NCBI GenBank assembly: GCA_026026165.1
Contig: JAPEUD010000023.1
Coordinates: forward strand, 248,001-297,859
DNA length: 49,859 nucleotides
DNA from: Sarea resinae
Taxonomy: Eukaryota
Reading direction: 5' to 3'
Shown piece by piece: positions 1 through 49,859 of the stretch. The notes below the pieces were generated by a model that worked only from the letters and a program-made list of their open reading frames with translations, did no database searches and was not told the origin of the DNA. Both the position numbers and the translations under genes were made by a program. Numbering within the stretch: position 1 is the first letter of the stretch; each line of letters opens with the position of its first letter.

Positions 1-3000
1 GTTTTAATCCTTTATAGATATATATTATCCTTTACACTTAAACTAGGTGTTATTCTAGTGCGCTGCTATCGCTTATTAATAGTAGGCAAGGTGTTATCCT
101 CTAACCTAGAGAGGTTTTTAATCCCTTATAGATGTATATTATCCTTTAGCGTATTAGCACCTATTTTACCTAGATACTTATTATCTGTTCTAGTAAGAAG
201 GTTTTAAATTACTAGCGTAGTGCTATCTCTCTTTAACATACATAGGTTCTGCAGCTTCTGCTATAGAGTAAGAAGTATCACTTCTAGACTCTATATCTTT
301 ACCTTATAATTAGGGCGCTACAACAGCTTGTTAGCTAGATTAGCTTTCTCTACTCTATATATAAGTTTAAAATTATACGCTGCTAGCTGTTTAGCCTATC
401 TAGCCTAGCGACAGGTTAACTCCTTTGTTGTTATAAAGTAGTGTAGATTTATATAGTTAGTTAAGACCTTAATAGAGTAATTAGCCTCTTCTAAGTAGTA
501 GCGCTATTGCTTAAAAGCTATTACAATAGCTAGCAACTCTAAGTCATGCACTTTATATCTCGATTTAGTATTAGTAAGCTTTCTAGACTAGTATGCAACT
601 AGGTGCTACCTTAACGCTGTTATTACACCTTATTTATCCTTAACTAGCTAGGATAAAATTGCTGTAACAGCAAATCTAGAAGCATCTGTTTCTACTTGTA
701 TCTACCTCTTTAGATTATAGTAGTGTAGTATAGGCGCTATTGTAAAAGCTTCTTTTAAGGCTTTAAATACTTCCTTAGCTTCCTTAGAGAAGTAGAATAG
801 ACTGCTTTTCTTTCTGTTCTTACTCCTAGCAAGTAGGCTAGTTAATAATAGCGCCTTAACAAAGTATTTCTCTATAAACTATTAGTAGAAATTTGTAAAT
901 CCTAGGAAGACTTAGAGGTTATAATAGGTCTTAGAGGCTAGCCACTCTTTTATAGTGTCTACCTAGCTCTTCTCTATTGCAATACTATTAGTCCTAATAA
1001 CAAATCCTAAGAAATCAACTTCCTACACTCTAAAGACATATTTTAAGGGCTTTATATATAGGCTATAAGTTGATAGCTGTTTAAGGACCTAGCGTATATA
1101 CTTCTTATACTTATTAGGTAAATTAGAGTATATAAGAATGTTATCTAGATAGATAACACAGCAGACATTAACTAGGCCTTATAATATATAATTAATATAG
1201 CTCTAAAATGTAGCAGGTGTATTAGCTAATCTAAAGGGCATAACCTTATATTCGAACTAGCTATAACAAGTGCAGAACGCTGTCTTATACTTATCGCCTT
1301 TGCAGATCCTTATGCAGTAGTAGGTATCTCTTAGGTCTAGTTTTAAAAAAACTTTAGCACTGTTTATTTAGTCTATAAGCTTAGAAATAAGGGGTAATAG
1401 GTATTGATTCTTAATAGTAACCTTGTTTAACGCCTAGTAGTTAATGCAAAGTTGTAAGCTACTATCCTTCTTAGGCATAAATAAGATTAGCGCACTAATA
1501 GGGCTTATAGTAAGAGTGATCTACCTCTTTACTAAGTTATTATTAAGGTATCCTCTTAGGACGCCTAATTCCTTTTAGGATAATAGGTATATAGGTCTAT
1601 AGAGAGAGTCTTTACTCTCTATCTCTATAGTATAGTTAGCTAGGCTATGCTTAGGAAGCTAGCTAGCTTTCTCTTTACTAAAGACAGAAGTAAATTCCTT
1701 ATACTATTTAGGTATCTTATTACTAGCGCTAACCTAGCAAAGCTTTACTACCTCTATAAGTTTAGGCACTACTATAATCTCTTAGTAGTTTAGCTAACGT
1801 TTCTTCTAATGTTTCTTGCTAAGCCTAGGCTTATCTACAGGCTTAATATAGCTGAATTTACCTTCTAACTAACGCATATTATAGCAGTATAAGGATAGCT
1901 ATAGATACCTAAGTAAGAATAGAGGACTATTAAAGTTGTAGGTAAGGAACTAGCACTACGCTATCTTTCTCACGCTATTACTATTAGCGACTTGTATTTC
2001 TAATTAGTGTTAGCTGTAAATCGCTACTTGTAAGCCGTTTACTATTACTACATTAGGTAGCTGCCTAAGCTTAGCCTTAGGGATCCTATACTCTTTAATC
2101 TATAATTGTAAAACTAGAGAAGCTTCTGCTCTTAAATCAATTAAGGCAGTGCTATTTGCTGTACTACTAGGGGTGTAAATAGTTAGCAATGTCTCTAATC
2201 TTAGAGTCTAAGCTCTTTAAGATTCTCCTACACTAAGATAGCAAATAGTGTAGGGTTCTAGCTCTAGTTATAAAGCTAGTGTAGGCTTATTATTATGTTT
2301 ATTCTTATAAGTAGAAGTAAAGTAGCTCTTTTAGCTATAGTTTAGGCAAAGGTTACCTTCTTACCTATAACAATACTTGTTATTAGAGAGCTGTTAAGGC
2401 TATTATATAGTCTTATCGCCTTTATTATTCTTAGGCTAAGCAGAAGTTTTTTGTTCTTATAGAGGTAGGCTTTTACTCTTACGTTTAGTAGGATCAAACT
2501 TTTATTTAGTTCCTTATTTGTTCTAACTTCTTCTCTTCTTTACACTATCGCTATGCTATCACTTATTATCTAGCTTAGATAGATTAGAGTTCTTATTCTT
2601 ATTCCTTTTATTGCTTATATAAAGGAGTTCCTCTACCTAATTTGCTGACGCTATAGCAGCGCTCTACTTTTGTAGTATAGGTAGAGTTTAGAGCAGTTCC
2701 TAGTAAATTTCACTTTAGATCTTAGTATAGAATAAGTTGTATCGCTGCTTTTTAAAGATGTCTTATCCTCTTAGTACTTCTAGTTTAATCTGTTCTAAGA
2801 ACGCTGTAAAGCTATTAATACTCTAGTGCAGTACCTGTATAGCGTTATAGTATAGCTGTAACATTAAACCACCTTAATTTACTAGATCTTCTACTTAGTC
2901 TAGTAAGAATAAGATAAATTTATTCTAGGTATAGGTGTCTTTCCTAGTAGATTCTTTAACCTAGTGCTATACTAGCGCTAGTTTGTCTTTTAAGTACTGT

Positions 3001-3810
3001 ATAGCATATAGCACCTTTACTACATTATTACTTTTATCTGTAATAGCTTCTAGTTAGAACGCTATCTTATAGGATTAGATAAATTTATTATGCTCTTTAA
3101 TTGTCTTACTTGTAAATAGCTCTAGAGCTTAGATTTTAGTCTAGTTAGTGATATAGAGTGCTAGTATAGCGGCTACAAGGCCTTGTCCTAGCTGTAATGC
3201 TTATATAAGTGCTTATAGTTGCTGTTCTATATAGAACTAGGCTATCTCTCTCTAGAGTTAACAATATTAAGCCTGCTACTCTTTAGCGTTATGCTCTTAC
3301 TGTATTTAGTCTAGCAATTAATTAGTGATCTAGTTAGAGACAGGCTCTTTAACCTTGCCTTCTACCTAGCTTACTACTGTCTTACTATTGTCTCTATTAG
3401 CTCCTTTACCTAGCAGAGTATTAGGAGCCCTTATAGTATTACATGTATTTATTATTGCTATCTTACCTAGTCTACTACTGTGTTAGTAGAGCGTTTAGAA
3501 TTATTAGACTACCTCCTAGACTTCTAGCTATAGTAGAGTAGGTAGGAATAGCACAATTAAATAGGCTAGTGCACTATAGCGTGCTAGCGTTACTCTAGCA
3601 ATATAGAACTAATACTATAGATATAGATATTGCTAGTAGGCACTAACTTTATAATTGCACTAAACACTAGCCCTAATAGCTAGCGCCTCTATTAATCTAT
3701 ATAACTAATAACCTTGCTTAGCTTACCTAAACGTTGCTAAACTACACTAGGTAGTTACTCTGCGCTACGCTAAGCTGTATACAGCACCTCTATTAGTAGT
3801 AGCTCTTATA
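1..3810 (-). mobile_element. Ty3/Gypsy LTR retrotransposon A, RIP-inactivated, 3' part runs off the left edge
   Basis: Minus-strand translation gives: gag CCHC knuckle ~2310-2355 (C-L-N-[Y<C]-x4-[Y<H]-x4-[Y<C]), protease ALIDL(S)R(G)AE ~2125-2150, RT VMPFR(G)LANT(A)PA ~1215-1245 and VIYLDN(D) ~1140, RNase H VETDAS-FA ~670-695 and W-HPVAYWSRK-like ~580-610. Domain order gag-PR-RT-RH is the Gypsy order. The right end (tataagagc < TGTAAGAGC on the minus strand) abuts the Copia YKA motif at 3811. Confidence 0.9.
3481..3810 (-). repeat. Probable 5' LTR of element A (inner boundary uncertain)
   Basis: Begins tgttag at 3481, just upstream of the probable gag start (~3462), and ends ...ctcttata (<ttaca) at 3810. 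The partner LTR is outside the window, so this cannot be confirmed. Confidence 0.45.
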
Positions 3811-4732
3811 GCTTTATAGCAAAGAATTTCGCCTTCTTCGCTTAATTTCTTACGATATACCTACTTCCCTTAGAGAACGTGTTGTTTAGAGGCCTTAGGC
3901 ACTAGGATCTATATCTTATTCTTCTTTAATAACTCTAGTTTATCCTTTATAGCAGCTCTCTATTAATTACAGTCAAGGCTAGCTATAGCAGCAAAGTATA
4001 AGTTAAGATCCTTTATAGGATTAATATTTGCGTCAATATAAAGAATTCAGGCTATATAGACACAGCCTACAACAATATACTAGTTTAACTCTAGTAATAG
4101 TTGTTATTAAAAAAGAGAAGAGTCTTAGGCTACAAAGGCCTTTATATAGTAGCCTTTAGAGAGCTCTATAGAGTCTCTTACTGCTTTAGAGTTATAGAGT
4201 AAACTTATAGTTAGTTTCTCTAAGGTGTCTCTAGAGTGCTTAGGATCCCTTACTAAATTTATATAAAAGATCTTAGTGTTTAGCAAGGATACTAGAGAAT
4301 TATCTCTAGCTTCTACTAAATAGAGGTTATTTAACTAATTAATAAACGCGTTAAATATAGTTTGTTAAAGGCTAGAGAAGTGACTTTCAAAGGCTATAGT
4401 AATTGTATAGGCTAAAGAAGTCGCTTCTCTTACTTCTCTTACTAAATTTGTGTTCTAACTATTAATTTCTAATAAATCTTTGTTAAATTTAACGTTGTAT
4501 ACAGTAATAATCTTCTGATTTATAGAGTCTTATATACAGTATATATTTAATGCCTTATATCCTATAAAGGTTATCTTATAGCTCTTAGAGGCTATCTTGC
4601 TTTTGTTTTTAGCATGTTTATCTAGAACATAAGCATTATAGCTAAAAACGTAAAGATAACTAAGATTAGGCTTTTCGTTATAGAGTGCCTTATATAGGGT
4701 CTTTTTTATGACTAAATTAAGCACTTAATTTA
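3811..4732 (-). mobile_element. Ty1/Copia element, middle fragment (post-integrase SH3-like region, linker, start of RT), RIP-inactivated
   Basis: ORF 4530-4724 de-RIPs to KTPYEALY-EKP-LSHL-VFGC-AYV...TFVGY, a Copia post-integrase signature. 3811-4010 de-RIPs to WRAAMEDELESLKKNETW-LVP...GKWVYRKK-GE-GEILRYKA, the Copia RT N-terminus. Confidence 0.9.
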
Positions 4733-5060
4733 TGTGAGTAGCTAGGCTAACTTAGTTTGTGCATGCAAAGGATATGCGTAAGGTTTGTACAAATCTACAA
4801 ACTTATAAATAGAGTACAAACAATAATTTGTGATAGGATAGCATTAGCAACTACTCTGCTAGCTACTCTATAGGGATAGGACATATATAGTGCTCTAAAG
4901 GCTGAACAGCTAGACAAAAGAGGGCTGTTTATGCTAAACGCCTAAATAGTTAAACAAAAGAGAGCTATTTGTGCTAAACTCCTAAACTAATAAACCTCTA
5001 AGGTTTGTAGGCCTAAACGCTGCTTAGTATGCTTAGCAGAGAGTTGCCTACTTCCTAACA
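4733..5060 (-). repeat. 3' LTR of element B (328 bp)
   Basis: tgtgag...cctaaca. Direct copy of 13470-13797 with about 10 differences by manual comparison, all transitions. Confidence 0.97.
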
Positions 5061-5063
5061 TAG

Positions 5064-5076
5064 TCCTCTCTCTTTT
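5064..5076 (-). promoter_or_regulatory. Polypurine tract (plus-strand primer) of element B
   Basis: Minus strand reads aaaagagagagga immediately before the 3' LTR. Confidence 0.8.
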
Positions 5077-5316
5077 GCATAGCGTCGTCTGCAACGCTAG
5101 TGCTATTTGTAGGTTTATATATTTGTTGTTGTTGTTTTTCTGTTGTTTAGCTTTGTATCTGTTTATAGACTGTGGCTAGAGGCAAGTGCTTTATGCTTAT
5201 GTGTCTGTTATAGGTTAGGCAGTTCTAGTGTTCTTATAGTAATAATCGTTCTTTTTAGTTTGTGGTTTTAGAGGTTCTAAGCGTTTCTACTGCTTGTAGT
5301 TGTCTTTATATCTTCT

Positions 5317-5718
5317 CTTTGTTTAACTTCTTTGTTTTAGGTTAGGGCGAATTTCGCTGATCGCTGTTTGCAGTCATGCTAGTTGTTCCTTTGTTTGTTA
5401 TTTCTTTATTGTGTTCCTTTGTTCTTAACACTAGTAGGCCTTAGTTAGTGCGCCTCTTATAGTTGTCTCTAATCTTTATTGCTTAGCATACTTTGTTTTA
5501 GCTGTTAGTAATTTAGCCTGTCGCTGTTTGTCGCTCTTTTTAGTTGTTTTTATTGTACATTTGTCTTTGTTATTATTTCTTTGTTTTAGAATCAGTGGGT
5601 CTAGGCGTTATGCCACCTAGGATCGCTCTTAGTTTTTCCTTTGTTTAACTTCTTTGTTCTAGTTCAGAGCGAATTTCGCTGATTGCTGTTTGTAGTCGCC
5701 TTATTGTTTCCTTTGTTT
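5317..5718. repeat. Pair of ~80-bp imperfect direct repeats (5317-5396, 5639-5718) in the 3' region of element B
   Basis: Shared core ctttgtttaacttctttgtt..ag...gcgaatttcgctgat.gctgtttg.agtc; spacing 322 bp. Confidence 0.85.
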
Positions 5719-6421
5719 AGGCTTTTTAGTATCCTTTGTTTTATGACATAGGAGACAGTGTTAAGTAGGTTGCAACCTTTTGTTAGCGTTTTCTATTTTC
5801 GTGGTTCTGTTTTGTAATTAGGCTTATATGTCTATAGATTTTAGCTATTTATGTTGTGCTTGTTTGCTAATTATGTCTTTATGTTTTACTTGTGTAGATT
5901 TCTTTGTGATATGCGCCTGTTAGTTGTTGTAGTGATTGTTTTGTGCTTGTTTATAAGGTTTAGCTGCAGTGTGCCTTGCGACCTTATGTTAGCTGTCTTA
6001 GTGTTTGTGCTGATTCTTTGTGCTCTGTAACTAGTTGTAATCGTGCAATTTGTGTTTTTATTAGGTGTTAGTAGAGGTAAATGTCTAGTTAGCTTAGTAG
6101 ATAAATTAGTAGGGCTTTGCAAACAGTCTTCTTACCTTGTTAACAAACCTTTAGCTATAATTTAGAGGTTGTTTTAGTTGTTTTGTTATTACATTGTCTC
6201 TTTGTTTTTATCCTTTATACGTTGCACTATGTTTAGCTAGCTAGTAAGTGCATTATTCGCTATCTCTCTTATGTTTAATACAATAATTCCTGTAGTGCTA
6301 TCGCGATTAGCTTGTTTAGTTGTCTTGTTATAGGTTATTTGTGTTGTTTGTAGTGATAACTAGAGTAGTTTGTTTAGTGTTTATAGTCTTTACCTATTAT
6401 ATGTTGTTTTTGCTTATTGTT

Positions 6422-8060
6422 ATGCTAATATTATCTGTTGCTATAGTAGCTAATGTTTGTTGTTAGTGTAAACTAGCTTCTTAGAGTGAGACAGTCGCTG
6501 CTGCACCTCTACTACCTGCTACTACTCTAACCTAATCTAGGAAAGGCTGTAGAGGTTAGGCCTCTAGCAGCTCTCTTACAACTTATTGTTTAAGTCGTTG
6601 TACTTGTTTAGCTTATGTGTTAGTCGTGCCTGTTTATATCGCTAATTAGTTAAATAAGTATAAGATATAGGCTTAGGCTATTTAGGATGCTAGTAACTAT
6701 AAGGTAGCAAACCTAGAGTGTGACACCTGTTATTATTATGCAGTTGTGTGCCTTTAGGTGTAGGAGACTAATCGCTACTTGTTGTGTGTCTTCTAAGGCA
6801 AGTCTGTCGACAAATATAGGCTTAGAGAGGTCCTAGTGTGTATTCTTATTGTGTGCTTTGTAGTATTGTTCGCTAAGTGTTTGTGATTGCTTTTTAGCCT
6901 ATTGCGCCTGCTGTTATCGCGCTGCCTATCGCTCTATCTGCTGCCTCTGCTGTTGTTATACTGCCTGCTGCGCTTGCTGCTCTTCCTACACCTAGTCCTA
7001 TAGTCGCGCTCCTTGTTACGCTGAACTAGCTGATTGTCTAAACTAGTTAGAAGTCTAAACAGTGAGTGACTAGTTCGTTAGATGTTTTGTTGTTGCTTAG
7101 GCTTATTTGTAGTTATGTTTGTGCTAGTTGCTATAGCGATATAGATTTAGACTCTTTACCTCCTAGTCTATTGCTTTGCTGTTTAGCCTGTTATGTTTGT
7201 TGCTCTCCTTGTTTTAATTCGCCTAGTGCGCAGCTACAGGCTGAGTTGTTCCTAGGCAGTGTAGATTGTAAGTTCTCCTTCTCTTTTCTGTTATTATAGC
7301 TAGGATCTGTTTGTTCGCTTGTTTTGTTTCTAAGTTAGCCTGTTTAGGCATCTCTTGTTTTCTCTGTGTGTTTTTCTTACTTTCCTTTTTTATATAGCTT
7401 TGTTAATTGTTATAAGTAGTAGGCGTAGTGCGCTAGTGCCCTTGCTAGACCCTTTTAGTCTGAATTGTGTTGACTTAGATCTAAACAATCTACTTATTAG
7501 TTAGAGCTTTGCTAATAGGCTATTAGCTATTGTAGTTAGGTTGTCTTCTTTATTGTTATCGCTGCTGCGTTCGCCTGCTAGCGATTCGCCTTAGTTGCCT
7601 CTGCCTGATTCTCCTAGGGTTTTCACAGCTTTGCTGCTGTAGTTAAGTCTTACTAGTTCGCCTCTGCTCTTTTTATAAGATCTGTCCTTTTTGTCTCTTA
7701 TGCTATCTAACCCCTTGTCTTGCGCCCTTTCTCTACGTGGTTTAGTCGCGCCTGTCGCTAATCCTATTGCTAGCGCGAATTACTATACAGGTTACAACGA
7801 CTTACAGCTGTTTGCTAAAATCAGGCTTTTAAGAGATAAGATTAGAGGCCTTTATAAGCAGATTGTTTAGGATTAGTTAGCTGCCTAAGTTAAGTTAGAG
7901 ATTGTTTAGAGCGCTGTTAATGCAGTGCAAGACAACGTTTATAATCTTATTAAGTTTGCGCGAGATATGCACACTAACCTTGCGTTTGTTAAGCACTAGG
8001 CTAGGGTTTGTTAGATTGATTGTAATGTAAAGTCAATTCCTTGTTAGTATGCGCGCTAGT
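6422..8060 (+). pseudogene. RIP-degraded antisense accessory gene inside element B: Zn(II)2Cys6-like cluster, Pro/Ser/Arg-rich region, C-terminal coiled coil; predicted exons 6422-6835, 6898-7267, 7398-~8060
   Basis: ATG at 6422. The frame stays protein-like when TAA/TAG are read as RIP'd Q/R/W. C-x2-C-x6-C-x8-[tac]-x2-C-x9-[tat] at 6719-6817. GT..AG introns 6836-6897 and 7268-7397 (GTAAGT donor) join three segments with correct phase. ORF-track entry 7066-7299 is a remnant of exon 2. Heptad-like LFA(E)IRLLRD(E)IRGL-(E)QIV-D-LAA-V(E)LEIV at ~7800-7920. Confidence 0.62.
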
Positions 8061-8069
8061 AGTTGCTTC

Positions 8070-11000
8070 TTTATGTAGTTCGTTTCTGTTTTCCTTTTTT
8101 TATGTAGGTAGTTAGGCTTAACTAGGTTTTTTTGTTTGTCCTAGGTTTGTAGATTTTAATGCTTTTGTAGGGTGTTTATAGTGAAATTCGCAGAGTAGTC
8201 CTTTAAGGTGGTTCACGCTTCTAGCCTCCTCCTATATGCTTTCCTATTTAGAGTAATTAAGCTATTTTACTTAGTATTCTAAGATGTTTTTTAGATGCAG
8301 CTATCTAGTATAGCTTTAACGTCGAATAGTTTGTTAGGGTTAGCAGCGTCTTCTTTATCCTACTGCTGTTTATCTGTATAATCTTAGTTTAGTCTGCTTG
8401 TGTATAGTTTAAGCAGTTGCACGTTAAAGACATTATAGATTTAGAACTGTTTAGGTAACTGTAGTTTATAAGCCTGTTTGCTGATTTTCTTAGTGATAAT
8501 GTATAGTCCTATTCGCCTTGCTTGTAATTTTATAGCTAGTTGTTGTGTCTATATGTTTTGTGTGTCTAGCTAAACGCGTTCGCCTAGTTTGTATTTGTGT
8601 GGTTTGCAACCTTTGTTGTATTGTTTAGCGTACTGTTTGTTAACCTTTTTTATCCTTTGTTTTAGGTGTTTATGTATGTTATTTATTTTAGCGGCATAGG
8701 CTGTCCCTATTGCTAATTTGTGTAGGTGGTTTTGCATTTAGAATTCTATTCGCAGGTGTCTCTTGTTTGTTGCTACAAAGAGAGTCATTTTAGTCGCTAA
8801 ATGTTCGGAATTATTATATATGAATTTAGCGAGCAAGAGCAATTAGGCCTAATTATCCTGTGCCCTATTTACAAACGCTTAAAGGTATGCTTCTAATGTT
8901 TGATTCTGTCGTTTAGTTTGTCTATCTGTTTGCAGGTAGAACGCTGTGCTAAGGTCTCGCTAAACTCGCAGGTAAAAGCAGAAGGAAGTCTAGAATTAAG
9001 AGGTAAACAGCGATCTGTAGTCTAAGACTATTAAATCTAGGATGCTATGCATTCGAACGACTTCTTAAATAAATGTTCCTATAAGTGTTAGTGCGTTAAT
9101 TGTCTTTTTAACTAGAACATAGTGGGCTATTTTTGTTAGTTAGTTAACAACTATAAAGATTGTGTTGTATATTCCTCCTAAATATGCTGTGCTTTTAGAG
9201 ATACCTGTGATAAAATCTATTGTAATAGATCCTTAGGCACGATCTAGAATTAGTAGTGATATAAGAAGGCTGTAGCCTTTGTGTCTGTAGGTTTTGTTTT
9301 GTTGACACAAAATGCAATTTCAGCAGTAGATTTTAATGTCTTTGTATGCACCTAGCTAATTAAATGATTGCTAAAGGTATTCTGCTGTTTGTAGTAGGCT
9401 GAAATGTCTAGCGAATAGTTTGTTGTAGTGTTGTCTTATTAGCTTGATACAAAGTTTCTTGTTTAAGAGAACGTATACTGCGTTGTAGTAATTAACTAGG
9501 CTCTTATTAGATATAGACTATGCTATTCTCTCTTTTTTATGCTGCAACCTAGTACAGCTTGTTAGTTTGTTAAGAGTAGCTAATTCTCGCCGAATTGTTA
9601 AGGCTTGTTTGTCTATATCTTACAGGTCTAAGATTATCTGAATAAGTTTAGCCGCTGATTTTTCTGCATATACTGTTTCTTCCTAAAGACTATTGTCTAA
9701 GGGAAGTGACACAAGCTGTTACGCTACAGCAGTGTCAGCACTTGTCTTATTTCAAAACGATTTAGAGCTTTCCTCTAGGTTTGTCTTAGGTATCTCTTCT
9801 TAGCCTACTGCTGTTGCAGTTTTTCAGCTTAGGGCATTATATATCTGCTTATCGCTTATAGCATGCAGTTCTCTTTAGGTTTTATAACCCTGACTATTTT
9901 GTTTGTTTGTCTTCTTCTAGCCCTAAGTAAGTGCCTCTATAAGCTATTGTCTTAGTCTTTCTTTGCTCCTAAGTTGCTCCTTAAGCTTCTAAAGAGGCTA
10001 ATTCGCTATTCTACTTGTCTTGTCTTTGCAGTTCGCTTCTTGTTTGTAGTCTAGTTAGCGCGAGGGCCTATTAGCAGGGTTCTTTAATCCTAGTCAGTAT
10101 TTAACTATAAAGTCGTATGCAGATAGCTTTTCCACCTATTTTATTTGTTGTCTTATTAGTTCCTTTGTTTTTATAAAGTGCAATAGGTTTGTGTGATTAG
10201 AGAGTGCAGTAATTCAGTGGTTCGCCTCTTCTAAGTAGTGTCGCTAGTGTTAGAACGAATTTACAATTGCTAACAGTTCTTAATCATACGTGCTATAGCG
10301 TCGTTCTACTAGTTCTATTTTTCAGCTCTAGTAGGCGATTAGGTGCTAATGTCTGTGTTTGTCTTGTTAACAAAGTATGCCTAATAATGCGAATCCTAAG
10401 GCGTCTGTTTTGACTCTAATTAGTAGCTTTAGGTCAAAGTGTCTTATAACTAGTGCGTTTGCAAACGCGTCTTTTAACTTCTAGAATGCTGTTTGCGCTT
10501 TAGGTAAGAGCTATTTCTGTTCGCGTCCTATTAGTTCAGCGCTTAGTTTTTAGTTCTGTTGTTGTTTCCTGTTTGTAGATCCTTTTAGGTATTCTAATAG
10601 TAGGATCACAATGCAGGAATATCCTTTAATAAATTGTTAGTAGAAATTAGCGAAGCCTAGGAAAACTTGCAGGTCTTTGATTTTTGTAGGTTTAGGCTAT
10701 TCTATAATAGTTTAGACTCTATTATCTTCTATAGATACGCCTTTAGTAGAGACTACAAAGCCTAAGAAGTCTAGTTTAGTTTAGTTGAATAGGTATTTTA
10801 AGATCTTTGCCTAGAGGTTCGCTGTTTGTAATCGTTTAAGAACTATTTAGATGTGTTTAGAGTGTTTGTCTGCGTTTTTGCTAAAGATTAGTATGTCGTT
10901 GATATATACAATACACATTGTGTCTAGACAGTCTTATAATGCATTATTAATATATGCTTAAAAGCTGGCAGGCGCGTTTGTTAACCTAAATAGAACTACT

Positions 11001-12040
11001 AGGTATTTAAATAGGCTGAATCTTATGCAAAAGGCAGTCTTCTATTCGTCTCCTTTACAAATTTAGAGGGTATTATACACGTCTTTAATATCTAATTTCA
11101 ACATTATTTGTGCGCCTACTAGTCTATCTAGTGCTTTAGTGATTAGCAGAAGTAGGTAATAGTCTTTGATTGTTATAGCGTTTAATGCACAGTAATCTAC
11201 AACTAGTTGCAGCCCGCTATCCTTTTTCGTGACAAATCGCATTAGGGATGCTGCTAGCGAATTCGATAGCCGAATCGCCCTTGTCGCGAGTTTTTTGTCT
11301 AGGTATTTATAAAGCGTTGTTAGTTTAGTTTGCAATAGATTATAGAGAGGGCTGTATAGGGGTTTAGTTCTAGGTTCTAATTCTATAGCGTGGTTATGCT
11401 AACTGTGTTTAGGCAGGGTTTTTACAGGTTTCTTAAACACGTCATAGAAATTTTTATATTTGTTTAGGAGGGTTATGTTTTTGTTGTTTGTCTTTTGTTT
11501 GTGTATTAGTTTGACAAGCGCGCCTGCTAGCCAGCTAGTGTTTTTAATAGTTGTATAGTTAGTTCGTTTCAGCCTAGATGCTACTGCCTTCTATAAGATT
11601 TAGTTTTGTTAGTAGTCCTTGTTTAGGTTGTGTTTCCTAAGGAATAGTTTTCCTAGAACGATATCCTTAGGTGCTTTGTCTAATATAACAAATGTTTTAG
11701 TTGTTTTTAGTGGCGTTTTGTTCAAATTAAAGGCGACTAACTAGATGTAGAGTAGCTCTTATGTTTGAATCGTCTGACTATTAAATGTTATAGGGCTATA
11801 GACCTTAGTTTTGTCTAGGACTCTAAACTGTTCTGCGAGTCTTATTTGTATAACGTTAAATTAGCAGCCTCTGTTAATAAGTGCTTGAGCTAAGGATTGT
11901 AGTTTAGTTACGTTCGTGAATTTTACGTGTATAATCTAGAGTAGACTTAGGGCGAGTTCTTCGAACTAGTTGTCTTCTATGCTGTATAACGCCTCTTTTA
12001 TAGTAGCACTTAGTGCTGCAAGAGTAAGGGCTAAGTTAGT
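8070..12040 (-). pseudogene. pol of element B (protease, RT, RNase H, integrase, chromodomain)
   Basis: PR ALIN(D)-GC ~11860-11890. RT ORF remnant 11063-11335 (FVTKKDSGLQLVVDY..LNAITIKD) and CIVYIN(D)DI ~10895-10915. RH VK(E)TDAL(S)GFA ~10390-10415. IN zinc finger/core ~8800-9440 and GL(P)Y ~8505. Chromodomain FDVK(E)AILDS...LEY-VKWL-Y-...ES-WE ~8230-8330. Ends are approximate. Confidence 0.9.
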
Positions 12041-13344
12041 TTGTTTCTTAAATCCTGCTTTCTTAGAATTGTGTTAGCGCCTAACAACAGTTTAGCTAAG
12101 CATTCTGCCGCTTAGTGTTAGTTAGAGCCGCAGTGATAGCATAGTCTAAGGTTTTGTCTGTGTTTGTGTTCTTTGTGTAATAGTCTTAGCAGTCTTTACA
12201 GTAGTGTAGCGCTGATTGTCTCTTAGGGTAGAGGGTATTTAACCTAATAGTAGGTTGTTAATAGTGTTTCCTTTGTGTAATTGCAGCTAGGATATTAGCG
12301 GTCTTCTGTTTGTGGTTTTGTCTTAACTAATTCGTTCCTTATAAGCTAGCCTGCTAATTCGTTGACTAAATGATTTGATCCTAGTAGTAGAGTATTTAGA
12401 CGCCTTTTGCAGCTAGCGTTAATGCCTATCTAGAATCTTATCTGTAATTGTTCAGGTGATATTGTCTAGTTAAGAGCAGGAAGCAGCTTGCGCAGGTGTG
12501 CTAGATATTCCTTTAGGCTCTAGTTTAAGAGTTGTGTCGCCTTTATGTATTAGTCTAATGCTTGCTGTGCTATGCTTGCAGCGTCTTCTAATCCTACTGC
12601 TATAGTGTTTGCAAATTCAGTCTATGTTGCCTGCAGGTTTATAGTCCTATAGCGATTCTATTCTTCCTATAGAGGACCTTTTAAGAACTGTTAGGCGTAT
12701 AGTATTTGTTTTGTGTCGTTCTTAAACTCTGTTTTCTTAAGTTTAAATACTGTTTCGCACTGTGCTAGAAACCTTGTCAATGCTGCCCTTAAATCTCTGC
12801 TATAGTTAGTAGGGTTTTAGTATAGTGTAGAATGTTTTAGGGGTCTAGGATTAGATATTTCCTGTTTGTGTAAGGCGGTTCGTTAGTGTCAGCCTAACAA
12901 AGGTTTAAACGTGGCGACGTTAGAGGCTAGTTTAGTGTTTGCAGCTTCTAGCGTGCTAAATGTCGTTGATCTTAGTGTTTCGCCCTAGACTTGTTTCTTA
13001 AGTTTGTTAACCTCTTTCCTTAACTCTTAGAGTTTGTATTGTTTTTACAATTCTTCTAACTCAGCCCTTGTTTATTCTAATTCGCTTGTGTAGGTTTGTA
13101 CTTTATCTAAGTCTATCTGTTGTCTCCTAAGCGAATCCCTTTCCTAAGCGATTATAGCTTAGGCGGTTTTAGGTCGTCTTTTAGGCTGTTTATATAGTAG
13201 AAATACTGCACCTGTATGCCTAGAGACTAAACTCTTAATGAGCTCGAATTCGTCCTAGTAGTTGTTAACTAGTTTAGACTGTCCTTATGCATTTTGTGCT
13301 AGTAGGTTCTGCTTTAATGCTTCGCCCCTTCTAGGTCGCAACAT
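12030..13344 (-). pseudogene. gag of element B
   Basis: Candidate ATG at 13344 (MLRPRRG). CCHC knuckle C-Y-H-C-G-S-N-*-H-*-A-A-E-C at ~12100-12142. Ends are approximate. Confidence 0.75.
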
Positions 13345-13456
13345 TTAGAGTAGTAATTTAAGGAGGTTGCTTTTATCTACTTTGTCTTTGCTAAATATTT
13401 GTTGTTTGTTTGTTCTAGTTATAATGCCTCGCGCAGACTCTTGCCCTAGTGTAGGT

Positions 13457-13469
13457 GCAGTTGCTAATA
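13457..13469 (-). promoter_or_regulatory. Primer-binding site of element B, self-priming (Tf1/sushi) type
   Basis: Directly inside the 5' LTR. 13457-13469 (gcagttgctaata) is the reverse complement, 11/13 with two transition mismatches, of 13579-13591 (cattagcaactac) within the LTR. Confidence 0.7.
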
Positions 13470-13797
13470 TATAAGTGGCTAGGCTAACTTAGTTTGTGCA
13501 TGCAAAGGATATGCGCGAGGTTTGTACAAATCTACAAACTTATAAATAGAGTACAAACAATGATTTGTGATAGGATAGCATTAGCAACTACTCTGCTAGC
13601 TACTCTATAGAGATAGGACACATATAGTGCTCTAAAGGCTGAACAGCTAGACAAAAGAGGGCTGTTTGTGCTAAACGCCTAAATAGTTAAACAAAAGAGA
13701 GCTGTTTGTGCTAAACTCCTAAACTAATAAACCTCTAAGGTTTGTAGGCCTAAACGCTGCTTAGTATGCTTAGCAGAGAGTTGCCTACTTCCTAACA
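13470..13797 (-). repeat. 5' LTR of element B (328 bp)
   Basis: tataag(<tgtgag)...cctaaca; direct repeat of 4733-5060. Confidence 0.97.
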
Positions 13798-16531
13798 ATT
13801 TGTGATATATACAGCTATTTTTAATGCCTTAATCTAGAAGTCATTGCTTAGTTAGCTGTGTAATAGCATGCTACATACTTATTTAAGTATAATCTAGTTA
13901 GATTACTTAGCAATGCTGTTTTACTTATAAGAATATAGAGCAGTTGTTTTAACCTTAACTCTAGCATGCTTAAATAACTAATTAAGTTGCTTATTAATAA
14001 ATTCGCTACCTTTATTAGTATGAAATGCTTTTAGAGTAGTGTTAAATTTTGTTTTAACTTATTAGATCTAGTCCTTAAGCTCTTTTTTTATCTTAGACTT
14101 GCTATCTAGCAGCTAGACCTATTAATAACAAGTGTAATTGTTAGTTAGAAAGAAGAAGATATTAGCTTTAGTTATAGTTATATTAATTCTAGAGAGAGTC
14201 GTTTAGCTACTATATAAATCAGCGTGTATTTAATTAAAAGCAGCCTAAGTTATAGGTATAGGCTTCTTACTAGGCTAAGCATGCTGTTTAGCTATAGTAT
14301 AAGCCTTGTAGAAGGTTAAACTAAGGCTAGAGCATAAGGGTATACTTTTAGCTATAGTGTAGAGATAGTAAAGGTTATTAAGGTTTAGATACTTAAGCTT
14401 CTTATACTATAATTGCTGTTCCTTATAAGAAAGCTTAATTGCTATCCCTATAGAATTAGGTGTTTTTAGTGTATTTTTCGAGTTTTCTTAGAGATCCTAG
14501 TAGCTAAGGTCCTTAGATCTAGAGTCTTTAGACTCTTAGCTAATTTTTAACTTATACGCTACACTGCTTCCTTCTTTAGCAGTAGGATTATAGTCTTAGA
14601 TATTGTTAGATTTATTGTTAGAGTTGTCTTCTAGGCTATAGACTGTCTGTTTAGCAGTGCTTTTTAGGTTATTATCTTTGTTTTTAAGAGTTAAATAAGT
14701 GCTTAATTTGACTTTATATACGCTGTTATTATTAAAGGAATTAAGTAGCAATTTGCTGCTATCTTAATTAAAGACTCTTATCTTATATTTTGTTGTTATA
14801 ACTTAATATCTTATTCTAGCAAATAAGCTAACTAAAAGCAAATTGCATTCTATTTTAAGACAGTAATAAACGTGCTAAATAGTAGTAGGTATAGTCTTGC
14901 GATTTATCTTAACTAGTAGAGTAATTGTCTTATAGCTCTAAGTATAGATAAATTTATTGCTAGCTGTCTTTAAGGCTTTCTTCTTATTAGTAAGGTTGCT
15001 ATTAAAGTATATAAAAGAGTTAGTAATATAGATTAAGGCCCTTAAATTAAGGAGCTATATGTCTTGCTTATAACTTGCTTTTATAGCGATAAAAAGAGTG
15101 CGTCTTTTAGTTTGTTTTAAATTAGAAGAAGATAACTAAGTTAGTTTCTTATTAAGATACTTCTTATAGTATGCTTCCTACACCTCTTTTATTTGTTTAG
15201 CGTTAGTAATAGCTTAGTCTTTAATATAAGACTAGTTAAGATGCAGAAAATAGCATTGTTTAAGTTTATAACTTAAAAGCTAACAGGCCTTATAAGAGAG
15301 TCTAGAATCAGAGATTGCAGGCTTATTTTAGTGTGTTTTCTTTAATTCCTTGCTCTTAGTTAAGTTGCCTAAGCTTTTATTATTGTTTAGCTAGCAACTA
15401 GTAATCTAATAATGTTGTTCTGCTTCTATTGCCTCTTAAAGCAATTTATTGATTTAAGGCAACTTCTTAATGTTAGTAGAAGCACTATATATCTTGTTAT
15501 AGACTATAGTCTTAAAGGCAAAGGTATTAAGGCTATAGAGAAACATTAGACTAAGCAGATAATTATCTAATTAGATACTACTAGATCTGACTTTGCTAGC
15601 AGCCTTATTAAAGTTAGAATAGAAGTTGTTAACGTTATTATAGTCTCTTATAGTCTTCTTAGTTATGACTTATAGAGAAGTGTATATTACTAAGCAATTT
15701 CGCTAAGCAAAAGTTGATTTTAGTGCTTAAAATCCTATAACAACTTAATCTTTGTTGACAATTATAGCCTAGAGGCTGTTATTAATTGTTATAAAGAGTA
15801 TAGCTCTAGCTGTCTAATTTTAGACGTTCTATTAAGCGTACTCTAGTAATAACTTATTAACTAGCTAAATAAGAGTCTTATTAATAACTCTCTTAATACT
15901 ATATAAAATAAGCTAGAGACAAAGAGAATTAAGCTACATCCTCTAGTTTGTAGCCTCTTTTAGCTTAAGTATGCTAGAGAGATCTCTTAAGGTAGAAATT
16001 GCAGCTATAAGAGGTAAGAGGTGTAAAATAAGCTTAGGATTTAGCGTGAAAACAGGTGTAGAGATTAGTGTAGTCTCTAGAGTCTCTTTAACTAGCAGCA
16101 ATAATTCTAATCAACTAGGATCGCTAGATAAAGTTGTTATAGTTGTTATATCTTTGCTTAGCACGCCTTAATAGTTATCTAAGCTGCTTTAGAATTGTTG
16201 TTAAAAGAAGAGAGTCTTAAAAACGTTTGTATTTACCTTATTATCTACAATTGCAGAAATTAACTAACTAGTCTTAGAATAGAACTGCTTCTTTATCTCT
16301 ACTATATATATATATAGCCTGAACTAATTGCTTTAATACAGCAGGTTAGTGTTGTTATTCTAAGCAAAGAACAGCTGTTTTCTGCTAATCTATACAACAA
16401 ACAATATTTAGGCTGCTGCAAACGCTGTTTAGCTGCAGCAAGTTAGTAAAAAGTACTAACAATATATATAATTGTTAGGATTAACAAATAAAAGCAATTA
16501 GAAAGACTTTGCACATAAAAAACGCGTGAAA

Positions 16532-16541
16532 GCTTATAACC
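16532..16541 (-). promoter_or_regulatory. Copia primer-binding site
   Basis: Minus strand ggttataagc (<GGTTATGAGC) directly follows the LTR end aata (<AACA), the usual Copia-type PBS. Confidence 0.75.
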
Positions 16542-16696
16542 TATTAATCTATATATAATACTAAGCTAACTAAGTAAGTAAAAACACAGAAAAAAGAGAA
16601 GATAACTAAGCAAGCTAAGCGAGATTAGCTGCTAAGGCAGTATAAGCTAGGTATATAATGCAGTTATATACTTAGTAGCAAGCAAATACTCTAACA
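16542..16696 (-). repeat. Probable 5' LTR of the Copia element (~155 bp)
   Basis: Minus strand starts tgttagag (16696) and ends ...aata next to the PBS. The outer boundary cannot be verified without the partner LTR. Confidence 0.55.
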
Positions 16697-17574
16697 ATTA
16701 TAAGTGCAGATTATAATAACAGATTATAATAAGAAACTAATAATAATAACTGTAAAGAAATTGATCTTACCTCTAGACTATAGTTAAAAGCAATAATCTA
16801 AGCTATGTAAAGTACAGAATATAAAAGGGTTTACACTAAGAGCATATAGAACAGCTTGTGTATAGTATAACAAAGTAAGTGTAAGTAGCAATTAATGCAA
16901 GCAGTAGATACACATAATATTAAGCCTTCTTAGCTAGCTATATACTAAGTTTTAGAGCATTGCAATATGTGTTTAAGTTTATATACATATATTAATACTA
17001 TAGACTCTATTGTAATTACTTAGTTATAAGCTAAGTAGCTAGATATCTTTGTTTTTTAGCAATAAATCTTTGAATTAAAAGTAAAGCTAGCTCTATTAAA
17101 TAGCTTAAAGAGTCTATCTTAACTCTTAACACTTCTTACAGCAAAGAACCTAGTCTTAAAAGGCTCTAAAGAGCTAGATACTAATATCTGCTTATATTAA
17201 TATAGTAGTTCTACATTTGCTTTAATATTAAGACTAGCGCGTGTTGTCTGCTATTTGTAATTAAGGTTTAACTAAAGAAAAGACTCTTTCTATAAAGGTA
17301 TTACAATGTCTAGTTTACTACACATTTATTCCTAGCATAGATAACTTTATACTTCTCTTAATTGTAGTATTATCTTAGTCTTAATAAAGGTATAGTGATT
17401 TAAACAAGCCTATCTTCTTTAGTAAGTCTCTAAGCATAGATAACTGTATTGCTATTAACACTACTACTATAAGTTTTAGCGAAAGTTACTCTCTTAGGTT
17501 AGGAGAAATCTCTCTTATTAACTTCTATACTAATAAAAAGACTTACCTAAGTTAGCCTTGCTATCTAAGAGCCT

Positions 17575-19447
17575 ATTACTCTAAAGATCTTACACTTACT
17601 AGGATAGCACTAGTCCTACTATTACATCCTATAAGCCTATTAAGACTGTAGTCACTTTTATTAACCTAGCCTTCTCTCTTATCCTATACTATTTAAATAA
17701 AGAGCATATCTAATAACAAAGCTATAGTAGTAAGAGAGAGGCTAAAATATAATGCCTCTCTATACCTCTTTATAGAGTTAGCTAACCTTTTATTAATCTT
17801 AGACTCTATAGTGCTAGCAAATCTAATACCTAGACTATTACTATAAAGATTTAGCGTGCTAATAAGAGAGGTAGCAACGCTTTACTATAATCTTTAGACG
17901 CTGTTACTAGCAATAATCTGCGCAACTATATAGATAAAGTCTAGGTAGAAAGCTATAATAATAGTGGCTAGAAAGACCTGCGCCTAATACGTTTGCTGCT
18001 CTAGTATAGTTGCAATTAGAAGGTTTAAGATAAGGATACTTAAGGCGCTAATAGTAAGGATCTACTATGCAGCAAATCTAGGGATTAGCTATATAGCTAA
18101 GATAGCTCTAATAATGCTAAAAATAACAAATAGAGCCTAGCTAAAGGCGAATTATAGGATAGTCTAATACTAGATCTCTTGTTGCTATACTACTATATAC
18201 TAGAGCATAGTACTATTAGATATAAAGCTAAGTAAAGAGACAATTATTAGTAGTAAGAATAATAAGGCTCTCTATATATCTAGAGGTATAATAGGTATCT
18301 TAGCGAATTTAGCTTCCTAAAGACAGAAAATTCTAATAGATAAGATAGAGACTATAAGGAGCATAATTTTATATAGAGTAGACTATCTAACTGCAAGCGC
18401 TTAGCTATACAAGTTAGTTAGAGCAGTAAGTTAATTGTATTAGAATATATACTTCTAAATAAAGTTAAAGAGAATTAATCTATAAGTCTCTAATACAGCA
18501 CCTATATAGTTAATTAAACTATAACAGTTAATAGGTACCTCTAGCAGTAGGAGAAACTATAATAGTATAAAGACACATGCGCTAATTATTGCCCTATAAT
18601 CTTAATCTTAAGCAGGACTTAGTTGTATAAGCTAAGAATAATCTAACTTATAGTAAGAAGAAGTTCTATTTCTAGGGAGTATATTGAGTCAGAACCCTAG
18701 CAGCTATACTGCCTAGAAAGCCTCCTATAGGCGCTAAGGCAGCGAAGAAGCTTAAGCTAAGGTTTCAGTACTTTCCTAGTAGGAAGGTAATTCTAATGAT
18801 TGCTACAGCATTCGGCATAATCATTGCACCACCGATACCTGAGAAAGCCCGTGCTATGTTGAACAAGATGAAATTGTCGCAAAATCCATTGATTATCGAC
18901 CACAGAACGAACCAAGCCCCTCCTGCGAGTAGTACGTTTTTGTGACCGTACACCGCTCCAAGCCGGCCGCTGGCCAAGACGAATGTGCCTTGAGTCAAAC
19001 TATGGTGTAGCCTCGTCAGCCATGGACCCCTGCTCTCTTTTGGCCGTTGACTTACGGGTAGGATGCCGCGACCCAACTCGCCCTTCCAGGCCCATCTTCG
19101 CCTAATATCTTGCCAAATTCAAGCCCACCGGCGATACCAACAACATTGGAAATCATCTACACACCACCATGAGATATGATGGAAATTTGAAGCACAGACA
19201 AACTGCTTACCTGAACCAAATTACTGGCCACGATAACAATTGCAATTGCTATTTGACGAGATCTTCCTAGTGATGTCAATTGAATTGCCTCGAAAACCCG
19301 TCCTGGACCATTTCGACCAGTCGGACTCTCGACGCCGGTAATGGTGTCGCTTGGGCCTGTTGAGTTTATAACGCGGTCGACGCATTGAGATGATGGAGGC
19401 TGTACAACGCTTGACAATTCATATTGGACTGTTTGGGTCAAAGACAT
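17575..19447 (-). pseudogene. MFS drug:H+ antiporter (DHA2, ATR1/aminotriazole-resistance-like); 5' part intact, 3' two-thirds destroyed by RIP-like mutation
   Basis: Clean exons 19447-19211, 19156-19056 and from 18999 (SWVAASYPLTQGTFVLASGRLGAVYGHK...ARAFSGIGGAMIMPNA). First stop at 18765. Downstream de-RIPs to TFPPGK-RNLSLGFFAASAPIGG, QQTYWAQVFPA, QQGVAASLIGTL-LYG-SLG-GFAGT and GYR-ALYF. The 3' end is approximate. Confidence 0.88.
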
Positions 19448-21071
19448 GATGAGGACCAGTCTCGTGATGTCAAGACTATAAGTAGACGAGTCTAAACTGA
19501 AGGCAGAGACAACTTTCAACAAGCAGATCTTCAAATACGCCTTGCTTAGATATTTATGAAAGCCGACGGCAACTGAACGGCTGAAAGACGTTTGCTCCTG
19601 AACCCTCGACTTCTCAAACAGAACACTTGACTTTTAAAAACAGAGATGTGGGGTTGCTCCATTGAGACTCCACATTGTTTCGAGGATCTGCTGCGGGGAG
19701 ATTAGACTGTTGGGGTTCGTCGAATTCGCCCTTCATTGGTGCATCTCTTATCTTATCCTCGTATTTCCCATCGCCCGAGCAAGATGCTAGTGATCTGTTT
19801 CCACCTTGAGTCATCGTCAGAATTTAGTGATTTTCTCACATCACGAAAGCTCGATTTGCAGATCAAACTCAACAGCCACTGTAGCATCCAGTGACTAGGT
19901 ATGTCTGTCAGGGTGAGAATAGCCTCTGAGGGATCGAGTGAGATGTCTTCGATTCTTGAATGCTACTTCACACCGCCAGCTTGCCGAGTGATGACGCTTA
20001 ATCGATGACCTTGGGTATCATATTAATCATGCCTGTTCGAACTCCATCAAAATGGAGCAATGCGCTGTGAGAATCCCGTGCTAGTATGTGATGCCTTTAG
20101 CACTCTTTTCGCTCCTCAACGAGAACATGGTGCATGCTTGGCCGGCCGTTGGATCCTTTGAAGGACGGAGCTATATCTGCGTCGGCGACGTACTCGATTA
20201 TTGAGACATCGTGTTGATAGCGATAACTTCGGCCGCGACGTCATGTCCCTCGCCTCTCATGTACTCCGGTACTCGTAGCTCATGCAGTGGAGTGAAGGAG
20301 ATACATCCAGTCCTGAGATAGGGAAGTCCTGGGTCGATCCGAGGGAGCCCGGACCCCGGTGGAAGAGCAGCACGTGCGGAGACGAGATATAGGAGTCGAG
20401 CAGAAGCAGAAGACGAAGACATTGTGAAAAAGGTTCAGGGTCGTGTGTATGATGACGGAACACTGACTGGTAGAATCGTGGAGTCATTCAACTGTTGCTC
20501 CCTCCCTCCCTCTGTTATTTTATTGAAAATAATATCAAGAGACAAATAATATGGATAGAATAAAGGTCTTGCAATCCGACTCTCACCCTGCACACTAGTT
20601 TTCAGGCCATGGAAAACGGCATTATATGTATGTTCCCAAAAGACGTGAGGCACCAATCTGATCTCCCCTCGACGCAGAAAGAGTAGTAACCACCATCCAC
20701 CACGAAGAAAAAGAAAAGAAGAAAAGAAAGAAAAGAAGAAGAACAAAAGCACCCCCTCCTTCCCCCCTCCCTCACTCTACTCCCGAATCGCTAGAATACC
20801 CATGCAAAGAACGCTCGCTCATTAAAGATGCTTCATGTTCATGCTCATGCTCGTGCTCATGCTCCCCGTAACCAATCTTATGCCTCTCGTATGCTATCGA
20901 GCCAGAACGGTCCCAGCCCGTGCCCACCGGATACACACACAGCTCCATCCGAAAGAGGAACACCTCCGCTAGATTCAGCAAAAGAAAAAAAAACCCAGCA
21001 ATGACATGCATATGTTATACAAGACATGAAACGAAAGTAGCACGAGAAAGGGGGGGGAAAGAAGTAAAGGA

Positions 21072-23154
21072 TTAGAACATGCCACTGCCGTGCGACGTTG
21101 GCTGCGTCAAGTGGCCTAGACTGCCTTTACGCTCTACCTCGTCATCACCACCACCACCTGCGGATGCCACGTGCGTATCGCTGGGCTCTAGTTGGAGACC
21201 CCCCGTACTGGGCCAGCAAATACGGCGGACCTCCTCAGTAGGCGTCTGGTGAAATTCGTCGTCAGCGTCCTTTCCCTCACCATTCCCATTACCACCCACT
21301 CCCTGATCGGCATCCTCATCATCTTCGCCATTATCAAACGCACTGAACCGGCTCACGGTGCCCACATGCGGATCCGGGCTAGGTGTTGGATAAGCCTGAC
21401 CGCACGACTGCGCCTTGAGCTCACGGACTTCCTGCTGTAGAGAGCTGATTTGTTTCTCGAGCTTCCGCCGCGCCAATTCCTCGCGCTCGAGCAGCGACAG
21501 AAGCGCGCTGCAGTGGTCGGCGGCCGAGATCAGGGGCATGGTGCTGGCGGCCTGGATACTGGACTGGGAGGCACGAAGGGCCCGAATTGTGGGACTCTCA
21601 ATGCTACTGTCCGTGTGCGAGCCGGGTGAGTCGGGATAGTCTGGTAGGGTTGGGGTTGGGGAGGACAGGAAAGTGCAGACTGGCTCTAGCTCCGCATGTA
21701 AAGGGATTGGTTGCTCGATTGATTCAAGTGGTGCTTCTTCTCCCAGCACATCAGCGCGCCTGTGGATACCCAAGTCGTCGGGCTTCTGGGACATGAACGA
21801 CAGTTCATCCTCGGGCGTGAACGAAGCTTGGGAATACCATGAGGGCGAACTATGACGGCCTCTCGAATGTGGCCGTCGAGAGGATGATCTGGCTAGAAGA
21901 ACCGTTGTCCTGTGAGCTTGCCGGAGCAGTCTAGAGACGGTGCGATCAAGCACCTTCATCTGCTCTTCGATTTTGTCGACCCTCTCATCGAGATTCACCA
22001 CCTCTTGTGTTCGCTGTACGGCGTGGTCTTCAATAGACGAAACGGCTGGAAATGGATGATCGGGGTCATCCGCAGGAGTTGACACGTCAAGAGCTGTGGG
22101 AGGGTGACTATCGTCTCGTGCTTTTCGCGTAGAGATGTTCCTGTAAGTATCGTTTGATAATGTGTTTTCTCCGTGCGAACTCGTTCGAGGCCGTTTCGGG
22201 CTTTTTCTCCTGATAGTAAAATGATCTCCCCTCTTCAGCTGCTCCAATCGCCTCTCTTCAATTGACTCCCGTAGAGCGCCAGCACTCTGCGATCTCCGCT
22301 TCGACTCTGGACCACCAGTAACCGCAAAGGCTTTCTCGTCCTGAATCCCTACCCGCTTTCTGCCTCGGACGCTGAGCGGCCTTGGAGCTAAGCCAGTCAA
22401 CGCAGAAGCCAAAGACGTTGCATCGTCTGGGGACAAGACGATACTCGGAAGAGTGTTCCGGCGAGGCCTTGTCAAGAAATCCAAGGAGCTCTCTCTACTT
22501 TGGGGGATGAATTCATTATCGGAACGAAGGTCGGGGTCGGGAGGTGAGACCGGGTGGGAAGACATAGGCTGCAGCGCCTCCTGGACGGGAAGCGATATTG
22601 AACGCTGCGTAGTCAACCCGTTTACCTTCCGCGCGGGACCTAAGATGATGGCTCCAGGATCCTGCCTGCGTTCAGCACTTCATCTTGAACAACTCACTTG
22701 CTCTACTTACGCTCTTGTGATGCTCGATCTTTCGAGCTAGGGCCTGCTCGTCATTCCTTGGCTTTCTCCTGAAGATCTTGCGCATTGCGGATTTGAAAGG
22801 GTTTTGCTTCGCGTTCTTCGTCGGTGTAGTTGGTGATTGAATGACGGTACTCGTTGTTACCGGAAAGAAGGCCGGCCCTGAAGCCAAACGATTTGGGTTG
22901 CGAGGAGGTATAGCCTTCTCGTCATACTTGATATCCCGTATTCCATCTATTGACGGCTTGTGGTTTAGACGACGCATTGGATGTGGTGTACTCGTATTGA
23001 ATTCTGCCGGACCAATGATCCGGCCTCCAATCGAGCTCCCTTTGCTCGGGCCATATCGATGGCGGCGAGAGGTTTCAGGCAGTGGTGTCAATGATGGCTC
23101 GCTCGCTTGTCGTGGAATTCGTTGTCGACTATCTTTCACATTTGCTTTGTGCAT
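21072..23154 (-). CDS. Conserved hypothetical Ser/Pro/Arg-rich protein with two coiled-coil segments (2 exons: 23154-22711, 22661-21072)
   Basis: Two long ORFs (203 aa and 514 aa) are joined in frame by a GTAAGT...CAG intron, giving HHKS|DPG. Coiled coils LDERVDKIEEQMKVL and LEREELARRKLEKQISSLQQEV. The start codon is inferred. Confidence 0.78.
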
Positions 23155-24686
23155 GGCGAGATACAATATAGAGCTAGCTTTGATCTCAGTGTCAGCAATT
23201 GATCCGCTCTCATTGCCTGGAAGGGAAGACTTACATTGAGTAGGCAGTTGCTTGTGATCATAACAACAACGGAGAAAGCGCAATGATTCATGGATGACCT
23301 GCCAAGGCTCATTCCGAAGTAGTACAATCAGTCAGACCGAGGTGAAAGATGAGGGCAATTGCTCAGAGGTAGGGACAGGCCTATTCCTATGTCCGTCGGT
23401 GAGGATAGCCAGCTAGCCTCGACAGCAACAAGATAGATCAAACAGCAAAGAATCAATGAGTGAATCCTCTGACGATATTTCGGTCGTTGAGATGCTGTAA
23501 TGGGCAGCAGAAGGTCCATAAATATTTCCGGCGGTGAGACCATCATGCCCTCGGTCACCTCGAAGGAGCTGAGAATAGAACGCGCGCAGGGAGGCAGATC
23601 ATCCGGGCCGTCTACTCGTAGGAAGTAACCCTGGTATATCGCCTAACGGAGCTACCCCACGCAGCGATAGCAGGTGGAGTACAAAACTACAAGACCCTCT
23701 TTGTGGATGCATTCATGCATCAATAGTGAGAGGTCCAAGAGAGAGCGCGTCGGACACTGTTCGCTTGTGGACTACCGAGAAAGGGATCAAGGGACTTGCA
23801 GATGCAACTACACTTGGAAGACGACTGCAACGAGCAACTGCACCGCTGTTAGACAGACGATTCTGCCTTGCGATGCGGTGGCAAGCAGCCTTGACAGTTC
23901 GAAAACATTGCGCTGACGATGCCATTGGTCGTTCAGAACGTTTGACTATTTCAGAGCAGTGTGGAGAGTGAGATGTTCAACGTCGAAGAGGGTGTGCCCG
24001 AAAAGGAAGCTTTGTAATGTTCTTTCCCCTCTGGGGTGGAAGATGGGATCTGATGGAGGACACCGCCCGCTCGTGGCAGACACGAGATGCGACTCTGACT
24101 GGTCGTCTTGGATGTTCAGAAGGGCCGTGTTCGAAATGCATTGCCACTGGTGGACCTGGCGAGCGAGGAGGGTCCTCGGCCCTTGATCATGAGGTACACA
24201 AGAAAGCGCAGCGCATGCATGCGTGGCGGACGAGCAGGGGTAAAGAGGGGCATTCGGGGCTTCGATTCGCTATCATCCGAATTGATCGTCGGAAATGATG
24301 GAGGTGGCCGCCAGGAAGGCCACCCAACTCAAGCCAATTCGATGATGTTATTGTTTCGCCTCAGCCTCGACAAGGGGTAGACTTTCAGAAATTCGAAACT
24401 TTCGAACTTTCGAAGAAGTGTTGCAACAGCCAGTGGCAATTCATGTTTTGTCCATGTCTGGAGAGGTGGTGAGGCCCTCTACTCCCAATACGGTGATATC
24501 GGTCATTGTCGTGCATAAGCGACTTGTAATCCATGCTTCCAGACTAAATTCGGTCGACTGCCGATGCAACTCGACAACACCATCTTTGCCAGGAACATCA
24601 TATTGTCCGAAATGACCGACTTGACCCCTGGCTTAGATATGACAATCGCAAGCATATCGCTGTGCGCTTCCTGAGACAGACGATGT

Positions 24687-27076
24687 TCACTCGACCTGTA
24701 GCTCTGCAATGTTAGGATAGCGGAGCTCGGCATTTTCTTCCAGAAAATCCATCCACCTCTTGAGAAACTTGCTGCCGCTAAGAACGCATCAGAATCTACG
24801 GTAACTAAGCTTTTAGACTCGAGGAACTTCTAGACTTACTGGCCGACCGTCTCTGAATCTCCTATCACACACAGATGCCGCTTAGGGCGGGTCATGGCCA
24901 CTTGTCTTTCGTTAGATCCATCTTCCTGAAGACATGATGACGAGTGTCAAGCCAATGTATGGTTTCTTACCGTTGAGTCGTCGTTTCTCGCCAAGGAAGC
25001 CCACTTCATGTTCAGGGTTACTTCGCACAAGGCTGACAACAACGGCCTCCTTTTCGCGCCCTTGAAATCCATCCACACTCCCAAGCTCGATTCCAATGAA
25101 CTGTTCTTTCAAGGACTGGGATAGTAGAGCAAGCTGCATCATTGTGAATGGGTGGACTTCAACGGTAATGCAACCTCAACTGACCTGTGCATTGTAGGGA
25201 GTTACGACGGCAATGTCTTCCGGATGAATGCCAGCGTCAACCAAATTCCTCACGTGGAGTTTGACAATAGCTGCCTCGGACGCATTGCTCTTACTCTCCC
25301 CGATGCTCATCCCTTTTCCAGCTCTTTTCCCAACCTCCTCATCTTCGGTTTCTTCGGGAAAGTCACCCCCTTGAGTGTCCCAAAAGACCACTGGCTCTAT
25401 TGTATCTTCTGTTTCTTTGACCTCGTAAGGTAGCCCTTTCAGAAGACGTACTTTTACCCCCTCAGCAGCGACCAATTTGGACTCATAGAGTTCTTGCGAG
25501 GGAAATTCCATGATTTTCTCATGCATGCGGTATTGTGTTGTGAGCATTCTTTTGATAGAAGGTCCATGTAGAGCCAGAAGCCGATCGAAAAGCGTTGTCT
25601 CGAGGGTCAGGCCTTTTGCCCCCTTGGCTTCCAGCTTCTTAGCAGTGGGTTTCGTCTTCGAATTCAACGACTTGATCGTCGGAGGCAGCTGAAGATGGTC
25701 GCCGGCGAGAACGACTTTCTTCGCCGTCAGAAGAGGGACCCAACATTGGGCCTCCAGAGCTTGACTAGCTTCGTCAATGATGACTACATCAAACTGTTCG
25801 TTCCTCAATTGATATCCTCCAGCCCCATGAAGCGTCGCCAGGACTACTTTGCTCCCCTTTACAAGATTGTCCACGCAGTTCCGCTCCCGTTCCCGATACT
25901 CCTTTCGCAGCTCCCTTAGATCACCGTAGATTGCCTTTCGCTCTCTGCCGTTCCTGGTCTTGCGGATACTCGCCTGCTTCTGGTCCATTTCTTTTCTGAC
26001 ATCGCGGACAATGGCAGCTGCCTCGGAAGTCTGCGTCAAGACATCGAGAGAGTGATTGAGAACCGAAGGCAACAATCTGGCGGGATGGCCGAGACGTATG
26101 ATTGGAACCTTATGAGGCGCCAGGCGTTCCACGATATTGTCAACTGAAATGTTGGAAGGGCCGCAAACGAGTAAGCGAAGCTCCATCTTCAGAAGTTGTA
26201 GAATGAGCTCGATCAGTGTATGGGTTTTTCCCGTCTTCAAGAGTGAGCTTAGCGTAGGGAATGAGGACGGGGTAAGTGACTTACACCAGGCGGGCCATGA
26301 ATCAAAGCCACTTCACGAGAGGCAATTGCAAATCTGATAGCGTCTTTCTGAGAATCGTTGAGACTTGGGTCAATGAAATCAATCGGGCCAATGGTAGAGT
26401 CGTTGAGTTCTTGCGGCACGGGTGTGGGTGAAGATTGCCCGAAAAGCACACGCATGAAAGGGGTATATTCAGAATCCGAAAACTTCTGTAAGCGCGTCAT
26501 GGTTTGATTCATTCTGGGAGACCTTTATCAGCCGCCCTCTCACCGATAGCAATTAGAAATCGGCCGTACCTCTTGTATGTCACATCATTGGCAAGCTTGA
26601 TCCTATTACCGTCAGAACGTAGCTTTGGCATATCAGAGCATTCTTACTGACACCCATAGCTTTCCCGACGGAATGTCTTCATCTTCTTGGCTCAGAGCCA
26701 CGGATACATATGCGCTGGTGATCTTCACCACCACTCCATCCACACCTTTCTTCTTGAGCTCACTCTTTTCCTTTTTCTTTGCAGATCCAGCGGGCTGCTC
26801 CTGCACACTGACGATGTCGCCGGTACGGATGCCATGTTCGGGGATATCTCCACCTCCTACAGCAGAGTCGAGCTCCAATTCAACAACGGTCTTACCCCCC
26901 AGGCCCGTCCGCTGCGAAGACACAACCAAGTTCAAGATGGCCACCCCCGCGCGCTGCAAGGACGTAGGAGCGGATTGTGAAACCAGGGCAGAGGTCTCGG
27001 CAAGTTCCGCCTTCAATTCTTCGTCCAAGAGGGACAATTGAGTCGTTGCGAAGGCAGAAATATCCACAGCGGCCAT
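24687..27076 (-). CDS. HCS1: SF1B Upf1-like DNA/RNA helicase, SMUBP-2/Hcs1 (DNA polymerase alpha-associated helicase A), multi-exon
   Basis: [19 protein letters not shown] (Walker A split by an intron), [58 protein letters not shown]-terminal [12 protein letters not shown] and [10 protein letters not shown] are typical of SMUBP-2 orthologues. Confidence 0.93.
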
Positions 27077-27562
27077 GGCTATGTGATTGATTCGATCTGA
27101 CGCCTTTGTGGATGTGCACTCTGGCTGTGTATGAATGACGCATGTAAATAGAGATCCGTGCGTTAGTAGAAGGATCGCTTCGCCTCAGCTTTGTTCAGCC
27201 CTACGACCTATCGACGTGGTGAGGGGTATGGCGGGCCATTCAATTCAAGATACATCGACCTGTTACTACTGGAGCCTACATGATGGACTTCGAGTCTGAT
27301 GGCCTATTTAGATAGTGGAAGGCCCTCAAGCTTCGACCTCGACCTCGACCTCGAACTCGATCGGAGCAAGGACATGAGTATCGGTGAGTATCATGATGAC
27401 AGCCGCAGGCCTGAAATGAATAGTCTTCATTCTTGTATGCACAACGCCAATTGCTTCAAGCAAGCACAGTCAACAATAAAACCTCGTTGCACCACGAGAG
27501 ACATAAATTCCGAAGAACACCAACACCCTCTAACGAACCGAAATGGAACGACCAGGACCACG

Positions 27563-28152
27563 TTATCCAGGTCCAATGCGAGGCCTAACAAAGAGTTAGT
27601 AAATCCAAAGAGCCGGGGGAGTAGAACAGTTGCGACAGAAAGGGCCGGGGCGACCCACATGTCATGATGCTCGCTCAAATTCGAGAGATAGCGATTCAGG
27701 TCCTCGACCCTCTCTTTGTGCGTCTTCAGTCCGCCTTCTCTCTTGAGTCGCTCCTCCAGCTGCAGTCCACCCAAAGACGTCAGTCACTTTTGCTCAAACT
27801 ATGCTCTGGACAGATTGGACGAGGAAGGACATGGGATCCGAATGAAGCGAGAAAAGCATACCCGTTTCCGCCTCATCTCATCATGCCGCTTCTCTGCCTC
27901 CGTCTTGCCCACCACGACCAGATCATCACGGTCGTCACCCTTCTCTGCCGACTCCACACCATGTGTCCCGCTATCGCTCTTTGCGAGGGCTGCCGCTTCA
28001 CTGTCCGCAGACGTTAATCTATCTGCGCTCGCCGAGTCCCTCGCCTCTGTCTGCTTGGGCTTCTTCTTTTTCTTCTTCTTGTCGATTTTCGAGTCTTTGA
28101 CGCCCTTGAGTTTGAGAGAGCCGCCCGCGGCAGCGTAGTCGTCTTTGGCCAT
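27563..28152 (-). CDS. FAM32A/DUF1754 small basic nuclear protein (3 exons)
   Basis: GGSLKLKGV-D-KI-KKKKKK...KTEAEKRH-E-RRKR|L-ERL-REG-KTHKERVE-LNRYLSNLSEHHDM|PRIGPG*. Confidence 0.9.
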
Positions 28153-28392
28153 CGTCGGCGGGTTGAGGTGCGGATGGTGTGCTATGTCAGATGTAGGGAC
28201 GAGACGGTCATGGAGGCGGGCGTCATCGGATTAATTCAGGCTGGCGGAATATAGTATATCCGAACGGAGCTCTGCCCTGATGATGCATCCAGGATCCATA
28301 TTGCAACCGTACATAAACACTCCCACCACGCGCGGCACTGCGCATCTAGCATTCAACTTCTATCACTCCCCCGCCAAAGGGCCACCGTTGTG

Positions 28393-29930
28393 ATGCGGAC
28401 TTCTCGTCTCTCACGCGACACCTCCAAATTGATTGGGGCTGCTGCATCTCCTGCGAGCAGCCGTGTCGCAGCAGGAGCAGCAACATCCAGACAGACGCGC
28501 GCGTTCGCAAAGTCCTTGCGGGCATTTGCAACGGCTACGCCCACTCTCGCAGACAGCGAGGAGCCAGGCCAGCTCGACTCGACACCTAGCCCCGACTCAT
28601 CGTCCGAGCTGTCATCAGTCCCCTCTAGTCCTTCCCGCGACGACGATGTCGCATATGCCGACGGCGACGAGGACGAGAGTGCGAATCGTCCGAGCAAGAG
28701 ACGGAAGCGCGACAATGATGTATCCACGACAACCCCCAGCATGCCAGCAAGCAAGCAAGCTCATGTCCGCTCAGACGTAAACACGTCCTCGAGACCGAAG
28801 AGAAAGCCACGGAAGCTAGCGACGAAGAAGACGGAAGATGGCCTCGTGGCGATCCACGCGCCTCCGCCGCACTGGGAAGAAGTCTACGACACCGTCAAAG
28901 CGATGCGAGCTAGGATTGTCGCACCGGTCGACACGATGGGCTGCGAGCGGCTGGCCGACGAGACTGCCTCTCCTCGCGTACGTGCCTCTTTGATCTCTAC
29001 CTAACCTTGATACGCAATATCAATCTGCAAAAAGAAAACCCTCACCCCCAACACCCACCAACCCCCCCCCTAGCGCGCCCCGGCGCTTGCCCACTAACAC
29101 TCATCCAGGACCAACGGTTCCAAACGCTGATCTCCCTCATGCTCTCATCGCAAACCAAAGACACCGTAACAGCAGCGACGATCCGCCACCTCCAAACCTC
29201 TCTCCCGGGCTCCCCTCCCGGCCTGACCCTCGAGAACATCCTCGCCGTACCCGCCGCCACGCTCAACGACCTCATCCACGCCGTCGGCTTCCACAACAAC
29301 AAAACACGCTACATCAAAGCCACCGCCGAGCTCCTCCAGCAGCAGCACGGCTCCGACATCCCGCACACGCCCGAAGCCCTAATGGCGCTCCCGGGCGTCG
29401 GGCCTAAGATGGCATACCTGTGCCTCTCGGCGGCCTGGGGCCGCACCGAGGGCATCGGCGTCGACGTGCACGTGCACCGCATCACCAACCTGTGGGGCTG
29501 GCACCGCACCCGCACGCCCGAGCTCACGCGCGCCGCTCTCGAGTCCTGGCTGCCGCGCGAGCGCTGGCATGAGATCAATTCGCTGCTGGTCGGGCTCGGC
29601 CAGACGGTCTGCTTGCCTGTCGGGAGGCGCTGTGCCGAGTGCGACCTCATGCCCAAGCGACTGTGTCCCGGTGCTGTGGTTGCTAAGTCTGTGCGGTCCA
29701 AGGCGGCGACGGCGCGCGCGAGTGCTGTCGTCAAGGAGGAGGAGGAGGAGGAGAAAGGGGAAGAAGGGGTTACGGGTACCGTGGTAGAGGTCAAGACGCA
29801 GGAGGCCAAGGTGGAAGATATAGAGGATCTCTTGGCCAGCAACAATAACACTACCAACTCTAACGCCAACAATATCTCCTTCTCCAACACCAACTCCGAC
29901 ACCCCAAGAACCCTGCGCCCAAAAAGATGA
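28393..29930 (+). CDS. NTH1: Endonuclease III-like DNA glycosylase/AP lyase (exons 28393-28977, 29109-29930)
   Basis: [32 protein letters not shown], HhH motif [20 protein letters not shown], and Fe-S cysteines C-x6-C-x2-C-x7-C. GTACGT...CTAAC...CAG intron. Confidence 0.95.
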
Positions 29931-29984
29931 CGCCCCTCAACAATCCCCACCCGTCCCTCTAAATCAACAACGCAAAGATATTCC

Positions 29985-30220
29985 CACCTACCTACCTACC
30001 TACCTACATACCTACATTCCTGTCTAGAACAAGCTAGAAAATGCTAGATACTGCACAGATTGTCAGCCTGTCAGATACTTAAGATATTGCATAGATACAT
30101 ATACATATATACATGATATCAGAGGATCTCTTCTACCTCGACCGTGCCTACCTTAACTGTGCCTACCTTAACTGTGCCTACCTACCTACCTACCTACCTA
30201 CCTTCCTACCTACCTACCTT
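29985..30220. repeat. (CCTA)n microsatellite clusters plus a short tandem repeat (gtgcctaccttaact)
   Basis: Visible at ~29985-30015 and ~30145-30220. Confidence 0.9.
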
Positions 30221-30658
30221 ACTGCCCACTGCTACATCTTCAGAACAAAGACTCGGTGATCCGTAGTCCATCTCTGCGTGCATATAATAGCTACCTTAGG
30301 TAGGTACCTAGGCAGGTCAGTAGGGACCGTACACAGAGCCTTGAATGTTCGAGTTGAAGCGCTTGGGAAAGGACGAAATCATTAGTTTAATAAATTAGTA
30401 TTTACGATGCAGTGCAGAAGAGAAGAGAGAGAGTAAAAAAGACAACACACATCTGTGGTAGTGGTTCGGGTATAGGTAGAGGGTGATGACGTTTTGTAGG
30501 GCGTATGGAGGTAGGGATGTTTGAAGGTATAGATTAGATGTATTTATGTTTTTTGTTTTTTTTTTGTTTTTTTGGGTGGGGGGGGGGTGGAATAAAGGAT
30601 AAAGATAGATGGGTAGATCAGGGGAAGGAATCAAAAAAAAAAATGGGATAGAAAGAGA

Positions 30659-30825
30659 AAGGAGAGGAGAGGAGAGGAGAGGAGAGGAGAGAGGTGGTAA
30701 TAGGAGTTGTGGCAGAGTGGTGTTTGTCGTTTCTCGAGTCCTCTGTCCTTGCCCCAGCCTCCTCTTCCTCCTTCTCATCCTCCTCATCCTCCTCATCCTC
30801 CTCCTCCCCTTCCTCCGCCTTCTCT
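30659..30825. repeat. (GGAGA)n and (CCTCAT/CCT)n simple repeats
   Basis: Visible directly; these repeats generate several spurious low-complexity ORFs. Confidence 0.85.
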
Positions 30826-30901
30826 CTCCTCTCCTCTCCCCCATCCACCACCCCCGCACTTACGGCCCTCATCTCCCCGCCAAAGAAAAAAAAAAGCACA
30901 G

Positions 30902-32318
30902 CTACCCCTCCACCCCCTCTCTCCCGCCCAGAACAACCACGACGACAAAACTAACGACACAGAGCGCGCCCGCGACAAAAGAAATCAGCACGACGCTGCC
31001 GCGACTGGCGGGGAACTTGCCGCGGATGATCCAGGCCTGCGACTCGAAATAGCGGTGGAAGCCCACGAGCAGCACCAGCACGGCCATGGCGAGGAAGGTC
31101 GCGCCGAGGGGCTTGCCGACCGAGTGGAGCGGCGGGTTGGTGCAGAGGGGTGGCTGCTGCTGTTGGGAGAGGGGGAGGGGGAGGGGGTTTTGGTTCGGAA
31201 GGAAAGGGGGGGCGGGTTGGGATTGCGGTTGTGATTGGGAATGGGAGTCGGAATGGGATTGGAGAAAGGAGTTGGGGAATGAGGATGAGGATGAGGATGA
31301 GGACGGCGAGGACGATGGGAGCGTGGTGTTGAGTCGGAAAAGCTGCGTTATCGCTATGCCGATGCTGGCGAACGAGAGCGATGTGCGGAGCCAGGCTAGA
31401 AATGTCCGTTCTGTGTTGAGCGGAGCGTTAGCGTGTGTCCGGTTGTACGTGTGCTGCCTCCCAGAGGTATTCGAGGAGATGTGGAGATGTAAATCGTGAA
31501 GCTGGAAAAGGAGACGGGGAAAAGTACAACGAGAGAGGTAAGGCCAAGAGAAGGCCAACGCAGAAATGCGAAAAGAAAATACCTAGAGCGAGGTGGTCCC
31601 TAGCCGTACTGCCTTTATTATCGAGCTCCACGCTCCCATAGCGCGAGAGCAGTCGTCGCCACGCAGACTCTTGGTCTTCTTCCCCCTCCTCATCGTCGGC
31701 GTCGTCGGCATGCCCGTCTCCCCCTTCACTCGCGCCTACTGCACTTCTCTCTCCCTCCCCTTCTGCGCCGCCCCTTACCCTCCGTCGCTTCTTCTTCATT
31801 CCGCCCCCATTGCGCTGCCTGATCTCCTTCCCGTTCTTCCCGTCCGAGGACGGCGCAGGGCCCGTGTTATAGCCTCTTCCGCCGCCGTGCTCGCGCCGTA
31901 CGATCGCGGTTCGCTCGTCCATGTCCGCTTCCGAGCTCTCGCCCGTGCCGGCTTCGGCACTCGAGTGATGTTGCGACGAGGAATGCGACGAGGAAGAGGG
32001 AAGTGCGGAGTGGGGAAGCGGCCCCATGGCTGGCTGTAATCGCGGAGACAGGTCCGAGGGTGGTAGAATCGGCGAAGGCGCAAAGTGCACGCTTTCACGG
32101 CGTTTGGGGCGGCGGGATTCGGTGGTCGAGGAGGGGCTATGGATGATGCCTGTGTCTTTCGAGGCAGCTTTCGAGTGCGCACTCAATTGGGACTCGAGCT
32201 CTTCGTGCCCTTGCGGACCTGGAACCTCTTCCTGCGTGTGATCTGCTGATGATGGTGGAGTGTGGGACAAGCTCGTGGACTGGAGAGGGGGTGGTGATGT
32301 TGATGATGCAGAAGCCAT
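30902..32318 (-). CDS. DUF202 (YidH-like) membrane protein (exons 32318-31583, 31410-30902)
   Basis: [46 protein letters not shown]...GKPLGATF...[29 protein letters not shown]...GCTAAC...CAG intron. Confidence 0.9.
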
Positions 32319-32906
32319 GTCGGCGAAGGAGAAAAGAAGAGAAGGCCAGGGAGGCAAGAGAGAAGACAGGGTCCCTTGTTGTCGGTCTGCTATGTAGTGG
32401 GTATGCTAGGTGTCGAGTAGATTTGACGGTGCGCATCCATTCAAGCAGCTCGATTCCCGACGTCGCCGATCATACTCTACTCTCGAGACGATAACGGATG
32501 ATAAGGTGGGTATCTTACGGCCTTCAGCTAGTCTCTTGGACCTGACTATTCGCCTTGCGCGATACGGGAGAGGAGGTAGAGGCGACCTGGCCGGGTACCC
32601 CAAGTGCGTTGATATCGATGCGATCACAACTGCCTCCGAGTATGTACTTTACTCCGCAGAGCACATCAATCAATGCACGCACACACCCGACTCAATTGCA
32701 ATGGGGAGTCTATCAATGGGCCAATTCATCTGCGACATGCGCAAGATGCTTGTTTCGTGGCTTGCAATGGCATGCAAATGGCATGCGAATGGCTCGTGCC
32801 GAGCTGTTCGTGATGTTGGGTGTCGGTGAGGTGATTACGGTATGCGGAGACTACTTGCACCGTGTGAAGAGGAAGAGGCACGATTGACTGCCTCTCTCTC
32901 CAACTC

Positions 32907-34785
32907 CTAAACACTCTTCTTCTTGCCCTCGAGATCAAACATCCTGCTGGCCTTCTGGCCGTAGAACGCCCACCACCACCACACCACCACCACCATCAGA
33001 GTCAATGGCACCGACACGGCCCAAAAGACCCAGAAGAATGGAGACAGGGAGAACTTGGAGCTCGAGCCATCTTGGTCGACGAAGAAGAATTGAGAACCGA
33101 AGATGCTCTGTAGTCACATGGTAAGACAAGTCAGACGGATAGACCCGAGAGGCCCGAAGTTCATCTTGCAGAAGGAAGTGATGGGACTGACAGCTATGGT
33201 AGAGGCGGGGAGGAAGATTAACGTCATCACCGCAATGGTTTTCATGCTGTTGCTATCTGCTTGCATGATGCGGTTGTCCCTCTGCGTCACGACATTGAAA
33301 GCCTGCCATTGACATCAACAAAGAAGGGTCAAAGAGGAAGGAGGGCGATGAGATCAACTGACCAGATTGATCACATTTGCCATCCGTTTCTCCAAACTCG
33401 TGAGGCGTAGATTTTGGGACTCGAGGAAGCGCCGTCGGTATTGCAGCGCCAACCTGGTAGATTGGTGGATTCGTGCGACCTGTGCACCCAACGACGCTGC
33501 TCCTGACGGGGAGAGCAACATGTCGTGTGCCTCGTCCAGGGCCCCCAAGATGTTGATCGTAGCATCACTGCTCTCTTTCAGGTAGATGATATGTTTAGCC
33601 ATATTATGCAACCCTACAAAATCATGCTCCTGTTCCCCTCTATCGACACCTTGCGCTTGGTCGAGGGTAGCCTATGTCCAAATAAAAGCCCAAGTCAACG
33701 CTTGCCAATCTGGGGACGTTCAAAGAGCCTCATTGAAAAGAGATATAGCATTTTGGGGGGCAGGGGGCCCTACTCGCTCAACTTTCCCAAACACCCTTGA
33801 GAAATCCCAGATGATCTTGTCCTGATGCACGGAAATCTCCTCTAATACGGTCGCGAAGAGAAGGTAAGGATCGCCAAGGGCGGATCTCCACGTACTCAAC
33901 GAGGAGTAGGAAGAAGAGAGGGAAGAGGGGTGCTGGGAGATGCGGGCGAAGCGGGCTTGTACAGTTTCAGGGGTGCCGAAGCAGAGGAGCGTCACTTCCG
34001 ACGCTGACGTGTCGTGAACTACGCCGGTGACTTCAGGACTAGCTTGACGAGGAGAAGAATTGGTCCAGTGTAAGAAATACGACGACCGATTCCACGTCCA
34101 ATCTGCCTGGCTTAGAGTCGTACCCCCATCCCGGGGATCGGCAATTCGTCCATCCGCGTTGACGTTGATATTCTTATAGAGAATATGGAACCAGGCAGCT
34201 TTTTGAATCCAACATCAATCTTTCCCCGCCAAAAGGAGGATCCATTTGCATGCAGAGAGGTAAACTTACATCCAGATCCATCGCCATCGTCTTCCTCTCG
34301 AGTTCCAAACGAATACGTCACGGACTGCAACCGCTCCGACATGAAAGCGGCCGGGACGTGGTAATGCTTGAAGAGAGCAACAAAGCCGGGTGCGTTTGCG
34401 GTAGTGAAGTCGTCATGGGGTAGGAATCTGCCCACAATAACGCTGATGAGGACCGTGTGATGGACGGAGAAAAGCAAATAGTTCAAGAGGATGAGAGCAC
34501 AGACATCACCCGCATTCTGGGCCGCCCTCTGGATTCTTCAAGCAAACGCTTAACATTGGTACTCCTCACCCCTCGGGCATTTCGTTCTGGATCTACACCG
34601 AGATTGTCAGTGCTCTCCTTCAGCCTCTAACAAGTTCGAAACCAGAACCGCGTTGGTAGAGACATGCCTTGATCCCATTCCACGACATTGATACCGAGAT
34701 CCTCCGGCCCGGCCTTAGCGTGAGACTCTACGAACCCATCCCAATACTCCTTCGGCGATGAGTCCTCGTAGAAGATAGATGACAT
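32907..34785 (-). CDS. CorA-like (Mg2+ transporter-fold) fungal protein, multi-exon
   Basis: C-terminal RLTSLEKRMANVINL|AFNVVTQRDNRIMQADSNSMKTIAVMTLIFLPASTIA|SIFGSQFF...FWVFWAVSVPLT (two TM helices). Upstream exons include FMSERLQSVTYSFG and TLLCFG...DPYLLF. The start is inferred. Confidence 0.82.
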
Positions 34786-36049
34786 GAGCTGTCTTTTTCC
34801 AATACTTTCTCCGTCACGCGTCGAACGAGTGGCAGCAAGCAAGAGAAACGAGAAGATGTGGCTAGGTAGCAATACTTCAAACACAGCCCACTACACTCCA
34901 AAATCATGCATATGAGCACACAACGACAGGGACTCAGATTCCAAGCTCTTTCTATTCGTCTGTTCCTTGCAAACCAAACTTTCAAGAATTTGCAATGAAA
35001 TGAAAACCAAAATTGAACATCACGAGAAGCCTAGACCATCAAGATGCGACTATCCAACCTGCAGTCAGCATCAGACCCTACTTTACCCCGGGGAGCTGGA
35101 CTGGCAGCCACCTAGCATTCATGGATCGATGAGAGTAGCACCTATGCGGTGAGAGTACAAAGTACTTTATAAGTCGAGTGCAGATACGGGACGGAAATCC
35201 AATTACCTATTGATTCTTGTCTCCCCGTGCCGCGGGTGAAGAAGCGAGCACCATGCGTACGAGGTACCAAACCAATCCGTGCAGTACTCCGGAGTACTCC
35301 AGTATCCACTTCCTGATATAACGAGGCTGCCCGGGACGAACAGCCAACCTCCTATCCTCCATCCGCTACCTACTACTACTCTACCTACTAGGTAAGTTCT
35401 GAAATTCAGCTTTCTACGGGTACGTAATATGTATGCAACTTTGGACGCCACTTCCGCTCTCAGCTAGCGTGCTCATGTGCATATGCATAGAGTACAGTGT
35501 ACAGTCTCAGTCTCAGTACCACATCACATCATCATAGCCATCATCGTCATTGGACAGACATCACAGACGGGAAGAGCAGCATTGGATATTTTGCCTCGGA
35601 TATCAGTCAGTCAGTCAGTTGGGGAGATGAAAAAAGAGTTACCATGAAAGAGAAAACGGAGAAAGACTTTCATATGTAAAGAAAAACACTTCTCTGCACG
35701 CGCACACGACGCACACCACTACTCAAAGAGAAAAGATTTTGGTCTCAAAAGATTATCGCGCCTCGAGGGAAGTGCCTCTGGGCGGAGAGTAGAAGAAAAG
35801 CCAAACGCCCCCTCCCCGCCCTTAGTTCGTGACAGAAGAAAAGCGAGAGCGTTCAGCGAAAAGATGATTGTACAAAGTGGTTTGGCGCTCCCACTACTTC
35901 TCCCGCTGTGCCCATGCCCAGAAATCCTTGCCGCGAGGGACAATTCTCTTGACCAAGAACGAAAGAAGCTAGTTATGCAATGCTGAAACACCGTGCCTAT
36001 GTTCAAGGGTCTGTCAACTAGATACGGTTGCTGTCGTAGATTGAAGCTT

Positions 36050-37409
36050 CTATGAGAAAACATAGGTGGCGGAACCAGACATGACTTGAACCTGAGAGAT
36101 GGTTAGCGACCGAACCCAAACGATCAGATCAAGAGTAACTTACAGTGCAGCCATTGGCGATTTCGCCGTTAGCGTTGTAAAACTTGCCCGAGGAGTACTT
36201 GCAAGAGCCACCTAGATTGTCACCGACGATCTCAACATCGAAATCAAGAGGGGCATCGGTGGTGGGTAGATTCTGCATGATTGAGATCCACGTGGCGCCG
36301 TTAACGGTTCCGACGCCCAGGTTGAGAGGAGCCCAGTTGCCATAGTTGTCGGCAGAGCTGCCCCACGTGCAAGCTTTTTCTTGAGCAACGCCCTTGGGGT
36401 TGACGTAGTACTGAGCAGAGGTGTCGGCATTGTTCCACTTGAAGTAGTTGTTGCCATCAGGGCAAGTCAACGGGTAAGATTGGCCAGCTTCGGTGTTGAG
36501 GGGGACAGTCTCAGACTCAGTACCAGGGTAGTCAGTACGGCAGACGGCAACATTCTGGCCAAGCTTGTTCTGAACATTGACGTTGCCGGTTCCCTGGATA
36601 CAGATGTTCTTGGAGAGGGCAGAGTTGGTGAGATGGAGTTTGCCGCCCTTGCACTGCAGGCCACCGACCGACTGGCCAGTAGCGCCTTGAGTGCTTGGCC
36701 ACTGGGACTTCTGGTAGCCAGCTGGGCAAGCATACGAGCAGAAAGCGCCCTCCTCGCAACCACCAGAGGTGCCAGTGCTGATGTCAGTGACCTGGGTACC
36801 GTCAGAGCTGAAGGTGGGGTTCTGCACGCCGGTCCAGCCACCGAGGTTCATCCAGTCAACAGGGACGGCGCCATAATCGGATGGGAAAGTGGAGCAGTCG
36901 AGCTCCCCATCAGGGAACTCGGCGTCGACGTTGCCGGAACCGCTCGAGCTGGAGCTGCTGGAGCCGGAAGCGCTGGCCGAGCTGGCGGCACTGGAGGAAG
37001 ATGATGCCGCTGCCGAGCTCGTGGCGGAGGTAGCCGAAGACCAAGACGTAGAGGTGGCGGAAGACCAAGAGGTGCTTGATCCAGACGATGAGCTGGCCTG
37101 GAAGAACTCCGCAGCAGCCGAGGACGTGGCAGTAGGAGATGGGGAGGCAGATGAAGCGGCTTGGCTGGCAGTAGCGGTAGCGGCCTCGACCAGAGCGCCG
37201 TTCACTTCGATGTATTTGCCGTCCGAAATATCGCTCGGGGAGATGGTTTGACCGGCCTGGTCAACGTAGACAACGGTGGTGGCACCGGCAATGTCGACGG
37301 TGACATCAGCCTGTCTCTTTTCGGGATGGCGATGGTGGTGGTGACCGTGAGGCTGGGCTGCAGCCAGGGCACCAGCCGTCGCGAGAGTCAATGCAATTGA
37401 GAACTTCAT
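36050..37409 (-). CDS. SUN1: SUN-family (Sim1/Uth1/Nca3/Sun4; GH132) secreted cell-wall beta-glucanase
   Basis: Signal peptide MKFSIALTLATAGALAAA, HGHHHHRH..KR, Ser/Ala-rich stalk, FPDG-LDCSTFPS-YGA, CSYACPAGYQKSQWP, VCRTDYPG-E, TSAQYYVN, GNWAP-N-G-G. Short last exon VQVMSGSATYVFS* after a GTAAG...CAG intron. Confidence 0.95.
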
Positions 37410-37558
37410 ATCGCCGAAATCTATTCGGATCTTTCGAAAGCTATCAACTAAGGATTGGCGCGAAATCTATCGAAGACTTCTTAGACAACGATGATCCAAT
37501 AAGTCGATAATATCAAAGAGCGTTGCAATATTGCTGCGATAGCTTGTTACGGTCGGAT

Positions 37559-37718
37559 CTATCAGGAGGCCTCTCGTCAGCTATTATCTCCCAAAGCATG
37601 CCATGTCCAAGATATATGACAATCAATCATCCAAAGACAAATTGAATCCGAAGAGATTCATCGCATCGAAGAGCAAAGCTGAGACGCATGGTGATCTGAT
37701 GGTGTTTCGGCAACATAC
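37559..37718 (-). other. Probable 5'-UTR intron of the SUN gene
   Basis: GTATGT donor at 37718, GCTGAC branch site at ~37578, TAG acceptor at 37559, with a CT-rich promoter-like tract further upstream (~37880-37940). Confidence 0.5.
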
Positions 37719-39751
37719 TGTAGAGTTTGACAGGGCAATCCTTTGAGATGTCTGTACTGCAAAGGGAAGGCGGCGAGCTTGAACAGAATATGATGAGCGC
37801 TGGGTTTCAAAAGAATGTGGTAGGAAGTAAAAACTTCCTGTTGGACGTAGTTGACAACAGTTGGTGTTGGTGAGAGACGCAGGCAGAGAGAAACGTGAAG
37901 GAAGGAAAGAGAAGAGAGAGAAGGGGGAAGAGAGCGAAAATGAGGACATGTACAGTAGCGAAAGCGAGAAGGGGGGCGTTGTGGTGTGCATGGTGTGTGC
38001 AGGTGTTCCTGTCCCTGATTGACAGTGTGGCACGCTTGGGGGGAAGCTTAGGGTGCTGGTGCTGGGGGGGGGGGGGGTATTTTGGGGGGGGGGGGAGAGG
38101 GAGAATGGGTTGCGTGGTGGGTGTGCGTGGGTATTCGGTAAGTGTTCGGTGTGAATGCCACTTGTGCCTTGTACCTGAAGCTAAAGACAAACAGGGAAGG
38201 CAAGGAACGAGAAAGGACGAGGAAGTACAGGGGGCCACGCATGCCTTGTCGTCGGAACGTGTGTGTGATGTGTGTGAAAGCCGAACGCGCGACGCTGACT
38301 GGCCAATGCCATCGGGCTAAACTTTGACAAGCGAAGACAAATAAATTGGCCAGAAGCGAAATAGGCACGACAGGCAGCCCCAGCAGCACCTCTCATCCTC
38401 TCATCCTCTCATCCTGTCACAACCACTCACTCACTCACTTACTCAGCCCCCGGTCAACCCTTTTCAGGGAGCCATCAGGGGCCGATGGGCCGCGGACCAA
38501 GGAAATTGTTGATCGACGATTCGTCGACAACACCTTGCCCGGAACCGTAGTAGTAGCGGTGGAAGTGTAGTGTAGTGGTGGAGAGTAGTGAGACTGGCGG
38601 TACCAAGGTACAAAGGAACTCATGGGGTAAGGCAGTGAACTGAAATCCAATGAAGTGACATGAAATGAACGGAAATGAAATGAAAGAAATGAGGTAGACC
38701 ACTCTCAGATGAGACAAGAACCACGGCCGGCGGTACAGAAATAGACCAATGCGATGATAATCATCCCAAAGCGATAGAGAGATCTCCTCATACCTTGTGC
38801 TTTTCGTAATAGCTACAGGCTCAAGTCGTCCGGACCTTTCTATTGTTGGCGGTTGCAGGTTTGAGGTTCGTTTGACTAGTACCGGCAAGAGACGCGCGCG
38901 TCGATCAGCTGGATGGGTACCGATATGCTGCTGCTACTGCTGTCGCGGACAGTTTGATTGAGTCGATGCGACTTCTCGGAAGCGCAATCAAATGTCTGGT
39001 AAGAGAGCGTTGGGAGTAAAGGACAGGACTAGCTGTCGAAGACGTATGATATCGTATCGATTCGTGAAGGACAGTGATGTCGTAGTAATCGTGGGGATCA
39101 GTGGATGAGATGATGAGATGATGAGACGATGAGAATGATGGGAATGATGAGATGTGAGCAGAGGGTTGGATCAATCAATGCCACCAAAGGAGTGAGTGGT
39201 GTTTCGCCGTGCGTACAAAGAGAGCGTGTGAGTGTGAGGTGTAAGGACGAAAGAGCAAGAGGTCAAGAGGGCAAGGTGAAGGAGGCCGCGGCGGGGTGGC
39301 TGCCTTTTCTATTCGAGCCTTCTACGCCCGACCATGATTCACGGTTCCATTCACTGCAGAAATTCCTCTAGGCTACTACTGAGGTGATGACTCCCTCACA
39401 CATCAAGAGTGGAGGTGTGCATGGCAAGGGAAAGGACGGACCAGAGTCCAGAGTCCAGAGCCCAGATCTCTCGACTCTCTGTCATAGGATGCGCCTGACA
39501 GACAACCTCACGCTTCATGACATAAAGTGGGATCAATCATGGCATCGGGCAAATCGCAAACGCTCTCGGGGAAAAAGGAAGAGGAAAATCGGAAAAATTT
39601 CGATAGCTCGAGAGCTCGATAGCTGGATAGCTCGATAACTCTGATAGCTCGCCGGCACTCTCTCCTGCCCTGTGGACGCTGGACACTCTGGAGTCGCGGT
39701 GTGTGTTGGTAGCGTCGTCTTGGCCCTGGCCTTGGTCCCGGCAAGAGCGTA

Positions 39752-39789
39752 CAGCATTCGCAGCATTCGCAGCATTCGCAGCATTCGCA
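39752..39789. repeat. (CAGCATTCG)4 tandem repeat
   Basis: Four consecutive 9-bp units are visible. Confidence 0.9.
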
Positions 39790-42700
39790 ACGCCGCCAAG
39801 TTCCCTTAGTCGGTGCACGACGGCAAATGCCCTCAACCTGCCGGCGGCGGATCCGCAGCGGCATCTTCTCCGCTACGCGCCAATGGAAGGCGATCCCACA
39901 CCCTCCTGCAAGGGCAGATCCCCCATCGATCCCCCGTCCGCGCGGTATGCATCCATTGGAGCCGGGGTTACCCACGAGTGAAGGATGCGATCGCCGGAGG
40001 AATGCGATGCTCTCATTGCGCAGCAATGCGACCGTGGCCAGCGCATCAAGAAACAACAAACAATGACCCAGTCATGACAAGTCTACATTCTTGGGGTTGG
40101 GTTGGAGATGCTGCGTGAGAATGGTGTCACGTTTGCGAGGTCGCCTCTGTCGCACGCCTCCGGTCTACGTTTTGCAACTCGGACCGAGAGAGAGAGCTGA
40201 GCCTGAGTAGCTCCTGTCGACAGCTCGCTACTTCCCGGCGGATATCATGATTTCGATTCAAGATGAGCTTCAGCATCAAAGAACAGCGAGTCTGCAATTC
40301 GGTGATGAGCGAGGTAGGGAAGAATGAAGAGGGAAAATTTTTCGATTCTCCACAAAATGTGGGCATCACCGACTCGACGGGCCCCGCTCTCGTGGGTACG
40401 AGTACTCAAGTAGACGGCGATATGGCAAGATCGAGCGACTAGGTGGTCCGCCAAGGGCCGGGATCTGTGCCCTCTCTTTCGAAAGAGGCCATCTCTTACA
40501 AACGGATAACTCAACCATCAGCATTGATGGAGAAGAACAGGGCAGAAAGCAATCACCACGGGACACATCTTGCGCGGCGGATGGCCCTGAGTCTCTGGCA
40601 GAAGACCATCAGGTACTAGGCCGGTAGCGCCGATGCCGGTGCCAATCAGACGAGGCTGTCGAGCAAAGTCCAGGAACCGGCTTTTCCCGCCACGCTGGCA
40701 AAGTGGTCCGGCTTGCCCCAATCGTCCCTAGTCCCTCTGGTCCGGACTAGCAGCCGTGCCAGAGGGACCCACGACAGAGGTCCCGAACGGATGATTGACA
40801 GCTCACGCAACGACTTTCCCATTTTCACCCACATCTGGCGGGAACAGAAGTCTGGGTGCCTGACAGCCTGGCAGGGCAGCATCTGATCTGTCGACTGGTC
40901 GCAATAAGCTTCATTTCGTAGGGCTCTGCCTGTGTATGACTAGTCATAAGGCTTTGGTTAGTCATTTGAGCTTCGGATTTCAGTCATTTTCACACAGTCC
41001 CATTGTTCTCAGAGTCTAGAGTCTGCTTGACCGACTTTTGCCCGCAAACCATGCAGAGGAGCGACACATCGACGTGGTCGGCTGCCGAGCTCGTCATGGC
41101 CAATCATATGCACCCTGGCAAGTCGATGCGCCCTTCTTTCCGGCCAGACCTCCTCACTCCCGAGTAGATAGCTGGGATCGTTTATTGTTGCAAGGAAAAC
41201 ATTTGATCTTGTGTCCAACGAGAACGTTGATGACCCTTGTACAAACGTCGTACGCAGTACTTGAGAGGAAGAGATATGCAGACAATTCAGGTATGCGAAG
41301 ATAATAAGCAGAACTTCCAACGTTAGGCTGGGTCGAGAGCAGGTGGAGGAACGGCAGACAACCTTCCTTGGGGGAGCTGTGATTGAGAAAGTGACTGTGA
41401 GGCGTAAGCCACAGACACGTTGATGCAACGTGGGGCACAAAGGCAGACTTGAGGCAAAGCTAATGATGGGCTTGAGGAGGTTTCCTCGCGCGGTCCAATT
41501 GTCCCGAAAGCTATCATGGAAACTAACCCGGGAAAGACCATATCGATAGCATAGGGCACACGATTGGCGTTCCCTGGCGGCAGCCTTGCCATGGACGGAA
41601 GAGAGAATCGCCCAGCCCGCACCCACCGGGGTCCTTCCAAGCCTTCACTCGGCGTTGATCTATCTAAATCCCGAATTACCCGATCCAACCCCGCATCGAC
41701 GCCTCGAGGGACTCCAAGGGTGCCAGGCTTGTCCGAGCAGGGCCCGGGAATTGATTAGGTACGAATATATTATCTTGTGTAAAAAACAAAAGGCATTTTA
41801 AATCCTCGTTCTTCGAGGCTCGACCTGAACACTTTGTAAGCTATTGCGCGAGGTTCATATGCGGCATTTTTGCCAACCAGAGGATAGGTTCTGATGAACC
41901 TGGTGGAATTGTCACCACGATTGTCAAGAGGACGGAATCATGCAGGATGCGTTCACCGCATGTATCTTCCTGTGTTCCCGTGGCAAAACTGGTTGTGCCT
42001 CCGTCTGAAGAGTTTCCACAATCGATAAAAGGCTTCTCGGAACAAGGCTGATGCTCAAAGAGCTTCTTTTCAGCAGTAGAGGAAGAGTCGGTGACTTCAT
42101 AGAGGGGAACCCTGCCTATGCCATCCGTCCGTTTCCTGTTCTTCCATTTTCCAAGCAGTCGGGATGCCATATCGAGAGCAAGCGTGTTCAGCCCTCGAGG
42201 AAAACCCGACGACGGCCTTAACCTTAACCTCATCTTCGTGTCTCTTGTACGCATATTCCTCTCAATCTGTTGTGCTCCCCACGTGAAACGATCCTTGAAA
42301 GCACTGTCTCATCGCAAGGCTTTTCGAATCCTGAAAAATGTTGGAGGCCCGATACCAACACGACGAGTATGCTTTTCTCCATATGCAACTGGTTGTCGAA
42401 CTACCTGCATCCATTGTATTCAGCTCCGACGGAGCCAGTGCCCCCTCGGATGTCAATGCAAGTGCATTCAATTGAAAAAACACCTGAAAAACCAAACATC
42501 TTTCAACTCAACTCCAGTGTCGATCAGAAAAGTTGAAGTCGTCCGAAAGCGCATCAGATGATATGCATCAAGACACTCCAGCCCGCCACGTCCCGCTCAA
42601 AGCCAAGCTGATCCTCATTCGGCCTTCTAGCGATCGCCACATAGAAAATGCATTGCACCCTACGCCAGAATCGGCCATTTCATCAATGCCGCCGTCCCAA

Positions 42701-43692
42701 GACCAGAGTATCTCGAGTCACGGGTCCGTCGCCGTGGTACAAGCAAAGCGGGCTGTGCTAGTTCACGTAACGATGATGACCTGAGCGTGTTTGTCACAAG
42801 AGCTATAACCAAACGCAGAATTTAGGGATTAGGCATATGAAAGCCAAGATCCTGAGACTTACCACCTGGACTAGTATGGGAAGTCGATGAAGAAGCTTTA
42901 TACCTATCCGAACGCGGTACAGACGCCAGATCACTGATCACACTGATAGCGACTAGTTTTCCCGCAACGGCACCTGGTCGAGACAGGATGGAAGTACGGT
43001 CCGGAACGATAGTTGTTCGGCATTGTCAGCGATCAGCCTCGTACAATAGAACAGCAGAGAAGATCAAGCTCCGAATTGTCGGATGTCATTCGTTTAAATG
43101 CTCCATCAGCACAAACAATAGAACGGACTCGCCACGTATACCTGTGGGTGGAGACAAAATGAGCAAGCAGACTTTGAAATTGATGATATGAAAGCCACAG
43201 TGCTAAGAGTACATGTCGAGAATAGCCACAGTAGGTAAGCATCAAGGACATACATCTCGCCTTTGCCAGGGAAGTGGCGGATTTGAGTGACTATTGTTCA
43301 ATGCGAAACTCCAGATAATGACAAAAGGGATAATCCACTCCCAGCACTTGGTGTGGACAAAGTATCAACGATCAAACTGACCGGCGAGCACTCTGAAATC
43401 CTCCTGCCAGAATGGCATCTCCGAGCATACTTCAAGGTAACGATGCAGAATACTGAAACAAACAAAGAACGAAAAGCGGATGGAGGAAAGTCAGTCGGTC
43501 AGGAGCTGAGAGTATCGTAACTCAGTCTGACTGCTGGACGCGCGTAGATGAGAGCCAACATGAGTTCCTTGACTCGAACCTTCCCAGTCATCGATTGATG
43601 ATGATGGCGCGGGAGCGATATCGAATCACGCAGATGAAGTGGAAGCAGATCGTCGAATGCTGCCGGTTGATCCAGCAGCCTCGTCGAGCCAT

Positions 43693-44640
43693 TTAGTGTC
43701 CTCCGCCAACTAAAGCGATTCTCTCAGATTGGCCATCTGACCTTCGACGAGACTCTTCGCGAATCAAATGCTCAACCAAGTCCCGTTCTCCCGCCCCTTG
43801 AAGTTGTTTAACGTCCCGACCTCCGGCTCCAGCAACCATGTAACCACCCCCTTCTTCGAGCATCAGTGGAGTGACGGGTCCTGGGCTTCCTAGTGGCTGC
43901 AATTTAGGACTCGTAGGTTTAATACCCATCTGGCCTGTTGAGTCTCGGCTGGCTCTTGATGCTTGAGAGAATATGTCGCGCTGGTAGGATTGGAGTTGCC
44001 TCTGTGCGTCTGAGGGATACTGCCGAAGTTGGCCTTGAGGTGAATTCAAACCTGAAGCCGGCGTTGTTGCAGAACTCGAACTGGGTGACTGGTAGTTCGC
44101 CGGGTGGAAGCGCGGTAAAGCCGGGAGCTTGAGAGGGCCGGTCTGGTGGCGGCGTGGCTTGACATGCGGACTGGGTGGGAACATTGACGGGTTCATTGTG
44201 AGTGAATATGGTGAGATTGGACTGTAGATGGGAGGGGAATGTTCGGTACGCATGACAAATCGGTAGGATGACCTTGGTGAGGGGTAACTCTGTGGTATAT
44301 CTGTTTAGGTCGGCAGTGAAGAAGATATTGTATGCGTAGCCGCAAAGGCAGAGAGAAGCGATTTCTTTTATATCCCACACAACCTGCAAGAGGGGTAACA
44401 ATTGGCGAAGACCACTGGTGGTGGTGATGATGATGATGATGATGATGGTGATGATTATTGTGTCGAGATTGGGCGACTGCAATGGTTATAGGCTTAGTGC
44501 GCTGTGGAGAAACAGCTGACGGGAATAATTGTTGTTCGAGCGCTGGTGCCGCAACAAGTGTACGGGTAGCAGGCGAGATTGAAAGAAGGTCCTGCGGGGT
44601 ACCTGGATTTGGGTCGAAAGGGTCTCCGACTGCTAGCAAC
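43693..44640 (-). CDS. Conserved hypothetical Pro/Ser-rich protein with poly-His tract; 5' end unresolved
   Basis: C-terminal exon LKLPALPRFHPANYQS...SDAQRQLQSYQRDI...KPTSPKLQPLGSPGPVTPLMLEE-GGYM resembles a widespread Pezizomycotina hypothetical family (recalled, not searched). Upstream exon TRTLV...TKPITIA...H12...VTPLA joins through a ~44301-44383 intron. Confidence 0.68.
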
Positions 44641-47600
44641 GATCTGCACGCCTCAGAAAAGACGTCGTTGGCCGCTCACGACCCTGCCGAAGGGCCAACG
44701 GATGTTTGATGTTTCTGGGCTTTGGACTACTCGAAAAGGTCGGAGATGCAAGATGATGCTGTTAGTGCCGTTGATGCCGTTGTTGCAGATGGTCGTGATG
44801 ATACAGAGCGGCAGGCAAGAATAGAACAGAACACCGAGGCTCAGATCTCTGAGAGGGCTTTTGTTTCGCTCGTCAGCTGGCATCGTTGATGACGCTCGTG
44901 CTCGTGAATTAATACCTCCAGCGCGACTAGTCTCGACAGGATTTCGTAACCGCGCAGCTACTCGTATCGGAGTGGGCGCAGCGCGAGCGAAGTGGATCTC
45001 GTTTGGGAAGACCTAACGCCTGCTGGTGCGTGTTTGGATGATCAGAAGGGCAGTGAAACTATAACGAGGTGTACTAAGTTTGCATAGGGAGTCGCTGACT
45101 TCCAAGGTTGACATGAGAGATAAGGCCTCATTCACTGTTGATCTATATTGGATCCATGGATATCTTTTTTGATGCCCTGAAGGAGCCCATCTTCTCCGCT
45201 TCATCATTACTTGATCGTGGCAGCTGCTACAGCCTGTCACTCTTCATTATTCGTCGAGACTAGTCGCTCAGTCGACACTCCTACTTCCTCAGAACAATAG
45301 CAGGCTGCATCTTACTTCCAGACGATCTGATCATCCAAATCTGCGTCTGTGGACAGATTCTCGTTGGGGGCATATACAGCAAGTTGAGCGCTTGATCGTA
45401 ACGAAGACCACCTGTACTGTCCTAACAACGTAGCTATCAAAGGATGAGGTGGAGCCCACCAGACGGCATTCAAGACTGCAGTCAGAACAGCCCGAGGAGT
45501 TGCTTCCTAGTTGCCAATGTGCTTCCGGCACCACAGGGCACACATTCAAGCGACGAGTGAGTACCTTCTTCCTTTTCAGGTAAGATGACTTTTCCTATAA
45601 GGTGGCATTGAGATCTGAAGGTGGAATTGGTGTTACCGTCACTGTCAGTGATGATCTGAACGTACAAGTACTGCCACGATGGCGATTTCAATGATTGCAA
45701 CTGATCACTATGAAATGTCGGGGTACTATGGCTTGGATTTGTGTCATCTCAGATACCTTCTCTTCAAAGCTGGTAAGATATCACATCCACTCTCGGACAG
45801 TCACATGAAAGATTATCTCTGCAAGGTCTGAATTGTTCGGCAAAGACTGGAGATAAGATGTGAGCGGCTGATCCCACAAACCTAGAGCGATAGAGATGAC
45901 CGGATGATCGGACTGGAGGTGCTGATAATAATCCACGAATGCCAAAAAGAAGAGGGTTGGTGTTCTGTCCGAAATTTCAGGCTCAGCTTTTGTAGAGGAC
46001 CAGGACAATATGAGTTATTGACCAGGAATGTGAGGTTCGGATTTGTGATACCGTAAACCCAAAAATACCTAGCTGATCCTCCTACCGCTCTCTGTAAAGA
46101 ATGTCGTGCAGCTAAGCAAAGTGCAGAGATGCTGAATCCGAGTTACGCTCCTTCCCGCCACCATAGCAGCCATGGACTCGGGCTCATCTGCACGCGCTCT
46201 AGATAACAGCATCCTTCGAGTTGATAACGAAAGGCTTACTTCGAAGCGGAATGGCATTCCCTGCAAGCGTTTGATGAAGAGACTATGTATGGCCTTGCTG
46301 GGCTCATACGCAATTGATTTTTTTTTTTTTGGTTTCGCTCGGCTTGCTTCCCCAGATGATGAACGATCCTTGACCGACAGAGTCAGGGCAAACGGACGAA
46401 AAGCAGGGATTGACCCCAGATATGCAGAGTCAGCATGGTACTCAAGTGATCGAGAGATTTACAGTGCTAAGTGTATGACGTTTCTCGAGACTGGCCCGTA
46501 CTCTTCTACTATGTAGGCATTATTCTCAAGTGCTGACAGACGCGGCAGGGCATGTGTTTTTTGCAAGATCTGGGCTTTCCACGGAATTGAACTACGCGCG
46601 TTGGCTATATCGGGCCCATGATGGCGGCCGAGGCGGAGCAATAATTGCGCGGACGTGACCCCTCATGGAGTTGAGAAAGTAATGACCTATGGGAACGCAT
46701 CGGCAAGCAAAGTGCATATTGCCATGAGGTTTCGTGCACGGCAGCCCAGGATGTCTCGGACTGGGGATGGAGGGCTTTCGGATGCGACAGGCTGAATCTC
46801 CAGTGGCTAAGTCTTCAGAGGACAGTACCTAGATACCTACCCGCGTATCTTCTAGTACTTCATAGTATGGGTTCCTACCATAGTAGGTTCCCAGATCCAC
46901 CACCATGTAAAGATCTCGTTCGGCCGGATTGAGGTGAATGCGCTAGGGGTCGGCTCCGTCCACCTCTGACGACCTACTATGAGTACTCCGTCCTCCGTAC
47001 AGCGATTCGCCACTCGTCACAAAGAGAGGGCACAAAATCTGACTGATCAGATGTGAGTTGGCATTTTACCCTGCCTACCGTACTAACCCTGCTAGGCTTG
47101 CCATATGCCTCCGACCCCACACTCGGCTCTTCTTCCAGCGTGGGAAAGCAACGGGGCGTCGAGGGCGGAATCTGGCACTGGCGGATCGACTAGGTCCTGT
47201 TTCATTGGGAAAATGCTCGACGTGAGGTGGGTCCTGGTCCTGTCGATAAGATAGGCACGAAGGCCCTCATAAGGTACCAGACTGTCATACCAGTCCCGCC
47301 GCAACCTACTACGTAGTACCTTCTCTATTCGCAACGAGAGACGATTCCCACACTTGGCCAATGGCTTCTACTACCCTGATGGGGTTAATCCATCGCAGGT
47401 TCACCAAGATTCAACAGGGACTGCAGATCCAATCAATACTCGAGTAGTCGATCCATGGATGCAGCAGCCAGTCTGATGTAGGATAGGATCCTCGGGCCAA
47501 TGTGGATGGGCAATAGAGTATTGAAGGGAAGTACGCAGTATGAAGTACGTTAGTACTACTCGGAGTACATGCGCCCTCAGCCTACGGTAGATACCGAGGA

Positions 47601-49859
47601 ATTTCACGGTCACAGGACAGAATTCTCCCTCGCAGTCGTGCTTATCGTTACCTCACCTTTGCTTCGATATCGTCACAGCACTAAAGAAGATGGTGACATG
47701 GCCAAATGTGAGTAATGAGTGACCGTGGACCGAAAAAGTTGTGCCGTGTCCCCAATTCCGCGATCCCTTGGACTCAGCTGGCCGTGCCGGCATGAGGGAA
47801 ATACATTCTTCCTTACGAGATGTTTCATTCAAGCGCGGCGCTCTTGGGTCAGCGGCCTGGCAGATACCTTCGTCCAGACAGACGTTAGTATGCTCGCGCT
47901 TGTCTCTTCGGCACTGCGTCCGTCGCCAGCCTATCTGACCTTTGTATCTCGGATCGACGATAGGTAGCCCTAGGTCAGTCATAGCCCGGGCGCCAAGCGT
48001 GGAAATCAATTTAGTCGCGGAGGACTGAGGGACCTCGTACGGAGTACTCTCTCTGGTTACGGTACCGGGCAAGTCGGTAGGTACCAACTTTGGCGTACTC
48101 GAGTCGGTAAGGCAGGCAAGGGCAGGAGGTAGCAGCGATGGGACTCTCCGCCGTGTCCAATCCGATCGTCGATCAATGCCGGTCGACCCAATGGCGAGTC
48201 GTGAAACCCAGCCAGAGGCCTCGGCTGGTCCACTCGCACGAGTCGGATTCGCTTCTCTCCCCCTTGGCTTGACTCGTTGCCCGGCCGTGCCCAGTCGTTG
48301 CCCATGGGCAGTCTTGGGGTTACGTCTAGGTACTTTACTCAAGGTACCCAGCTGGAGATGAAGTACGGAGTACGCAGTACCTCAGGTACTTCGCGCAGCT
48401 CCAATACTACGGGCGATGGTACCTCGGTACGTAGATACCTCCCCTTCGGTCTGAGATGGAGAGGAGGAGAGGAAGAGAGGAGAGCAAGCGAGAGAGCGAG
48501 AGAGAGAGAGCGACAAAGCGAGTCGAAATCATACGAGAATCAGACCACATCCCCCAAACCACGTGTACGTAACCATCCCGATGTACACTCAACCCTACCC
48601 TATCGAGAACAGTCTGCCTCCAGTCCACCCAAGTCCCCCCCAGTCCCCCCCAGTCCCCCCCGTCCACCAGAGGGTTCACCAGCATCCATCGACTCGATCG
48701 GGTCTACCTCGTTCGGGCAACGGGATCCTGCAGTCTCTCAAGGTCAAGAGCCGGCAACTGCCAACCGGAGATCTACCTTTGCCCTCCTTCCCTGCTTGGC
48801 GGCCACCTCCGTCTCTCTGTTTTCTTCCCTCGACGAAGCACAGGAGGAGGAGCAGCAGCGGCGGCGGCAGCAGCACCTCTGCCAGGCACTTCCCCGGTGG
48901 GACTTGACTGTAGCCCATATGCTCTGTCGTACGCACTAGAGTACTGGACTTGAACAGGTCGGAGTACTTCGTACTCGGTCGTCATAAGCTTATCCGGCAT
49001 CGTTCGTGCCCGATTGCTTCTTGACGCATTGTCGATTCTCTCAGCACGGCCTCGCCTCGATGACTTGCGTCTCTCGGCCTGCTCTCTCTTGTCTCTCTCG
49101 TCTCTCTCGCTTTGGTCGTCTGTCCTTGCGGCAGAGAGGTAGGGCAGGATACGATGCCGGTACAGTAGCGGCAGCAGTAGTAGCAGCAGTAGCCGTCGTA
49201 GCAGTGCCAGTTGCTCTACGTAGTATGAAGTAGAGTCGTCGCATCCCGGCCTGCTCGGCAACCATCTGGTCCCCTCGCGGAGCGGTCAGCGACATTATTC
49301 GTCGGCAGCGCTTCTCTGCCCCCATGGCCTGGCAGACATTACTCTCGCTCGCTCTCCGTTGCGGTCCAGCGGTCAGCAACTGCGACGGCCCAGCGTCTGG
49401 AGGAGTCAGCAAGACTGAGATCTCTGCCATGGCCTCCCATGGCCTCCCATGCTCTTCCATGCGGTCCCATGCCATCCCGACCCTTCCTGACCCTTCCTGA
49501 CCCTTCCTTGCCTCCTTCGACGTACCCGTGCTCCGTGCTTCGTACTTCCCACTACGCGATCCTATCCCATCCTAAAAGTCATTCGGCGCCGTGTCCGCTT
49601 CCTAGCACTCTAGAGTAAGGTAGTGTCCCGGCGGCCTGTGCATAACCCTCCGGCCAGTCAGTTTCTGCAACTTGAGGCTCCGACGTTTGCCGTACCGTGC
49701 ATCTTTGCCTTCCGGCTCGCTCCCTGCAAAACTCATTTCACCCCCGAGCAATATAATGTTGACTTGCTCTGGGCTTGGAATTTACTCGTCCGCGGTAAGA
49801 CACTTTTGAATCAAATACAACCCCCCCCAGGCTGCCTTACGTCTTCAATCCTTCCCATC

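Follow-up and report, generated by a model that had tools for sequence, protein, structure and literature searches.

The 49,859-nt stretch of Sarea resinae DNA analysed here (contig JAPEUD010000023.1, positions 248,001 to 297,859 of the forward strand; hereafter the window) contains a heavily mutated LTR retrotransposon, and the segment at 6422-8060, between pol and the 3' LTR of this element, raises the question of whether a gene running opposite to gag-pol once resided there. According to the original prediction, made from the letters of the sequence, this gene was spliced and encoded a regulator with a zinc cluster of the fungal type. Results of our analysis show that the segment is dead DNA today. 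Its best single reading, which we advance tentatively and at somewhat less than even confidence, is that an accessory gene of the element was wrecked here, a gene that most likely ran antisense to gag-pol.

The host element

AT richness (GC 0.29-0.39) characterises the initial 19 kb of the window, where the TpA/ApT ratio is 1.75-2.07 vs. 0.65 in the GC-rich remainder. This excess is the mark of RIP. The host of the segment is a RIP-saturated, multi-copy Ty3/gypsy chromovirus of about 9 kb on the minus strand, in which an LTR pair, a polypurine tract (PPT) and the domain order RT - RNase H - integrase are present:

4731-5060, minus strand: 3' LTR of about 330 nt, a direct repeat with 13468-13797; its edge is true within a few bases
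5062-5077, minus strand (purine-rich strand): PPT-like run adjoining the 3' LTR, read from the sequence
5062-8035, no strand assigned: internal region (spacer) of about 3 kb from the end of pol to the PPT, present in other copies of the family
5317-5396 and 5639-5718, no strand assigned: two 80-nt direct repeats, 84% alike
8033-12400, minus strand: pol (RT, RNase H, integrase, SH3_Tf2-1 and, as judged from the alignment, a chromodomain region), one frame with about 6% stops
12400-13458, minus strand: gag with a CCHC knuckle, in a frame other than that of pol, assigned by translation and a codon-model control
13468-13797, minus strand: 5' LTR, a direct repeat with 4731-5060

The LTRs are 97% identical (10 mismatches over 330 nt), and the minus orientation of the element follows from the PPT-like run together with pol. 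The pol frame, with X at stops, matched the Pfam models RVT_1, two RNase H models, Integrase_H2C2 and SH3_Tf2-1 (E 1.4e-20 to 2.7e-07). The Pfam Chromo model had no match in this RIPped copy; PF00385 is present in nearly all listed pol homologues, and the alignment of pol with its homologues extends about 40 aa beyond SH3_Tf2-1. A codon-usage model trained on pol was dominated by strand composition and was useful solely for the gag control, in which it picks the gag frame. No second copy of the element was found elsewhere in the window.

The pol gene, with 514 homologues at E<=1e-10, of which the best 120 were listed and are 31-47% identical, allowed the effects of RIP to be calibrated. In the true frame of pol 103 of 1686 codons (6.1%) are stops; counted by windows, the density is 5.2 per 100 codons vs. 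9.1 in the other frames. All 10 conserved Trp columns are now stops, 20 of 30 conserved Pro columns are now Leu, and the 32 conserved Arg columns include 7 stops, 3 Cys and 2 Tyr; the stops at conserved columns thus derive from W (10), R (7) and Q (1). RIP struck both strands.

The homology of pol to its 120 listed relatives stops at 8285-8300, and the leftover tails of these relatives have a median length of 77 aa, which places the end of pol near 8060, in agreement with the original prediction. A TGA lies at 8035-8033, and we put the end of pol at about 8035-8140. An extension of pol in its own frame to about 7400 was considered and rejected: the peak of the T signal moves from coordinate mod 3 = 2 (pol) to 1 over 7680-8030, and the homologues end earlier.

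The spacer in other copies of the element

Sequencing run X1, possibly the very sample behind the assembly of the window, provides 263 contig pieces (>=80% likeness) that span 30 of 30 bins of 5062-9500 with similar summed depth; 126 of them are less than 99% alike to the copy in the window. Since diverged copies cover all bins, the spacer belongs to the whole family, and the segment is not a one-off capture by a single copy; such coverage attests to the presence of the DNA and not of an open frame. The pieces differ from the window copy at 962 places, nearly all by transitions (A>G 239, T>C 277, G>A 271, C>T 167), with transversions at 8 (A>C 1, A>T 2, G>T 1, T>A 3, T>G 1). Among the 40 variant places that were listed, none falls at the first base of a stop or in a Tyr or Cys codon.

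The proposed gene and the openness of its frame

The predicted gene comprises the following parts, all on the plus strand:

6422-6835, plus strand: exon 1, frame coordinate mod 3 = 2; third positions T-rich over 6440-6740, periodicity p 0.0065-0.02
6719-6817, plus strand: C-D-T-C-x6-C-x8-Y-x2-C-x9-Y (4 Cys, 2 Tyr), frame coordinate mod 3 = 2
6836-6897, plus strand: intron 1, 62 nt, GTGTGT...TTTTAG; boundaries only, with no independent support
6898-7267, plus strand: exon 2, frame coordinate mod 3 = 1; T power up to 10.6
7268-7397, plus strand: intron 2, 130 nt, GTAAGT...ATATAG; T periodicity absent over 7250-7400
7398-8060, plus strand: exon 3, frame coordinate mod 3 = 2; 7680-8030 is the best coding-like block

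The ATG at 6422 is present but nothing independent marks it as a start. Similarly, the GT-AG letters and the lengths of both introns are as predicted, while the introns themselves find no independent support. The joined exons amount to 1447 nt (a multiple of three plus one base), i.e., 482 codons, in agreement with the expected product of about 480. These codons include 27 stops (21 TAG, 5 TAA and 1 TGA; 5.6%), and each stop type is reachable via mutations seen in pol. The openness of the model is, nevertheless, not above chance. Even the most open path through 6422-8060 that uses no more than two GT-AG introns contains 21 stops. Control stretches matched in length yield 18-35, which makes 27 stops unremarkable. 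The density of stops is 7-9 per 100 codons in the exon 1 frame over 6462-6861 and 3-5 per 100 codons in the exon 3 frame over 7262-7961.

Three-base periodicity

The three-base periodicity of the segment is real and above chance. It is significant over 7680-8030 on four tracks (p 0.0005-0.0045) and over 6898-7267 on the T track (p<0.0005). The stretch 6422-7399 tested as a whole has no three-base periodicity, as is expected under the model because the frames of its exons differ. When the RIPped DNA is divided into 167 windows of 300 nt, three reach a T power of at least 8, and two of these fall in the segment; the median T power of 300-nt windows in the segment is 2.9, with 3 of 13 at 6 or more, compared with 0.9 and 1 of 43 in pol. 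No three-base periodicity was detected in the LTR.

The T peaks coincide with the third codon positions of exactly the predicted frames and are separated by flat zones at 6740-6830 and 7250-7400. All three predicted frames agree with both the phases of the periodicity and the stop densities. The second flat zone is compatible with intron 2 and does not prove it, while the first corresponds to the second half of the Cys pattern and not to the proposed intron 1. In the block 7680-8030, the composition by codon position in the predicted frame is coding-like (G.29/.12/.22, T.26/.35/.46), whereas G in the pol frame is flat (.18/.20/.17). Translated, this block resembles the helical C-terminus of a protein, interrupted by Gln and facing pol tail to tail. 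In favour of the plus-strand frames, those minus frames in which third positions are A-rich have 9-15 stops per 100 codons in both the first and the third block.

Two circumstances bear on the weight of these signals. The stop densities and the periodicity are not independent evidence, because frames with T at the third position are open by construction and the frames were picked for their openness. Furthermore, 6840-7010 is a degenerate low-complexity run of the GCT/CCT/CTG type, and such a trinucleotide-like make-up can yield periodicity without coding. In 6440-6740 and 7680-8030, by contrast, no simple repeat underlies the periodicity, which is strong there.

The Cys pattern and the search for homologs

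The Zn(II)2Cys6 domain (PF00172, Zn_clus) follows the consensus C-x2-C-x6-C-x5-12-C-x2-C-x6-8-C. The pattern at 6719-6817 has the predicted letters, with Tyr codons TAC (6776-6778) and TAT (6815-6817) at two of the six sites, and its last spacer is 9 residues long, as had been noticed, vs. 6-7 in the proteins of related elements described below. With 4 Cys, 2 Tyr and this spacer it departs from the consensus, and there are no basic residues between its Cys. Results of our analysis indicate that the pattern is not above chance. Cys constitutes 7.7-10.1% of residues in all three plus frames, and C-x2-C-x6-C occurs 6 times in 5062-8060 vs. 1.16 expected under a first-order model; the probability of the relaxed six-site pattern is about 0.025 under that model and is estimated at about 0.25 from the six observed half-sites.

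The view that both Tyr are former Cys changed by RIP can be gauged by the calibration on pol. One of 5 conserved Cys of pol did turn into Tyr; among the residues now found at conserved columns, 1 of 30 Tyr is derived from Cys, and 3 of 9 Cys are derived from Arg. Zn_clus did not match either the whole frames with X at stops (Pfam, E<=0.1) or a 55-aa piece containing the pattern (E<=10), and on the pyrimidine-rich plus strand the flanks of the pattern cannot encode Lys/Arg/Glu-rich segments.

Wider searches gave the same picture. Pfam in six frames with X at stops returned no match outside the pol frame, phmmer with the predicted product returned 0 matches in 1.84 billion representative proteins, tblastx of 5062-8100 against 79 related loci gave low-complexity matches only (best E 0.009), and plain hmmsearch of the spacer with the profile of the antisense gene family of related elements found nothing. 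With a RIP-aware version of this profile the spacer scored 13.9-19.9 bits (normalised), controls scored 12-22 bits, and family members subjected to simulated RIP retained 21-218 bits, so that a close member of the family would have shown and a very distant one might not. By these sequence comparisons no homology ties the locus to that family, and the claim of a six-Cys DNA-binding cluster at the locus is left with no Pfam, phmmer or profile match. Two other approaches carry no weight: a RIP-aware alignment taking the best ancestor per codon gave 76-106 bits in all frames and was discarded, and an R/Y codon model trained on the relatives failed both positive controls.

An antisense gene in intact related elements

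A scan of metagenome contigs with the pol alignment yielded 79 loci (a scan of viral contigs yielded only 2 loci, which were not used), several of which have long gaps between pol and the LTR with antisense ORFs. Where the spacer of a relative is long, it usually contains a gene. Profile A4 matched 13 stretches in 11 loci, 12 of them with E of 1e-3 or lower, and every one lies downstream of pol in antisense orientation. Matches occur at 9 of 32 evaluable loci, and locus L064, added by inspection, raises this to at least 10 of 32. The loci used in alignments A3 and A4 are L019, L022, L026, L037, L040, L043, L045, L048, L051, L052, L058 and L064.

At their N-terminus the proteins of this family have a charged coil. 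Six Cys with the spacing C-x2-C-x6(8)-C-x8-11-C-x2-C-x6(7)-C come next, then a basic stretch and a long helix, and the tail is acidic. Short introns (50-70 nt, donor GTAAGT or GTGAGT) interrupt their genes. In L064 and L019 such an intron divides the cluster behind its third Cys; in L022 and L026, where CTAAC- or CTGAC-like branch sites are found, it directly precedes the first Cys. The gene is under purifying selection, with dN/dS of 0.15-0.37 in the antisense frame in 4 of 6 pairs and mostly 0.9-1.2 in shifted frames (three values at 0.45-1.34). The 21-codon pair L051/L064 gave 0.65, and the exon-A pair of the same loci gave no ratio because dS is saturated (pN 0.226 vs. pS 0.808).

At least 450 proteins of the collection match the family at E<=1e-3, and the 120 listed are all metagenomic, unnamed and devoid of Pfam domains; a search for longer forms of the family found none. 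Besides the canonical spacing of the six Cys, several other indications point to the Zn2Cys6 type. Pfam Zn_clus was below the cut-off in one relative (16.3 vs. 21 bits), and a PDB sequence search with A3 gave PUT3 at E 0.46-0.56, which is not significant. In the AlphaFold model of a family protein (mean pLDDT 69; 97-98 in the long helix), all 13 listed Foldseek rows against the PDB are Zn2Cys6 domains (E 0.58-8.4, none significant). An Atlas look-alike cluster is automatically named Zn(2)-C6 protein, Basidiomycota (score 0.89), and serves as a lead only.

The expectation that antisense genes downstream of chromovirus pol exist elsewhere thus holds for at least 10 of 32 relatives, in which they are spliced and encode a Zn2Cys6-type cluster followed by a helix; the expected homology to the locus studied does not. 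What the family and the locus share is the place between pol and the 3' LTR, where the genes of the relatives lie on the opposite strand, end near the pol stop and have short GT-AG introns. The place of the locus fits the antisense family, and the evidence on its strand consists of periodicity and stops. The two differ in that the genes of the relatives are intact and purine-rich, with T at 13-19% per codon position, and encode a charged coil, a basic stretch and an acidic tail, which the plus strand of the locus cannot encode.

Gene remnant or spacer

The antisense remnant is favoured because of the anatomy of the element, the multi-copy nature of the region, the periodicity, the similar proportions of stops in the model and in pol (5.6% vs. 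6.1%) and the precedent in the relatives. It is weakened by control paths that are as open, by the stops of exon 1, by the lack of a homolog and by the purine content of the plus strand over 6422-8060, which is 42%, unusual for a coding strand and unalterable by RIP, since RIP consists of transitions. The strand and the frames of such a remnant are inferred ones. The gene would encode a Ser/Thr/Ala/Pro/Arg-rich protein, the helical C-terminal end of which (7680-8060) would meet pol tail to tail. By analogy with the intact relatives and with the brtn gene described below, the product would be a nuclear regulator, transcription of its gene would start from a separate promoter located towards the 3' LTR, and the introns, being antisense to the genomic RNA, would survive retrotransposition.

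Following closely, as a doubtful reading but a serious one, is the possibility that no gene ever existed here and that the segment is a non-coding, low-complexity T/G-rich spacer with repeats and regulatory sequence of the element, the ORF, introns and Cys pattern being constructs that DNA of this kind permits once RIP has acted. Such a spacer would explain why control stretches are as open as the best path, why Cys makes up 8-10% of each plus frame with 6 half-clusters, and why all homology searches failed, and it is in keeping with the degenerate run at 6840-7010 and the low purine content. It does not account for the strong periodicity of 6440-6740 and 7680-8030, which the LTR lacks, nor for the usual presence of a gene in the long spacers of relatives.

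A remnant on the sense strand, namely an extra ORF or a basic Arg/Ser/Lys-rich extension after pol with the plus frames as its shadow, is unlikely. The minus strand of the spacer is purine- and A-rich like pol, the stop density of its frame at coordinate mod 3 = 0 falls to 2-5 per 100 codons in 6762-7161 and 7362-7761, periodicity of the RNY type is strand-symmetric, and three relatives (L069, L072 and L073) have a common sense-strand ORF after pol. On the other hand, every minus frame is closed over 6362-6861, where stop densities per 100 codons range from 6, reached in just one window, to 15, and over 7662-8061 the density is 9-13 at coordinate mod 3 = 0, 12 at 2 and 5-8 in the pol frame (1). 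In addition, G is flat in the pol frame over 7680-8030, and the homologs of pol end about 77 aa after 8290.

The segment may also, with only a slim probability, descend from a divergent member of the antisense family of the relatives, in which case an element family killed by ascomycete-style RIP would once have encoded a spliced regulator with a Zn2Cys6 cluster and a coiled coil. Least probable of all is the full original model, in which 6719-6817 is a Zn(II)2Cys6-like cluster with two Cys turned into Tyr: the pattern exists, one pol Cys took this route, and antisense spliced genes of relatives carry a six-Cys cluster at the same place with a predicted fold that matches only Zn2Cys6 domains, but the spacer of 9, the missing basic residues, the failed Zn_clus searches, a RIP-aware score within the range of the controls, the rarity of Tyr derived from Cys in pol, the flat periodicity across the pattern and the composition of its flanks all speak against it.

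Cys-rich motifs, RIP-derivable stops and GT-AG introns come free in RIP-saturated DNA, and at this locus weight can be given only to two lines of evidence, namely three-base periodicity and what is found in intact relatives. As regards the relatives, many fungal chromoviruses carry an intron-containing antisense gene that is under selection and encodes a protein laid out like a minimal Gal4-type activator. Should such proteins bind the LTR of their element, they would represent a transposon-encoded transactivator or copy-number regulator. If the locus studied proved to derive from the same family, fungal chromoviruses of different phyla would repeatedly have carried, as an accessory module, a Gal4-like transactivator of the element's own LTR.

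Comparison with known systems

The proteins of the relatives share with Gal4-type factors (Gal4, Put3, Ppr1, Hap1, Leu3, AlcR and Pho7) the six-Cys spacing, a linker and a long helix, whereas at the locus the spacing fails and there is no match. We found no paper linking a Zn2Cys6 or binuclear cluster to antisense or additional ORFs of LTR retrotransposons. Additional ORFs 'of unknown function' have been noted in fungal chromoviruses (PMC2864245). In plants, the elements Grande1, RIRE2, Retand and PvRetro13 are described as having antisense additional ORFs between pol and the 3' LTR (PMC7264820). Compared by these descriptions, they resemble the locus in position, orientation and presence in most copies, and differ in their plant hosts and, in several cases, in belonging to non-chromovirus lineages.

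Antisense extra genes of fungal gypsy elements are already in print. The closest counterpart is brtn, an antisense additional gene found in Ty3/gypsy elements of the Boty-like group in Botrytis cinerea and in Sclerotinia (Zhao et al. 2011, Virology 417:248, cited by PMC8365987, PMC7264820, PMC4227169 and PMC5987419). As far as these descriptions go, it shares with the locus the setting in a fungal chromodomain gypsy element, with an extra gene located between pol and the 3' LTR and antisense to gag-pol; the contrast is that at the locus the reading frame has been destroyed by RIP and is only inferred.

Antisense genes of chromovirus relatives

Relatives of the window's Ty3/gypsy chromovirus, found as metagenomic contig loci (L-numbers), carry antisense, intron-containing genes of one family, which are sited between pol and the 3' LTR and are given here for 12 loci.

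Antisense family genes (coordinates and strand of the locus)
L019:4625-5766, minus
L022:3650-4723, minus
L026:5589-6773, minus
L037:7784-9096, minus
L040:3819-4753, minus
L043:5661-6044, minus
L045:6158-6799, minus
L048:5737-6159, minus
L051:4744-5718, minus
L052:3766-4740, minus
L058:7212-8032, minus
L064:8962-10018, minus

Every member combines a six-Cys cluster of Zn2Cys6 type with a basic segment and a long helix, and has an acidic tail; dN/dS within the family was 0.15-0.37 in four of six locus pairs. The family has 450 matches in the protein collection; none of the 120 listed bears a name or a Pfam domain.

Other open reading frames in the relatives

Three GC-rich relatives have in common a sense-strand ORF 3' of pol, distinct from the antisense family; this ORF is only a candidate because both strands are open there. 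Cys-cluster-like pieces of antisense ORFs also occur upstream of gag-pol at two loci, and may be part of a neighbouring or permuted copy.

Further ORFs
L069:10195-11034, plus strand, candidate sense ORF
L072:about 3400-3940, plus strand, candidate sense ORF
L073:10403-11327, plus strand, candidate sense ORF (up to 307 aa)
L007:about 730, minus strand, Cys-cluster-like piece
L060:about 1012, minus strand, Cys-cluster-like piece

Repeats, periodicity and RIP damage in the window

The spacer between pol and the 3' LTR contains two 80-nt direct repeats (5317-5396 and 5639-5718; 84% alike, 322 nt apart), and the LTR holds two copies of a 40-nt unit (4914-4995). Upstream of position 6422, the ATG of the antisense gene in the original prediction, lies an additional block of T-periodicity (5720-6320; power up to 5.5, T at coordinate%3=2), in which one plus-strand frame has just 1-4 stops per 100 codons and a very hydrophobic translation.

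In the element's gag-pol (8033-13458), CpG was also a RIP target. All 10 conserved Trp columns of pol have turned to stops, and the 32 conserved Arg columns now include seven stops, six Gln, three Cys and two Tyr. At 19000-20000 the RIPped block, which is AT-rich with a GC of about 0.3-0.35, gives way abruptly to gene-type DNA (GC about 0.5). Within the left RIPped flank, periodicity of A and of T is highest (11.7 and 9.1, respectively) at 2201-2600, which is probably the coding part of another degraded element.
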